Shown: positions 1 to 64,000 of the stretch, piece by piece | How the letters are laid out: the number at the start of each line of letters is the position of its first letter | How positions within the stretch are numbered: the first letter of the stretch is position 1 | Origin: an uncultured bacterium | GTDB lineage: Bacteria > Chloroflexota > UBA5177 > JANWHV01 | Assembly: GCA_963827235.1 (NCBI GenBank) | Contig: CAWHAE010000012.1 | Location: 832,001 to 896,000 of the forward strand | DNA length: 64,000 bases | Reading direction: 5' to 3' | The notes under the pieces: model-generated | Databases searched by the model: none | What the model was told of the DNA's origin: nothing | What the model saw: the letters and a program-made list of their open reading frames with translations, nothing else | Translations under genes and position numbers: made by a program

Positions 1-597
1 GAACTCTCTGCCGACCCACACGTTGAGCAGAATGTAGCCGGCCCACCCTCCGGCGGCCAACAACGCCAGGAACACGCCCACCGGATCAATGGAAGCACCG
101 CCCCACGGCGTAAGCAGCGCGATGCCGGCTGCCGCCAGACCCGCCCATACGAGATCGATGCGCCTGCGCGAGCCGGCCACGGCAACACCCAGCGGTCCTA
201 TGAACTCCAGCGTGACAGCGATGCCCAGTGGCAAGCGGGCGATCGCCGCGTAAAACGCGGCATTCATGGCCGCGACGGTCAGGCCAAAGAGCACTACCGA
301 CGTGTAGGCAGATCGCGAATGACCGCGCAGTCTCGGCCGAACGAGGGCGAGCAGGAGGATGGCGGCGAACGTGATGCGAAGGAACACAGTGCCGCCGGCT
401 CCCAGCTCGTGGAACAAGCTCTTGGCCAGAGCGGCGCCCAGCTGAACCGAGAATATGGACATCATCACCATGCCGCCCGGCGGCATGGCGCGCGCGAGCA
501 CGCGCGGGCGCGCTCGAAGCCCTCGCACGGGCAGCAGTCTTGCGCGCGGAAGCACCTGCTCCTCTCTGCGTCCTGTCAATGCATGCGGCGAGATCAT
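1..597 (-). CDS. EamA/DMT-family transporter, RhtA-like (3' end outside window)
   Basis: Manual translation gives MSIFSVQLGAALAKSLFHELGAGGTVFLRITFAA...FYAAIARLPLGIAVTLEFIGPL, typical of RhtA-like exporters. Start is ATG 597 or GTG 555 (GAGGAG upstream). Not in the ORF track because the stop lies outside the window. Confidence 0.85.
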   Translation of the reverse strand, partial: MISPHALTGRREEQVLPRARLLPVRGLRARPRVLARAMPPGGMVMMSIFSVQLGAALAKSLFHELGAGGTVFLRITFAAILLLALVRPRLRGHSRSAYTSVVLFGLTVAAMNAAFYAAIARLPLGIAVTLEFIGPLGVAVAGSRRRIDLVWAGLAAAGIALLTPWGGASIDPVGVFLALLAAGGWAGYILLNVWVGREF

Positions 598-726
598 GGC
601 AAGCCCAAGCGAACCGACGGTTGCCCGAGCACCGTTTCGTCCCCGGCAATTCGCCACGATAGTGCCTGCTTCTGCCATTCCCTTACCTCGCCTGCACGCA
701 TTAGCACCGATACAGTCCCCCGCAGT

Positions 727-3414
727 CTACCGGTTCTGTGCCTGTCCGTCTCTTGCATCGGCGATCGCTTGCTCGAGTGGGAGCTTCTCTCCTTCCGCCC
801 AGAATCGCGCCTGCTCGTCCGGGCCGGGTGCGCCATCGCCCCGTGCTTCGAGGCAGGCCATCAGATCTCGGCGGAGGTCGCTCGCCCGCTGGAGGGCGGG
901 GTCCTGGAGGACCGCCACGGCTCCCGCCAGGCGAAAGGCACGATCGGCTCGACCACCGACGGCGGCGACACGTGCCAGGCCCTCAAGGGCTGCCAGCAGC
1001 ATCGGCCGGGAGCGCGTGGATTCTGCACGCGTCAGGCACTCAAGAAACGCAGATCGTGCGCGATCTGCCTGTCCCTGCCGCAGGCAGATATCGCCGAAGG
1101 CCTGCAGGCCCTGGAGCAACCACCATCCGTGGTAGTTGATCGATCGGTAGGTAGCCGCGCTCTCTTCGAGAAACGTCAACGCGCGATCGAGATCGCCCTG
1201 GGCGCGGGCTGCCATCGCGCATTGGGCCAGGCCGGCGGCAACACCGTACTGATCCCCCATGCCGCGGCTCTCGTCAGTGCTCACAGTGAAAGCGGCGAGC
1301 GCACCGGGAAAGTCCCGCTCCTGCAGCTTCACCATGCCGAGAATGAAGCTGCACATCCCCAGGGCAAAGCGGTCCATGTGCTCGGTGGCCAGTCGCAGGC
1401 CTTCTGTGGCTAGCAGCGCCGCGCGTTGCCGCTCGTCGTCCCGCCGCAAATCCATGGCCTTCGCCGCGTGCATGACCGCGCGCGCGATGGCCCTGTCATC
1501 TCCGACCTCCCGCATGAGCGCCAGCCCCTCCTCGACCGACGCCGCCTGCACGTTCACGTCGCCTCCGGTCATCGGGCGCTCGACCACACCCAGCAGGAGC
1601 AGCGCTTCGGCGAGCAGCTCGGTTCTGCCCAGGGCGCGTAGCGACTGCACCCCAAGCCTGATGAACTCCCGGGCCTGCCGTGCATCTTCGGAGAAATCCA
1701 GCAGCACTCCCAGCCCGACCCGGCACCAGGCCTGTTCTGCCGCCGTCCCGGCGCCACTTTCCAGCGCAAGGCGAAGCCAGTGCTCGCCCTCGGGCAGCCA
1801 GTGAAGCCGTCTCGGCCACACCCACCACACTGCCGAGACCAGGTGGACACCGAGACCCGCTTGAGCCTGCCCGCCTTCCTGTTCTCGCTCGGAGCCTGCC
1901 AGGCTCGTTCCCGTGCTTCCCAGGCTCCAGGTCATCACGGCGCGCAGGTTGTCCATCTCGGCGTCGAACACGCGAAGCCAGGTCGTCTCCTTAGGTCCGC
2001 ACCGGTTGGCGGCAGCCCGTTCTACAACCTCGAGGTAGTACGCGGCGTGGCAGCGCTGAACAGCTGAGCGATCGCCGTGCTCGCCCAGTCGTTCCCAGGC
2101 GTACTGCCTGAGCGTCTCCAGCAGGCGGTAGCGTACCTGCTCGCCCGTAGAATCGACCTGGACCAGCGAGGCATCGGCAAGCCGAGCCAGCAGATCGGCG
2201 AGCTGCCCGGATTCGATGGGGGGCGTGCCGCAAGTGCCTTCTGTGTCCTCCAGAGTAAACCAACCGGCGAACACCGCCAGCCGCAGCCACAGCACTCGCT
2301 CGCTCTGGGGCAGCATGACGTAGTCCCAGTCCACCATCGCGCGAAGCGTCCGGTGGTGAGTTGGCGCGCTCGTGCCGCTCGCCTGCAGCAGAACAAACCG
2401 CTTGTGCAGCCGGTCGGCAAGCACCTGTACTCCCAAGCTTGGCACTCGTGCCGCGGCCAGCTCGAGCGCGAGCGGCAGCCCGTCGAGCCAGGCGCAGATA
2501 CGGGCCACGGGCTCGGCGTTGGCCTCGGAGAGGACGAACTCGGGTTGCGCTGCCGCGGCGTGCTCCACGAAGAAGCGCACGGAATCGCACGCCGCCAGCT
2601 CTTCCGGCGGGGGAAGGGGGTCGAGCGACGGCAGTTCGAGAGGCGAGAGAGGGAAGCGGCGCTCACCGGGCGCGCCCAGCAGGTTGCGACTCGTGGCGAG
2701 GATCTGCAGGTAGGGACAGGCGCGCAGGAGGGCGACTGCCAGCTGCGCGCAGGCGTCTCGTAAATGCTCGCAGTTGTCGAGCACGAGCAATACCGTCCGC
2801 CCGCGAAGGGTGTCGACGAGCGTCTCAAGGAGACCGAGACCGCTGGGCTGAATAATGCCGAAAAGCTCGGCAGCGGCGTGAGGCACGAGGGCAGGATCTG
2901 GAAGAGCAGCAAGCTCGAGGAACCAGACACCGTCGTCGAAGCGGCTTTCCAAACTCGTCGCCACCTCCTGGGCGAGCCTGGTCTTGCCTACGCCCCCGGG
3001 CCCGGTGATCGTGAGCAGGCGTGCCCGCTGCAGGAGGTCGGCCACTCGATCCACGGTCGGTCTGCCGATGAACTCGTTGAGAGCCAGCGGTGGCTTCTGC
3101 CGCAAGGTAGGGCGACGGAGCCGTGTCTCCAAGCTCTGAAGGTACTCGGTGCCGCCGGACAGCGCTTCGTTCGGCCGGCGCGGTGCCGAGTCGGCAGCCG
3201 TCAGCAACGTCTCACGCTCCGCCCCGGTAAGGCCAAGAGCGGCTGCCAGCCGGCGCGCCGTTTCTCGGTACGGCCGGTGGGCACCATGCTCGAGAGCGCG
3301 GACAGTCCGTTTGCTGATCCCTGCTCTCGCGGCCAGCATCTCCTGCGTCATCGAGGCTGCCAGGCGGTGACTCCTCAGCAGAATCCCGAAGGAATCAGCA
3401 ACGTTCGCACTCAT
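727..3414 (-). CDS. XRE-HTH + STAND/NB-ARC ATPase + TPR transcriptional regulator
   Basis: N-terminal HTH (LRSHRLAASMTQEMLA), Walker A GPGGVGKT, Walker B LLVLDNCEH, GLPLALEL and TPR-like helices. ATG 3414 follows GGGAG. Confidence 0.9.
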   Translation of the reverse strand: MSANVADSFGILLRSHRLAASMTQEMLAARAGISKRTVRALEHGAHRPYRETARRLAAALGLTGAERETLLTAADSAPRRPNEALSGGTEYLQSLETRLRRPTLRQKPPLALNEFIGRPTVDRVADLLQRARLLTITGPGGVGKTRLAQEVATSLESRFDDGVWFLELAALPDPALVPHAAAELFGIIQPSGLGLLETLVDTLRGRTVLLVLDNCEHLRDACAQLAVALLRACPYLQILATSRNLLGAPGERRFPLSPLELPSLDPLPPPEELAACDSVRFFVEHAAAAQPEFVLSEANAEPVARICAWLDGLPLALELAAARVPSLGVQVLADRLHKRFVLLQASGTSAPTHHRTLRAMVDWDYVMLPQSERVLWLRLAVFAGWFTLEDTEGTCGTPPIESGQLADLLARLADASLVQVDSTGEQVRYRLLETLRQYAWERLGEHGDRSAVQRCHAAYYLEVVERAAANRCGPKETTWLRVFDAEMDNLRAVMTWSLGSTGTSLAGSEREQEGGQAQAGLGVHLVSAVWWVWPRRLHWLPEGEHWLRLALESGAGTAAEQAWCRVGLGVLLDFSEDARQAREFIRLGVQSLRALGRTELLAEALLLLGVVERPMTGGDVNVQAASVEEGLALMREVGDDRAIARAVMHAAKAMDLRRDDERQRAALLATEGLRLATEHMDRFALGMCSFILGMVKLQERDFPGALAAFTVSTDESRGMGDQYGVAAGLAQCAMAARAQGDLDRALTFLEESAATYRSINYHGWWLLQGLQAFGDICLRQGQADRARSAFLECLTRAESTRSRPMLLAALEGLARVAAVGGRADRAFRLAGAVAVLQDPALQRASDLRRDLMACLEARGDGAPGPDEQARFWAEGEKLPLEQAIADARDGQAQNR

Positions 3415-3848
3415 ACCGCTCCCTACACCACGCAAGCACCGACCGGCATCGTGCCGTTGAGTCTGGCGTCTGTCATCGAGCAGGACCCGCCAGGACCGCG
3501 TTCGCACTGCCTGATCACGCGTGTCGCCGGCCGGGTCGCTCATTCGCACTGCTCAGTAATTCTATCCGCATGCAACGCCTGCCGGCGCGGACCGCTGGCG
3601 CCCGACCTGCTGCCGGCGCCAGTCAAGTCTGCCGCTAACTTTGCCCCTTGATCTGCCTCTCTGCTATGTCGCCTCATCCGTCGCGTGCCGACAACTAGAG
3701 TGGCAGCCGGCGATTCGGTTGCCAGGCTCGATGTACCTGCCGTACGGAGCTGGTGACACGGCGGCGACGGCGGCTGGATATTGGCCACGGTGCCGACGTT
3801 CATTCGAGGCAGGTGTCGCGTACCGGCCTCGATGGAAACGGGTAACCT

Positions 3849-5636
3849 ATGCGCTTTGCCTTGCACGTGTTCCGGTCGCCGCGGCTAATCCTGCAGATTC
3901 TGCTCTTGATGGCGCTCGCCGCCTTGATCGGCGGCGCCGGGCTGAGCGGTCTGACCGAGGCGCGTTCCACGCTGCACGACATCTCTTCCACGCAGCTTCC
4001 CGGGCTGGTGCATCTGCTTGACGCCGAACGCGAGATAACCCAGGCCGACAGCTACGGCTATCAAGCCTTGCTGTACGCCGACCCGGCTAAGCCCAACGTG
4101 CCGGCACAGATACCGCAGATCATGTCCCTGGTACGGCAATCCTGGCAGAACTATCAGGAGTTCAAGGCATCCGGACCCCATCCGGCAGCTCAAGCCGCGC
4201 TGGAGGCGCGTGTCGACTCCGACTTCTCGGTGTTGTTGCTGGCGGCAGGTCTCATGGAGCCACTTGGGCGAGCGCGGCTCAGCAGCGCCACCGGCAGCCG
4301 GCTTCTGCAGCGAGCCGACGCCCAGATCATCGCGCCGCTGCAAGAGGCGCTGACCCAGCTTGCCCGGCGCGACGAAGCTGACGTGACGGCCGGGGGTGCT
4401 GCCTCGGCGAATTCCGTCGCCACCTCTGCCGCTCTGTTGGCGGGCGTGATCCTGGCTACACTCGCCATGGCATGCATCTTCCAGATCGCAATCGACGTGC
4501 ATGGGCACCGCCGTCGCGTGCTGGCGCAGCAGAGTGCCGACCTGGTGCTCATCCTGAACGGCCAGGGTATCCTTCGCTACGTAGGCGATCCGATTCAGCG
4601 CGTGCTTGGCTATGTGCCCGCAGCCGAAGTAGGACGGTCGATCCTTGAGTTCCTGCATCCGGACGACGTCGCCACGGCCGCGGCGAACCTGCGGCAGCTT
4701 GCCCAGTCGCCGGACGGAACTCGGCATGACACGCTCCGTGTCCGCCACGCCGATGGCTCCACGCGCTGGTTGGACGTGGTAGCCATGAGCCGCGTGCGGG
4801 ACCCCCTCCTGCGTGGCATCGTGATCACGGCGCGCGACATCACCGAGCGGCAGGAGGCCGAGCACGCCCTGGCCTTCCAAGCCCAGCATGACCCGCTAAC
4901 CGGCTTGCCCAACCGGCTCTTGCTCGGCCAGGGGCTGGAGCAGGCGGTGACGGCAGCAGACGGTGGGCGAGCCGCCCTCCTGCTGCTGGACCTGGACCGC
5001 TTCAAAGAGATCAACGATACGCTCGGGCACGGTGTGGGCGACGCGGTGTTGCAGCAGGTGGCCCAGCGCCTGCAGGCCAGGGTGCGGGAAGGGGACCTGG
5101 TGGCGCGCCTGGGCGGCGATGAGTTCGCCATCGTGCTGCCCGGCGTGGGGGAGGAGGCGGTCCAGGGCCTAGCAGGACGCCTGTACGCGGCCCTGGAAGC
5201 GCCGATCGGGGTCGGCGGCCACGCCGTGGATATCGACGCCAGCATCGGCATCGCCCTCTTCCCCGCGCACGGCGAGGATGCCGAGTCGCTGCTCCAGCAT
5301 GCCGACGTGGCCATGTATGAAGCAAAGCGCCTGCACCAGGCAGCCGTCGTGTACAGCGCCGCCTTCGACCAGAACAGCCGGGACCGCCTGGAGCTGCTGG
5401 CGGAGCTACGGCAGGCGCGCAAGGAAGGCCAACTCCTGCTGCACTACCAGCCCAAAGTCGACCTGGCGAGCGGGGCCTTGTGCGGAGAGTACTGGCCTTC
5501 GCCTCGTGAAGTCCCTATGATGAAGCAGAAGCGAGCGCAGGGACCGCGTGGATCGGTCGGCGCGCGCCCAAGGGTGACCGGCCGCGGTGAGGCGATCTCG
5601 CCCCGGCGCACCACGGGGCCGGGCCTGCACGCATAG
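3849..5636 (+). CDS. Membrane diguanylate cyclase (2 TM, helical sensor, PAS, GGDEF) with truncated EAL domain
   Basis: HDPLTGLPNR, DLDRFKEINDTLGH and RLGGDEF are intact. The EAL domain begins (LHYQPKVDL) and then homology stops near 5487. Confidence 0.85.
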   Translation: MRFALHVFRSPRLILQILLLMALAALIGGAGLSGLTEARSTLHDISSTQLPGLVHLLDAEREITQADSYGYQALLYADPAKPNVPAQIPQIMSLVRQSWQNYQEFKASGPHPAAQAALEARVDSDFSVLLLAAGLMEPLGRARLSSATGSRLLQRADAQIIAPLQEALTQLARRDEADVTAGGAASANSVATSAALLAGVILATLAMACIFQIAIDVHGHRRRVLAQQSADLVLILNGQGILRYVGDPIQRVLGYVPAAEVGRSILEFLHPDDVATAAANLRQLAQSPDGTRHDTLRVRHADGSTRWLDVVAMSRVRDPLLRGIVITARDITERQEAEHALAFQAQHDPLTGLPNRLLLGQGLEQAVTAADGGRAALLLLDLDRFKEINDTLGHGVGDAVLQQVAQRLQARVREGDLVARLGGDEFAIVLPGVGEEAVQGLAGRLYAALEAPIGVGGHAVDIDASIGIALFPAHGEDAESLLQHADVAMYEAKRLHQAAVVYSAAFDQNSRDRLELLAELRQARKEGQLLLHYQPKVDLASGALCGEYWPSPREVPMMKQKRAQGPRGSVGARPRVTGRGEAISPRRTTGPGLHA

Positions 5637-5654
5637 TAGGAGGAGTACAATCCG

Positions 5655-6170
5655 ATGAATGCAGCCGTACAAGCAGCTCTCAACCGGCAAATCAAGCACG
5701 AGCTGGCGTCGGCCTATTTCTACCTGTCCGCCTCCGGATATTGCGAGTCGATCAGCCTGGTCGGATTCGCTCAGTGGCTGCGCCAGCAGAGCCAGGAGGA
5801 GCTCGGCCACGCCATGCGCATCTTCGACTTCATGAACGACCGCGGCAGCCGGGCCGAGCTGCAGGCGCTGGACCAACCGGGGCGCGACTTCACCTCGGCT
5901 CTCGACGCCTTCACCCAGGCTCTGCAGCACGAGAGAGCCGTCACGGCATCCATCAACGAGATCTACGCGCTGGCTATCCGCGAACAGGACTTCGCGGCGC
6001 AGATGCTGCTGCAGTGGTTCGTGACGGAGCAGGTCGAAGAGGAGAAGAACGTCGGCCAGATCGTGGAAGAGCTGAAGATGGTGGGCGACAATACAAGCGC
6101 CTTGCTCATGCTGCAGCGCGAGCTGGGCTCGCGGAGATCCGCCGCGCCGGCGCCCGCGCCGGCGGGCTGA
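5655..6170 (+). CDS. ftnA: Ferritin (non-heme)
   Basis: HELASAYFY, EELGHAM, HERAVT and LQWFVTEQVEEE ferroxidase motifs; RBS AGGAGG. Confidence 0.93.
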   Translation: MNAAVQAALNRQIKHELASAYFYLSASGYCESISLVGFAQWLRQQSQEELGHAMRIFDFMNDRGSRAELQALDQPGRDFTSALDAFTQALQHERAVTASINEIYALAIREQDFAAQMLLQWFVTEQVEEEKNVGQIVEELKMVGDNTSALLMLQRELGSRRSAAPAPAPAG

Positions 6171-6205
6171 ATCGCGGCGGCGACACGGGGCGTGACTCAC
6201 ATGGT

Positions 6206-6415
6206 CGATCTCAGCGCGTCGCTTGGTCCGGCGCGAGCGCACCGCGAGCCGGCAACGCGCTGAGATCGGGCCCTTACCCGCACGGTGGCCCGGCGAACAG
6301 GGGCAGTCGACAACGCACGGGACCGGCCTGTTCGCCGGGCGCAGCGGTACGATTGGTCCCCAATCCTCAGCGCGACGGCGGTCGGCCGGGAGAGTTCTGC
6401 CCGCCGGAGCCGACC
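6206..6415. repeat. Three tandem inverted repeats (two perfect 14-bp stems)
   Basis: 6206-6219 pairs with 6255-6268; 6288-6301 pairs with 6327-6340; ggtcggc (~6380) pairs with gccgacc (6409-6415). Confidence 0.75.
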
Positions 6416-6426
6416 TCAGTCGCGAG

Positions 6427-6744
6427 TCAGGGCGAGCTTTCTTCCGAGCGCGCCGCGACCCGTTGGAACCCGTTTTTGGCCACGCCCAGCCCGTGCGCGA
6501 TGTCGTCACGCATGACGCGTGGCATGATCGCCAAGCGCGCAGAGTTGAAATGTACTTCCGCCACTTCATTCCAGTTGTCGGAGTACCAGAGCGGCGGAGA
6601 GGCTACGCCGCCAATTCGTTTCGCAAAAAGACGGCACAGCGCACCCGCCTTCAGGCCGTCGTAGCCGAGCGGAAGTTGCGTCCAATGCCGTTCCAGTGTA
6701 CCGAGAGGGAGGTATGCCACGGGACGCCGGCGCCGTGCTTCCAC
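6427..6744 (-). pseudogene. Creatininase-family amidohydrolase, N-terminal fragment
   Basis: PVAYLPLGTLERHWTQLPLGYDG matches the creatininase G-x-x-E-x-H-G-x-H-L-P-x-G-T-D motif with substitutions; only about 105 aa remain. Confidence 0.7.
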
Positions 6745-6756
6745 GGTCCCCTTGGG

Positions 6757-6915
6757 GCGTCAGACGCTCTGCTGACGCGTACCATTACCGGCAAGATGAA
6801 CGACGTCTTCACCTGCGGCTCACTCGGATCGCTCAAGGTCGAGGCAGGCGGCGCCATCACTGCCGGACCGCCGACCATCTTCACCAACAAGAACTTCGAC
6901 CTGTATACATTCTGA
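6757..6915 (+). pseudogene. C-terminal remnant of an RhaS/LsrB-like sugar ABC substrate-binding protein
   Basis: TITGKMNDVFTCGSLGSLKVEAGGAITAGPPTIFTNKNFDLYTF* resembles the RhaS C-terminus (ITGxxGxxFxAGxLG...GPPxxFxxxNIDxFxF); no N-terminal part is present. Confidence 0.65.
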
Positions 6916-7266
6916 CCGGCTAGCATCTGCAGGCTGTGCCCACGGGACGGCAGCAGTATCGGCAAGGCGCATCGTGAACCGGTGCGACCGCTGCGGATTG
7001 GGCAATCCTGACGTGGAGGGAGACGATCTGAGAGACGCGGCAAGTGCCGCGACCCATGGATTGTCTCCCATCCTTGTCCACCGGCCGTCAATCGGCCATG
7101 CTTGGTAGTGCAGCCGGAAGGCACCAAGGGCCGGGAAGTCCCGACACGTCAGACCGGGAGCCGCACGAAACCGCCACCACGGGAGAAAGGTCGGGTCCCG
7201 CCCGGCGCGAACGATATCGGAGCTACCGGAAGCACCACGATGGTGCGAGAAGGAGAACCGCGGAAC

Positions 7267-7485
7267 ATGGAAGGCTATGTCGACTATCAGCGGCAAGAGT
7301 TCTGTAAGGATCTACCATGCCCGGTACAGGTACCCCTGGACGCGGCGGCGCCGGATTCGCAGGAATATGCACGCGTCCGCGGCATCTGCCAGGATAACTC
7401 CATACACACGACGTACGAGTTCCACCATTGGCTGATTGGAATGGGCTCCCTGATCATCCGGCCCGCATCGTCGTCGCGTGAATAA
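7267..7485 (+). CDS. Small Cys/His-rich hypothetical protein (72 aa)
   Basis: AGGAG upstream of ATG 7267; FCKDLPCP...IC...HTTYEFHHWL; directly upstream of the aldolase/SDR gene. Confidence 0.65.
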   Translation: MEGYVDYQRQEFCKDLPCPVQVPLDAAAPDSQEYARVRGICQDNSIHTTYEFHHWLIGMGSLIIRPASSSRE

Positions 7486-7500
7486 GTGCGGAGGGTGACC

Positions 7501-9432
7501 ATGAGGGATCGATGGGATGATGCGGCGGAAGCCAGCCGCGGTGGAGAGCTCGCAGCGCTGGCCTATGCCGTACACCTGCTGGGACAGGACCATGCGCTGG
7601 CGCCGTATGACGGCAGCGGCGCTTCCGTCAAGCTGAACGTGACCAGCCTGTTCGGCGAGGAGGAGGAGCTCCTCTACATGAGCCCCAGGACGTACCTGCC
7701 GGAGTCTCTTGAAGCCGCGGAGCTCGTGCCGCTACGTTGCCGGTCGCTGGCACGCCTGGCAACCCTGCAGCGAGCTACGCCCGCGGAGATGGAGAACGAG
7801 GTGGCGTGCTGCAGAACGCTGACCACGTCGGCGATTCCTCCCATCGATGCCATAGTGCACGCGGCGCTGCCTCGTCGCTGCGTGCTCGCCACGCACCCGG
7901 ATGCCATGCTGGCCATAGGCTGTACCCCGCACGGTCCGGAACGCTTGAGCGAGCTCTTCCAGGGCCGACTGCTGGTATTGCCTTACGTGCCCGCCGGTCC
8001 GGCGACTGCCAACAGTTGTGTCGAGGCTCTGAAGGCGGCAGCCGCGATCGACTTGGCCGGGATCATCGTCCTGCACCAGACACTGCTGACGTTTGGCGAC
8101 ATCGCGCGCGATGCCTACAAGGGCGTGGTCGACGTGGTGACCCGCGCCGAGCAGTACCTCGTCGCGCGGCATGCCTGGGAGCTGCCGGCCGCCCCGGCGG
8201 TCCAGGCACGCGGCACGAGCAGCTCGGAGCTTGCCCTGCTTCGCCGGACTGTATCCGCGGCGGCGGGCAGTCCGTTGATCCTGCGGGCACAGGCCGACCA
8301 AGCAAGTCTCAGCTTCTGCCGCCGCGACGACGTCGCCGCCCTGAGCCAGGCAGGTCCGCCGGTAGCAGGGCAGGTCAGGCTGGCCGGACGGGTGCCGATG
8401 CTTGGGCGAGACGTCGCAGCATACCACGCACCGGGTGAGTCGTCCCAGGCTGTTGCGCCGAGGATCGTGCTGGACCCCGAGCTTGGCGTCTGCGCGCTCG
8501 GCAGGACCGCCGACGAGGCGGTTCTGGCCGGCGAGCAATACGGGCATGCCATTGGCATCGTCCTGCGGGCGAACGCGCTGGAAGCATTTCAGGCCTTGCC
8601 TCCGCGCGCGGCCCGCGAAGCAGAGGAGGCCGCCCGATTGATTTCCCCGGCCACCTGCCTGAGTGAAGACACGCTCTTCGCCGGTGAGGTCGCGCTGGTC
8701 ACCGGAGGCGCATCCGGTATCGGCAAGGCCTGCGTAGAGGCGTTGCTGGCCCGTGGTGCGGCGGTGGTGAATCTGGACATCAACCAGTCTGTCGAGGCCC
8801 AGTTCAATCGGCCGGACTACCTTGGCCTGCAGTGCGACCTTACCAGTGAGGCGACGATTATGCGCTCGTTCGAGACGCTCGCTCGATGCTACGGTGGGCT
8901 GGACATGCTCATCCTGAACGCCGGCATCTTTCCCAACAGCTGCAGAATCGAGTCTCTGACCCTCGAGCACTGGCAGGCCGTCATGCGCGTCAATCTGGAT
9001 GCAAACATGCTGGTCATGCGCGAAGCTTACGCACTGCTCAAGCACTCTCCCCGCGGTGGGCGGGTGGTGGTAAACGCCTCCAAGAACGTGCTCGCCCCGG
9101 GGGCCGGAGCGGCGGCGTATTCCGCCTCGAAAGCGGCGGTAACGCAGCTGGCGCGCGTGGCGGCGCTGGAATGGGGCAAAGACCGCATTCGCATCAACCA
9201 GGTCCATCCCGACGCCATATTCGACACCGGGATCTGGTCGGAAGACGTGCTGAAAGCGCGCGCAGCCCACTACGGGATGACCGTGCAACAGTACAAGACG
9301 AGGAACGTGCTCGGCGTGGAGCTGAACAGCCATGTGGTCGGCGAGCTCGTGGCTGAGATGCTTGGTCCTCGCTTCGAGAAGATCACCGGGGCGCAGATCC
9401 CGGTGGATGGAGGCAGCGACCGCGTGATCTAG
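7501..9432 (+). CDS. Bifunctional class II aldolase / short-chain dehydrogenase (rhamnulose-1-P aldolase/SDR family), aldolase half degenerate
   Basis: C-terminal SDR has TGGASGIG, NAG, YSASK and RINQVHPDA. The N-terminal aldolase fold has altered motifs. GGAGG upstream of ATG 7501. Confidence 0.88.
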   Translation: MRDRWDDAAEASRGGELAALAYAVHLLGQDHALAPYDGSGASVKLNVTSLFGEEEELLYMSPRTYLPESLEAAELVPLRCRSLARLATLQRATPAEMENEVACCRTLTTSAIPPIDAIVHAALPRRCVLATHPDAMLAIGCTPHGPERLSELFQGRLLVLPYVPAGPATANSCVEALKAAAAIDLAGIIVLHQTLLTFGDIARDAYKGVVDVVTRAEQYLVARHAWELPAAPAVQARGTSSSELALLRRTVSAAAGSPLILRAQADQASLSFCRRDDVAALSQAGPPVAGQVRLAGRVPMLGRDVAAYHAPGESSQAVAPRIVLDPELGVCALGRTADEAVLAGEQYGHAIGIVLRANALEAFQALPPRAAREAEEAARLISPATCLSEDTLFAGEVALVTGGASGIGKACVEALLARGAAVVNLDINQSVEAQFNRPDYLGLQCDLTSEATIMRSFETLARCYGGLDMLILNAGIFPNSCRIESLTLEHWQAVMRVNLDANMLVMREAYALLKHSPRGGRVVVNASKNVLAPGAGAAAYSASKAAVTQLARVAALEWGKDRIRINQVHPDAIFDTGIWSEDVLKARAAHYGMTVQQYKTRNVLGVELNSHVVGELVAEMLGPRFEKITGAQIPVDGGSDRVI

Positions 9433-9572
9433 AACGGCTATTGCTCACTCGGGTGTGCTGCCTCGGTATCCATCCGCCTCTCCGGCCGCGCCGGCGGAGC
9501 AGCGACCGCGGGGTTGCGGTGGACCCGTGCGGGCAAGAGAGGGTGGAGATCCGTGCGGATCCCGGTGGGCGC

Positions 9573-9627
9573 TTGACAGGGGCGCCGGTACTGGCCTAGA
9601 ATTCCTGTAAACACAAGTAGACAAGTT
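9573..9627 (+). promoter_or_regulatory. Sigma70-type promoter and probable autoregulatory operator of the GntR gene
   Basis: TTGACA (9573-9578), 18 nt, TAGAAT (9597-9602), followed by GTAAACA and GTAGACA, resembling HutC-subfamily operators. Confidence 0.65.
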
Positions 9628-9639
9628 ACCCCGAGCGCC

Positions 9640-10380
9640 GTGTGCACGATTGACAAGCGCAGCACCGTCCCATATTACGAGCAGCTAGCAGAGCTGCTCA
9701 GGCAGGAAATCGACCAGAATAAGCCCCAGACCGGGCTGTATCAGCTGCCGTCGGAGAACGAGCTGGCAGAGCGGCACGGCGTTAGCCGCCCCACCATCCG
9801 GCACGCCCTGGACGCGCTGGAGCGTCAGGGCTATATCTACCGCGAGAAAGGCAGAGGCTCCTTTGCGGCAACCCGGAGGGTCGAGCACGAGCTGACGCGG
9901 CTGGTCTCCACGACGGAGGCGATGCGAAAACGCGGCTGGACGGTGTCCACTAGGGTGGTCAGTGTCAATCGCCTGCAGGCGCCGGCTCCCATCTCCCACG
10001 CGCTCGAGCTGGGGCCAGACGACTACGTGTACGAGCTGCGCCGGCTACGCATCGTGGACGACGTGCCCGTGAGCGTGCAAACCGCATTCCTGCCGGCCGA
10101 TCTCTGTCCCAAGCTCGAGGACAACGATCTCACCAGCTCCCTGTATCGCCTGCTCGACGCACGCTATGGCCTGCGGCTGTGGACAGGGACCGAGGTCATG
10201 CGGTCGCGCGGCGCCACCAAGGGGGAGGCCAAGCTGCTGCAGATACGGGAGGGAACGCCGGTGATGTTCGCTGAGCGCATCACGTACACCTCTACGGGCA
10301 CACCGGTCGAGTATCTCGAAGCCGCCTGGCGGGGCGATCGCTACGACCTTACGGTGGCTCTGACCCGGCCTCCGGATTGA
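9640..10380 (+). CDS. GntR-family (HutC/UTRA) transcriptional regulator
   Basis: LPSENELAERHGVSRPTIRHAL...GRGSF winged HTH plus a C-terminal UTRA domain. Confidence 0.93.
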   Translation: MCTIDKRSTVPYYEQLAELLRQEIDQNKPQTGLYQLPSENELAERHGVSRPTIRHALDALERQGYIYREKGRGSFAATRRVEHELTRLVSTTEAMRKRGWTVSTRVVSVNRLQAPAPISHALELGPDDYVYELRRLRIVDDVPVSVQTAFLPADLCPKLEDNDLTSSLYRLLDARYGLRLWTGTEVMRSRGATKGEAKLLQIREGTPVMFAERITYTSTGTPVEYLEAAWRGDRYDLTVALTRPPD

Positions 10381-10438
10381 TTTTGCACCTGTTGGCCCGC
10401 CGGGCGTAGCGGCCGATCTGTTAACGAAGGGACAGAAC

Positions 10439-11257
10439 ATGTTCGACCATATGGATTGGGGAATGGCCAACCGCTTGTCGAGGACGATCAAGCCGGACGG
10501 GCACTGCTTCTACCTTGCAATGGACCACGGCTACTTCCAGGGCCCGACACATTGCCTGGAGAAGCCCGGCCAGGCCGCCGAGCCCTTGCTTCCCTACGTC
10601 GACGCCCTCTTTGTGACCCGCGGCGTCCTGCGCGCCGCCATCAGCCCGTCCATGAGCCCCGCGCTTATCCTCCGTGTGTCGGGCGGCAACAGCATGGCGA
10701 TCGACGATCTGGCGAACGAAGATATCACCACGGCCATAGAAGACGTTATCCGGGTAAATGCCGCCGCCGTGGGCTTCTCCGTGTACGTCGGATCCGCGTT
10801 TCAGCACCAGACGCTCATGGCGCTCTGCAAGCTGGTCAACGAGTGTACCACCTACGGAATCCCGGTGATGGCCGTCACTGCAGTGGGTCGCGAGACGCAG
10901 AAGATGGAAGCACGGCACCTTTCCCTGGCTTGCCGCGTCTGCGCGGAGCTGGGTGCCACCGTGGTCAAGACCTACTACTGTGAGGACTTCGAGAAAGTAA
11001 CCGGAGGCTGCCCGGTGCCGGTAGTGATCGCGGGCGGTCCCAAGACCGACTCGGAGCTCGAGGTGCTGGAGTTCGTCTACAAGGGCATGCAGCAGGGCGC
11101 CATCGGCGTCAACCTCGGGCGCAACATCTGGCAGAACGACTACCCCACGGCAATGGCGCGGTCGTTGCAAGCGTTGATTCACGAGAATCTCAGGCCCCCT
11201 GAAGCGCACGAGCTGTTCCTGAGCCTGAAGAACGATGCCAAGCAGTCGGACCAATAG
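10439..11257 (+). CDS. lsrF: LsrF-family thiolase/aldolase (DhnA type)
   Basis: DWGMANRLSR, AMDHGYFQGPT, ELGATVVKTYY, VIAGGPK and GRNIWQ. Confidence 0.88.
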   Translation: MFDHMDWGMANRLSRTIKPDGHCFYLAMDHGYFQGPTHCLEKPGQAAEPLLPYVDALFVTRGVLRAAISPSMSPALILRVSGGNSMAIDDLANEDITTAIEDVIRVNAAAVGFSVYVGSAFQHQTLMALCKLVNECTTYGIPVMAVTAVGRETQKMEARHLSLACRVCAELGATVVKTYYCEDFEKVTGGCPVPVVIAGGPKTDSELEVLEFVYKGMQQGAIGVNLGRNIWQNDYPTAMARSLQALIHENLRPPEAHELFLSLKNDAKQSDQ

Positions 11258-11277
11258 CGCTGGACGAGCTGGCACGT

Positions 11278-11545
11278 TTGCCGACGGAGAAGCTGCGCGG
11301 CCTGTGCAGGCGCCTGGTACTGCTCCGCCGCCTTGAGGAGCGCGCCTACTTTCTATTCCTGCAGGGCAAGATCCCAGGTGCGGTGCACCAGTACCAGGGG
11401 CAGGAGGCGGTGGCCGTCGGTCTCTGCGACTACCTGAATCCCACGGACTGGATCACCTCCACGTACCGGCTTCAAGGTGGCACGCTGGCCAAGGGTGCCT
11501 CGCCCAGGGAGCGGTGATCAAGCGGCCCGGCGAGGACGTGCATCC
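11278..11545 (+). pseudogene. TPP-dependent dehydrogenase E1 alpha (AcoA/PdhA) N-terminal fragment joined to a short E1 beta-like remnant
   Basis: RRLEERAYFLFLQGKIPGAVHQYQGQEAVAVG...WITSTYR stops after 79 aa. The next bases read VIKRPGEDV, an E1 beta-like motif. Confidence 0.8.
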
Positions 11546-11620
11546 CAGGGCTCCGCCACTATTAGCCGGCGGCATCGTACTATGATGTTGGTTTGGCTCG
11601 GGAGAAAGGAATGACCGAGC

Positions 11621-12022
11621 ATGAGGGGAAGGATCCCTCAGGAGTTCGTCGACCTACTGCGGAGGCCGGCATTCGCCCATCTGGCCACGATCATGCCCGA
11701 CGGATCGCCGCAGGTGACGCCCGTCTGGGTCGACTTCGACGGCACGGACCTGCTGGTGAACTCCGCCAAGGGCCGTGTGAAGGACAAGAACATGCAGGCG
11801 CGCCCCAAGGTGGCCGTGGAGCTCAGCGATCCGGAAAACCCGTACCGCTACCTGTCCATTCGCGGACGCGTCGTAGACATAACGGAGGACGGCGCCGAAG
11901 CCCACATCGACAAGCTCAGCAAGAAGTACACGGGCTCGGATACGTTTCTCGGCCGCACGCCGGGCGAGATTCGCCGCATCTACAGAATCGAGATCGATCG
12001 AGTCCAGGCCAGGGGTGAGTAG
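11621..12022 (+). CDS. PPOX-class F420-dependent oxidoreductase
   Basis: AHLATIMPDGSPQVTPVW, KDKNM..RPKVA, NPYRYLSIRG and IDKLSKKY. Confidence 0.9.
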   Translation: MRGRIPQEFVDLLRRPAFAHLATIMPDGSPQVTPVWVDFDGTDLLVNSAKGRVKDKNMQARPKVAVELSDPENPYRYLSIRGRVVDITEDGAEAHIDKLSKKYTGSDTFLGRTPGEIRRIYRIEIDRVQARGE

Positions 12023-12482
12023 CACGCGTGCGCGGCATCGCCGGCCAAGAGAGGGCGCTTGTCCGCCCACTCGACGCGGCAGCGGACGGTCGTACGCGCC
12101 CGCCGCGTCGATCCTCGGGTGGGGCGCGGCCGCGCTCCTCTCGTGAGCGTTTCGCGCCGCGGGCTGTGCCGTGAATGCCGGGTGTCGACAGATGATGCAG
12201 GTATACCGTATCGTATCGGATGAGAGGCGCCGGTGGAGTCGGTACTTCGCGGAAGTGGACCCGGGCCTACCGGCCGATGCGCCGGCTCGCGCTCCGGACT
12301 CGCGGGCGGCATCCGGTGTTCGTTTACCGGTGGCCGTGCCGTGAACGATCCCGGCCCGCGACCGCCTGAACGGCCGGGTCTCGGTGCGGACGCGATACGG
12401 TTTGCCTACCCGGCCGGGCACTGCTCTGCCTCGGCTGCCGGAACGGCGCCGCGGTGGACGCGATCGTAGGGGGAGGCCCGGC

Positions 12483-14966
12483 ATGGACAGCCAGTCCGCG
12501 CGGCAGGCGAGCAAGAGCTTTGACGGATCGCCGGCGCGGTTACACGAGCAGGTGTCCGTCGTGGAGACGTCCGAAGAGCGCAAGCTTCGGCCCGAGGAGC
12601 TCCGCATTCTCAATGCGATTCAGCGACGCGTGCTCTGGCTTGCCACGCTGATGATCCACCATGCCAATCATTCCCGCCCCAACGTGGACAATCTGAAGGT
12701 AGGCGGTCACCAGGCTTCGTCGGCATCCATGGCCGGCATTCTGACCTCCCTCTACTTCCGCTACCTCGAAGCGGGCGATCGGGTCTCCGTCAAGCCGCAT
12801 GCTTCGCCCGCCTATCACGCCGTGCACTATCTGCTCGGCAATCTCGATCGCGAGTACCTCACCAGGTTGCGCTCATTTGGCGGTCTGCAGGCCTATCCCA
12901 GCCGCACGAAGGATCCCGATCCCATCGACTTCAGCACGGGCTCGGTAGGTCTCGGCGCCGTCGCACCGGCCTTCGCCGCCGTGGCGCATCGCTACGCCAA
13001 GCGGCACTTCGGCAGCGTCACGTCCAAGCGGTTCATCGCAATTCTCGGCGATGCCGAGCTGGACGAAGGAAGCGTGTGGGAGGCCGTGGCCGAGGAGGCC
13101 TTGCAAGGCCTGGGCAACGTGATGCTGATCGTCGACCTGAACCGCCAGAGTCTCGACCGTGTAGTGCCCGGTATTCGCGCCTCCCAGCTCAAGGCCCTGT
13201 TCGGTGCCGCTGGCTGGTGCGTGCTGGAAGCGAAGTATGGCCGCCTGCTCAAGGATGCCTTTGCTCGTCCAGGTGGCGACGCATTGCGCGCGCGCATCGA
13301 CGCGATGAGCAATGAGGAATACCAGAGCCTGCTGGTTCGCCGCGGCGATGACCTGCGGACGCGCCTGGTGCGGCCCGGCGGTCCCGGCACAGCCGAGGAT
13401 ACCGCGATCGCGACGGCACTACTCGACACTCAGGACGAGCATCTGCACGAGCTAATCGCCAACCTCGGCGGCCACGACCTGGACGAGCTGTTGCGCGCAT
13501 TCGAGCAGGCCGACCGATCGACCAACGCGCCCGCGGTCGTCTTCGCCTACACGATCAAAGGTTGGGGTCTGCCCCTGGCCGGTAATCCAATGAATCACTC
13601 CATGTTGCTCACCACGGAGCAGGTGGCCGCGCTTCAAGACGAGCTTGGCATCGCGCGGGGCGGCGAGTGGGATGCCTTCGAGCCCGGCACGCCCGAGGCG
13701 CTGTGGTGCCGGGCCTCCGCCGAGCGGCTGCGACAGGACCGGCGTGTGCTCCCGCAGACAGTGCAGGCCGCCGACATTCCGTCTGCCCTCGACGTGTCCT
13801 TTCCCAACGTGCTGTCTACTCAGGAGGCCCTGGGTCGCGTCCTGCCCAGGCTGGCGGAGATACCTCTCGCCGGCCCACGTATCGTGACCGCGGCGCCCGA
13901 CGTGGCCACCTCAACGCACCTGGGAAACTGGGTGGCCAAGGCGGGTGTCTTCGAGCCGGAAGCCCGGCCGGACTTCCAGGCAGACTCCGCCCGGCTGGTG
14001 CGCTGGCAGCCCGGACCGGAAGGGCATCACATCGAACTCGGCATCTCGGAGATGAACCTCTTCATGCTGCTCGGGCAGCTCGGCATGAGCCATGAGCTCT
14101 GCGGCCAGCTTCTCTTCCCGATCGGCACGGTGTACGACCCGTTCGTCTGCCGCGGACTAGACGCGCTCATCTACGGCCTTTACTCCGGTTCGCGCATGAT
14201 CTTTGCCGGCACGCCATCCGGCATCAGTCTGAGTCCCGAGGGCGGCGCGCACCAGTCTTCGGTCACGCCGTCCCTCGGCATCGAGCTGCCCGGCCTCGCC
14301 TGCTACGAGCTAGCCTTCGCGCGCGAGGTGGAGTGGGTGTTGCTGGAGGCGTTGCGCCAGTGCTGCGATCGCGCGCACGGATCGTCCACCTACCTGCGCC
14401 TTTCGACCAAAGGCATCGACCAGGCGCTCCTCGAGCCGGCAGTGCGGCGCTATGGCGAAGAGTCGTTGCGCCTGCAGGTGCTTGCCGGAGGCTACCGCCT
14501 GATGGAGGGCCGTGGCCTGGTGCCCGGCGCGGACGACGCGGACGTCGTGCAGCTGGCGACGACCGGTGCCATGGTGCCGGAGACCGTGGAGGCAGCCCGC
14601 CTGCTGGCCACTGAAGGTATTGCCGCCAACGTGCTGAACCTCACCAGCCCGGATCGCCTGTTCGCCGCCCTTCGCGCGTCTCGTGCTCACCGCCGCCGGG
14701 ACGCCGCTGCGTGCCCGGGCCTCGGCGCACTCGACGCGCTTCTGCCGCCCGCGGAGCGCGCGGCGCCGATCGTGACCGTGCACGACGCCTCGGCGCACAG
14801 CCTGGCCTTTCTCGGCGGTGCTTTCGGTGCGCCGACAGTGCCGCTGGGCGTCGACCAGTTCGGCCAGTCGGGCACGCAGAGCGACCTCTATCGCCAGGCT
14901 GAGATCGGCGCGGAGGATATCGTGGCGGCTGCCTACGTGGCGCTGGAGCTCCGCCAGGGATTGTGA
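12483..14966 (+). CDS. Homodimeric AceE-type pyruvate dehydrogenase E1 / transketolase-like TPP enzyme
   Basis: GGHQASSAS, YPSRTKD, STGSVGLG, TPP motif GDAELDEG...NRQSLD and EGGAHQS; GGAGG upstream of ATG 12483. Confidence 0.9.
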   Translation: MDSQSARQASKSFDGSPARLHEQVSVVETSEERKLRPEELRILNAIQRRVLWLATLMIHHANHSRPNVDNLKVGGHQASSASMAGILTSLYFRYLEAGDRVSVKPHASPAYHAVHYLLGNLDREYLTRLRSFGGLQAYPSRTKDPDPIDFSTGSVGLGAVAPAFAAVAHRYAKRHFGSVTSKRFIAILGDAELDEGSVWEAVAEEALQGLGNVMLIVDLNRQSLDRVVPGIRASQLKALFGAAGWCVLEAKYGRLLKDAFARPGGDALRARIDAMSNEEYQSLLVRRGDDLRTRLVRPGGPGTAEDTAIATALLDTQDEHLHELIANLGGHDLDELLRAFEQADRSTNAPAVVFAYTIKGWGLPLAGNPMNHSMLLTTEQVAALQDELGIARGGEWDAFEPGTPEALWCRASAERLRQDRRVLPQTVQAADIPSALDVSFPNVLSTQEALGRVLPRLAEIPLAGPRIVTAAPDVATSTHLGNWVAKAGVFEPEARPDFQADSARLVRWQPGPEGHHIELGISEMNLFMLLGQLGMSHELCGQLLFPIGTVYDPFVCRGLDALIYGLYSGSRMIFAGTPSGISLSPEGGAHQSSVTPSLGIELPGLACYELAFAREVEWVLLEALRQCCDRAHGSSTYLRLSTKGIDQALLEPAVRRYGEESLRLQVLAGGYRLMEGRGLVPGADDADVVQLATTGAMVPETVEAARLLATEGIAANVLNLTSPDRLFAALRASRAHRRRDAAACPGLGALDALLPPAERAAPIVTVHDASAHSLAFLGGAFGAPTVPLGVDQFGQSGTQSDLYRQAEIGAEDIVAAAYVALELRQGL

Positions 14967-15357
14967 CCGAGCAGGAGCTCTGGGGTTACTCGAGCGACAG
15001 TGCGTCCGTCCCATAGTGAGCGCTGGATGCAGCGGTACGCAACAGCCCATCCGGTGGAGTGCATCAAGCGGAGGCTGCCCTCGGCGGTGGAGCCGCCAGC
15101 AGAGTAGATCCGGGTCGAGCTCCTCCGATCATCCGGCCCGTGGTGCTCTGCTCCTTAGCACAAGCGTTCGCACGCACTACGCCTGGCGACTGTGGGAAAT
15201 GGTTACATGAGCGGGCGTCCTGGGCTGGCGCGCCTAGTAGAGCCCGATGGACTTCGGCTGAGCTCGACACGGTAGCTGGCCTGGTGACCGTGGCGGCTGC
15301 TCCTACGCCAAGCCCACGAGACGGATACGCTCTCCCGCGCCACGTACGGAACGCAGG

Positions 15358-16215
15358 TCACGTGGCACCACGATCGATACCGTCGCACAGGGTATGCACG
15401 AGTGCAGTCGCAATCGCGACTTGCCCGGCGAGGCTTGGATGAAGCCCGTCAGGCAGCAGATACGCTGGGTCGGCAGGATCGCCGAACACACGCTGCAGGT
15501 CGACGACCGGGTCCGCATACTGCCGGATACAGGAGGCGAGTACCGCCAGGTCCGCATTGCGGAAGCTCAGCTCCAGCGGCCCCAGCTGCCAATCAGCAGT
15601 GATCTGCGCCTCGATCACCGGCGGCGGTGTCATCCAGATCCAGCGAGCTCCGGTGCGTCCCGCCAGACGGCGCAGAGCCCGGAGGTTCCGATCAGTCGCC
15701 TCCGGGTCGGCCATGCGCGCTGCCTCGGGATACCCGTGCCGTCGTGCGTCGTTCGTTCCTGCCAGGACGATAATCCAGTCCGGCTTTTCGCGCACGACCT
15801 CGAGGACGCGGGCGATCATCTGGGCCGTCGTGTCGGCCGATACGCCGGCATTGACCACGCGGACACGATCCCGTGGCCGGCCCAGCGCAAGCAGGTGCCG
15901 CAGGATCTCCAGCCAGGATTGGTCGTCGTCGGTAATGCTGTCGCCAAGGCCGACTACGGTCGCTCCAGGCGCGAAAGGCAGGTGCCCTACCGCCAGAGCC
16001 ACCTCAGGGTCTTGCAGCATCCGACTCGCTGCCCGCATCACAAGATTGACCGAGCGGCGCTTGGCGTGGCGGTAGAAGGCAGCGTCGATGCCGAGGATGA
16101 CGGCCACCTGGTCGTCAGCCAGCGACGGCCCGCCGAAGCGGGACAGTACCTTCTCCGGATGCTGGAATTGAATGAACCGCGTTAGCTGCTCCTCGGTCAT
16201 ATCCGCGACCACCAT
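15358..16215 (-). CDS. SGNH/GDSL-family esterase
   Basis: LGDSITD, NAGVSADT, AGTND and DGLHP blocks; GAAAGG upstream of ATG 16215. Confidence 0.9.
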   Translation of the reverse strand: MVVADMTEEQLTRFIQFQHPEKVLSRFGGPSLADDQVAVILGIDAAFYRHAKRRSVNLVMRAASRMLQDPEVALAVGHLPFAPGATVVGLGDSITDDDQSWLEILRHLLALGRPRDRVRVVNAGVSADTTAQMIARVLEVVREKPDWIIVLAGTNDARRHGYPEAARMADPEATDRNLRALRRLAGRTGARWIWMTPPPVIEAQITADWQLGPLELSFRNADLAVLASCIRQYADPVVDLQRVFGDPADPAYLLPDGLHPSLAGQVAIATALVHTLCDGIDRGAT

Positions 16216-16461
16216 CGGACTACCTTTCATGCATGTGCCCACCCGGGCGGCTGGATGCCTCGGCAGCCGCGGGCCGCCCAGAGCGCCGGTCACGTAATAG
16301 CGCTGAGGCTGCCCTACGGCTATCTGGAGGCAGTCTGAAGGCGGTCGGTGCCCGGTTCGAGCCCGAAGTTGACTCGGAACCGCGCCATTTCGGTGCCGCT
16401 CATCACGACATATCTTTAATGTTGACCGGCACTCCAGTGCCGTGCCTTCCGCCCCGGCATG

Positions 16462-17250
16462 CTAGCTGCTCAGGCTCAGGCCGCCGCCGACCAGGCCGGC
16501 AAGCTCATCGCCGCCCGCCATCAGCTCCATGATCTCCTCAACTGTGTGCTCGCCCCGATTGAAGGAGGCGATCGTGTCGCCACGTCGCAGCACCATGAAG
16601 CGGTCGCCGATCAGTGCGGCGTGGTAGGCGTTGTGGGTGATGAACAGCACCGCGACATCGCGCCGGCGCACCGTGTCGATAAGCCGCAGCACGGTGGCCG
16701 ACTCCCTGACGCCAAGCGCCGCCGTCGGCTCGTCCAGCACGAGCACTCTCGCACCGAAGTAGATGGCTCGCCCAATGACGAGTGCCTGGCGCTCCCCACC
16801 AGAGAGGGTCCCAACCGGTTGGTTGCCATCATTGACGCGGCGGATGCCGAGCTCATGCATTTGCTGTACGGCGATGCGGCTCGCGGTCGCCAGGTCGAGG
16901 CGTCGGAACGGTCCTTTGCCCACGATCGGTTCCGCGCCGAGCACGAAGTTCCGCGCCACGCTCATCAAGGGGAGTGTCCCGCTCTCCTGATACACTGTCG
17001 CGATGCCGCGCGCCCGAGCATCGCGCGGGCTGGAAAGGTGGACCACCGATCCGTCGATGAGCACGCTGCCCTCCGACGGTCGCTCGACGCCGGTGAGTAT
17101 CTTGATCAGAGTCGATTTCCCCGCTCCGTTCTCTCCCAGCAAGCACAACACCTCGCCCGGAATGAGCCGGAGTGACACGTCGTGCACAGCCGTCACACCA
17201 ACGTAGTGCCTGGAAACGGAGCGGAGCTCGACGACGGGCTGCTTTTCCAA
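16462..17250 (-). CDS. Sugar ABC transporter ATP-binding protein (single NBD, CUT2)
   Basis: GENGAGKST, LSGGERQ, LVLDEPT and ITH. Confidence 0.93.
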   Translation of the reverse strand: MEKQPVVELRSVSRHYVGVTAVHDVSLRLIPGEVLCLLGENGAGKSTLIKILTGVERPSEGSVLIDGSVVHLSSPRDARARGIATVYQESGTLPLMSVARNFVLGAEPIVGKGPFRRLDLATASRIAVQQMHELGIRRVNDGNQPVGTLSGGERQALVIGRAIYFGARVLVLDEPTAALGVRESATVLRLIDTVRRRDVAVLFITHNAYHAALIGDRFMVLRRGDTIASFNRGEHTVEEIMELMAGGDELAGLVGGGLSLSS

Positions 17251-17262
17251 GTTCGGTCCCTT

Positions 17263-18342
17263 CTAGGCGCGTCCTACAGCCAGCCGACGCAGGTAGTTGT
17301 TGGCCAACACGGCGAGAAGCAAGAACGCCCCGATGAAGAGCTGCGTCAGGTCGGCGTTCCAGCCGAGATAGAAGACGCCGAGCGAGACGATGCCGTAGGT
17401 GATACAGCCAAATACGGTGCCGATCGTCGATCCGTACCCACCGCCCAAAAGCACGCCGCCGATGACTGCAGCGGCGATCGAGGTGAACACGTACTCCGAT
17501 CCGAGGGTCACGTTGCCGTTCCTGAAGGTAAGTGTCTCGATAATCCCGGCGAGCACGGCGCCCGTCGAGGAGGCGACGAAGAGCGTGACCTTCACAAAGC
17601 TCGTCGGCACGCCCGCGGAACGAGCGATCTGGGCATTCCCTCCGGTGGCGAAAACCCAGTTGCCGAATCGCGTGCGCTGCATCACATACGTGGCAATCAC
17701 GGCAAGCCCGATCCACCAGAGAATTGAGACCTCGAAGTTCTTCCAGGACGAGGCGAAGACCGTGGCAGCCGAGCCGACCGGGTTTGCCGAGATACTCGAG
17801 GCCTGGGTCAGCGCGTTCGAGATGCCGAGCGCACCTCCGGCAACCATGAGCATCGAAGCCAGGGTCACGATGAAGGAGGGCAGCTTTGTCCAGACGGTGA
17901 TCAGACCGTTAGCCAGGCCGATTAGAGCACCAATGACCAGGGAAATGACGACGCCCACCCAGGGCGAGACCGAATAGTAGCCGCCACAGATAGCGACGGT
18001 GATGGAGGTTGCACCGACTACCGATCCGACCGAAAGGTCAAACTCTCCTGCGGTCATCAGCAGACTCACCGGAATGGTTACGATGCCGAGTTGCGCCGCG
18101 CTATCGATCCAGTTCGCCGTGCCGAGCTGGCTGAGAAAGCCATTGCTAGCCCCGAGAACAGCAAAGAAGGCGAATACGATGATTGAAGAGACCAAGCCTC
18201 CTGTTTCCGGTCGCAAGAGCCACCTGCGGATGATTCCCACCCGCCAGCTCTCCCCGTCCGGATCGCCGGATGCTTGCGGACTCGGCCCGCCGGGAAGAGC
18301 GTCGCGGGATAACGGCCGATCACCCAACTGTTGCACAGTCAT
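17263..18342 (-). CDS. Sugar ABC transporter permease (RbsC-like)
   Basis: GEFDLSVGS, LPSFIVTL, TRFGNWVFATGGN and IAAAVIGG. Confidence 0.93.
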   Translation of the reverse strand: MTVQQLGDRPLSRDALPGGPSPQASGDPDGESWRVGIIRRWLLRPETGGLVSSIIVFAFFAVLGASNGFLSQLGTANWIDSAAQLGIVTIPVSLLMTAGEFDLSVGSVVGATSITVAICGGYYSVSPWVGVVISLVIGALIGLANGLITVWTKLPSFIVTLASMLMVAGGALGISNALTQASSISANPVGSAATVFASSWKNFEVSILWWIGLAVIATYVMQRTRFGNWVFATGGNAQIARSAGVPTSFVKVTLFVASSTGAVLAGIIETLTFRNGNVTLGSEYVFTSIAAAVIGGVLLGGGYGSTIGTVFGCITYGIVSLGVFYLGWNADLTQLFIGAFLLLAVLANNYLRRLAVGRA

Positions 18343-18442
18343 CCCTTCTTTGAGAGCAGATTCAGCGTGCTGCTATGGTCATGCCGGCCGGCGGATTCCC
18401 GATACCCATTGTCGGGAATCCGCCGGCGGTGTGGCAACAGGC

Positions 18443-19456
18443 TTAGGACGCGCCGAGAACTCCTGGATACTGCTTGCTGACCTGCAAAATCTTGGCGATG
18501 TTGGACTTGTCGATGATCGCAGGGCCAGTCGCCACCGGGCCAATGGGGGCCAAGCCGTACTTCGCGTACTCGAACGCGAACAACACGCCGTAGTAGCCGT
18601 CAAGGTACGGCTGCTCGTTTACCAGGAAGTCCAGGTTGCCGGACTGCAGATCGACGAGCGCGGCCTTGGACAGTGCCATGGTGCCGACGTGCACCTTGCC
18701 CGTCATGTCGGCCGCCGCGACCGCATCCACGGCATCCGTGCCGATCGCAGGATTCTCACAGAATACGGCGGTAAGTGACTTATGCGACTGGAGGAAGGCG
18801 CCGATGTCGGCCGCGACCTTCTGGGGATTGGTCGAGTCCGCCGAAGGGAGCGGCAGGTTAGTCGACGTGCCGCCGATAGATTTCTCGTATTGGGCCAGTC
18901 CGTCGCAGACTCTTGTCAGGTACGGGTTGCCGATCACGTTGATCACGCACACCGCGTTCTTCTGACCTGTGTCGGCAAAATGCCTCCCGGCTGCCTGTCC
19001 GACCGCTGGACCCTGCTGTCCCACGAAGCCGAAGGCCCCATCGGCCTGCCACTGGTCCTGACCGGACTGGTCTACATACACCGGAATGCCCTGGCTGATT
19101 GCTTGCTTGATCAGTGGGTCGACCACGCTGGTGACGAAGTCCCCGACCACTATCGCGTCGGGATGTTGCGCGATGGCCACCTGCATGGTGCGGGCCGACG
19201 ACGTGTTTATGTCACCCTCGTCGATTGGGATGTATTTGAAGGAGACATTGAGGTCCTTGGCAGCTTGGACGGCGCCGTTGTAGAGCGGCGGGAAGAAGTT
19301 GTCGGTGAGCGGACCGGAGACGAAATCAATCGAGATCGACTTGTCGGCGGCAGTTCCCGCGAACGTGGAGGAGTTGTATCCCAAGACCGAGGCAGCGAGC
19401 CCGAGGAGCGACACCATTGCCCCCAGGGCGAATCTCCTATGAAGAATCGAGCGCAT
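18443..19456 (-). CDS. Sugar ABC transporter substrate-binding protein (RbsB-like)
   Basis: Signal peptide, DNFF...GAVQAAKDL and the NEQPYLDGY motif. Confidence 0.9.
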   Translation of the reverse strand: MRSILHRRFALGAMVSLLGLAASVLGYNSSTFAGTAADKSISIDFVSGPLTDNFFPPLYNGAVQAAKDLNVSFKYIPIDEGDINTSSARTMQVAIAQHPDAIVVGDFVTSVVDPLIKQAISQGIPVYVDQSGQDQWQADGAFGFVGQQGPAVGQAAGRHFADTGQKNAVCVINVIGNPYLTRVCDGLAQYEKSIGGTSTNLPLPSADSTNPQKVAADIGAFLQSHKSLTAVFCENPAIGTDAVDAVAAADMTGKVHVGTMALSKAALVDLQSGNLDFLVNEQPYLDGYYGVLFAFEYAKYGLAPIGPVATGPAIIDKSNIAKILQVSKQYPGVLGAS

Positions 19457-19619
19457 GTGGTCCCCTTTCTCGTGGAGAGGTACTGGTTATAGAAACCCAA
19501 CAGGGTCTGGCACCTTTGCACTGCGACCGACCGCTTTCCGCCCCCTCTTCGCTCCCTTCCGTGCACCGTGCCGGGCCGCCGGTGGCGACGTCAACCAACT
19601 ATCCCATCACAATGGGCCT

Positions 19620-19649
19620 ACAATAGCATTCATACGTCGGTCATGTCAA
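19620..19649 (-). promoter_or_regulatory. Sigma70-type promoter of the ABC operon
   Basis: Minus strand TTGACA, 18 nt, (TGc)TATTGT in an AT-rich divergent intergenic region that also carries direct repeats CATAGATG x2 and TGCATTTTC x2. Confidence 0.6.
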
Positions 19650-19787
19650 TAGTCTTCACAAATACCATAGATGGCTGATACCTTCAGTCATAGATGCATT
19701 TTCTTGCATTTTCCAACTCATGGTGGGCATACTAGATTACGCGATTGCGGTGATGGAGCCATGAGGAGTATATGAAATGAGCAGACA

Positions 19788-20672
19788 TTGGCTCTCGTAA
19801 GTACAACCGGCCGCGGCAAGGACTTGCGAGGCTGTTTGGTCGCGATCCGCGCCACACGCACGTCCCTACGAGCAGCCGAACAGCGTGTCGCGGACTACGT
19901 GCTTGAACACCCTGGCGACGTTGTCCATAGCTCGGTGACCGAAGTCGCACAGGCATGCGGGACCAGCGAGGCAACCGTCGTCCGTCTCTGCCGTTCGCTC
20001 GGCTATCGGGGATTCCCTGAGATGAAGACGGTGCTGACACGCGATCTTGCCCGTCTGGACGAGCAAATCGATCCGGCGGTGGCGCTCGCGCCGGACGATG
20101 GCGTCGATGCTATCGCACGCTACGTGTTCCAGGCCAATGTGCAGGCACTCGTAGACACCATGGAGCTGCAGCAGGCATCTGCGCTGGAGCGTGCGGTGGC
20201 GGCGCTAGCGTCAGCCGGCCGCATCGTGATGTGCGGTGTGGGTGGCTCGGCGTCGATCGTGCTCGCGGCGGAGCACAAGTTCCAGCTCATCGGCCTGGAG
20301 GCCCAAGCCTACAGCGATCCGCATATGCAGCGTATCGCCGTGTGCCGACTCGTTGAAGGCGATGTCGCACTCGGCATCTCGCACTCCGGCGAGGCGCCCG
20401 ACGTGGTACGGGCCCTGACGCTGGCTCGCGAGCATGGAGCCACGACCATCTGCGTAACTAACTACGCGCATTCCGCGTTGTGGCAGGTTGCTACTGTGCC
20501 GCTTTGCACGGCAAGCGCGGAGATCGACATCACGGGCAACTCGGTTGCCTCACGGCTGGCGCAAGTGGGATTGATGGATGCGCTCTTTGTCGCCGTGGCA
20601 TTGCGACGGCATGCCGCCAGCACCGCGATCCTGGCGCAGATCGCGCAGGCGAATCTCGCAGCAGCTAAGTAG
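19788..20672 (+). CDS. RpiR/MurR-family regulator (HTH + SIS)
   Basis: AEQRVADYVL, SEATVVRLCRSLGYRGF, GVGGS and ISHSGE. The start codon is uncertain. Confidence 0.9.
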   Translation: MALVSTTGRGKDLRGCLVAIRATRTSLRAAEQRVADYVLEHPGDVVHSSVTEVAQACGTSEATVVRLCRSLGYRGFPEMKTVLTRDLARLDEQIDPAVALAPDDGVDAIARYVFQANVQALVDTMELQQASALERAVAALASAGRIVMCGVGGSASIVLAAEHKFQLIGLEAQAYSDPHMQRIAVCRLVEGDVALGISHSGEAPDVVRALTLAREHGATTICVTNYAHSALWQVATVPLCTASAEIDITGNSVASRLAQVGLMDALFVAVALRRHAASTAILAQIAQANLAAAK

Positions 20673-20701
20673 CACCGACGAAAGCGCAGGAGCGTAGCAG
20701 C

Positions 20702-22618
20702 ATGCCAGACAGCATAGTGGGAATCGTGCCGCCCCAGCGCGCCAGGGTCGACTATGTGGACTACGCGGTGCTTGGCGTGGCGGCATGGTCCCGCACCCTG
20801 CGCCAGGCCGGATTCACGCCGAACGTGCTTCGTTTGCACGCTTCCGCCGACCTGCCGAGGCTTTGGGACTGCCGGGCAGTTTTCAGCCTGGGCGCCGGCA
20901 TCTACCCCGAGTTGTCCGGCGCGCTCGTCGCCACCGCGATAGCCCAGTGGGTACGCCAGGGCGGCATCTGGGTGGAGATTGCCGGCCATTTCTTTCTCTT
21001 CGGCTGCACGGGATCCCGGGTCACCGTGCCGGGCCAACTCGCGGCAGACATGTTCGACCTCGGCGTCGACATGGTGCTCGGCATGGCGTCGTTGCGGACT
21101 ACGCCGGCGGGCAGGGCGATCCTGGGGGCGCTGGATCCACCGGCGACAGTTCTGGCTGCCAATCCCACGAGCAACTTTCGGCTCATGGTGTTTCCAACCA
21201 TCGATCCATGGCTCAGCCTGGTGGAAACAGACCGCGGCGACAGTCTCCTGAGCGTCAATCAGTGCGGCAAAGGGTACATCGTCCGCTGGGGCTCCGCGGC
21301 GCATCGATGCACGCGTCGATTTCTCGCGGTGGCGCTCGTCCGGATAGTGCGCTACCTGCTCGATGGTCAGTTCTGTGCTTCCGTGCCGGGCACTTTGCAG
21401 CTGGTCATCGATCCTCTGCTCATCGCGCGAGAGCGGTGTGTGGCGCTGCAAACCGCCGTCGTGAACACCTCGTCCGCCCCATACCCGGATTCCTGTCTCG
21501 ACGTCGTGATGCATTCGTCGAGCGAGAGCGCGGTGGGACATGCCACTGTCGGCACAATCGCCGCCCGATCCGCCCATGTACAGGTGCTGACGCTCGACAT
21601 GTGCCCGCGGGAGCCGGTGGATGTCGGCGCAGTACTTGCCGGACCGCAGATCACGCGCGGGCAGGCAGTTGCCGAGCTGCCTCGACGCCCCGGTATCTGC
21701 AGCGAGCATATCCCTCCACCGCGACGGCCTGCCGACTTCGCGCAGTTCTGGCGTCGCGCGCGCACGGAACTTGGGGGCGTGAAGCGTGACGAGGAGTGGT
21801 GCTGGCTGCCGGAAGCCAGTACGGCGCAGGTCGTCACCAGGCGTGTTCGCTTTCGTAGTCTTGGTGGCATCCACATCGGAGGATTCTTCTCGTATCCTGC
21901 GCAAGCTGCTTCGCCTGTCCCGGGCGTGCTGATGCTTCCGGGGTACAACGGCATGGACCAATTCCCGTCATGTAGCGCCGCCAGCGGGTTCGCGGTGCTT
22001 GGCATCGACGTACGTGGTGTGGGCATCAGCGCGGAGGACTTTCCGTTCGAGGGTGACGGTCTGCTCACGCGTGGACTGTTATCGCCTGAGCATCATGCAT
22101 ACCGTGGAGCGTTCATGGACTGTCTGCGTGCGCTGGACGTGCTCGTAGCCCAGCCGATGGTCGATCCCAACCGCCTGAGCGTCCAGGGAATCAGCCAGGG
22201 CGGCGGATTGGCTCTGGCCGTTGCGGCGCTCAATCGGCGGGTGTCGACGGTGGTTGCGGAGGTACCGTTCCTCTGTGACATCACACGTTCGGCTTCGGTG
22301 GTCGACAGCGAGCCCCTGGCCGAGTTGAATCGATGGTTCAGCGTCCATCCCGAGGACGGCGAGGCTGCCATCTCCACTCTCGCCTACTTTGACGCGGCGA
22401 ATTTTGTCGTCGATCTTCGCGCGGCCACGCTGCTGGTGTATTCACCAGATGACCAAATCTGCCCAGAATCGAGTATCGAGACCACGCGCGCGCGCATGCA
22501 GTGCCCACTTACGGTATGGCGACGACGCGGCGGGCATAGCTATCCGTTCTTGACCCACCACAGGCGTAGCGTTACCAGGTGGCTGCTCAAGAGTATGACC
22601 GAACAGCAGCGAGTGTAG
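20702..22618 (+). CDS. CE7 acetylxylan esterase / cephalosporin-C deacetylase with a long N-terminal extension
   Basis: RPADFAQFW, GISQGGG nucleophile elbow, TLAYFDAANF, DQICP and GGH. Confidence 0.85.
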   Translation: MPDSIVGIVPPQRARVDYVDYAVLGVAAWSRTLRQAGFTPNVLRLHASADLPRLWDCRAVFSLGAGIYPELSGALVATAIAQWVRQGGIWVEIAGHFFLFGCTGSRVTVPGQLAADMFDLGVDMVLGMASLRTTPAGRAILGALDPPATVLAANPTSNFRLMVFPTIDPWLSLVETDRGDSLLSVNQCGKGYIVRWGSAAHRCTRRFLAVALVRIVRYLLDGQFCASVPGTLQLVIDPLLIARERCVALQTAVVNTSSAPYPDSCLDVVMHSSSESAVGHATVGTIAARSAHVQVLTLDMCPREPVDVGAVLAGPQITRGQAVAELPRRPGICSEHIPPPRRPADFAQFWRRARTELGGVKRDEEWCWLPEASTAQVVTRRVRFRSLGGIHIGGFFSYPAQAASPVPGVLMLPGYNGMDQFPSCSAASGFAVLGIDVRGVGISAEDFPFEGDGLLTRGLLSPEHHAYRGAFMDCLRALDVLVAQPMVDPNRLSVQGISQGGGLALAVAALNRRVSTVVAEVPFLCDITRSASVVDSEPLAELNRWFSVHPEDGEAAISTLAYFDAANFVVDLRAATLLVYSPDDQICPESSIETTRARMQCPLTVWRRRGGHSYPFLTHHRRSVTRWLLKSMTEQQRV

Positions 22619-22735
22619 CGGCTGGGCTCCGCGAGACAGCTCGGCACCAGTGCTAGGTCTCCCGGCTGAGTCGGCACAGCGCCGAGGTTTGCGTACGCAC
22701 ATCCCTCGCGGAAGGGGTCGAGTCTGGCATTCCGG

Positions 22736-22790
22736 CTTCACAGAATCTTTACGCAGCCTTCAATCTAGCTTCACAATCCGTAGGCATATT
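22736..22790 (+). promoter_or_regulatory. Four direct repeats at 11-bp period (OmpR/PhoB-type box) with a candidate -10
   Basis: CTTCACA 22736, CTTTACG 22747, CTTCAAT 22758 and CTTCACA 22769; CATATT at 22785-22790. Confidence 0.65.
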
Positions 22791-23001
22791 CAAGCCAGAC
22801 ACAGGATCCGGCGGCGCTTGCGACCGCAAGGAGCTGTGGCGAGCCGGGAGGCTCAGCTCTGCAAGACAGGCTTCCTCCTTGCTACGGCGGTGTGCGACGG
22901 CTACACTTCACCCATCGTCTGCCCACGAATGGGGCTCGGGGGCAGGCGATCGAAAGCGTGGCTGCGCACACCGCCAACGATTTTCACCGGGAGAATAGCA
23001 C

Positions 23002-23490
23002 GTGCTTGAACGCGCGTTGGCACTCGGCCCCATCCGCAAGGCAGGCCTGCTGAGCTTCGCCGCGGCTTCCATCATGATCGGCCTGGCAGGATGCGGCGGC
23101 AGCTCGAGCACGGCCACGCAGGTCCAGGCAACGCCCACGGCGACTACCGGTGCCGTGGCCCTCGCGGCGTGCGCACCTGCATCGACGGACGGCCGCGGCG
23201 GACCATATCCTGCCGCCGAGTCGAGCGACTGCACCGGCCGGAAGACGGTCGAGATCGACGTCGTGGACGATCCGAAAACGGTCGGCGGCTTCGCGCCCAG
23301 CAACGTCACGATAACGAGAGGCACCGTGGTCGCCTTCGTCTGGAAGTCCTCGGGCCACAACCTCAGCCCGTTCCACACGGACATCGAGGACACGGGCTAC
23401 GTGTTTCGCAAGACCTTCGACCAGGCCGGTAGTTTCGACTTCAGCTGCCAGGTACATCCCGGCCAGAATGGTGTGATATTCGTCCGGTAG
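23002..23490 (+). CDS. Cupredoxin (plastocyanin/azurin-like) lipoprotein
   Basis: Lipobox LAGC, FAPSNVTITRGTVV, GHN and CQVHPGQNGVI copper loop; GGGAG RBS. Confidence 0.88.
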   Translation: MLERALALGPIRKAGLLSFAAASIMIGLAGCGGSSSTATQVQATPTATTGAVALAACAPASTDGRGGPYPAAESSDCTGRKTVEIDVVDDPKTVGGFAPSNVTITRGTVVAFVWKSSGHNLSPFHTDIEDTGYVFRKTFDQAGSFDFSCQVHPGQNGVIFVR

Positions 23491-23682
23491 CGGCGAGTGG
23501 TGGAGTATTGTATGCTAACACCACAGAGAATGGTCTGCTGGCGCCCTGACTCGACGTGAGGCCCGTGTGCTATGCTCGCTCACGAATACGCTGCGAAGAG
23601 TGACGGTGTCCTTGGCATTGCCGGCATTGCAGGCGAATGAGTAGGTTAGCGTGCTCGGCGATGTAGGAGGTGATCCAGGATT

Positions 23683-25110
23683 ATGACTCAGACTTGCGCC
23701 CGCTGTGGCCTCTTCCATCCGCAGAATGTGCCCTGCGTCTCGCAGGCACTGGCACTCGTCGAACCGCAGGATGAGCTGGCCGTCGACTCATTCCTGGCCG
23801 GCCGCTATCGTATCCTGCGCACCTTGCATCACGGCGGAATGAGCGTCGTCTATCTGGCGGAAGATACCCTGCTCGGCAACCGCCACGTGGCGGTCAAGGA
23901 GCTGCGTGTACCTCCCTCGTCCGGCGCCGAGGAGCGGCAAGAGGCCGAGGCATGGTTTGCCCGTGAGGCGTACATCCTCAGCATCCTGAATCATCCTCTG
24001 GTGCCCGAGTTCTACAGCTCGTTCCCTGAAGGAGGCACCAGCTACATCGTTCAGGAGTACGCCGATGGCGATAACCTGAACGACGTCGTGCGGTCGCACG
24101 GGCCCTTCTCCGAAGACCTCGTTCTCGACTGGGCCATCTCGCTCTGCGGTCTGTTGAGTCATCTGCACGGCCTCGACGATCCCGTGCTGTTCCGCGATCT
24201 GAAGCCGGCGAACATCGTGCTGCGCAATGCAACGTCGACCAATCCTGATCGCATGTGCCCGCTCAAAGTGGTGGATTTCGGCATCGCCCGGCATTACCAG
24301 CCGAAGACCGTGGGAACGGTGATCGGTACACCCGGCTATGCGCCGCCGGAACAGTATCAGGGCCTGGCGACACCTCAAAGCGACATCTACGCGCTCGGTG
24401 CGACGCTGCATAGGCTGCTCACCGGCTACGATCCCGAGCACGGCACCCCGTTCTGCTATCCCGCTATCCGCGCGCTCAACCCCCTGGTCACCAGCGAGCT
24501 CGCCGCGATCGTCGAGAAAGCGATTCGACTGGATCCGGCGCAGCGCTATGCCACGGCCGACGAGCTCGCCGACGCTCTGCTCGACCTCGCCTGGGAGCGC
24601 GGACAGTCGGGCATGACGGGCGTGGGCGCCCAAAGCGGTCACTGGTATCACGGCCCGTCGACACGATCGCAGCAGGCCTTCCGCTGGACCGCCCTCGTCG
24701 TCTGCCTGATGATGGTAGCGCCGGGGGTATTCTCGGTGCTGGCCGGCATGAGCGTAAGCTCGTCGAGCACGGTGCCGAGCTTTACTGACTATGCCTGCCC
24801 GCCTGCCTCGTCGGATGGCGCCGGTGGCCCATATCCCGCGCAATATCCGTCCCTATGCCTCGAGCAGTCGCAGGTCGTGATCCAGGTCGTGCAGGACGCC
24901 ACGCAGGTAGTGGGCTTTGCGCCGAGCAATGTGACCGTAAGCCGGGGCACCAGAGTGATGGTGGATCCCAACGACCTTGGCTGTACCGTGCGCTGGCTGC
25001 AGACAATGGGTGCCCAGGCGGCGGTATCTGGGCGGCTCACGCAGACGGGAGACTACCGATTTGCCTGCCAGCAGTTCCCGAACGTCATCGGGGTGGTGCA
25101 CGTCGAGTAG
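23683..25110 (+). CDS. Hanks-type membrane Ser/Thr kinase with a C-terminal cupredoxin-like ectodomain
   Basis: GGMSVVY, VAVKE, FRDLKPAN, DFG and GTPGYAPPE; one TM (WTALVVCLMMVAPGVFSVLAGM); C-terminus aligns to the upstream cupredoxin; AGGAGG RBS. Confidence 0.92.
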   Translation: MTQTCARCGLFHPQNVPCVSQALALVEPQDELAVDSFLAGRYRILRTLHHGGMSVVYLAEDTLLGNRHVAVKELRVPPSSGAEERQEAEAWFAREAYILSILNHPLVPEFYSSFPEGGTSYIVQEYADGDNLNDVVRSHGPFSEDLVLDWAISLCGLLSHLHGLDDPVLFRDLKPANIVLRNATSTNPDRMCPLKVVDFGIARHYQPKTVGTVIGTPGYAPPEQYQGLATPQSDIYALGATLHRLLTGYDPEHGTPFCYPAIRALNPLVTSELAAIVEKAIRLDPAQRYATADELADALLDLAWERGQSGMTGVGAQSGHWYHGPSTRSQQAFRWTALVVCLMMVAPGVFSVLAGMSVSSSSTVPSFTDYACPPASSDGAGGPYPAQYPSLCLEQSQVVIQVVQDATQVVGFAPSNVTVSRGTRVMVDPNDLGCTVRWLQTMGAQAAVSGRLTQTGDYRFACQQFPNVIGVVHVE

Positions 25111-25131
25111 GAGCCGGCATGGCAGATCAGC

Positions 25132-26445
25132 TTGCAGGGCATCAGGCTGCCCTGGAATGATGGCGGTCGCGTGACCGAGGCGAAACGAGACGGCGTTGCC
25201 TCGCCACAGGCACCGCCGGTTGATGCTCTGCTTTCCAAGAGCGCCATCGTCGTCCCTACGTACTGGGGTCGTTCCCACGGCTTCCGGCGGCCCGGAGACA
25301 GCACCGAAGACCACCCCACGCCGGCCAACGAGCAGGGCACGATGGCCAGGCTGCTGGCCAGCCTGCAGCGGCTCGCCGAGAAGCCGAGTGTAGTGCTTGT
25401 CCTGATCTCCAGCTCGGCGCCGGACGTGGCTACCAGCGCCGCGTGGCGTGTCGACACCGTTCGCGACATGTATCCCGATCTGCCCATCGCCCTCTGGCTG
25501 CCTACGCACGTGCAGATTCTGCACGGACGGCTTCGCTCGCTGGGACACGACGATTGGACACTGTGGTTCGATTCCCGCGGCTATCCGCTGATCAGGAACA
25601 TGCAGCTCCTGGTGCCCTACGTGCTCGGCATGGAGCTGGTAGTGGCACTCGACGACGACGAGACCGTCGAAGAGCCCCATTTCATGCGACGCGCCGCCGA
25701 GGCGATCGTGCGCGGCGACGCGGCCGGTAACCGCGTGTTCGGTGCAGGCGGCCACTACCTCGACGAGGAAGGCCGGCGCACGCACGAAGTCGCGGAGAGC
25801 GAGAAGCGCCAATCGAACCCCTTCGAGAAGAAGACCTACCTCATGAACGGCATCCTGGAGCGCATTGACTCCATGCCCGGCGAGGTCGTGCCCAGCGCCT
25901 TCGCTCTCGGCGGCAACATGAGCTTCAGCCGCGAGCTGATGGCGAGGGTCGGCTTCGATCCCGCCATCGCTCGAGGCGAGGATATCGACTATGTGCTGAA
26001 CGCGGCGCTCGCCGGCATCCCGTATCATTTCGACAAGGAGCGCCCTATCCGCCACCTGCCTCCGGAAGGGCGCTCGTATAGGGACTTCGACTACGTGAAG
26101 CTGCAGCAGGACGTGCGCCGCTTCATCTACGAGCGCGAGAAGCTCCGAGCCGCCGGCAACATGGGTAACCCGGCCCTCGTTCGCCCCGAGGATCTCGACC
26201 CGTATCCGGGTGCGTTCCTGCGCGACGATCTGGAGGCCCAAGCAGTTGAGTCCCTTACCTTGCACCGGCCGAAGGTCTACGACACGAGCATTCCGGAGGC
26301 CGGCGTGTTCGTGCACAACGCGCTGCAGTTCGCGCGGACTGCCGCCGCGAGCTACCTCGGCTTCGCGCGCGACTGGCCCCAGGCGATGGCTCAGATGGCG
26401 GACGACCGCGTTTTGAGGCACATCATGCGCGGCATCCTTCCGTGA
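25132..26445 (+). CDS. GT-A fold (GT2-like) glycosyltransferase / conserved hypothetical protein
   Basis: IVVPTYW, IRN, VALDDDE (DxD), GGNM and RGEDIDY. The start may be GTG 25171. Confidence 0.7.
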   Translation: MQGIRLPWNDGGRVTEAKRDGVASPQAPPVDALLSKSAIVVPTYWGRSHGFRRPGDSTEDHPTPANEQGTMARLLASLQRLAEKPSVVLVLISSSAPDVATSAAWRVDTVRDMYPDLPIALWLPTHVQILHGRLRSLGHDDWTLWFDSRGYPLIRNMQLLVPYVLGMELVVALDDDETVEEPHFMRRAAEAIVRGDAAGNRVFGAGGHYLDEEGRRTHEVAESEKRQSNPFEKKTYLMNGILERIDSMPGEVVPSAFALGGNMSFSRELMARVGFDPAIARGEDIDYVLNAALAGIPYHFDKERPIRHLPPEGRSYRDFDYVKLQQDVRRFIYEREKLRAAGNMGNPALVRPEDLDPYPGAFLRDDLEAQAVESLTLHRPKVYDTSIPEAGVFVHNALQFARTAAASYLGFARDWPQAMAQMADDRVLRHIMRGILP

Positions 26446-27996
26446 TCATGGCAGCGGCCGCTTCCACCTGAGGTTCGGCCGGCGCGCCGCCAGCGCTTCG
26501 TCGATGCGCGTCACCGGCGTGAAGTGCGGCGCGCTGAGAATCTCCTCGCCGCCTTCCTCGACCTCCCGGGCCACGGCCAGCAGCGCCTCGGCAAAGCCGT
26601 CGAGCGTTGCCCGATCTTCCGTTTCGGTGGGCTCGATCATCAGGCACTCGTCGACGATGTGCGGGAAATAGACGGTCGGCGGATGATAACCGTAGTCGAG
26701 CAGACGCTTGGCTATGTCGACCGTCTTCACGCCGTGCCTTTTCTGGCGCTTCCCCGATAGCACGAACTCGTGCATGCAGTGCGCCGGGAACGGCACGTCG
26801 AAGGCGTCGCTCAGCAGCCCGCGCAGGTAGTTGGCGTTCAGCACGGCGTCCCGGCTCGCCTGCGCCAGTCCGTCCGGGCCCATCGAGCGGATATACACGT
26901 AGGCGCGGATCAGCAGGCCCACATTGCCAAAGAAGCTCCGCACGCGGCCGATGCTGAGCGGCCTGTCGTCCACGAGGCGGTAGTGGTCAGTGCCGTCGGC
27001 GCCGGTGAATCGCTCGATCTGCGGCACGGGCAGGAATGGGGCAAGGGCGGCCGTCACGCCGACCGGTCCCGTGCCAGGGCCGCCGCCGCCGTGCGGCGTG
27101 GTCATGGTCTTGTGCAGGTTGAAGTGCACGACGTCGAAGCCCATGTCTCCGGGTCGCGTGGTGCCGAGGATAGCATTCAGATTGGCGCCATCGTAGTATA
27201 GCCGGCCTCCCGCGGCATGCACGATGCCGGCAATCTCCACGATGTCCTTCTCGAACAGGCCGCACGTGTTGGGGTTGGTGAGCATCAGGGCGGCGGTGCG
27301 CGGGCCAACCAATCGACGAAGGTCGTCGACGTCGACAGTGCCCTGCTCGTTCGATTTCACCTGCACGACGCTGTAGCCCGCCGCGGCCGCGCTGGCCGGA
27401 TTGGTGCCATGGGCTGTGTCGGGTACCAGCACCTCGGTGCGGTGGTCGCCTCGGCTCTCGTGGTAGGCGCGGATCATCATCAAGCCCGTGAGCTCCCCGT
27501 GTGCCCCGGCCGCGGGCTGCAAGCTGAAGGCATCCATACCGCCCACCGCGCAGAGATAGGTCTGCAGGCTGTAGAGCAGCGAGAGCACCCCCTGCACGCT
27601 GTCGTCCGGCTGGTGGGGATGGAGAGACGACCAGCGCGGATCCGAGACGACGCTCTCGTGCAGCTTGGGATTGTACTTCATCGTGCACGAGCCCAGGGGA
27701 TAGAACCCTCCGTCAATGCTGTAGTTGAGCTGCGACAGCCGGGTGAAGTGGCGAACGACCTGCAGCTCGCTCATCTCGGGCAACTCGGCACTTTCGGCTC
27801 GCTGCAGATGCGGAGGCAGCAGCGCCGACAGCGGCTGTTCCGGCACATCGCACGCCGGCAGTGAGAAGGCGGACCGGCCCGGCGACGAGAGCTCAAACAC
27901 CGTGGGCTCGACTACTTTCCGCTGGGCCGTCGTCACGGCAGCGCGCGATCGCGCCGCTATTTCCTCGTGTATCGTGGCAAGCTTGTCGCTGATCAT
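26446..27996 (-). CDS. gcvPB: Glycine dehydrogenase subunit 2
   Basis: [29 protein letters not shown] and [14 protein letters not shown]. Confidence 0.97.
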
Positions 27997-29339
27997 CGCG
28001 CGCGCACCTCGTCTAGCGCCCGCACCAGGGCGTCGATGTCGTCTTTACCGTTCTCTTCCGTACAGCACACGAGCAGCCCGTGGTCGATACCCGGCATGCC
28101 GTCCACCGGGATTCCGGGGAGAATACCGCGCTCGATCAGTGCATCCCGAATAGCGGCGCCCGGCACCGGCGTGCGCACGACGAATTCGTGGAAGAACGGG
28201 GACGGGAAGGCGGGCACATACCCTGCGATGCCGCCGATCTGCACGGCGGCATAGTGCGCCTTCTGCACGCAGAGGCTCGCCACGTGGCGCAGGCCTTGCT
28301 TGCCCATGTAGCTCAGGTAGATGGTGGCGGTGGTGGCACACAGCGCGTGATTTGAGCAGATGTTGCTGGTCGCCTTCTCGCGACGGATATCCTGCTCGCG
28401 CGCCCTGAGGGTCATGACGAAGGCCCGCCGCCCCTGGGTGTCCAAGCTGGCGCCCACGATGCGCCCCGGGAGGCGCCGCATGAGCGCTTCGCGGCAGGCA
28501 ATGAAGCCTGCGTAGGGCCCGCCATACGAGAGGGGAATGCCGAACGGTTGGGCGTCGCCCACTGCGATGTCTGCTCCGACCTCGCCGGGAGAACTCAGCA
28601 GGGCTAGCGACAACGGATTGACGCACGCTACGTAGAGGGCCCCGGCCGCGTGCGCGGCCTCTGCAAGCACAGTCTGGTCCTCGACGACGCCGAAGAAATT
28701 CGGCGACTGCGCCATCACCACGGCTGTACTCTCGTCGAGCACGAGGCGCAAGCGCGCGAGATCCGCGGCGCCCTGCGCGGCCGGTACCTCGGTCAGCGAG
28801 AGCCCCTGGCTCCAGCAGTAGGTGCGCAACACCTGAAGATACTGGGGATTGAGCGTTCCCGCCACCACCACGCCGCGGCGGCCTGTAGCATTCACGGCCA
28901 TCATCGCCGCTTCCGCGCAGGCGGTGGCCGCATCGTACAGCGAGGCGTTGGCAACGTCCAGACCGGTCAGCCCGCAGATCATGCTCTGCCACTCGTAGAT
29001 CGCCTGCAGCGTGCCCTGGCTCACCTCGGGCTGGTAGGGAGTGTAGGCGGTGACGAACTCGCCGCGCGCGACGAGCGCGGAGACGACCGCCGGGATGTGA
29101 TGATGGTAGGCGCCTCCCCCGAGGAAGGAGCGCGCGCCGGCATACATGCTGTTGCGCCTCGCCAGCCCTTCCAGCTCGCGAATGATCTCGGGCTCTGAGG
29201 CCGCGGCCGGCAAGTCAAGCGGGCCGCAGCGCAGGTCGGCCGGAATGCCGGCCAGCAGATCGTCCATGGTCGAGGCGCCGAGCGAGTCGAGCATGGCGTG
29301 GCGGTCGGCATCGGTGTGCGGCAAATACGGTATTGGCAT
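27993..29339 (-). CDS. gcvPA: Glycine dehydrogenase subunit 1
   Basis: [20 protein letters not shown] and [15 protein letters not shown]. Confidence 0.97.
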
Positions 29340-29512
29340 GAAGCGCTGATCCCTTGCATTTTCACATTGATCGAGGTCGTGTCACGACGCAGCGAGCTCA
29401 GCGGCTGCTCGCGTGCGACTATCCCTGCTGGGTCGGCTTGAGCCGCCGGATTCTGCCACGCATTGCGCGGGCATGGTGGCGGTACCGGCGCGAGTAGCCG
29501 CGCCGCGGCGCC

Positions 29513-29884
29513 TCAGTGCGCGGCAGACTGCTCGTAGGCAGCGCGATCCATCAGTTGCGCGCGGTCGGCGGCATTGCCGGATACCTTCAACAGCCAGCCC
29601 TCGCCGAACGGGCTGCTATTGACGAGCTCGGGCTTATCCACCAGCGCCGTATTGACTTCCACCACGGTGAGGTCGATCGGTGCGTAGAGGTCCGAGGTCG
29701 TCTTTACCGACTCGATCGTCCCGAATGACTCTCCGGCCTTGAACGCCTTGCCGGCCGCCGGCAATTCGACATAAACCACGTCACCGAGCTGGTCCTGCGC
29801 GAAGTCGCTGATACCGAGCGTCATGGGCTCTCCGTCGCTGATCCACTCGTGACTGCTTGCGTAGCGCAGAAGATCGGGATTCAC
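29513..29884 (-). CDS. gcvH: Glycine cleavage system H protein
   Basis: SHEW, GISDFAQDQLGDVVYVELP and lipoyl-Lys motif IESVKTTSD. Confidence 0.97.
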   Translation of the reverse strand: MNPDLLRYASSHEWISDGEPMTLGISDFAQDQLGDVVYVELPAAGKAFKAGESFGTIESVKTTSDLYAPIDLTVVEVNTALVDKPELVNSSPFGEGWLLKVSGNAADRAQLMDRAAYEQSAAH

Positions 29885-29964
29885 CTCTGTTCCTCCTGTG
29901 ACTAGACGCCTGCGACCGCGGAGTCAAGCATGAGCTCTCCGCGATGATCGGTAACTGACATCGG

Positions 29965-31170
29965 CTAGACCTGCTTGCGACGCCGGTAGAACGGCGTTTT
30001 GACAACCGTAGCGGGGTGAGCTTGGTCGCGTACGCCCACGGCGAGCGTGGTCCCCACGATGGATTGCGCGACGGGCACGTAGGCCAGGGCAATGCCTCGA
30101 GACAGCGTCGGCGAGAAACCGCCGCTCGTGACCTCGCCGATCCGAGCGCCTGCCGTGTCGAGAACCGGATAGTGCGCACGCGGCACCGCCCGATCGTCCA
30201 TGGCCAGACCGGCGAGCACCCGTGTCAGGCCCTCGCTCTGCCGCCTTACAAGAGCCTCGCGCCCCCTGAAGTGCTCCTTGTCCAGCCTTACCCAGCGGCC
30301 GAGGCCGGCCTCCAGGGGTGTCGTAGAATCCGTGAGCTCGTTGCCATAGAGCGGCAGCCGTGCCTCCAGGCGAAGTGTGTCGCGGGCCCCGAGACCTACG
30401 GGACGCAGCCCCGCGCCCACCCCGGCACCGCGCAGCGCGTTCCAGGCATTCACCGCCTGACCGGCATCGACGAGAATCTCGAACCCATCCTCTCCGGTAT
30501 AGCCCGTTCTCGCCACGGTAGCGCTGAGCCCAGCCACCACGCACTCGACCAGGCCAAACGAGGGTATGGCGCTGAGCCGCTCGTCCGTGAGCGCCTGCAG
30601 AATGCTCTCCGCCCGCGGTCCCTGGATGGCGATCAGCGCAGTATCCGCGCTGCGATCCTCGATCGCCGTCGTTTCCTGCATCCCCTCCTCGCGCCGTACC
30701 CGGCTCAGCCAGTTCCAGTCCTTTTCGACGTTGGCGGCGTTCACCACCAGCAGGTAATGAGTGCGCTCGGGCCCCGGCAGATGGTAGACGATGATGTCGT
30801 CCACGATCGTTCCGTCGTCGCGGCACATGGGTGAATACATGGCACGGGAGGGCCGGATGGCATCCACGTCGTTAGTGATCAGCGTATTGACGAGTCGGAA
30901 AGCGTCCATCCCGCTCACGTAGAACTCGCCCATGTGCGAGAGGTCGAACAGCCCCGCGACCGCTCGCGTGGCTCTGTGCTCGTCGACTATGCTGCCGTAG
31001 TCGATCGGCATGTGCCAGCCGCCGAAGGGTGCCATGCGCGCACCCAGTGCTACGTGCTGCCCGTGTAGAGGCGTCTCTCGGAGCTTCTCGGCTGCGGGCA
31101 CAGAGGCGGCAGACCGTTCGGGCTGCCCGCTATCTGCGTTTCCGCTCTCAGGTGCCGCGCCACCGCTCAT
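29965..31170 (-). CDS. gcvT: Glycine cleavage system aminomethyltransferase T
   Basis: GLFDLSHMGE, RTGYTGEDGFE and GLGARDTLRLEA. Confidence 0.97.
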   Translation of the reverse strand: MSGGAAPESGNADSGQPERSAASVPAAEKLRETPLHGQHVALGARMAPFGGWHMPIDYGSIVDEHRATRAVAGLFDLSHMGEFYVSGMDAFRLVNTLITNDVDAIRPSRAMYSPMCRDDGTIVDDIIVYHLPGPERTHYLLVVNAANVEKDWNWLSRVRREEGMQETTAIEDRSADTALIAIQGPRAESILQALTDERLSAIPSFGLVECVVAGLSATVARTGYTGEDGFEILVDAGQAVNAWNALRGAGVGAGLRPVGLGARDTLRLEARLPLYGNELTDSTTPLEAGLGRWVRLDKEHFRGREALVRRQSEGLTRVLAGLAMDDRAVPRAHYPVLDTAGARIGEVTSGGFSPTLSRGIALAYVPVAQSIVGTTLAVGVRDQAHPATVVKTPFYRRRKQV

Positions 31171-31206
31171 GCCGAAGTCCTTTGCAGGCCACTATGCTGC
31201 GCCAGT

Positions 31207-31258
31207 AAAGACAAAAGAGCGGAGCCTTTGGGGCAAGCAGCCCGCAAAGCTCCGCTCT
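31207..31258 (-). terminator. Intrinsic terminator (expression platform of the glycine riboswitch)
   Basis: Stem AGAGCGGAGC/GCTCCGCTCT followed by TTTGTCTTT on the minus strand. Confidence 0.85.
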
Positions 31259-31316
31259 GTTCTCGCCGGACCCGTCTCGCAGCAGACGCACCGGCACCTG
31301 TTCAGAGCACCGTCCA

Positions 31317-31405
31317 GCCGGAATCCTGTTGCCTGAGAGATTCGCCCGGCAAGCGAGCTTTCCCCTTCGGCGCCGTGCCACGCCCGGCACGATCTCTTTT
31401 CCGAC
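31317..31405 (-). ncRNA. Glycine riboswitch aptamer (singlet)
   Basis: Minus strand GTCGGAA-AAGAGA...CGCCGAAGG...AATCTCTCAGGCAA...TTCCGGC, located upstream of gcvT. Confidence 0.9.
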
Positions 31406-31451
31406 CTTCTCCCGGTAGCTAGTCACAGTGTAGGTGGTGTGCGGGGGAAAA

Positions 31452-31982
31452 TCAAATCGAAAGCAGTCCGTGCAGGTAGGCGAGGCACTCGTCGACACAG
31501 GCGTCGAGCGAGCGTTCGGTCCGCAACAGGAGCTTCGGCGGGCCGATTGGCTCGGACTCCGCCTTGAGCTTGCTATAGAGGGCGTAGTCGCGGTTCCGCG
31601 CCGCGTGGGCTTCGTCCGCAACGTCGCGCTCGATACGGGCACGAGCGACCTCGTCGGGGCACACGCACTCGACCCAGCAGAGTGCTATCCCCCGACCCTG
31701 CGCGAAGGCTGTCACCTGGTCGCGCTGGTAGCGGCGGACAAACGGTCTACCGTCCAGCAGCACGGTGTGCTCGCGGTTCTTCCCAAACAGGTAGGCAGCT
31801 ACCTCGAGCATGATCGACACGCAGAAGTCGTCCTGTTCGGTCGAGTATTCGATCTCCTGCGGCGGAAAGAGGGCCGCACGAACGGCATCCTTGTCCAGGA
31901 TGATGCCGCCGAGACGGTCCGCCAAGGCACGGCCGACTCTGGTTTTGCCGGTACCCGGCAGTCCCGCGAGCGCTATCAACAT
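31452..31982 (-). CDS. AAA_33-type P-loop kinase
   Basis: GLPGTGKT, DKDAVR and VLLDG. Confidence 0.85.
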   Translation of the reverse strand: MLIALAGLPGTGKTRVGRALADRLGGIILDKDAVRAALFPPQEIEYSTEQDDFCVSIMLEVAAYLFGKNREHTVLLDGRPFVRRYQRDQVTAFAQGRGIALCWVECVCPDEVARARIERDVADEAHAARNRDYALYSKLKAESEPIGPPKLLLRTERSLDACVDECLAYLHGLLSI

Positions 31983-32186
31983 CTCTGCAACCTAGCCGCA
32001 CTGCATGTGTGCCGGAAGCGCCGATCTCGAGTCGCACGAGTGTTCCGGCCCGACAACCTCCATTGTAGATACCACGCCCTCCGTCTGGCCCGTACAATGG
32101 CGAATAATGGTAGTCGAGGCGTGGCTGAACCGGCGTGGTTTCTCGTCGCCGGCAACCAGTCCGCAAGACGATGAGGAGCGCACACA

Positions 32187-33128
32187 ATGAGTCTCGATGC
32201 AGCCCTTCCTACGGACCTGGGCTACGATCAGCAGCTATACATTCTCGCCATGGACCACCGCGGCTCGCTCGAGAAGGGGCTTTTCGGCGTCACGGGCAAG
32301 GCAGATGCGGCCACGGCTGAGCGCATTGTCGACGCGAAGCACATCATCTACGAAGGCTTTCACCTTGCCGTGGAAGGTGGCGTACCGGCGGTAAGCGCGG
32401 GCGTTCTCGTGGACGAGCAATACGGCGGCGGCATTGCCCGCGAGGCAACCTCGAGGGGTGAGACGGTCGCCATTGCCGTGGAGAAGAGCAGCACGAAGGA
32501 GCTGGAGTTCGAGTACGGTGATGAGTTCGGCGCCCATCTCGACGCCTTCTCCGTGCCGTTCGCCAAGGTGCTCGTGCGCTATAACCCGGATGAGGATGCG
32601 ACACTCAACGCACGGCAGGCGGCCAAGCTGGTTCGCCTGGCTGACTGGCAGCGGAGCAGGCGGCGCAAGCTGTTGCTGGAAATGCTGGTACCAGCCACCG
32701 CCGAACAGCTCGCCGGCGTAAACGGCGACACCTATCGCTACGACGTGGAAGTGCGGCCTGATCTGACATACAGGGCCATTGAGCAGCTTCGTGCGGCCGG
32801 CGTCGAGCCCGACGTGTGGAAGATCGAGGGCCTCGATCGCCGCGACGACTGCGCGCGGATCGCCACGCTGATCCGTGCCGGCGGCCGCGACCGCGTGAGC
32901 TGCGTGGTGCTCGGTCGGGCGGCGCCTGAAGCGCGAGTCGACCACTGGCTGCGGCAAGGGGCGGCAGTGCCGGGATATATCGGCTTTGCCATCGGCCGCA
33001 CGCTGTTCTGGGATGCGCTCAAGGGATTTCTGGCCGGCTCACTCGATCGCCGGGCGGCTGCGCGCTCGATCGCCGATGCCTATCGCAGGGCCGTGGACGT
33101 GTACAACGCCGCCGTCCAGGACCGATAG
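32187..33128 (+). CDS. DUF2090 (IolC C-terminal-like) class I aldolase-fold protein
   Basis: YILAMDHRGS, VLVDEQYG, KVLVRYNP, PDVWKIEG, VLGR and GFAIGRT. Confidence 0.88.
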   Translation: MSLDAALPTDLGYDQQLYILAMDHRGSLEKGLFGVTGKADAATAERIVDAKHIIYEGFHLAVEGGVPAVSAGVLVDEQYGGGIAREATSRGETVAIAVEKSSTKELEFEYGDEFGAHLDAFSVPFAKVLVRYNPDEDATLNARQAAKLVRLADWQRSRRRKLLLEMLVPATAEQLAGVNGDTYRYDVEVRPDLTYRAIEQLRAAGVEPDVWKIEGLDRRDDCARIATLIRAGGRDRVSCVVLGRAAPEARVDHWLRQGAAVPGYIGFAIGRTLFWDALKGFLAGSLDRRAAARSIADAYRRAVDVYNAAVQDR

Positions 33129-33239
33129 CGGAGAGGGGGGACCGTCGACGATGACCGGTCTGAAAGTGGAATTCATGGCACGGCCATGGACGAGCATCGC
33201 TTTGCTCAACTCGCTTGCCCAGGGCCGAAACGGCCGTAG

Positions 33240-34187
33240 ATGAGTGACCCCAGCGTAATCGACGTGCTGGGGCTCGGCGTCGCCGCGGTCGACGACCTGC
33301 TCTATGTCCCCGTGTACCCGCCTCCGGACGTGAAGCTACCCGTGCCGCACCGCGAGCGCCACTGCGGCGGCCTGACGGCGACGGCGCTGGTCGCGGCTGC
33401 GCGGTTCGGCGCTCGCTGCAGCTACGCCGGCGTGCTCGGGACCGACGACCTGTCGGAGTTCGTGGTGCAGTCCCTGGAGGCCGAAGGGGTCGATCTCAGC
33501 CACATGCTGCGCCGGGATGGGGCGCGCCCCGTGCATAGCGTCATCATCGTCGGTGCCGAGCAACACACGCGGAACATCTTCTTCACACTCGAGGATGTGG
33601 TTGGCGCCGACGACGCGTATCCGCCGGAAGAGATCATCCGATCGTCGCGCGTGCTGTTTATCGACACGTACGGACCGGCAGGGATGATCCGGGCGGCGAC
33701 GATAGCTCGCGCGGCCGGCATTCCGGTCGTGGCCGACTTCGAGGGTGATACACCTCTGAAGTATCCGGGACTGATCGAGGCCGCCGACCACCTGATCATC
33801 TCGCAGGACTTTGCCACCCGGCTCACGGGCGAGATCGATCCGCGGCGCGCCGTGGCCGTGCTCACATCGCCCACCCGCGAGGCAGTCGTCGTCACTTGCG
33901 GGTCCGAGGGAAGCTGGTACGCCGAGCCGTCGTCCCATGGCGCCCCGATCCATCAGCCCGCTTACCGGGTAGAGGTGGCTGACACGAACGGCTGTGGCGA
34001 CGTCTTCCACGGTGCGTACGCGGCGGCACTGGCTCAGGGCTCTGGAATCGCCGAACGCGTCCGTCTTGCCTCGGCCGCCGCGGCGCTCAAGGCGACGCGG
34101 CCCGGCGGCCAGAGCGGCATTCCGACGCGCGCCACGGTCGGCGCCTTCTTGCAGGCTGGTCCGGCCACACTGGGCCCACTCGGGTGA
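33240..34187 (+). CDS. PfkB-family carbohydrate kinase
   Basis: GGLTATALVAAARFG and DTNGCGDVFHG. Confidence 0.92.
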   Translation: MSDPSVIDVLGLGVAAVDDLLYVPVYPPPDVKLPVPHRERHCGGLTATALVAAARFGARCSYAGVLGTDDLSEFVVQSLEAEGVDLSHMLRRDGARPVHSVIIVGAEQHTRNIFFTLEDVVGADDAYPPEEIIRSSRVLFIDTYGPAGMIRAATIARAAGIPVVADFEGDTPLKYPGLIEAADHLIISQDFATRLTGEIDPRRAVAVLTSPTREAVVVTCGSEGSWYAEPSSHGAPIHQPAYRVEVADTNGCGDVFHGAYAAALAQGSGIAERVRLASAAAALKATRPGGQSGIPTRATVGAFLQAGPATLGPLG

Positions 34188-34422
34188 GACTGCTGCCGCG
34201 GTCACACCCCGGCCGGGCTCATGTCCGGACCACATCGTGGCCGGAGGCAGGCTCGAATCAGCTCCCCCGTGCGAGCGACTCGACCATGCCGCGCGACCTG
34301 ACAGGCCAGCCGAGATCGTCTCGTAAGCTGCCATGGGATCGCAATCGCGGTTCGGTACCCAAGCGTTGACGCAGCGCAGTGCTACCACCCGCTGCCACGC
34401 CCGAGCGGGCGTTGGCGGGCCG

Positions 34423-35637
34423 TCACCGCACCAGCACGGGCTGCACGGCGGGAAGTCCGGCGCTGGGCACCAGGACGGACAGATGGCCCGATCCGTCCAC
34501 CTCGTCGATGTCCACACGCGGCTGGTTGGCCTTCCGCGACGAGGCATCAAGTGATTCGCCGGTTTGAAGCGGGGCCGTGCGGGCACTGTCGTTGGCGACC
34601 GCCGCGAAGACGACGCTCCGACTGCCCGGCACCTGGCTCACACCGGCCAGGTAATAGGCGTGGAGCTGCACGATCACGCCGTGGCCTGAGCCGTCTGCCG
34701 GAGCGCGGCAGACGCTGGCCAGGTATCGGGTCGACGTGATCGCGGCAGTGCCGGTGCCAAGCGAGATCGTGCCCTGCGCAGTCCGCTGCTGGTAGTACAG
34801 CGATTTGCCGTCTGCCGACCAGCTGGGCGTCTCACCCGCGTCAACCTGGGCAATCACGTCGCCGGTAGCAGGCTCCACCGTCTCCACGGTCGACGGACCG
34901 CTCGAGCTACCGGATTGGCTCACCACGGCCAGCGCTCCCGTCACGGCAAGCGCCGGACTGTGCCACCACTGCGCCGCGCCCAACACGGTCGTCCTGCCCG
35001 TTGCCAGGCTTACCACCTGCAGTCCCGAACTGCACGGAGACGAGTAGATTGCCGTGGCGGTCTTCAGACTCCAGCGAAGCGACCTGTCGAGCGTGGACTC
35101 GCGCAGGTACAAGTCTGTCGCCGGATCGGACGCACCTTCCCCTATGCCGCAGAACTGCGCGCTAGACGATCGCCACAGACGCCGCACTCGCCCAGTCGCA
35201 TCGGCTGCCTGGACGTCGAAGTAGGCGTGCCCCTGGTCGTAGCCTGAGTCGGCGACGAAGGCGACCTGGTCGCCATCCACGGCCCAGGCCGGGTAGAAGT
35301 CGCCGGCTCCGCCCGCGAACGAGTGCAGCACTGTGCCGGTGCGGTCGAGAATGAGCAGATTCTGCGGCACCTTCGCGCCCGCGCCGTTATTGAGCCGGAG
35401 CAAGGCAAGATATCTGCCGTCCGGCGACCAGCCGTACCACGGATAGGCGGCGCCCAATCCGTTGTCCCGACCCTTCGTTGTCACCACGGTGCGCTCATGC
35501 GTGGCCAGGTTGAGATAGTAGACATTGCTGTTCTGCGTGAACGCCATCAGCACGGCCGGAGCCGCCTTCGCTTGCATGCGCCCAGGCAAGAAGCAGAGCA
35601 CCGCGATGAGCGCGAGTAGCTCTGGATGCCGCACCAT
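34423..35637 (-). CDS. Secreted TolB/PD40-like beta-propeller protein
   Basis: Signal peptide; repeats WSPDGRYLA, PAWAVDGDQVAF and PSWSADGKSLYY. Confidence 0.75.
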   Translation of the reverse strand: MVRHPELLALIAVLCFLPGRMQAKAAPAVLMAFTQNSNVYYLNLATHERTVVTTKGRDNGLGAAYPWYGWSPDGRYLALLRLNNGAGAKVPQNLLILDRTGTVLHSFAGGAGDFYPAWAVDGDQVAFVADSGYDQGHAYFDVQAADATGRVRRLWRSSSAQFCGIGEGASDPATDLYLRESTLDRSLRWSLKTATAIYSSPCSSGLQVVSLATGRTTVLGAAQWWHSPALAVTGALAVVSQSGSSSGPSTVETVEPATGDVIAQVDAGETPSWSADGKSLYYQQRTAQGTISLGTGTAAITSTRYLASVCRAPADGSGHGVIVQLHAYYLAGVSQVPGSRSVVFAAVANDSARTAPLQTGESLDASSRKANQPRVDIDEVDGSGHLSVLVPSAGLPAVQPVLVR

Positions 35638-35968
35638 CGACTCCTTCCGCTAGGCCTCTTCGATCGATGACCACTCCGTGCCGCCGGGCGGCCACATCGC
35701 AAGCCACACGTGGCCGGAATCCATGGCCTGGAAAGGGCGTCCGGCCCTGCCGCGACCATCCGAGGGTAGGCGGGGCGCCGGCACGGCAAGCCCCGCGCGG
35801 CCGGTGGCCTCCTGCTGCGTGCGCCGGCACCGCGACACCGCGTGTATCCGCGCATGGCGACACGGGTCGCCGCGCCGTCAAACTGAAGGATAGCATACGT
35901 CCGAGCGCGGCCCTCTCGGGCAACGCAAGCCTCGATGCCGGCTGGAACCGGCGCACCGGGCGCCGCGG

Positions 35969-38611
35969 TCACTCGGTGACGCTGCCGTCCGACAAACGCA
36001 GCGTCAGGCGAAACACGCTCCCCGCGCAGCCGGTAGATTCGAGCTGGAGGTCACCGCCCATCGCTTGGGCCAGGCTGCGGCTGATGAACAGGCCCAGCCC
36101 GGTACCGACACGGCCGGAACGAGTCGGGCTGCCACTCGCACGCCCGAAGCGCGTGAACAAGCGGTCAAGCCCTTCGACAGAAATCCCCGCCCCGTGGTCC
36201 CGAACCAGGACGGCCGCTGCCGGAGTCTCGCGCGCAAAGCGGATGTGAACGGGTGAGCCTTCCGGAGAGTACTTTGCGGCGTTGTCGAGAATGTTCACCA
36301 GCACCTGTACCGTGCGGTCCGGATCGGCCAGCACCTGAAGGTCGCCGGGACCTTCGATCTCGATCTGCTGACCGATGTAGCTTGAGCGCACCTCGCTTGC
36401 AGCGCGGTCGATCAGACTTTGAAGCAGCACAGTCTGTGTCTTGGGAGCAAGGGCGCCGATCTCGAGCCGGCTCACGAGCAGCAGATCTTCGACCAGTCGC
36501 TGCTGCCGATTTGCCGACACCACTATCCGGTCAACGCGGTCCAGCCGATCCTCGTCGGCGAGCTCAGCCCAGTGAGCCTGTAGGAGCTCCGCATAGCCGA
36601 CGATAGCCGTGAGCGGCGTGCGCAACTCATGACTCACCGTGGCCACGAAGTCGCTGCGAAGCGTGGCCAGACCCTGCGCTGCCGTGGCCTGGGCCTGTGA
36701 CTGCTCCAGCAGCTCTGTCTTCAGATTGTTCGTCTCTGCAAGCTGGCGGTTGAGTTCCTCCAGGCGTGCCGCGGCAGCCCGGTACGCGTCTTTCTCTGTC
36801 CGCTCTCGCTCGAGCTCCATGCGGGCCCGCCGCCGCTCGCTTTCCTCGAGCAGCTGCTTCAGCCGCTCTCGTTCCCGCGTCAATCGTTCGCGAGCAAGAG
36901 CGGCCATCAGCGGGGCAGTCCACTGCCACACGCCCACGTCGGATGCCAACAGCTGAAGCTCAGGTGGACTCAGCAATGCCAAGGCGCCCCAATCGTGATC
37001 GGTCGCTCGTAGAGGCAACACCATGACCATCTGGTCCGGGTTGTCCCGCATCGCGGACTCGAGCACGTCGAGAGGCGGGAACGCCGTGGGGCAGCATGGT
37101 TCGCCGATCCGGTCGGACCGCGTTTCGCCCTGCCGAAACACGCCGGCAATCGTCAGCTCTGAGCCCGTCACATCGTCGCGCCAAATGCCCAGGCAACCCG
37201 CGGACGCGAGTGTCTCCCCGAGCCAGGCCAGATCACGCGCGCTCTCTTCGCGAAGCGCCAACAGCCGCAGATTCGTCTGGTGGTTTCGACCGTTGATCGT
37301 TTCGAAGTCAAGGGCGCGCCGGACAAACTGGTACCGAGCGGCGTACAGGAGCTCAGTCCGCATCTCGTCCAGGAACTCGCGCACTCGGAGCGGCGCCGAG
37401 GCATCGTGAGGCTCGGTATCGAGAAAACCCTCTGCGCCCCGTTCGAGGGCGCCGAAGGCGCGACCTACCGCCTCAATACTGGTGCCGGCGGTGCAGATAT
37501 CGCGCCACGCTCTGGTCAGCATCCCTGGTGCGGGAAGCGGCCCGCCGGATACTACCACGGCCAGTGCCGCGACAATCCGACCGGCCGCGGCGAGAAGATC
37601 GGCGTGACGGCGAGCCATCTCAATGCCCTGGATCGGGAGTGCTTCGGCTACCACGGCCCACTGCAATACTTCCATGCGACGGCGCGAGCCGGCGCCAGCG
37701 TCCGGCACGGGAGGTGTCGTGCGAGCGTGGGTCCAGCAGCCGCAGGATTGCCGGAAGATCGGCTGAACGGGTACCAGGGTTTTCCGCGGCAGGACCTCCC
37801 GGCCGGCCAGCTGGGCCAGCACCAATCTGGCAGCCGTCGCACCGATCTCACCGTTGAACTGGTGGACGGTGGTAAGCGACGGTATGCTTGTCGCGCTGAC
37901 CTGCACATCGTCAAATGCCACGACCGCCAGATCCCCGGGCACCGTATAGCCGGCCTCCTGGATCCGCCTGATGATGGTCAGGGCGTTCTGATCGGTCGCT
38001 ACGCAGAGCGCGGTGCATGGCACACCAGCTGCGAGCATGGCATCGGCAGCGGTATTCCCTCCCGATTCGATGAGATCAGAAGTCTCGAAACACAGGTGCG
38101 GATCGGGCTCGATGCCGGCCTCCTGCAGTGCCGCTGCGTAGGACTCCCATCGCTCGCGCACGTCGGCATTATTCATGTATCCCGCGAATCCGATACGGGT
38201 ATGACCATGCTCGACGAGGTGCCGCACGAGCGCCGAAACGCCTATATGGTTGTCGGGGAAAACCGCCGGAATGCCCAGCTCGGGGAAGTACGCGCAGATG
38301 GTGACGATAGGCTTTCCAGAGTGCTGTAGCTGCTTCAGGTCGTCGGCGGTCACGGCATCGGTAATGCTGATCAGTGCGTCGACGTGGTCCAGCGCATAGG
38401 GGACGAAGGGACCGGACTGGACGCCGGTGGTTTCATGACCGAGCCAGGACTGCGGTCGAGTCTGTATCGCCAGCGCACGACTTCCCTGCTGCTGCGCGGC
38501 GCGGTCAATACCCAGCAGCGTGTTGCCGAAAAACTCGTCGCCCAAGAAAGGGCTCAGGACGCCGATACGCGGCTGGCGGGGCGTCTTGATTGCATGCATC
38601 CAGTGCCGCAT
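35969..38611 (-). CDS. Histidine kinase with an N-terminal LacI-type ligand-binding domain
   Basis: HLVEHGHTRIGF, VPGDLAVVAFDD and PSLTTVHQ, then VSHELRTPL, NILDNAAKYS, DHGAGI and GTGLGL. Confidence 0.9.
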   Translation of the reverse strand: MRHWMHAIKTPRQPRIGVLSPFLGDEFFGNTLLGIDRAAQQQGSRALAIQTRPQSWLGHETTGVQSGPFVPYALDHVDALISITDAVTADDLKQLQHSGKPIVTICAYFPELGIPAVFPDNHIGVSALVRHLVEHGHTRIGFAGYMNNADVRERWESYAAALQEAGIEPDPHLCFETSDLIESGGNTAADAMLAAGVPCTALCVATDQNALTIIRRIQEAGYTVPGDLAVVAFDDVQVSATSIPSLTTVHQFNGEIGATAARLVLAQLAGREVLPRKTLVPVQPIFRQSCGCWTHARTTPPVPDAGAGSRRRMEVLQWAVVAEALPIQGIEMARRHADLLAAAGRIVAALAVVVSGGPLPAPGMLTRAWRDICTAGTSIEAVGRAFGALERGAEGFLDTEPHDASAPLRVREFLDEMRTELLYAARYQFVRRALDFETINGRNHQTNLRLLALREESARDLAWLGETLASAGCLGIWRDDVTGSELTIAGVFRQGETRSDRIGEPCCPTAFPPLDVLESAMRDNPDQMVMVLPLRATDHDWGALALLSPPELQLLASDVGVWQWTAPLMAALARERLTRERERLKQLLEESERRRARMELERERTEKDAYRAAAARLEELNRQLAETNNLKTELLEQSQAQATAAQGLATLRSDFVATVSHELRTPLTAIVGYAELLQAHWAELADEDRLDRVDRIVVSANRQQRLVEDLLLVSRLEIGALAPKTQTVLLQSLIDRAASEVRSSYIGQQIEIEGPGDLQVLADPDRTVQVLVNILDNAAKYSPEGSPVHIRFARETPAAAVLVRDHGAGISVEGLDRLFTRFGRASGSPTRSGRVGTGLGLFISRSLAQAMGGDLQLESTGCAGSVFRLTLRLSDGSVTE

Positions 38612-39064
38612 CGCCGAGACTAGTCGGCATTCCCTGCACCATTCTGCAGCGGCGGCGAACCGCCCTGCAATCCCCCGATGCTATGGGATCAGGAGTCTAG
38701 CCCGCAGGCCGCGCCTCCGCCTCTTCTGCCTCCCCAGCGCACACCACTGGCCGGCTTTACGCTATTATTACGAAAACCCCCGTGCCGCCGGTCTCCCGTT
38801 TCGTGGGATCTCCCATCGGGTGGACCCGGTCGCAGGACTCGCGGGCGGGACGGCCAGGTCAGACCCTGTATTCACATTCAGCTACCGGTATACGGTATAT
38901 TTTTAGATCTAACCGCATAATTATGATTCCACCGCGGCCCGATCGTCTTCACGAGACTCGGGCGGTGTTCCGCCACAATGAACGTGGCACCCTCCGCGGC
39001 AAGGTCGCCGGCATTGGGATGCAGGCTGGATCGCCCCTCGTAGCAGAGAGAACAGAAGGAACAC

Positions 39065-43649
<4,585 letters not shown>

Positions 43650-43657
<8 letters not shown>

Positions 43658-45096
43658 AGTCACTGGCTTCATGGAGTACGAGCGCGAGCTGCCGGATCGG
43701 CGGCCGGTCGCGGAGCGCGTCGACGACTACCACGAGATCTACCAGGAGTTCTCCACCGAGAAGCTGCAGCGCCAGGCAGCGCGCTGCATGGATTGCGGCG
43801 TGCCGTTTTGTCACACGGGCTGCCCGGTCAACAACATCATCCCGGACTGGAACGACCTGGTCTACCGCGGTCACTGGCGTGAAGCGGTGCGCCGGTTGCA
43901 CGCCACGAACAACTTCCCCGAGTTTACCGGCCGCATCTGCCCGGCGCCATGCGAAGCGGCATGCGTTCTGGGGATCAACAAGCCGGCGGTGGCCATCAAG
44001 CTGGTCGAGAAGAGCATCGTCGAGCGGGGCTTTGCCGAGGGCTGGATCGAGCCCGAGCTGCCGTCCGAGCGCTCCCGGAAGAGGGTGGCAGTGGTCGGAT
44101 CGGGGCCCTCGGGGTTGGCTGCCGCGCAGCAGCTCTGCCGTGCCGGGCACCTCGTGACCGTCTTCGAGAAAGCCGATCGCATAGGCGGCCTACTGCGCTA
44201 CGGAATCCCGGACTTCAAGCTCGAGAAGCATGTGCTCGATCGCCGGCTGCAGCAGATGGAAGCCGAGGGAGTGGAGTTCGTGACCGGGGCGCTCGTGGGC
44301 CGCGACGTGCCGGTGAAGACGCTGCGCCGGGACTTCGATGCCGTGCTCCTGGCAGGCGGCGCCGAACAGCCGCGCGACCTGCCGGTGGCCGGACGCGAGC
44401 TCAAGGGAATCCACTTTGCCATGGAGTTCCTGCCGCAGCAGAACCGGCGCTGCCAGGGTGAATCGCCGGTCGGCGATGGAGGAGATTCTGGCCACGGGCA
44501 AGCACGTGGTGATCATCGGCGGCGGCGACACGGGAGCCGACTGCCTGGGCACCTGCCACCGGCAGAAGGCAAAGTCCGTGACGCAGATCGAGATCATGCC
44601 GCAGCCCCCGATGGATCGGGCACCGCACACGCCGTGGCCGCTGTGGCCGCTGCAGCTCCGCACGGAAAGCGCGCACGAAGAAGGCGGGGTGCGCAATTGG
44701 GCCGCGGCCACGACCCGGTTCACCGGCGACGAGAACGGCAACGTCAAGCAGCTCCACGGGACGCAGGTCGGTCCGCCGCCCAGGTTCGATCCCGTCGAGG
44801 GGAGCGATTTCGTGCTCGAGGCCGAGCTGGTGCTGATTGCCATGGGCTTTCTCGGGCCGGTACGCACCGGTCTGCTCGAGCAGCTTGGCGTGGCGCTGGA
44901 CGCTCGCGGGAACGTGGCCACGAACAAGGACTACATGACCTCGGTCGACGGCGTGTTCGCGGCCGGCGACCTGCGCCGGGGCCAGTCCCTGGTCGTCTGG
45001 GCCATCTCGGAGGGCAGGCAGGCGGCGGCGGCCATCGACAGCTATCTTGCAGCCTCCGCAGAGAGCCGGAGCTTGGCCGCGGCTTCGGCACGCTAA
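43650..45096 (+). pseudogene. gltD: Glutamate synthase small subunit split by a +1 frameshift near 44465-44483 (real or assembly error)
   Basis: [10 protein letters not shown] and GSGPSG lie in one frame; [18 protein letters not shown]...[13 protein letters not shown] lies in the next frame, ending at 45096. Confidence 0.9.
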
Positions 45097-45193
45097 CTGC
45101 TTCCCATCCGAACGCAGCAAGGCTCTCGATTCGGTATGATTCTCACGACGACGCCGGTCGGCGTCGAGAACGAAAGCAGGGAGCTGCCGACAG

Positions 45194-46141
45194 ATGGCTG
45201 CCGATGGCGAGCGGATCCCGGTCATTCTGGATACCGGCATGGGCCCGGCGCTGGGCGACTTCATGGCCCTCGCCTTGCTGCTGCGGGCGCCCGCCGTCGA
45301 ACTCCGCGCCGTCACCACTATCGGCACGACGCCGGCGCGGCGCGCGCACGCCGTCAAGAACGTGCTGGCGATCGGCGGGCAGGCCGGCGTGCCGGTGGGA
45401 TGCGGCCCCGAATGGCCGCTGGTAGCTCGCGGCTCGACTCTGCGGGAAGACCGGCCGGACGAGGAAGCGGTGGAGGGCGCGGAGAGCGACGACGAGCCGG
45501 CGCCATACGCTGTCGACATGCTCGCCGACCTGGCACTGGCCGAGCCCGGCATCCTGACCATCGTGACAACCGGCCCGCTCACCAACCTCGCCCTGGCCAT
45601 GGCCCGGCTGCCTAGCTTCGCGGGCGCGTTGCGCCGGGTCGTGATCGCGGGCGGCATCGTGCAGCGGCGCCTCGATCAGCTCGCGGAGCCGTACGCAGAG
45701 CAGAACATCCGCCGGGATCCGGAAGCGGCGCAGATCGTGCTCGCCTCGGGTGCGCCGATTACCCTGGTGCCCCTGGACGTCACCGGCATGGTGCGCCTGC
45801 ACCGCGCCGACCTGCCGGCGCACGCGGGCGATGGGCTGACCGCCCTGCTGGCCCAGCGACTCGAACGGCAGATCGAAGGCCGGGACCGCGAGTGGACGGA
45901 CGCCGGCGGCGCATTGGCGGCCGCTCTGCCGGTGCGCCCCGAGCTCGTGCGCACCGCGCGCATGCGCGTCGCGGTGGAGACGCGGGGAGACCTGACGCGC
46001 GGTCAAACGGTAGCCACACTGGACGAGGCCGGCGACGGCAGCCGGCCGGCAGTCGACGTGGCGCTCGGCGTCGACGCTCCTGCCTTCAGGTCCTGGCTCG
46101 CCTCGTGCCTGGCCGGGCCACGGGCCGGTTCCGGACGGTAG
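45194..46141 (+). CDS. Nucleoside hydrolase (IU-NH) fold protein with a degenerate active site
   Basis: [29 protein letters not shown] and TRGQTV are present, but the Asp cluster and HD motif are missing. Confidence 0.8.
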
Positions 46142-46218
46142 CTCTCAGCCGCGAAAAAGACGTGCCGCGCCTTGCGAGCGAGGGACCGGCCGTTTGGCGA
46201 GCGGCGCCGGCCGGGTGT

Positions 46219-47082
46219 CTATGACGGTTCGGCGAAGCGAGCCAGCTCGATCTGCTCGAGGCGGGCCATCATGTGGATGAAGAGCCACACCAGGGCAATG
46301 CCGAGCACCCCGTCGCCGCCATCCATCATGATGTTGCCGGCCAGGACCTGGTCGTCCATCACCGACATGCCCCACAGGCGCGGCAGCTCCGTGTAGTAGC
46401 CGTAGACGGGCGACCCCGACAAGATGAGCACGAAGCCAATCACCGAGTCGGGACCCAGTGCCAGGAGGACGAACAGGAACCGCCAGGCGTGGCTCAACCG
46501 CGCCCTGCCCGGATAGGGCTGCAGGATCACCCACCAGAACGGCAGAGCGGCGGCAAAGAAGCAGACGTGCTCGAGAACATGGATATCCTCGTTCTGCAGC
46601 GCCGCGTCGAAGAGGTAAGGCACGTGCCAGGCGAGCATGGCTCCGGCGAAGATCGGCCAGGCGAAGAAGGGCGAGGTCAGCACGTCGGTCAGCCGCCTGA
46701 ACCAATGCACCCGGGCGTGCCGCGCGGCAACCCAGCGAACCAGACCATGCGGCGCGCCCACCACGAGCACGGGAATGGGTTTTCCCATGAGCAGGAGCGG
46801 CGGAGCCACCATTAGCAGGAGGAAGTGCTGCACCATGTGCACGGAAAGCAGGTCATCGCTCAAGCTGTCTATCGGCGACAGCAGGGCAGCGACAACGGCC
46901 AGCAGGCCCAGGAAGAAGTACAGCTCATGCCAGGGAGAGACGGTTCGCCGCAGCCGGCCGCGCCGGTTGAGCGTCAGCAGGCCCCGCAAATAGATGATCG
47001 CGGCCAGCACGATACCAGCGGCCACGCTCGGCGTGAAGGTCCACTCCTTGAGGACAGTCACCAGCGACGGATAGGTGCTCAT
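46219..47082 (-). CDS. ctaG: Cytochrome c oxidase assembly factor CtaG (caa3-type)
   Basis: SVHMVQHFLL..VAPPLL, WHVP.LFD, HVLEH and DQVLAG. Confidence 0.88.
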   Translation of the reverse strand: MSTYPSLVTVLKEWTFTPSVAAGIVLAAIIYLRGLLTLNRRGRLRRTVSPWHELYFFLGLLAVVAALLSPIDSLSDDLLSVHMVQHFLLLMVAPPLLLMGKPIPVLVVGAPHGLVRWVAARHARVHWFRRLTDVLTSPFFAWPIFAGAMLAWHVPYLFDAALQNEDIHVLEHVCFFAAALPFWWVILQPYPGRARLSHAWRFLFVLLALGPDSVIGFVLILSGSPVYGYYTELPRLWGMSVMDDQVLAGNIMMDGGDGVLGIALVWLFIHMMARLEQIELARFAEPS

Positions 47083-47295
47083 AGTTCAGAGTAACATAGC
47101 TGTCGTGCAGAGCCGGCGGTTCCCACGCCCAGCGCCGCGCTGCATCGATGCCGGTCCCAGTCAGTCATGTCGCTGTCACGAAACCATCATCTTCCCGTTG
47201 CGAAGCGATCATGCGGCAATCCCACAATGACTGATGGAGCCTGGCGAAGTAGACCGTGCCTGATGATGGGCAGGCGTTTCGCGCAAGGAGTGACG

Positions 47296-49935
47296 ATGGC
47301 CGACCTTTCGAAGCTATTCTCGATGCGCACACCGGGTCGCGTGCGGCCGCTCTGCGCACTGTTTCTTGCCATATTGGCAGCCTGCATGGCGGTGCAGGCG
47401 TGGAGCCTCGTACCGACCGAGGCGGCGCCCAGAGCCGATTCCGGTCTCCGGGGCAGCACGGCATACGGCGTATCGGCAGCGCAGCAAGCAGTCTCTTCGA
47501 CGGTTTCCGCGGCGGCAACCCTCACCCTCAGTCCCTCCAGCGGAGCGCCGGGCACGCTCGTCCTCGCCCAGGCGACGGGCTTCACCGGCAACGAGACTGT
47601 CGACGTCTTCTACGACAACACACCGCTCACCACCACAACGGCCGCCAACGGTGCCGTGAGCTTCCAGTTCGTGATCCCAACAGCCAGCACGGTCGGCGCG
47701 AACACCGTCTCGCTGCTCGGCTACTCGAGCAACTACTCGACCAACGCGACGTTTACGGTAACCTCGTCGTCCGCCAGCGGCCTCATGCTCTCGCCCTCGC
47801 TCGGGCCGACCGGATCGACGGTGACCGCCAGCGGGTACATTGCCTCGGCGCAGTACTTCAAGAGCTTCGCCTACGCGCCCATCTTGATCTCGATCGCCGG
47901 TACCCAGGTAGCCTCCACCACCACGGATGCTTCGGGCCACTACTCGGTGACCTTCACCGTACCTACCGGACTAACCGGTGCGCAGACGGTCACGGCCTAC
48001 GGCAGCACGTCCGGCTTCACCGCCTCCGCGACCTTCACGGTCGGCACGACGCAGCTCTCGCTCAGCAGCAGCTCGGGTGTACCGGGCACCGTCGTGACAG
48101 CAAGCGGCAGCGGCTTCCTGGCCGGCGAGACGGTGAATCTCAACTGGTCGAATGGCGCTTCCGCCCCGACAGTCACGGCCGACAATAGCGGCGGCTTCAG
48201 CGAGAGCATCACTGTGCCCACCGGCGTGAGCACCTCGCAGGCGACGCTCACGGCGAGCGGCGCTTCCAGCCTGCGGACCGCAACCGCGTCGCTGACCGTG
48301 ATCAGCGCCAAGCTCTCGGCCAGCGTCGTCTTACCGGCAGGAGACAAGATCGCGCTCTCCGGCACCGGTTTCGCGCCCGGGGAGGCGATTACGTTGACCA
48401 ATACGGCCGGCGGCACGTTCAGCGCAACTGCGGACGCTCAGGGCAATCTGAGTCTCACGGTCGGCATTCCCGCGACCTTCGCGGGCGGCGTCATCACCTT
48501 CACTGCCCAAGGCGCGACCAGCCAGGCCGACGTCACGGCGACCGTGACCGTGAGCATGGCAGAGGCCAGCCCGAGCACCACCGCCGCGGCCACCGCGACC
48601 GCGGCCACCACTCCCGGCGCCTCGCCAAGCCCAACCGCTTCGGCCACCCCGTCGACGACCGTGGTGCCGTCCGGCAGCACGGGCAGCGCGACATGGTATT
48701 TCGCTGCCGGTCGCACGGACGGCAGCTATGGCGAGCAGATCGACATTCTCAACCCGAGCAGCGGCCAGATCCAGGGCACCATCACGGCCTACTTTGGCGC
48801 AGGCAAGAGCGCTTCGCAGACGTTCACTCTTGGCGCCCTGCGCCGGGGAACCTACGACGTCGGCGCCATCGCCGGGCACCAGAGCAGCGTGGCCGTGGTC
48901 GTGGCAGCCAGCGAACCGATCGCCGCCGCGGCAACCGGTCTCAACGGCACCGTCGACCGGACGGCCCTGAACGGCGTGGCCGGCGGATCCACAAAATGGT
49001 ACTTCGCCGAGGGCTACACGGGACTGACGTTCAAGGAAACGCTGAGCCTGTTCAATCCGGGCGCTACCGCCGCGGGGGTTCAGCTCCTGTGGCCGGTGCA
49101 AGGGAGCAAGGCCGTCCGACTGCAGGTGACCGTGCCCGCACACTCGGTGCTGAGCGTGCCGGTGAACCAGTACGTGAAGAGCGCTTCGCATGCCACGATC
49201 GTGACCTCGAATCAGAAGGTAATCGCGGCCCGCACGCTCATCTTTGGCGCCGCCGGCCAGAGCGCAACCGTGACTCATGGCGCGACGAGTGCCGGCACGA
49301 CGCTCTACTTTGCCGAAGGATCGACCGCTAACGGCTTCCAGGAATTCGTGAGCTTACTCAATCCGCAGAGCGCGAGCACGGCACACGTGACGGTCACCTT
49401 CTACGGCGGAGCCGGGACAATCCTGGGCTCGCGCACGGTGACCATTGCTCCGCTCGGCCGAGCCAGCATCGCCGTCAACTCCCTCACACACGCGTCATCC
49501 GTGGCTGCTACAGTGCGGAGCGACGTGCCGGTACTCGCCGAGCGATCCATGTACATGGGAAGCCCGAATTCGGACAGCGGCGCCGGCACCGATGTGTTCG
49601 CGGCCGCGCAGGCAGCCACCGGCTGGGCCTTCGCCGCCGGCGATACCGGCTCCGGCCAGAAAGAGTTCATCACCCTGCTCAACCCGGGCAGCACGGCCAC
49701 CACCGTGGTCGCGACCTGGTACGAAAGCAGCGGGCAGCTCGTGCAGCAGTCGTTCAGCCTGAATGGACATGCCCGTCTGACGGTAGACGTCGTGCTCTCC
49801 GCCTTGACGTTGCCGGCCGGCGTGCACGGCCTCGTGGTGCAATCGACGGACGGCGCGCAGTTCGTGGCCGAGGAGGCACTCTACAGCGGCACGCTGCAGC
49901 AGGGCGCGGCGCTGGTGGGTGAGCCCGTGAGCTGA
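47296..49935 (+). CDS. Secreted Ser/Thr-rich surface protein with Ig-like repeats and WYFAEG (DUF5719-like) repeats
   Basis: AGGAG upstream of ATG 47296; signal-like segment; about 4 LSPSSG.PGT.V...GF repeats; T/P/S linker; WYFAAG, WYFAEG, LYFAEG and WAFAAG repeats. Confidence 0.8.
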   Translation: MADLSKLFSMRTPGRVRPLCALFLAILAACMAVQAWSLVPTEAAPRADSGLRGSTAYGVSAAQQAVSSTVSAAATLTLSPSSGAPGTLVLAQATGFTGNETVDVFYDNTPLTTTTAANGAVSFQFVIPTASTVGANTVSLLGYSSNYSTNATFTVTSSSASGLMLSPSLGPTGSTVTASGYIASAQYFKSFAYAPILISIAGTQVASTTTDASGHYSVTFTVPTGLTGAQTVTAYGSTSGFTASATFTVGTTQLSLSSSSGVPGTVVTASGSGFLAGETVNLNWSNGASAPTVTADNSGGFSESITVPTGVSTSQATLTASGASSLRTATASLTVISAKLSASVVLPAGDKIALSGTGFAPGEAITLTNTAGGTFSATADAQGNLSLTVGIPATFAGGVITFTAQGATSQADVTATVTVSMAEASPSTTAAATATAATTPGASPSPTASATPSTTVVPSGSTGSATWYFAAGRTDGSYGEQIDILNPSSGQIQGTITAYFGAGKSASQTFTLGALRRGTYDVGAIAGHQSSVAVVVAASEPIAAAATGLNGTVDRTALNGVAGGSTKWYFAEGYTGLTFKETLSLFNPGATAAGVQLLWPVQGSKAVRLQVTVPAHSVLSVPVNQYVKSASHATIVTSNQKVIAARTLIFGAAGQSATVTHGATSAGTTLYFAEGSTANGFQEFVSLLNPQSASTAHVTVTFYGGAGTILGSRTVTIAPLGRASIAVNSLTHASSVAATVRSDVPVLAERSMYMGSPNSDSGAGTDVFAAAQAATGWAFAAGDTGSGQKEFITLLNPGSTATTVVATWYESSGQLVQQSFSLNGHARLTVDVVLSALTLPAGVHGLVVQSTDGAQFVAEEALYSGTLQQGAALVGEPVS

Positions 49936-50093
49936 CGCCGTTCTGCCGCGAGTGATCGGTCTGTGCTACTATCTATCACCGAGGCAGGTGCCGCGGATCG
50001 ACCGGCGCGCCGCGAGCCGGCGTTGCGCTCGGCAGCCCAATTCGGTGCGCGGAGCGGCCGGGTTCTGGTTCGGGCTCGAGTGAAGGCAGAGGC

Positions 50094-50798
50094 GTGGAAC
50101 AGATAGAGCTGCGAGGCGTTACAAAGGCGCTGGGCAAGGGCAAGCAGCGCGTGGTGGCGGTCACCAACGTGAACCTCGCCATACCCAAGGGTACGTTTCT
50201 CAGCATTACCGGGCCGTCGGGCTCGGGCAAGACCACGTTGCTCAGGCTGATTGGAGGCTTCGAGAAGCCGACAGCCGGCAGCGTCCTGGTGCAGGGAGTG
50301 AACGTCGGCAGCCTGCGCTATTTCAAGCGCCGCAGCTTCATCTCCAGCACGTTCGCCTACATGCCTCTCTTCCTGGATACGCATCGCTATCGATCCGCGC
50401 TGGCGATGGCAATGTCCGACCTTCCTCGCTCCATGTCGAAGGACGAGAAGCGTCGACGCGCCATGGCTATGCTGGAACGCGTCGACGTGGCAACCCGTCA
50501 CGCGGCGCCCCCGCTCAAGCTCTCCGGCGGAGAACAGCGGCGCGTAGCCCTGGCCCGCGCCCTGGTCACGGAACGGCCTATCGTGCTCGCCGAGGAGCCG
50601 ACCGGGCAGGTTGACCCGGTCACAGCGCGGAGCCTGCTTGCCCTGATGCGCGAATTCAACGAGCGAGCGAACACCACGATCATCGTGGTCACCGAGAACG
50701 AGGCTCTTGCCCGCGAAGCCTCGCGCACGATCCGCCTGGAGGAAGGGCGAATCACCTACGACCTCGGCCGATCGATCGCGCCCGTGCTGCACTCCTGA
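50094..50798 (+). CDS. LolD/MacB-like ABC ATP-binding protein with atypical motifs
   Basis: GPSGSGKT and LSGGEQRRVALARAL; Walker B reads LAEEPTG and the H-loop reads VTEN. Confidence 0.85.
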   Translation: MEQIELRGVTKALGKGKQRVVAVTNVNLAIPKGTFLSITGPSGSGKTTLLRLIGGFEKPTAGSVLVQGVNVGSLRYFKRRSFISSTFAYMPLFLDTHRYRSALAMAMSDLPRSMSKDEKRRRAMAMLERVDVATRHAAPPLKLSGGEQRRVALARALVTERPIVLAEEPTGQVDPVTARSLLALMREFNERANTTIIVVTENEALAREASRTIRLEEGRITYDLGRSIAPVLHS

Positions 50799-50855
50799 CG
50801 ACCGGCGAACGGCCGGGAGCGGCCCGTCGCGCCTGCACGCGCGGGCGAATTGGCA

Positions 50856-50861
50856 TATAAT
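50856..50861 (+). promoter_or_regulatory. -10 element upstream of the MsiK-like gene
   Basis: Perfect TATAAT about 210 nt upstream of the start; the -35 is weak. Confidence 0.55.
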
Positions 50862-51073
50862 AGGGAAATGGCGCGGGCTGCCTCGCCAGAGGTGACCGGT
50901 GCCTGTGAATGCTGGGTGCGGGCCTGGTGCCTGCTAGACGTGTTGGGGGGCTGCCTAGAGGATACAAGCGGAAACGTTGGTCGGCCGGAAGCATATCCGG
51001 CCTTGGGAGAGCGGTTTTTACCGAAAAGTCCTGTCTTCGACAGACCACGCGTGCCTGAGAAAGGTATGTGCAA

Positions 51074-52177
51074 ATGGCGAGTGTATCCCTACGGCATGTT
51101 TACCGCAAGTTCGGCGACGTGATCGCCGTCAACGACGTCAACATCGACATCATGGACAAAGAGTTCCTCGTCCTGGTCGGACCCTCCGGCTGCGGCAAGT
51201 CCACCACGTTACGCCTGATCGCCGGCCTCGAAGAGATCTCTGGCGGCGAGATCCTGATTGGCGAGCGCGTGGTCAACGACGTGCCTCCGAAGGACCGCGA
51301 CATCGCGATGGTGTTCCAGAGCTACGCCCTCTATCCGCACATGAACGTCTACGACAATCTTGCCTTCGGCCTTCGCCGCCGCAAGACCCCTCGAGCGGAA
51401 GTAGACAAGCGCGTGCGCGCCACCGCGCAGTCCCTGGGCATCGACAACCTGCTCGATCGCAAGCCCAAGCAGCTCTCCGGCGGCCAGAGGCAGCGCGTAG
51501 CCGTAGGACGCGCTATCGTCCGCCAGCCCAAGGTCTTCCTCATGGACGAGCCGCTGTCCAACCTCGACGCGAAGCTGCGCGTTGAGACCCGCGCCTACCT
51601 GATCAAGCTGCACCAGCAGCTTCAGACCACGGTGATCTACGTGACCCACGACCAGACGGAAGCCATGACCATGGGCACGCGCATCGCGGTGATGAAGGAC
51701 GGGTTCTTGCAGCAGTTGGCGGCGCCGCAGGAAGTGTACGACCATCCAGCGAACATCTTCGTGGCAGGCTTCATCGGCAGCCCGGCCATGAACTTCTTCG
51801 ATGCCCGCGTGGTGACCGAGGGCCAGCAGTCGTGGGTCGACACCGGCGTGTTCCGGGTGCGCCTGCAAGGCGAGAAGCGCCAGAAGATCCTCGACCATGC
51901 CTCGCAGGAGCTGGTCTTGGGCATTCGTCCCGAGGACATCTACGACCGGGCGCTGATCTCGGACCCGAATCAGACCGACGTGGCCACGGTCAACGTGGAA
52001 GTGGTCGAGCACATGGGCAGTGAGATCTACGTGTACTTCGTAGCCGGCAAGACGCAGTTCGTGGCACGCCTCGATCCGCGCAGCAAGGCGACGGCGGGCA
52101 AGCCGCTCGACGTCATGTTCGACTCGGACCACATTCACCTGTTCGACAAGAACACGCAGGCCTGCATCTCGAACTAG
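51074..52177 (+). CDS. Multiple-sugar ABC ATP-binding protein (MsiK/MsmX/UgpC family)
   Basis: GPSGCGKST, VPPKDRDIAMVFQSYALYPHM, LSGGQRQR, VTHDQTEAMT and a TOBE tail; no adjacent permease. Confidence 0.95.
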   Translation: MASVSLRHVYRKFGDVIAVNDVNIDIMDKEFLVLVGPSGCGKSTTLRLIAGLEEISGGEILIGERVVNDVPPKDRDIAMVFQSYALYPHMNVYDNLAFGLRRRKTPRAEVDKRVRATAQSLGIDNLLDRKPKQLSGGQRQRVAVGRAIVRQPKVFLMDEPLSNLDAKLRVETRAYLIKLHQQLQTTVIYVTHDQTEAMTMGTRIAVMKDGFLQQLAAPQEVYDHPANIFVAGFIGSPAMNFFDARVVTEGQQSWVDTGVFRVRLQGEKRQKILDHASQELVLGIRPEDIYDRALISDPNQTDVATVNVEVVEHMGSEIYVYFVAGKTQFVARLDPRSKATAGKPLDVMFDSDHIHLFDKNTQACISN

Positions 52178-52218
52178 GCCCTCGGGCCCGGCCCCAGAGC
52201 CTGTACGATAGGCACTTG

Positions 52219-52260
52219 ATGGAGGTGGCTCCCGATTCCCCGGGAGCCACCTCCATTTGC
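52219..52260 (+). terminator. Perfect 16-bp hairpin downstream of the MsiK-like gene
   Basis: ATGGAGGTGGCTCCCG (52219-52234) pairs with CGGGAGCCACCTCCAT (52241-52256); the T tail is short. Confidence 0.7.
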
Positions 52261-52296
52261 ATGGAGCCTCCGACTTCCATGAAATTGCCTGCAATT

Positions 52297-53063
52297 TCAT
52301 CCGCCAGGATGGCCCCGCCACACGAAGCCATCGATGACTGCGGTCGGATGGCAGGGTACGGACCGGCCGCGGCCGGTCGGACGCCACGATCCGGCTCGTG
52401 GTCCAGTGCTGATCTGGGTTCGATTGACACGTCCTCTGCCGGGTGTCGAGTGTGCCTCGTGCATGACGTACAGGTGCGAGGCCGGGACGAAGATCGGGCT
52501 GCGAGCGCGGCAGCATGGCAGGGAACGAGACACCTCGCCGGGTAGCGCGAGCCTCGACCGGTTGAGGCACGGCAGTTTCCGGGATGGTCGTGGCGCTGCC
52601 AGAACCGGGGGCCGTGGCGGCGAGGAGAGCGGCGCGGCGGGCCGTTCGTTTCGCAGTTTTGGCTTGCGCACTCGGCGCAGCGCTGGGTTCTCTCGAAAGT
52701 TCTCGCTTTCATCATCAGCTCGGCCTGCGCTGGGGGATCGGCACGAGTTCGTTTCGCAGTTTCGGCCTGCGCCGTGGACTCGGCGCCGGGCCTGGAGGGT
52801 GTCGAGCCGGTGAGCGGCGCGTGCGGACTCGCGGGAGAGGTGGGCGAGGCGCATGGCGAGGTTGGTCTCCAGGTAGCCGACGGGAACGGGCTCGCAGAGG
52901 ATGCCGGCGCGGCAGGCCTGCGAGGCCTCGGGCCGCGCGAGGGGGCTGGCGATGGGGGCGTCACAGAGCAGGTATGGCGGCCCGAGACAGGTTTGCCGGC
53001 CGCGGTGCGGGGATCGGTGCAAAGGTGGCCGTTGGCACGATGGAGGGGCAGCGTGCTGGGCAT
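52297..53063 (-). pseudogene. Frameshifted member of an uncharacterised ANRxNA-STGPRT-type protein family
   Basis: MPSTLPLHRANGHLCTDPRTAAGKPVSGRH, then a frameshift to LLCDAP...RAGIL...PVGYLETNLAMRLA...LDTLQARRR; AAGGGG RBS. The family assignment is from memory. Confidence 0.55.
52644..52772 (-). repeat. 26-bp direct repeat (2 mismatches) with core AAACTGCGAAACGAAC on the minus strand
   Basis: Copies at 52644-52669 and 52747-52772; degenerate copies at 52685-52701 and 52416-52426. Confidence 0.8.
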
Positions 53064-53094
53064 AGAGCGACCACCCCTTCGGTGCCGGGTAGAG

Positions 53095-53145
53095 AGAACA
53101 CGTGTTCTAGTATCCTCATCGTAGCATGGAATTGGGCGAAGTCAA
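53095..53145 (-). promoter_or_regulatory. Promoter with a LexA (SOS) box
   Basis: TTGACT (53140-53145), 16 nt, TGcTACGAT (53118-53123), then the perfect palindrome AGAACACGTGTTCT (53095-53108) matching GAAC-N4-GTTC. Confidence 0.78.
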
Positions 53146-53457
53146 GGAACACATTGAGCTGGTGGAACGCGGATGACGCAGATGGGGCGGGATGCCGCAG
53201 ATCGGCGCCTGCCTCCCGAGCATCCGAACCCTGCTGGGCCAAATGCCAGGGCTGACGGGCCGCAAGACTCCAGGGAGGTAGGACCTTCCACACTGGGCCG
53301 GTCCGGCGGCCGGCGATGGCGACTTGGGACTGCTCTGGCTGCTCGCCGTGACGACGTGGGTCTTCCGCCGGAGCGGGCATCCGCCGGAGCGTATCGTGGA
53401 AAGGGCGGACCGGCCGCGGTCGCGGTGCGGCGAGCGGAGCCCGCGGCGCAGGGGCGC

Positions 53458-53787
53458 TCAGCCCGCCACCGCGCGCAACAACGCCATGGCGACGATGCCG
53501 GTGAGCACCGTGCCGAGCAGGCTGCGCGTGCGCGCCGCCACGAGCAGGGTTGGAAGGGCGGCCGGCAGGGCCAGGTTGTCCGGCGGCAGCGCCAGATGGC
53601 CGTCGGGTCGGGCGACGGACTGGGCGAGCAGCGCGGCCAACACGGCGATCGGTACATAGCCCAACCAGCGGACCAGCCAGGCGGGCAAGGCAACGCGGCT
53701 GAGCACCGCCAGCGGCAACACGCGCGGCACCACGGTCACCAGCGCCGATCCCAGGATGGCAGCCAGCACCCAGGCCCTCACTTCCAC
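53458..53787 (-). CDS. azlD: Branched-chain amino acid exporter small subunit
   Basis: VTVVPRVLP, WLGYVPIAVLAAL and RSLLGTVLTG; overlaps the azlC stop. Confidence 0.88.
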   Translation of the reverse strand: MEVRAWVLAAILGSALVTVVPRVLPLAVLSRVALPAWLVRWLGYVPIAVLAALLAQSVARPDGHLALPPDNLALPAALPTLLVAARTRSLLGTVLTGIVAMALLRAVAG

Positions 53788-54542
53788 GGCGAGCGCTCCT
53801 CCAGGATCACGCCGGCAGTCGCGGCCACGACGGCGGCGACGATGATCGCCCAGCTACCGGACACGATCTGGGCACCGCCCACGGCAACGGCGGCGGCAAG
53901 AGCGGCCACCGCGACGGCGTGGCTCATGCGCGGATGATTGGCGATTTGCAGCACCAGAAGCGCGGCAAACATGGCGGCCAGGGCGAAGTCCAGGCCGAGC
54001 GCGCGCGTATCCGGAATGGCGCGGCCGACCAGGGCGCCGGCCGTGGTCGCGCTGAGCCACGTCGTCTGCGCCGTGACGTTCAGCCCGAACAGCCACGGCG
54101 CGGCGAGCCTGCCGTCTTCCGTGACCTTGCTCATGGCGACGGAGAAGGTCTCGTCGGTGAGCTCGGCGCCGATCAGCACGCTCTTCCACCAGGGAAGGTG
54201 CTTCACGCGGGCCGAGAGGGCGGCGCTGTAGAGGAAATGGCGGATGTTGACCAGAAACACGGTCACCACGATGGCCGAGACGGAGGCGCCGGCGCCGATC
54301 AGACCGGCGGCCACGAACTGGGCCGAGCCGGCGTACAGCAGCAGCGACATGAGAGCCACCTCGAGCGGCGAGAGACCTGCAGTGCGCGCCACGACGCCGA
54401 AGGCTACGCCGATGGCCAGGTAGCCGAGCACAATCGGCAGGCAGGCACGAGCGCCGCCGGCGAAGCGATCGCCGGCTGCGGATCTCGCGGCCGGCTGCCG
54501 AGCGAGCAGATGGTCGGGGTCGAGCGCTGATTCCGGCTGCAT
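53778..54542 (-). CDS. azlC: Branched-chain amino acid exporter large subunit
   Basis: PIVLGYLAIGVAFG, YAGSAQF, VNIRH.LYS, LTDETF and GLDFAL.AMF. Confidence 0.92.
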   Translation of the reverse strand: MQPESALDPDHLLARQPAARSAAGDRFAGGARACLPIVLGYLAIGVAFGVVARTAGLSPLEVALMSLLLYAGSAQFVAAGLIGAGASVSAIVVTVFLVNIRHFLYSAALSARVKHLPWWKSVLIGAELTDETFSVAMSKVTEDGRLAAPWLFGLNVTAQTTWLSATTAGALVGRAIPDTRALGLDFALAAMFAALLVLQIANHPRMSHAVAVAALAAAVAVGGAQIVSGSWAIIVAAVVAATAGVILEERSPWK

Positions 54543-54895
54543 TCTGGGCGGCACCTTCGCGCTGCACCCGGCGTGCCGGTCCCGGCAGGCGGGATTCTCA
54601 GTGACCCGCGCGGTGCAGCTTGCTTCCCAGTATGACCGGCCCGGCGCCATTCCGGCCACCGGAGCGCCGTACACTGAGTGCAGTGAGCGCGCCCGAGCCA
54701 CGATTCGGCCGGGACCGCGGAACTCTCTGCACTGAGCATCCGGCAACTATCATACGAGGATGGCAGGGAGCGACTGTCTGCGGTGGGTGCCCCGGGCCGC
54801 GGCCGGGCGGTGTGCGCGAACTATGTTTCATCTGCCGGGATGGCGCTGCCTCAGCGGCACCATCGGGGACCGCGGCGAAGAGGAGAGCCCGCGAC

Positions 54896-55735
54896 ATGTA
54901 TGAGTATCGGCACAAGGTAGCACTGGTCACCGGCGCGTCGTCCGGCATTGGCGAGGCGTTTGCGCGCGCCCTGGCCCGCAGGCAGATGCGGCTCATTCTG
55001 GTAGCCAGATCCCGGGACAAGCTGACTCGCCTTGCCGCGGACCTGGTGGACAGGTATCGCGTGCAGGCCGAGGTGGTGGCCGTCGACCTGGCGGACGAGG
55101 ACGGGGTACGCTGCCTGCTTGCCGAGATCGAGCGTCTGCGGATGCCGGTCGACCTGCTGATCAACAACGCCGCGGTGGGCTGCTACGGCCCGTTCGAGAG
55201 CATCCCCCTGGAGCGCGACCGCCGGCAGGTGCTGCTCAACGTGGCGGCGGTGGTCGATCTCGCGCATGCCGTGGCACCGGGCATGCTGGAGCGAGGAGGC
55301 GGCGCAATCGTGAACGTCGGCTCCGTGCTGTCATACTGGCCGACGCCCTCGCACGCGGTCTACGCGGCCAGCAAAGCCTTCGTCCTGTCGTTCTCGCAGG
55401 CCCTGGCGGCGGAGTACGAGTCGCGCGGACTGCGCGTGCTGGCACTGTGCCCGGGATCCACGGCGACGAGCTTCGGCGAGGCGGCGGGGGCGCCGGCGTC
55501 GCGCGCGCGGTTCGGCGTGCTGAGCCGCCTGGTGGTGCGCCGGCCCGAGCAGGTGGTGCTGACGGCGATCAAGGCCCTGGAGTCCGGAGCTCCAGTAGTC
55601 GTGGACGGTCCGCTGAACCGCGCCGCGGTGCGCGTGCAACACCTGCTGCCGCGCATGCTGATCGCGCGTCTGATCGCCCGCCGGAGCCGGCCACCGCGCC
55701 CGCTGCCGGAAGCGGACACCACGCCGGGTCACTAG
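54896..55735 (+). CDS. Short-chain dehydrogenase/reductase (DltE-like)
   Basis: TGASSGIG, NNA, YAASK and LCPG; AGGAG RBS upstream of ATG 54896. Confidence 0.92.
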   Translation: MYEYRHKVALVTGASSGIGEAFARALARRQMRLILVARSRDKLTRLAADLVDRYRVQAEVVAVDLADEDGVRCLLAEIERLRMPVDLLINNAAVGCYGPFESIPLERDRRQVLLNVAAVVDLAHAVAPGMLERGGGAIVNVGSVLSYWPTPSHAVYAASKAFVLSFSQALAAEYESRGLRVLALCPGSTATSFGEAAGAPASRARFGVLSRLVVRRPEQVVLTAIKALESGAPVVVDGPLNRAAVRVQHLLPRMLIARLIARRSRPPRPLPEADTTPGH

Positions 55736-55879
55736 AGACGGGTATCGTGCAGGGCACCTCGAAGCAGGCGGGATTCTCGGCATTGGTTGACGTGTGGACC
55801 CTAAAGGATGCGGCGCCGACCGTGTCAACGAGTGGCAAGGTTGCCTCGAGTTTGCGACACGCCATTGAAAGCAGGGAGT

Positions 55880-56020
55880 GTCGTCACGAGCGGCACGCGC
55901 ACCTGGTACGGCGCGGACAACCAGGGCATGGGCCCACGCCGAAGGTGGGGAGGGGGCAGACGCTGGACGACGGCGCCAACGTGCTGGCCAGCCAGAGTTA
56001 CGACCGCCTCTGGCTTCGGG
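55880..56020 (+). pseudogene. RHS-repeat core remnant
   Basis: VTSGTRTWYGADNQG and, in another frame, QTLDDGANVLASQSYD match the RHS YxxDxLGSVRxxxDxxGxVxxxxxYD pattern. Confidence 0.55.
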
Positions 56021-56095
56021 AGAGCATCACAGTGCTATGGTATCGACGATGCCTCCCAGGCCAGTTCCGGCGGAGCTTACAGGAAGGTAGGTGCC

Positions 56096-56422
56096 GTGGA
56101 CAATCTCGACCAGTATGCGGATCTTTGGGGTTCTCGAGCCAAGGAGTATGTGCTCCTCAGGGGACCCGGCGTCATGTTGCCCTTCCACCTGCCCTCAGGG
56201 GGTGCGTTGATCATCGAGGATCATAAGACGGCGGTCGAAGTGGTGTCGCGCATGCAGAAAGCAGGCGTACCGGTCGTGGACGAGATAGCTCCGGGGCCCG
56301 ACTTCGAACGCATCAAGCGGGAGCAGGGCGATCCACAGCAGGTCCTGGACCGGCTCCTAGAGGGGTTCGCGCCATCACAGCCAGCGCGGAAGAAGCGAAA
56401 AGGAGGCCTCGATGCCGAGTAG
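56096..56422 (+). CDS. Small hypothetical protein, possibly an immunity protein
   Basis: AGGAAGGT upstream of GTG 56096; YADLW...YVLL...ALIIEDH...VVSRM.KAGVPVVD. Confidence 0.55.
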   Translation: MDNLDQYADLWGSRAKEYVLLRGPGVMLPFHLPSGGALIIEDHKTAVEVVSRMQKAGVPVVDEIAPGPDFERIKREQGDPQQVLDRLLEGFAPSQPARKKRKGGLDAE

Positions 56423-56439
56423 CGCCCACGGGTGATGAC

Positions 56440-56859
56440 ATGCCTGACCTGCACGGTGAGTTGCAAGATGATCCATGGACGGAGCTTGATGCTCAGGAGG
56501 TAACCGCGCATAGCGAAGGCGGCGAGCGTCTGCGTGCTGCCAAGCACGAGTTGATACCGATGGAACGCGAGGATATCCCCGGCTTTGCCAACGAGGAAGA
56601 AGAACACCAATTCAGGTCAACACATAGCCTAGGCCCGCGTTTGCTGGCAGAGATGAAGTCTGTACCGCCCGAAGGCGATGAGTGGGCGCCTCCCGCGCGC
56701 CCCCGCGCGGCGCGCTCTGTGCAGCTGCGTTTGGGCGATGACATCGTGACGCGCGCCAAGACCCTGGCGGCGTTGCGCCATACCGGCTACCAGACCTCGC
56801 TCAAAGAGTTCGTGATCGAACGGCTCTACGAGGAAGAGAAGCGCGTCGGGCTGCGGTAA
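56440..56859 (+). CDS. CopG/BrnA-type antitoxin, orphan and possibly decaying
   Basis: IPGFANEEEEHQF.STH followed by an RHH-like SVQLRL...GYQT.LKEFVIERL. Confidence 0.75.
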   Translation: MPDLHGELQDDPWTELDAQEVTAHSEGGERLRAAKHELIPMEREDIPGFANEEEEHQFRSTHSLGPRLLAEMKSVPPEGDEWAPPARPRAARSVQLRLGDDIVTRAKTLAALRHTGYQTSLKEFVIERLYEEEKRVGLR

Positions 56860-56876
56860 AACGGCCGAAGCAAGGC

Positions 56877-57767
56877 TCAGGTGCCGAAGGCAATCTCGGT
56901 TTGTACGTGCTCGGCGCGCGGACGATGCCAGTCGGATAGCCCGTAGCGCTCGCGGATCTCGGCCACCCGTGCATCGAGCCGCTCGACAGCCTCGCGTGGC
57001 GGATACTTGCCCGCGTAGAGGCGCGCGTGCAGCGGCACGAGGTCCGGGTATTCGTGCTGCAGGAAACGCATGTAGTGGGTGCGCTCGCCCGCCCCAAGGT
57101 GCAGCGCTCCGGCGGCGAAGAACGAGGCGCCGTGCTCCGCCGCCGCCCGCGCCGTCGCCTCCAGACTGTCGCCGCTGCTGCTCAGCCCGGGGATGATCGG
57201 CGCCGCCAGCACGCCGACCGGCACGCCAGCCCCGGCCAGCACGCTCATGGCCCGCAGCCGCTTGTCCGGAGGGGCGGTGCCGGGCTCGCTGGCCCGCCAG
57301 ACCGAGCGGTCCACGGTCGGTATGCTGAAGCACACCACGCAGCCCGCCCGCTGCGCGATGCCCGCCAGCAGCGCGCTGTCCCGCACGATCAGGGTGCCCT
57401 TGGTGACCAGGTTGAGCGGGTTGCGCGCCTCGTCCAGCACCTCGAGCATGCCGTGAGTCAGCCGGTAGCGCGCCTCCGCCGGCTGGTACGGATCGGTGGC
57501 AGTGCCGATGGATACGTTCTCCCGCCGCCACGAAGGCTGCCGCAGCTCCCAGCGAAGCAGATCGGGCGCGTTGATCTTGGCGAAGATGATCCCGGAGAAG
57601 TCGTCGTCGCCGTTGAGGTCCAGGTAGGTGTGGGTCCCGCGCGCGTAGCAATAGTGGCAGCCGTGCACGCAGCCGCGGTAGGGATTGATGCTCCACTTGA
57701 ACGGCATGCCGTGGACGCGATTGATGATACGCTTGGCGACGATCTCGCGGTATTCGACGGACGCCAT
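56877..57767 (-). CDS. SplB-like (Rv2578c/PA0069-type) radical SAM DNA-repair protein
   Basis: WSINPYRGCVHGCHYCYAR, GTATDPYQPAE and EPGTAPP..RL. Confidence 0.92.
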   Translation of the reverse strand: MASVEYREIVAKRIINRVHGMPFKWSINPYRGCVHGCHYCYARGTHTYLDLNGDDDFSGIIFAKINAPDLLRWELRQPSWRRENVSIGTATDPYQPAEARYRLTHGMLEVLDEARNPLNLVTKGTLIVRDSALLAGIAQRAGCVVCFSIPTVDRSVWRASEPGTAPPDKRLRAMSVLAGAGVPVGVLAAPIIPGLSSSGDSLEATARAAAEHGASFFAAGALHLGAGERTHYMRFLQHEYPDLVPLHARLYAGKYPPREAVERLDARVAEIRERYGLSDWHRPRAEHVQTEIAFGT

Positions 57768-57782
57768 GGATGCCCGCTTACT

Positions 57783-57805
57783 AGTTCATCTGTTCTAGTA
57801 TAGCA
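57783..57805 (-). promoter_or_regulatory. Extended -10 with an imperfect LexA box
   Basis: Minus strand TGcTATACT immediately followed by AGAACAGATGAACT. Confidence 0.55.
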
Positions 57806-57829
57806 GATCGTACCCTGGCAGGCAGCCGG

Positions 57830-58204
57830 TCAGCGGGCGAAGCGCTCGACCTTCTCAAACAGATCGCGCAGGGCAAACGGCTTGCCGAGCAAGCCGTCGG
57901 CATTGATCTCGCCGCCTCGCTTCTCCACGTCCGCCGCTGCCGTACACACGACGATCGGTGCCTTGGGACCGGGCCGACTGGCATAGGCCCTGGCGAAGTC
58001 CCAGCCGTCCATCACGGGCATCTTCATGTCGAGCAGGATCAGGTTCGGCACGAGGCTGCCCACCAGTGCCAGCGCGCTGGCGCCATTGTCGGCCTCGACG
58101 ACCTTGTACCCTTCGGTCTGCAGGGCGAGCTGCAAGAAGTCGCGGATGTTCTCGTCATCGTCCACCACCATGATGCACTTGACGCCGGCGGTCGGATACC
58201 CCAC
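57830..58204 (-). CDS. Single-domain response regulator (CheY-like)
   Basis: VVDDD, LLDMKMPVMDG and KPF; starts just after the kinase stop. Confidence 0.9.
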   Translation of the reverse strand: MGYPTAGVKCIMVVDDDENIRDFLQLALQTEGYKVVEADNGASALALVGSLVPNLILLDMKMPVMDGWDFARAYASRPGPKAPIVVCTAAADVEKRGGEINADGLLGKPFALRDLFEKVERFAR

Positions 58205-58205
58205 C

Positions 58206-59687
58206 TCAGGCTTCCACGTCCAGGGGAAGCAACACGGTGAATTCGGAGCCGCCGTCGGAAGGGAAGGCCACCTCCATCTTCCCGCCGTGCAGCTCGACGA
58301 TCTGGTGCGAGATGTACAGCCCGAGGCCCATGCCGGAGCGATGCATGCGCGAGTGCGCCTGGTAGTACCGGTCGAAGATATGGGCACGCTCTTCCTGGGG
58401 GATGCCTATCCCGTGGTCGCGCACGCTGATGCGAGCCCAACGGCCGGCATCGCACGAGCCGGTGACCACGATCTGCCCTCCGTCGGGGCTGTACTTGATT
58501 GCATTGTCGACCAGATTGGTGATCACCTGCTCCAGTCGCAGACTGTCCACCGTGCCGGCCATGCTCTCGGGAGCCCGAACGAGCAGCGTATGCGCCGTGG
58601 TCCGCGCCTGCGCATCCTGGGCAACGCCGCGAACGATCGGCACCAGGTCTGTCTGCTTGCGGTCCAGCCGAAGCCGCCCGGCCTCGATGCGCGAGGCGTC
58701 GAGCAGTTGGTTCACCAGCGCGTTCAGCTTTTCCGACTGCCTGGCAATGGTCTGCAGCGCTCGCCGTACCAGCGCGATCTCCGGCTCGCGGCCCCGCTCG
58801 TAGAGCCTGTCCAGCGCCTCGGCAAAGCCGAGCAAGCTGGTCAACGGCGTCTTGAGCTCGTGGGCGGCCACCGACAGGAACTCGTCCCGCTGCCGTACCG
58901 CCTGCTCCGCCGCCTCCGCACGCATGCGCTCGGATTCTGCGCGCTTGCGCTCCGAGATGTCGCGCACCACGGCCGTCACCAGCGTGTCACCCTCCGACAC
59001 GAAGGGACTCAAGCTGATCTCGACCGGAAAGGTGGTGCCGTCCTTTCTCTGACCGTACAGCTCCAGGCCGGCACCCATGGGGCGCAGTCGAGGATTCAGA
59101 TGGTAGCCGGCCCGATGCGCCGCGTGCTGCGCCCGGTACTGCTCCGGCACGAGCATGTCTATCGACATGTCGAGCAGCTCGGCACGGCCGTAGCCGAATA
59201 CCTGTGTCGCCTGCGAATTGACGAACACTATTCGTCCGCTGCGGTCGACGCTCACGATGGCATCGGGGGCCGATTCGAGCATGTTGCGCAGATACGCCTC
59301 GGTATGGACGAGCGTCTGCTCCGCCCGCTTGCGTTCCGTGATGTCCGTGTTGATCTCGAGCAGAGAGGGGGGGTCGCCGCGGCGACCTTCCCAGAGAGAC
59401 CAGCGGCTCTCCACGGTAACTTGCCTGCCGTCTCGCGTGTGGTGAATCAGCTCACCGCTCCACAGCCCCCGTGCACGCAAGATGCTCTGGATGTCCATGA
59501 ACGGCACGGGAAACCGGGTCTTCAGCAGGGCGTGGGTCGTCTTGCCCAGCGCCTCCGCCGCGGTCCATCCATAGAGGCGCTCCGCCGCCCTGTTCCACCG
59601 CAGTATGGTCGCAGTGGCAAGATCGCGAACGATAATCGCGTCGTTGGCCAGGTCGATAAGCTCGTCGCCCGCGGTTGTTCCGTCCAT
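58206..59687 (-). CDS. Cytoplasmic PAS-PAS histidine kinase
   Basis: Two PAS domains, AHELKTPL, NLVDNAIKYS, DHGIGI and GMGLGL. Confidence 0.93.
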   Translation of the reverse strand: MDGTTAGDELIDLANDAIIVRDLATATILRWNRAAERLYGWTAAEALGKTTHALLKTRFPVPFMDIQSILRARGLWSGELIHHTRDGRQVTVESRWSLWEGRRGDPPSLLEINTDITERKRAEQTLVHTEAYLRNMLESAPDAIVSVDRSGRIVFVNSQATQVFGYGRAELLDMSIDMLVPEQYRAQHAAHRAGYHLNPRLRPMGAGLELYGQRKDGTTFPVEISLSPFVSEGDTLVTAVVRDISERKRAESERMRAEAAEQAVRQRDEFLSVAAHELKTPLTSLLGFAEALDRLYERGREPEIALVRRALQTIARQSEKLNALVNQLLDASRIEAGRLRLDRKQTDLVPIVRGVAQDAQARTTAHTLLVRAPESMAGTVDSLRLEQVITNLVDNAIKYSPDGGQIVVTGSCDAGRWARISVRDHGIGIPQEERAHIFDRYYQAHSRMHRSGMGLGLYISHQIVELHGGKMEVAFPSDGGSEFTVLLPLDVEA

Positions 59688-59900
59688 AGCACTCCGAGAT
59701 TCCTGGTGAGCCCGGCGATCGCTAGCCTACCGAGGCATTGGACGAACTCTCTAGGCCTTATCACCTCCTTATACCGCGCCCGCCGGATTCTGGCAATGCG
59801 AGCCCACTCATGAACCGCCGTGCATCCCGTATCATGACCGTCAGGCCGGGCGAGCTGTGCCGCCGCCCGCCGTCCACGCTTATCGATGCGAGAGGTTCCC

Positions 59901-61601
59901 GTGCACCGAACGAAGCTCCTCTGTGAGACGCTGAGGCAGAGCCCGGCGGACGCCGAGTCTGCCGGCCACCAGTACCTGCTGCGCGGCAGCTACGTCCAGG
60001 CTCACGCCGCCGGCATCTATTCGCTGCTCCCACTCGGCGTGCGCGTGAAGCGCAAGATCGAGCAGATCATGCGCGAGGAGATGGATGCGATCGGTGGGCT
60101 GGAAATCGTGATGCCGGTCGTACAGCCGGCCGACCTCTGGCAGGAGAGCGGCCGCTGGCAGTCCGTCGGCCCGGAGCTGGCCAGACTTGTAGACCGCAGC
60201 GGTCGCGACCTCGTGCTGGCCATGACGCACGAAGAAGCCGTTACCGACGTGCTGCGCAAGCAGGTCACCTCCTACCGGCGGCTGCCGCTTCTGCTCTACC
60301 AGATCCAGACCAAGTTCCGCGACGAGCCGCGATCGCGCGGCGGACTGATCCGCCTGCGCGAGTTCACCATGAAGGACGCCTACAGCGCGGACGTGTCGCC
60401 TGAAGCGCTTGACGCCTCGTACCTCCGCGTCTTCGGCGCCTACCAGCGCATCTTCGAGCGCCTGCAACTTCCCGTTCTGCCGGTGGTCGCCGACGTTGGC
60501 ATGATGGGCGGCTCGGCGGCACATGAGTTCATGTTCCTGTCCGAGGTGGGTGAAGATACGGTGGTGCTCTGCGACGCCTGCGGATTCGCCGCCAACCAGC
60601 AGGTGGCGCCCTTCCGAAAGGACATCCCCCCGGCAGAGGAACCGCTGCCGCTGGAGCCCGTGGAGACGCCGGACACGCCGACGATCGCCTCGCTCGCCGC
60701 GCTGCTGCAGGTGCCTGCCTCGCGCACCGCGAAGGCGGCCTTCTTCGTGGCCGGAGACCGCCTCGTCTTCGCCGTCGTGCGCGGGGACATGGAGGTCAAC
60801 GAAACGAAGCTCGCCGCCGCGGTGGGCGCGCGCGAGCTTCGTTTTGCCTCCCCGGAGGACCTCGCGGGCACCGGTATCGTTCCCGGCTTTGCCTCCCCTA
60901 TCGGCGTGGACCGCGTGCTGGTCGTGGTCGACGACCTGGTGCCGCGATCGCCCAACCTGGTCGCGGGCGCCAATCGCCCGGGCTACCATCTTCGCAACAC
61001 GAACGTCCCCCGCGACTACCGCCCGGGCATCGTCGCCGACATCACGAAGGCGCAGGAGGGCGCGCCCTGCCCCAACTGTGGCGCGCCGCTTCGCCTGGCA
61101 CGCGCGGTCGAGGTCGGCAATATCTTCAAGCTGGGCACCCGCTATGCCCGGGCCCTGGGCGCCACCTACATGAACGAGGCCGGGCAGCCAGTCGACATCG
61201 AGATGGGTTCCTACGGCATCGGAGTCGAGCGGCTGATCGCTTGCTTGGCGGAAGCGCATCACGACGAGGACGGCTTGATCTGGCCCGCGGTCGTGTCGCC
61301 GTACCAGGTCTATCTCGTGGGCCTGGATCTTGAAATCGAGGCGGTCAGCACCGCCGCCGGCCGGCTCTATGATGAGCTTCAGGCGGCAGGCGTTGAGGTA
61401 CTGTACGACGACCGCGACGAGCGCGCCGGCGTGAAGTTCAAGGATGCCGATCTGCTCGGAATGCCGGTCCGTGTGACCGTCAGCAAGAGAACGCTGGCAC
61501 GCGAGGCCGTGGAGCTGAAACGGCGATCCGGAGGCGACGCCCGCGATCTGCCGCTCGACCGGGCTGCCCCAGCTATTGTCGAGGACCTCACCCAGCAGTG
61601 A
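59901..61601 (+). CDS. proS: Proline--tRNA ligase (bacterial type with INS editing domain)
   Basis: THEE, KFRDEPRSRGGLIRLREF.MKDAYS, EVGNIFKLG, MGSYGIG and GVKFKDADLLG; GAGAGG upstream of GTG 59901. Confidence 0.97.
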   Translation: MHRTKLLCETLRQSPADAESAGHQYLLRGSYVQAHAAGIYSLLPLGVRVKRKIEQIMREEMDAIGGLEIVMPVVQPADLWQESGRWQSVGPELARLVDRSGRDLVLAMTHEEAVTDVLRKQVTSYRRLPLLLYQIQTKFRDEPRSRGGLIRLREFTMKDAYSADVSPEALDASYLRVFGAYQRIFERLQLPVLPVVADVGMMGGSAAHEFMFLSEVGEDTVVLCDACGFAANQQVAPFRKDIPPAEEPLPLEPVETPDTPTIASLAALLQVPASRTAKAAFFVAGDRLVFAVVRGDMEVNETKLAAAVGARELRFASPEDLAGTGIVPGFASPIGVDRVLVVVDDLVPRSPNLVAGANRPGYHLRNTNVPRDYRPGIVADITKAQEGAPCPNCGAPLRLARAVEVGNIFKLGTRYARALGATYMNEAGQPVDIEMGSYGIGVERLIACLAEAHHDEDGLIWPAVVSPYQVYLVGLDLEIEAVSTAAGRLYDELQAAGVEVLYDDRDERAGVKFKDADLLGMPVRVTVSKRTLAREAVELKRRSGGDARDLPLDRAAPAIVEDLTQQ

Positions 61602-61620
61602 CCCGCGAGCACGCGATTGG

Positions 61621-63045
61621 TCAGGCGGTAGCTACCTGCGCCCTTTGCAGGTCGGCCTCCTTCTTGATCTGCTTCGCCTTGTCCTTCTGGCCGATCTCGG
61701 CGTAGCTCGCCGCCAATCTGTCCAGCTCGCGAATCGTTTCGCGGCGCGAGCCGGATGCCCGGCACTCGGCGACGTTCTTTTCCTGGTACTCGATGGAGCG
61801 CGCACGCTCGCCGCGCCGCCAGAGCGAGCGAGCGGCCACAAAGTAGGCGCGAGCCAGGGCCTGATGGTCCCCGGACTCGGTAGCGGTAGCAAGTGATTGG
61901 TCGAACAGCTCGCGGGCTTCTTCCGCTTCGCCCTTGAGATCGAGGATGTTGGCGCAGTTCCCGAGCGCCTCCGCGAGCTCCACGCGGTTACCGGCGCGGC
62001 GGCGCAGCTCGAGCGCTCGCCGGTAATAGTCGAGCGCTTCGTCCAGGCGGTTCTGCCCTTCGTATGTCCTGCCCAGCTCGGCCGAGGCTATAGCCTGCGC
62101 GCCTTCGTCGCCAAGCTCGATGTAGAGCGCCAGCGCCTTGCTCAGGCTGGCGACGGCGGCAGCCAGCATACCCTGCGCCGCCAGTGACCGTCCCAGCCGC
62201 ACGAGCGTGGCGGACAGGAGCACCGGATCGTTCAGGGTCTCGATGCGCGGAAGGGCCTGCTCCAGCATCTTCCGAGCGGCGTCGTGATTGCCCTGGCGCT
62301 GATAGACCTCTGCTATCGCGCCGAGAACCTTGCCTGCCTCGGCCCGATTATCCGACTCTTCGCGGATCCGCGAGGCGAGCCGAAGCCGATCCAGGGCGAC
62401 TGACTCCCGTTCCTGCCGTGCCGCGACCATACCACCGGCGTAGCAGGCCTCCGCGAGCAACTCCCGATCGCCGAGCGTCTCCAGCAGGGCGATGGCACGA
62501 GCAAACGTGGCCTCGGCTTCGGCCAGGCTGCCGATTTGCAGCTGCAGGCTGCCGATCTGCACGAGGCACTGCGCGATCTCAGGCACGTTGTTGAGCTGCT
62601 CGCGCATGCGTAACGTCTGCGTGAAGCCGGCCAGCGCCTCGGCGTACATCTGCATGGCGACCAGCGCGCGGCAGGCGGTGAACAACGAGGAGGCGGTGGC
62701 CTCCACGTCACCCAGGCGCTCGCACACTGCCACCGATCGCTGTGCCATGTCGTAGGCATCCCGATAGTTGCCCAACTGAGCGTAGAGTTCGCTCATATCG
62801 CGCAGTAAGGCGGCGGCCACGCCGAAATTGCCCAGGCGGTCGTGAAGCACAAGGCAGCGCTGGCAGGTTTGCAGCGCTTCGGCCGCCATGCCGTACTGCC
62901 GATAGAGGCCGGTTATCCTCTCCAGCGCAGTTACGGCGCCCTTGAGGTCACCGTCCGCCTCATATTCACTCAGGGTACGCTGCCACTTCGCGAGCAGAAT
63001 CCTGGCGGACGAGGAAAGCGGCGACGGGGTTTCGGGCAAGCTCAT
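61621..63045 (-). CDS. Stand-alone tetratricopeptide-repeat protein
   Basis: About 40-aa helical repeats throughout; AGGAG upstream of ATG 63045. Confidence 0.85.
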   Translation of the reverse strand: MSLPETPSPLSSSARILLAKWQRTLSEYEADGDLKGAVTALERITGLYRQYGMAAEALQTCQRCLVLHDRLGNFGVAAALLRDMSELYAQLGNYRDAYDMAQRSVAVCERLGDVEATASSLFTACRALVAMQMYAEALAGFTQTLRMREQLNNVPEIAQCLVQIGSLQLQIGSLAEAEATFARAIALLETLGDRELLAEACYAGGMVAARQERESVALDRLRLASRIREESDNRAEAGKVLGAIAEVYQRQGNHDAARKMLEQALPRIETLNDPVLLSATLVRLGRSLAAQGMLAAAVASLSKALALYIELGDEGAQAIASAELGRTYEGQNRLDEALDYYRRALELRRRAGNRVELAEALGNCANILDLKGEAEEARELFDQSLATATESGDHQALARAYFVAARSLWRRGERARSIEYQEKNVAECRASGSRRETIRELDRLAASYAEIGQKDKAKQIKKEADLQRAQVATA

Positions 63046-63416
63046 TGCACTCCTGGGTTGGCAGACCGCTGCCATCATTCATGATACCGTGTAGCACTGG
63101 TCGACCGCCCGACCCGCCACGCCCGGTGGTCTGATAATAGCGCAATTGCCGCCACTCCGCGCAGAAGTCCTGGATACGACCGGGCAGTTACCGTCCGTTG
63201 TCATGGTGGACGTGCGCGGCCTAGCAGACACGGGCCGAGCCCCGCCGGCTGCTGCCGGCTTCGCGGCCGGCAGCAGCGCCTGTCCCTACCCCCCCAGCCG
63301 CGGTTCGGAGCTTCGTCAACCGGCCGCAGCCGGCCGCGCCGCAGCCGTTCGACCGCAGTCGCTGGTTCCGGGCCCAGTACCTGCCGCCCTGCCGCGGTGG
63401 GAGGTACCGTTTCCCA

Positions 63417-64000
63417 TCAAGGCTGGATACCCACCCGGAACGAGCGAACCTGGAACGGCAGGATTTCGAATACCAACGAACGACCATCCACGTGCAGCGG
63501 ACCGGCAGCGCCGTCCGGCTCCTCCAGGATGGTGACGGCAGACGCCTTCTCGATCGGCTGGGCAAAGGTAAGCGTCACCGTGCCGCGGCGATTCGCGCAG
63601 TCGTACACGCGCACAATTGTCCCGTTGCCGTCCTCGGCCGGCTTCACGGTATCGACCACCGCGTGAGCGCGATCGCTGGACACAAAGGACGCCTGCGCGC
63701 TCAGCTTCGATCCACTGCCCGGCACAGCGCGGGCGCGCGCCGGCATGTTAAAGGCGACGGCAGCCTGCACCGTGTTCTCGATGCTCCAGTCCGGGCCGTG
63801 GGGGAGTAGCGCGTAGGAGAAGCTCTGCGTACCCTCGTCCGCCATCGGATCCGGCTCGATGCCGGACTTGAGCAGAGTCAGGCTCAGCACGTTGCCCAGG
63901 CATTCGTGCCCGTATTTCCCGTCGTTGAGCAGACTGACGCCGTACCCGCCTTCAGAGAGATCGGCCCAGCGGTGGGCACAGACCTCGAATCGCGCCGCAT
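63417..64000 (-). CDS. Alpha-mannosidase (GH38), C-terminal part (5' end outside window)
   Basis: ARFEVCAHRWADLSEGGYGVSLLNDGKYG...LTLLKS..PDP.AD.G and VKPAEDG...VRVY. Confidence 0.92.
   Translation of the reverse strand, partial: AARFEVCAHRWADLSEGGYGVSLLNDGKYGHECLGNVLSLTLLKSGIEPDPMADEGTQSFSYALLPHGPDWSIENTVQAAVAFNMPARARAVPGSGSKLSAQASFVSSDRAHAVVDTVKPAEDGNGTIVRVYDCANRRGTVTLTFAQPIEKASAVTILEEPDGAAGPLHVDGRSLVFEILPFQVRSFRVGIQP

Follow-up and report, generated by a model that had tools for sequence, protein, structure and literature searches.

A receptor Ser/Thr kinase of uncultured Chloroflexota with a predicted copper-less cupredoxin ectodomain, paralogous to the neighbouring putative copper lipoprotein

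What might a bacterial receptor Ser/Thr kinase sense with an ectodomain that appears to be a copy of its neighbour's blue-copper domain, but with the copper site rewired? The question is raised by two adjoining genes on the same strand in an uncultured Chloroflexota bacterium, the first encoding a cupredoxin lipoprotein and the second a receptor kinase. Both lie in a 64,000-nucleotide stretch of DNA, here called the window, whose positions are used throughout. The known sensor domains of such kinases are few, PASTA repeats and beta-propellers being those named in a review.

The gene pair and its surroundings

Both open reading frames proposed in the initial annotation stand as described (Table 1). 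GC3 is 0.78-0.82 and the frames are intact in the two genes, and on these grounds a wrong frame or a pseudogene was rejected. The spacer between lipoprotein and kinase genes measures 201, 70 and 127 bp in relatives. No sigma-70-like promoter or intrinsic terminator was scored in a scan of positions 22500-25300, which includes the 192-bp spacer, and an Rfam search of positions 22500-23800 returned no family at threshold and one chance-level snoRNA match (E 0.41). For positions 22900-25200 no RNA data set was listed that contains the sequence, and three DNA runs share 6-10% of its words.

Table 1. Features of the lipoprotein-kinase locus, in positions of the window
Feature	Position	Strand	Remarks
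Lipoprotein cupredoxin gene	23002..23490	+	162 aa; GTG start; stop included
Lipoprotein signal peptide	23002..23094	+	Ends in lipobox L28-A-G-C31; Cys31 codon 23092-23094; read from sequence
Type-1 copper domain of lipoprotein	23167..23487	+	Predicted; profile alignment
Lipoprotein arm cysteines	Cys57 23170-23172; Cys77 23230-23232	+	
Predicted Cu ligands of lipoprotein	His119 23356-23358; Cys149 23446-23448; His152 23455-23457; Gln155 23464-23466	+	
Spacer between lipoprotein and kinase genes	23491..23682	+	192 bp
Receptor Ser/Thr kinase gene	23683..25110	+	475 aa; ATG start; AGGAGG upstream; stop included
N-terminal cytoplasmic motif C5-x2-C8-G-L-F-H12-P-x3-P-C18	23695..23736	+	Candidate zinc knuckle (CCHC); read from sequence
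Hanks-type kinase domain	23806..24582	+	About residues 42-300
Single transmembrane helix	24685..24750	+	About W335-M356; read from sequence; Arg on N-terminal (cytoplasmic) side
Copper-less cupredoxin ectodomain of kinase	24793..25107	+	105 residues; BLASTP and AF2 model
Ectodomain arm cysteines	Cys372 24796-24798; Cys392 24856-24858	+	
Former ligand columns of ectodomain	Cys434 24982-24984; Cys462 25066-25068; Phe465 25075-25077; Val468 25084-25086	+	
GT2-like protein gene (context)	25132..26445	+	437 aa; downstream of kinase

The gene downstream of the kinase encodes a 437-aa protein that has no Pfam match; its nearest ESM Atlas clusters carry Glyco_tranf_2_3 (score 0.99), which we take as a lead only. 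This gene follows the kinase here and in the related genome G001, and it directly follows the lipoprotein gene where the kinase is absent. No copper-homeostasis or thiol-redox genes adjoin the lipoprotein-kinase pair. Among the open reading frames scanned, from position 727 to 49935, there were no cop, cus, cso or multicopper-oxidase genes, and the sole copper-related gene encodes a Caa3_CtaG assembly factor at 46219-47082, 21 kb away. A PF13473 search of the same genome returned three unrelated cupredoxin-like loci (L027-L029).

A predicted copper lipoprotein and its paralogue on the kinase

The lipoprotein passes the PF00127 Copper-bind profile (24.1 bits against a cut-off of 21.2, E 4.9e-5) and matches the halocyanin domain TIGR03102 with E 7.2e-9, yet below its cut-off. 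Profile matches to amicyanin, pseudoazurin, plastocyanin and halocyanin chains range from E 1e-9 to 1e-6. When it was aligned by profile to solved cupredoxins, its four ligand columns fell on the His (in GHN), Cys, His and Met ligands of 2ux6, a pseudoazurin that carries the amicyanin loop CTPHPFM, and also on those of plastocyanins. Its ligand loop, CQVHPGQ, has the same length as that of amicyanin (CxxHPx[M/Q]), and His/Cys/His/Gln is present in all 17 distinct free copies in which the four columns are readable. What sets the lipoprotein apart from the small type-1 copper proteins is Gln as axial ligand, its lipid anchor and an N-terminal arm of 25 residues that is stapled by cysteines. The lipobox consensus is [LVI][ASTVI][GAS]C; the sequence LAGC, which follows a hydrophobic stretch, agrees with it and predicts lipidation, and it is retained in the orthologues of G001, G002, G004, L017, L018-L022 and L025. 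An AF2 model of the lipoprotein domain built from an 8-sequence alignment (pLDDT 66.4) was too weak for use. From the sequence comparisons we thus predict an amicyanin-like type-1 copper protein that is anchored by lipid and whose site consists of His/Cys/His/Gln.

Secreted paralogues of the lipoprotein adjoin an FAD_binding_2 flavoprotein in both of the loci found. Because of this neighbour and the invariant ligand set of the free copies, the lipoprotein family looks like an ordinary group of extracytoplasmic electron or redox carriers. Auracyanin of Chloroflexus, in the same phylum, is a membrane-tethered blue-copper electron carrier and, by analogy, the likeliest nearest functional counterpart. 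Auracyanins differ in being azurin-like with a Met axial ligand, none of their chains was among the 60 PDB profile matches listed, and we know of no paralogous kinase for them.

The kinase matches PF00069 over residues 42-253 (118.1 bits against a cut-off of 31.7, E 6.1e-34). Its catalytic motifs are complete, comprising K72 (VAVK), E95, F-R-D172-L-K-P-A-N177, in which the HRD motif reads FRD, D198-F-G and the APE-type segment GTPGYAPPE at 215-223; the catalytic residues are retained in the orthologues, and the kinase is predicted to be active. The candidate zinc knuckle is likewise shared by the G001, G002, P0005 and L023 kinases and by paralogues whose ectodomains are of other kinds. NF033483 matches residues 36-301 with E 1.6e-50, but at 172.7 bits against a cut-off of 450 the protein is not a PASTA kinase; that match is confined to the kinase part, and no PASTA repeats were found on the protein at E <= 1. 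Nor did the ectodomain match a PASTA, propeller or other Pfam family at E <= 1, and an ESM Atlas search with the whole kinase returned generic kinase clusters only, none with a cupredoxin family. PknH-type domains are a further known sensor of receptor Ser/Thr kinases. In its plan of an N-terminal cytoplasmic kinase, one transmembrane helix and a C-terminal extracytoplasmic sensor, the protein resembles PknB/PrkC (PASTA) and PknD (beta-propeller), as these are outlined in a review; unlike them it has no PASTA or propeller match, and its ectodomain is of the cupredoxin type.

The origin of that ectodomain is indicated by direct comparison of the two proteins. BLASTP aligned residues 56-162 of the lipoprotein with residues 371-475 of the kinase at 46 identities in 107 positions (43%) with 2 gaps (E 1e-16). 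These are the regions that the initial annotation had paired and called almost gapless, and its count of 32 identities in the first 53 residues is exact. It had also noted a Cys-x19-Cys N-terminal arm in both domains and a change of the ligand set from H/C/H/Q to C/C/F/V, and both hold at the residues listed in Table 1. Neither Copper-bind nor Cupredoxin_1 of Pfam matched the kinase protein (P0002) at E <= 1, and the assignment to the cupredoxins follows from the paralogue, which itself passes PF00127. The AF2 model of the ectodomain (pLDDT 86.5, pTM 0.81) agrees with it. All 18 Foldseek matches at E <= 1e-3 were cupredoxin-fold chains, and all 50 rows listed by VIA-align were cupredoxin domains, with Z 9.2 for 9cck_A (rmsd 2.6, 86 aligned) and 9.0 for 1bxu; the model superposes on amicyanin-, pseudoazurin-, plastocyanin- and halocyanin-type chains with Z 7.6-9.0. 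The fold is therefore predicted to be that of a cupredoxin.

To judge by the alignment, only the Cys survives of the four copper ligands in the ectodomain, and a type-1 site cannot form there. Its loop reads CQQFPNV, and Cys434 and Cys462 have a spacing of 28 residues. The domain is probably extracytoplasmic, as it is C-terminal to the single transmembrane helix, its paralogue is a lipobox lipoprotein and both carry the Cys-x19-Cys arm. The most conserved stretch common to the two paralogues is this arm, C-x-P-A-x-[ST]-D-G-x-G-G-P-Y-P-A, and not the copper site. We conclude from the homology that the ectodomain is an old paralogue of the neighbouring cupredoxin that keeps the fold and the family-specific, Cys-stapled arm, and we regard the combined anatomy of lipoprotein and kinase set out above as very nearly certain. 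A heterodimer prediction from the ectodomain and lipoprotein alignments scored 0.00 and carries no weight either way.

Conservation and descent of the rewired site

The pattern recurs in every orthologue found. All nine kinase-linked copies carry Cys/Cys/variable/Val(Ile) at the four ligand columns, so that both the change from His to Cys and the retained ligand Cys are invariant, as the initial annotation had supposed orthologues would keep them. The second-His column varies freely (F, M, Q, Y, I, Y, N, L, Y), and the axial column is Val in eight copies and Ile in one. The Cys/Cys pair persists although ectodomain identity drops to 32% among the copies, and replacing His by Cys requires two base changes (CAC to TGT). 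Because of this combination of an invariant pair, a free second-His column and a two-step change in an otherwise divergent domain, we conclude from the sequences that the rewiring of the site is selected and not due to drift. The arm Cys pair is present in eight of the nine copies, P0004 being without the second arm Cys, and among eight kinase ectodomains 14 columns are invariant, including all fold-defining Gly, Pro and Phe residues and both site cysteines.

An old duplication under selection had been suspected from diverged third codon positions. Between the lipoprotein domain and the ectodomain only 22 of 46 identical aligned residues share the same codon, and pS is 0.63 and pN 0.43 over 105 codons, so the duplication is indeed old. 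In every orthologue pair pN is lower than pS (0.25 and 0.75 for the ectodomain in the G000-G001 comparison), and the ectodomain is under purifying selection, with dN/dS values that are rough since dS is saturated (>1). In the same genome pair dN is 0.306 for the ectodomain, 0.061 for the kinase domain, 0.121 for the lipoprotein domain and 0 for residues 331-357, the transmembrane region; the rate for the ectodomain is thus about fivefold that for the kinase domain.

In a tree of the family the kinase ectodomains fall on one side of a branch with support 95/92, which points to a single origin. Since they cluster together, we rejected a history in which each genome had duplicated the domain recently on its own or undergone gene conversion. 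The lipoprotein gene is directly upstream of the kinase gene in all four kinase loci with a visible upstream gene, in keeping with the expectation that the pairing would be kept, and six further loci have the lipoprotein but no kinase. Members of the family are very scarce, with 13 matches among 1.84 billion representative proteins, and all named records are Chloroflexota MAGs. A word-index protein search limited to 261-832 aa returned three proteins including the query, and nothing beyond the HMMER scan.

Possible roles of the cysteine pair

The explanation that we tentatively favour is a thiol/disulfide switch. The ectodomain would be a copper-less pseudo-cupredoxin acting as the sensor of the kinase, and Cys434 and Cys462, at the former copper site, would form a thiol/disulfide couple whose oxidation state alters the conformation or the pairing of the domain. 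Such a change would pass via the conserved transmembrane helix to trans-autophosphorylation of the kinase. The pool of extracytoplasmic electron carriers would be the likeliest oxidant, perhaps even the lipoprotein in its oxidised Cu(II) form. The logic resembles that of ArcB and RegB, whose activity is set by oxidation of sensor cysteines by components of the electron-transport chain; these differ in being histidine kinases with their cysteines in cytoplasmic PAS or linker regions, with quinone as the oxidant and with no cupredoxin. By analogy, a reactive Cys pair at such a site appears feasible, as in the cupredoxin-fold protein CupA the two cysteines C74 and C111 share one Cu(I) and have been proposed to undergo oxidation as they reduce Cu(II). 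Several observations weigh against the switch. Conservation of a Cys pair would be expected no less if it formed a purely structural disulfide or a metal site, and the arm Cys pair is about as well conserved. The site cysteines may lie buried beneath the bulky hydrophobic side chains of the former second-His column, which would favour a structural role. In addition, the rapid evolution of the ectodomain relative to the kinase domain counts against a switch, and no gene for a thiol-disulfide oxidoreductase, a phosphatase or an obvious substrate adjoins the pair.

Alternatively, a permanent C434-C462 staple may have replaced the metal, in which case the domain would sense by binding, for example by using the shared N-terminal arm to dock the lipoprotein's partner, or by docking the lipoprotein, and neither redox state nor copper would matter. 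The arm as the most conserved stretch of both paralogues fits a shared docking surface. The hydrophobic residues that fill former ligand positions and the extracytoplasmic location are also consistent with a staple, and dimerisation induced by a ligand or partner is the activation route that a review describes for receptor Hanks kinases. However, apo-cupredoxins stay folded with neither metal nor an additional disulfide (the entry title of apo-plastocyanin 2pcy, itself among our fold matches, attributes the geometry of the site to the polypeptide), so it is not obvious why a new staple should be required at precisely the positions of the ligands. We consider a purely structural disulfide somewhat unlikely.

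We judge it less likely again that the ectodomain is a Cu(I) sensor, in which the C434/C462 dithiol would hold Cu(I) between two thiolates in linear geometry, as in the S1 site of CupA, and copper occupancy would gate the kinase. Pneumococcal CupA (4f2e) ranked 6 and the CopA metal-binding domain (4f2f) ranked 13 among the 18 Foldseek matches, and the literature describes cupredoxin folds that, like the ectodomain, have two cysteines and no blue-copper site, with C74 and C111 as the functional centre of CupA and its high-affinity Cu(I) site ('bis-thiolate S1 site'). It also describes CupA and the CopA domain as paralogous cupredoxin-fold domains on partner proteins that cooperate at the membrane and interact for Cu export, which parallels the lipoprotein and the ectodomain. 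The 28-residue Cys spacing is within the range of His-Cys ligand spacing, and the neighbour is a predicted copper protein whose pairing with the kinase is kept. Nevertheless, the fold match of the model to CupA (E 4.9e-4, two Cys in each) is weaker (TMq 0.47) than that to pseudoazurin (0.60). CupA is a Cu(I) chaperone at the cytoplasmic face, in a reducing compartment, with a second, Met-rich site (C-x-M-x-M) and a place in a cop operon. Unlike CupA, the present domain lies outside the membrane, where vicinal Cys pairs tend to oxidise, lacks the Met-rich loop (Met occupies the second-His column in one of nine copies) and is fused to a Ser/Thr kinase, with no copA, copZ, csoR or multicopper oxidase gene nearby.

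The Cu(I) sensor corresponds to the relay proposed in the initial annotation, and its site might be loaded from, or compete with, the neighbouring copper lipoprotein. In the full transmembrane relay, the oxidised or copper-loaded lipoprotein would dock on its copper-less paralogue on the kinase and either oxidise the C434/C462 dithiol or pass on copper, and the redox state or copper load of the extracytoplasmic carrier pool would be written into cytoplasmic Ser/Thr phosphorylation; this we regard as doubtful. Finally, although the ectodomain is the fastest-evolving folded part and has lost three copper ligands, it is highly improbable that it is a decaying, functionless leftover of a local duplication that serves only as a membrane stalk, given that pN is well under pS in all pairs, that the invariant columns include both site cysteines, that the reading frames are intact in nine copies and that the fold is confidently predicted.

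The initial annotation knew of no described system of this kind. This holds for the architecture, as literature searches found no cupredoxin-type sensor on a receptor kinase, but not for a cupredoxin fold with a Cys-Cys Cu(I) site, for which CupA and the N-terminal domain of CopA are precedents. Its restriction to one small clade of uncultured Chloroflexota makes the general reach of the system modest, unless independent cupredoxin-kinase fusions occur elsewhere. For most bacterial receptor Ser/Thr kinases no signal is known; here the origin of the presumed sensor can be read directly, as a duplicated electron carrier that was joined to a kinase and whose metal centre became a Cys pair. If the relay were true, cupredoxins would for the first time be seen as a source of sensor domains, and a Hanks kinase as a sensor of copper or respiratory redox state. 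If the Cys pair is a switch or a Cu(I) site, the locus would offer a simple, testable model of how extracytoplasmic respiratory redox state or copper is converted to phosphorylation, and a natural case of a blue-copper site turned into a thiol-based one.

A lipoprotein and a receptor kinase with related cupredoxin domains

The window lies on contig C12 of the source genome (8.0 Mb, 21 contigs). The lipoprotein and kinase ORFs lie on the same strand, separated by a 192 bp spacer, and their GC3 values (0.82 and 0.78, respectively) resemble those of the surrounding genes. The lipoprotein begins with a signal peptide that ends in a lipobox (L-A-G-C31), scores above the Pfam Copper-bind cut-off (24.1 vs. 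21.2 bits), and has a sub-threshold halocyanin-domain match (E 7.2e-9). By family, it is a plastocyanin/azurin-type copper protein. The kinase contains a Pkinase domain (Pfam, E 6.1e-34) with the catalytic motifs K72, FRD172LKPAN177, D198FG, and GTPGYAPPE, followed by one hydrophobic helix at approximately residues 335–356 and a 105-residue C-terminal domain for which no Pfam match was found at E ≤ 1. It belongs to the Hanks family and is not a PASTA kinase (172.7 bits vs. a cut-off of 450).

Coordinates of features in the window and at related loci
Feature	Sequence	Coordinates	Strand	Length
Lipoprotein ORF	window	23002-23490	+	162 aa
Kinase ORF	window	23683-25110	+	475 aa
Kinase N-terminal motif CxxCGLFHPxxxPC (residues 5-18)	window	23695-23736		
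Kinase TM segment	window	24685-24750		
ORF downstream of the kinase	window	25132-26445		437 aa
ORF of no family, GC3 0.60	window	22650-23009		119 aa
ORF, high GC3	window	47167-49935		922 aa
ORF, high GC3	window	6223-6915		230 aa
ORF, high GC3	window	7102-7485		127 aa
Secreted cupredoxin, then FAD_binding_2 flavoprotein	L016	2332-4747		
Secreted cupredoxin, then FAD_binding_2 flavoprotein	L024	36-2459		

The motif at the extreme N-terminus of the kinase, invariant in all five full-length cupredoxin kinases, looks like a putative CCHC zinc knuckle or half-rubredoxin directly preceding the kinase domain; it is reminiscent of the rubredoxin module carried by mycobacterial PknG. Orthologues hardly differ in the TM segment and its flank (QAFRWTALVVCLMMVAPG), with a dN of 0 between the source genome and its congener G001. 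Conservation of this degree is unusual in a mere anchor, which suggests contacts between helices.

An AlphaFold2 model of the ectodomain (kinase residues 371–475), built from our 16-sequence alignment, had a pLDDT of 86.5 and a pTM of 0.81. All 18 PDB matches returned by Foldseek at E ≤ 1e-3 were cupredoxin-fold chains, headed by pseudoazurins (TMq 0.60); the Cu(I) chaperone CupA (4f2e) ranked sixth, and the metal-binding domain of CopA (4f2f) came 13th. VIA-align likewise listed 50 matches, all of them cupredoxin domains, including 9cck_A (Z 9.2, rmsd 2.6 Å over 86 residues) and plastocyanin 1bxu (Z 9.0). The ectodomain is thus predicted to have a cupredoxin fold. The lipoprotein model, made from eight sequences, was poor (pLDDT 66.4) and was set aside.

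The initial annotation had described the ectodomain as a copy of the lipoprotein with a rewired metal site, and every element of that observation was borne out. Lipoprotein residues 56–162 and the ectodomain are identical at 46 of 107 positions, with two gaps (BLASTP, E 1e-16), and the earlier manual count of 32 identical residues in 53 was exact on recount. Both proteins carry the Cys-x19-Cys arm (C57/C77 in the lipoprotein and C372/C392 in the kinase); the arm sequence CxPAx[ST]DGxGGPYPA is the best-conserved element that they share. In our alignment and a PDB profile search, lipoprotein residues H119, C149, H152, and Q155 each align with a copper ligand (His, Cys, His, and Met, respectively) of a pseudoazurin with an amicyanin loop; the ligand loop reads CQVHPGQ in the lipoprotein vs. 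CTPHPFM in this pseudoazurin. The same columns in the kinase are occupied by C434, C462, F465, and V468, as had been claimed, and the ectodomain was negative in the type-1 site test. Codons have diverged while residues were kept: only 22 of the 46 identical residues share a codon and pS is 0.63, indicating that the duplication is old.

Distribution, synteny, and origin

The lipoprotein and the kinase ectodomain are the only copies of this particular domain in the source genome. Among 61 genomes (the source and 60 relatives), six had a match at E ≤ 1e-3: the source, all four others of its genus, and, weakly, G028 from another family. HMMER found 13 proteins at the same threshold among 1.84 billion representatives, a word-index protein search found three (the query included), and one metagenome scan added ten loci. 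In named relatives, the same genes were all in Chloroflexota MAGs. The kinase/lipoprotein system is very rare and lineage-restricted.

The G028 match (L007, G028:C2:335189-335434), the sole one beyond the genus in this set of 61, aligns with query residues 11–93 at 36% identity (E 3.5e-4) and sits in a 962-aa open frame. Three very long proteins, P0007 (3669 aa), P0014 (1455 aa), and P0015 (905 aa), match the ectodomain's GFAPSNVTV strand region in 15, 5, and 7 stretches, respectively; cupredoxin-like or Ig-like modules are probably repeated in them.

We compared the ligand columns in a census of all distinct copies. The change of the first His to Cys, with the ligand Cys kept, was present in 9/9 complete kinase-linked copies. 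Their second-His column varied (F, M, Q, Y, Y, I, Y, N, and L), and their axial column held Val in eight and Ile in one. Free cupredoxins had His/Cys/His/Gln in 17/17 cases, counting those with all four columns readable, and two truncated ones had His in the first column. Only P0004, a 132-aa fragment without the second arm Cys, had an incomplete Cys pair in the arm.

One branch of a maximum-likelihood tree, with support 95/92, has all eight of the aligned kinase ectodomains on the same side. K_P0013 and K_P0005 are on long branches and their placement is unsure; metagenome locus L023, found later, is outside the tree. This arrangement points to a single fusion event. The gene pairing was also kept: the lipoprotein gene lies directly upstream on the same strand in all four kinase loci with a visible upstream gene (spacers of 192 bp in the window, 201 bp in G001, 70 bp in G002, and 127 bp in L023), the other five kinase sequences being fragments or on short contigs.

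In both the window and G001, the kinase gene is followed by the 437-aa ORF. A homologue of this ORF comes directly after the lipoprotein gene, with no kinase between, in six loci (G003, G004, L018, L019, L020, and L026), of which L018 and L019 are near-identical to each other and to L014 and are not independent. Because this ORF is a conserved downstream neighbor of the lipoprotein where the kinase is absent, the two may form the older unit. No Pfam family was found for the ORF; its ESM Atlas features are GT2-like (score 0.99, a lead only), and it has a weak EpsD match (E 9e-4).

Paralogues with 55–61% identity to the kinase's cytoplasmic part occur in G001–G004, the four other genomes of the genus; these proteins share the N-terminal CxxCGL[F/C]HP...C motif and have unrelated C-termini. 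The simplest history is that a member of this kinase family gained a copy of the neighboring lipoprotein's cupredoxin domain and that one subclade kept the gene in place; alternatively, the other lineages may have lost the kinase. G001 has two copies of the whole locus, one on G001:C11 (L008/L010/L030) and one on G001:C6 (L003/L012/L034). The latter, in which the kinase is broken into two frames of 300 and 270 aa and the lipoprotein differs by one residue, either is a genuine pseudogenized duplicate or reflects a second strain binned with G001 (contamination, 6%).

Free cupredoxins and genomic surroundings

Secreted family members lacking a lipobox are adjoined by a ~610-aa FAD_binding_2 flavoprotein in both loci examined; the L011/L016 flavoprotein has an N-terminal twin-arginine-like signal. 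The two proteins are a candidate dehydrogenase/blue-copper acceptor pair, for which amicyanin with its dehydrogenase offers a parallel. The intact type-1 ligand set and the flavoprotein neighbor would fit a role of the free cupredoxins as ordinary electron carriers.

The ORFs scanned in the window (727–49935) included no gene for copper homeostasis, thiol redox, a phosphatase, or an FHA protein, and the ~380 bp upstream of the lipoprotein gene (22619–23001) contained no convincing ORF or Rfam match. The three high-GC3 ORFs in the table had no Pfam family at E ≤ 1e-5.

Possible roles of the C434/C462 pair

The first His and the Cys of a type-1 site are ligands of a single copper atom, so the side chains at both positions point at one spot. 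Apo-cupredoxins need no staple, and oxidation of a dithiol by a Cu(II) cupredoxin is thermodynamically possible. The CupA literature describes a cupredoxin fold in which two Cys share one Cu(I) and proposes that this pair becomes oxidized on reducing Cu(II) (PMC5646241; PMC7558416; PMC3817396). From the type-1 geometry and this precedent, we infer that C434 and C462 could meet.

Since the domain would be a sensor, apo-cupredoxins do without a staple, and a Cu(II) cupredoxin could oxidize such a dithiol, we tentatively prefer a regulatory thiol/disulfide couple that would act as the switch of the kinase sensor domain. The kinase might then be activated by sensor-driven dimerization, modeled on the activation described for PknB-type kinases (PMC6213207). 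Less probably, the pair is a structural disulfide in a binding module; hydrophobic residues fill the former copper site, and the conserved arm could be a common docking surface, both in keeping with such a module. A CupA-like Cu(I) bis-thiolate sensor is slightly less probable again: the ectodomain lacks the Met-rich site, its location is oxidizing, and the scanned ORFs include no cop genes. Of three CupA features compared, the ectodomain was negative for two. Some weight was kept for readings beyond those named here.

That the ectodomain is a functionless remnant is very improbable. pN was below pS in all comparisons, and between the source genome and G001, dN was 0.061 for the kinase domain, 0.121 for the lipoprotein domain, and 0.306 for the ectodomain, with dS > 1, so that synonymous sites are saturated and dN/dS ratios are rough. 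The ectodomain is under constraint, yet is the fastest-changing folded part. Fast change is common for sensor domains.

None of the papers listed by full-text literature searches dealt with a Ser/Thr kinase carrying a sensor of cupredoxin type; kinases fused independently to a cupredoxin may exist in other phyla. The architecture that the initial annotation built its proposed copper/redox relay on, a receptor kinase with an ectodomain paralogous to the neighboring lipoprotein, holds, as do the conserved His-to-Cys change and the gene pairing; that interpretation is supported in part. We conclude that the lipoprotein is a predicted lipid-anchored type-1 copper protein and that its paralogue, predicted to be copper-less, forms the kinase sensor, in which two of the former ligand positions hold an invariant pair of Cys. 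As read from the sequences, this is a receptor kinase of the Hanks family whose sensor, a pseudo-cupredoxin derived from a paralogue, is of an undescribed type.
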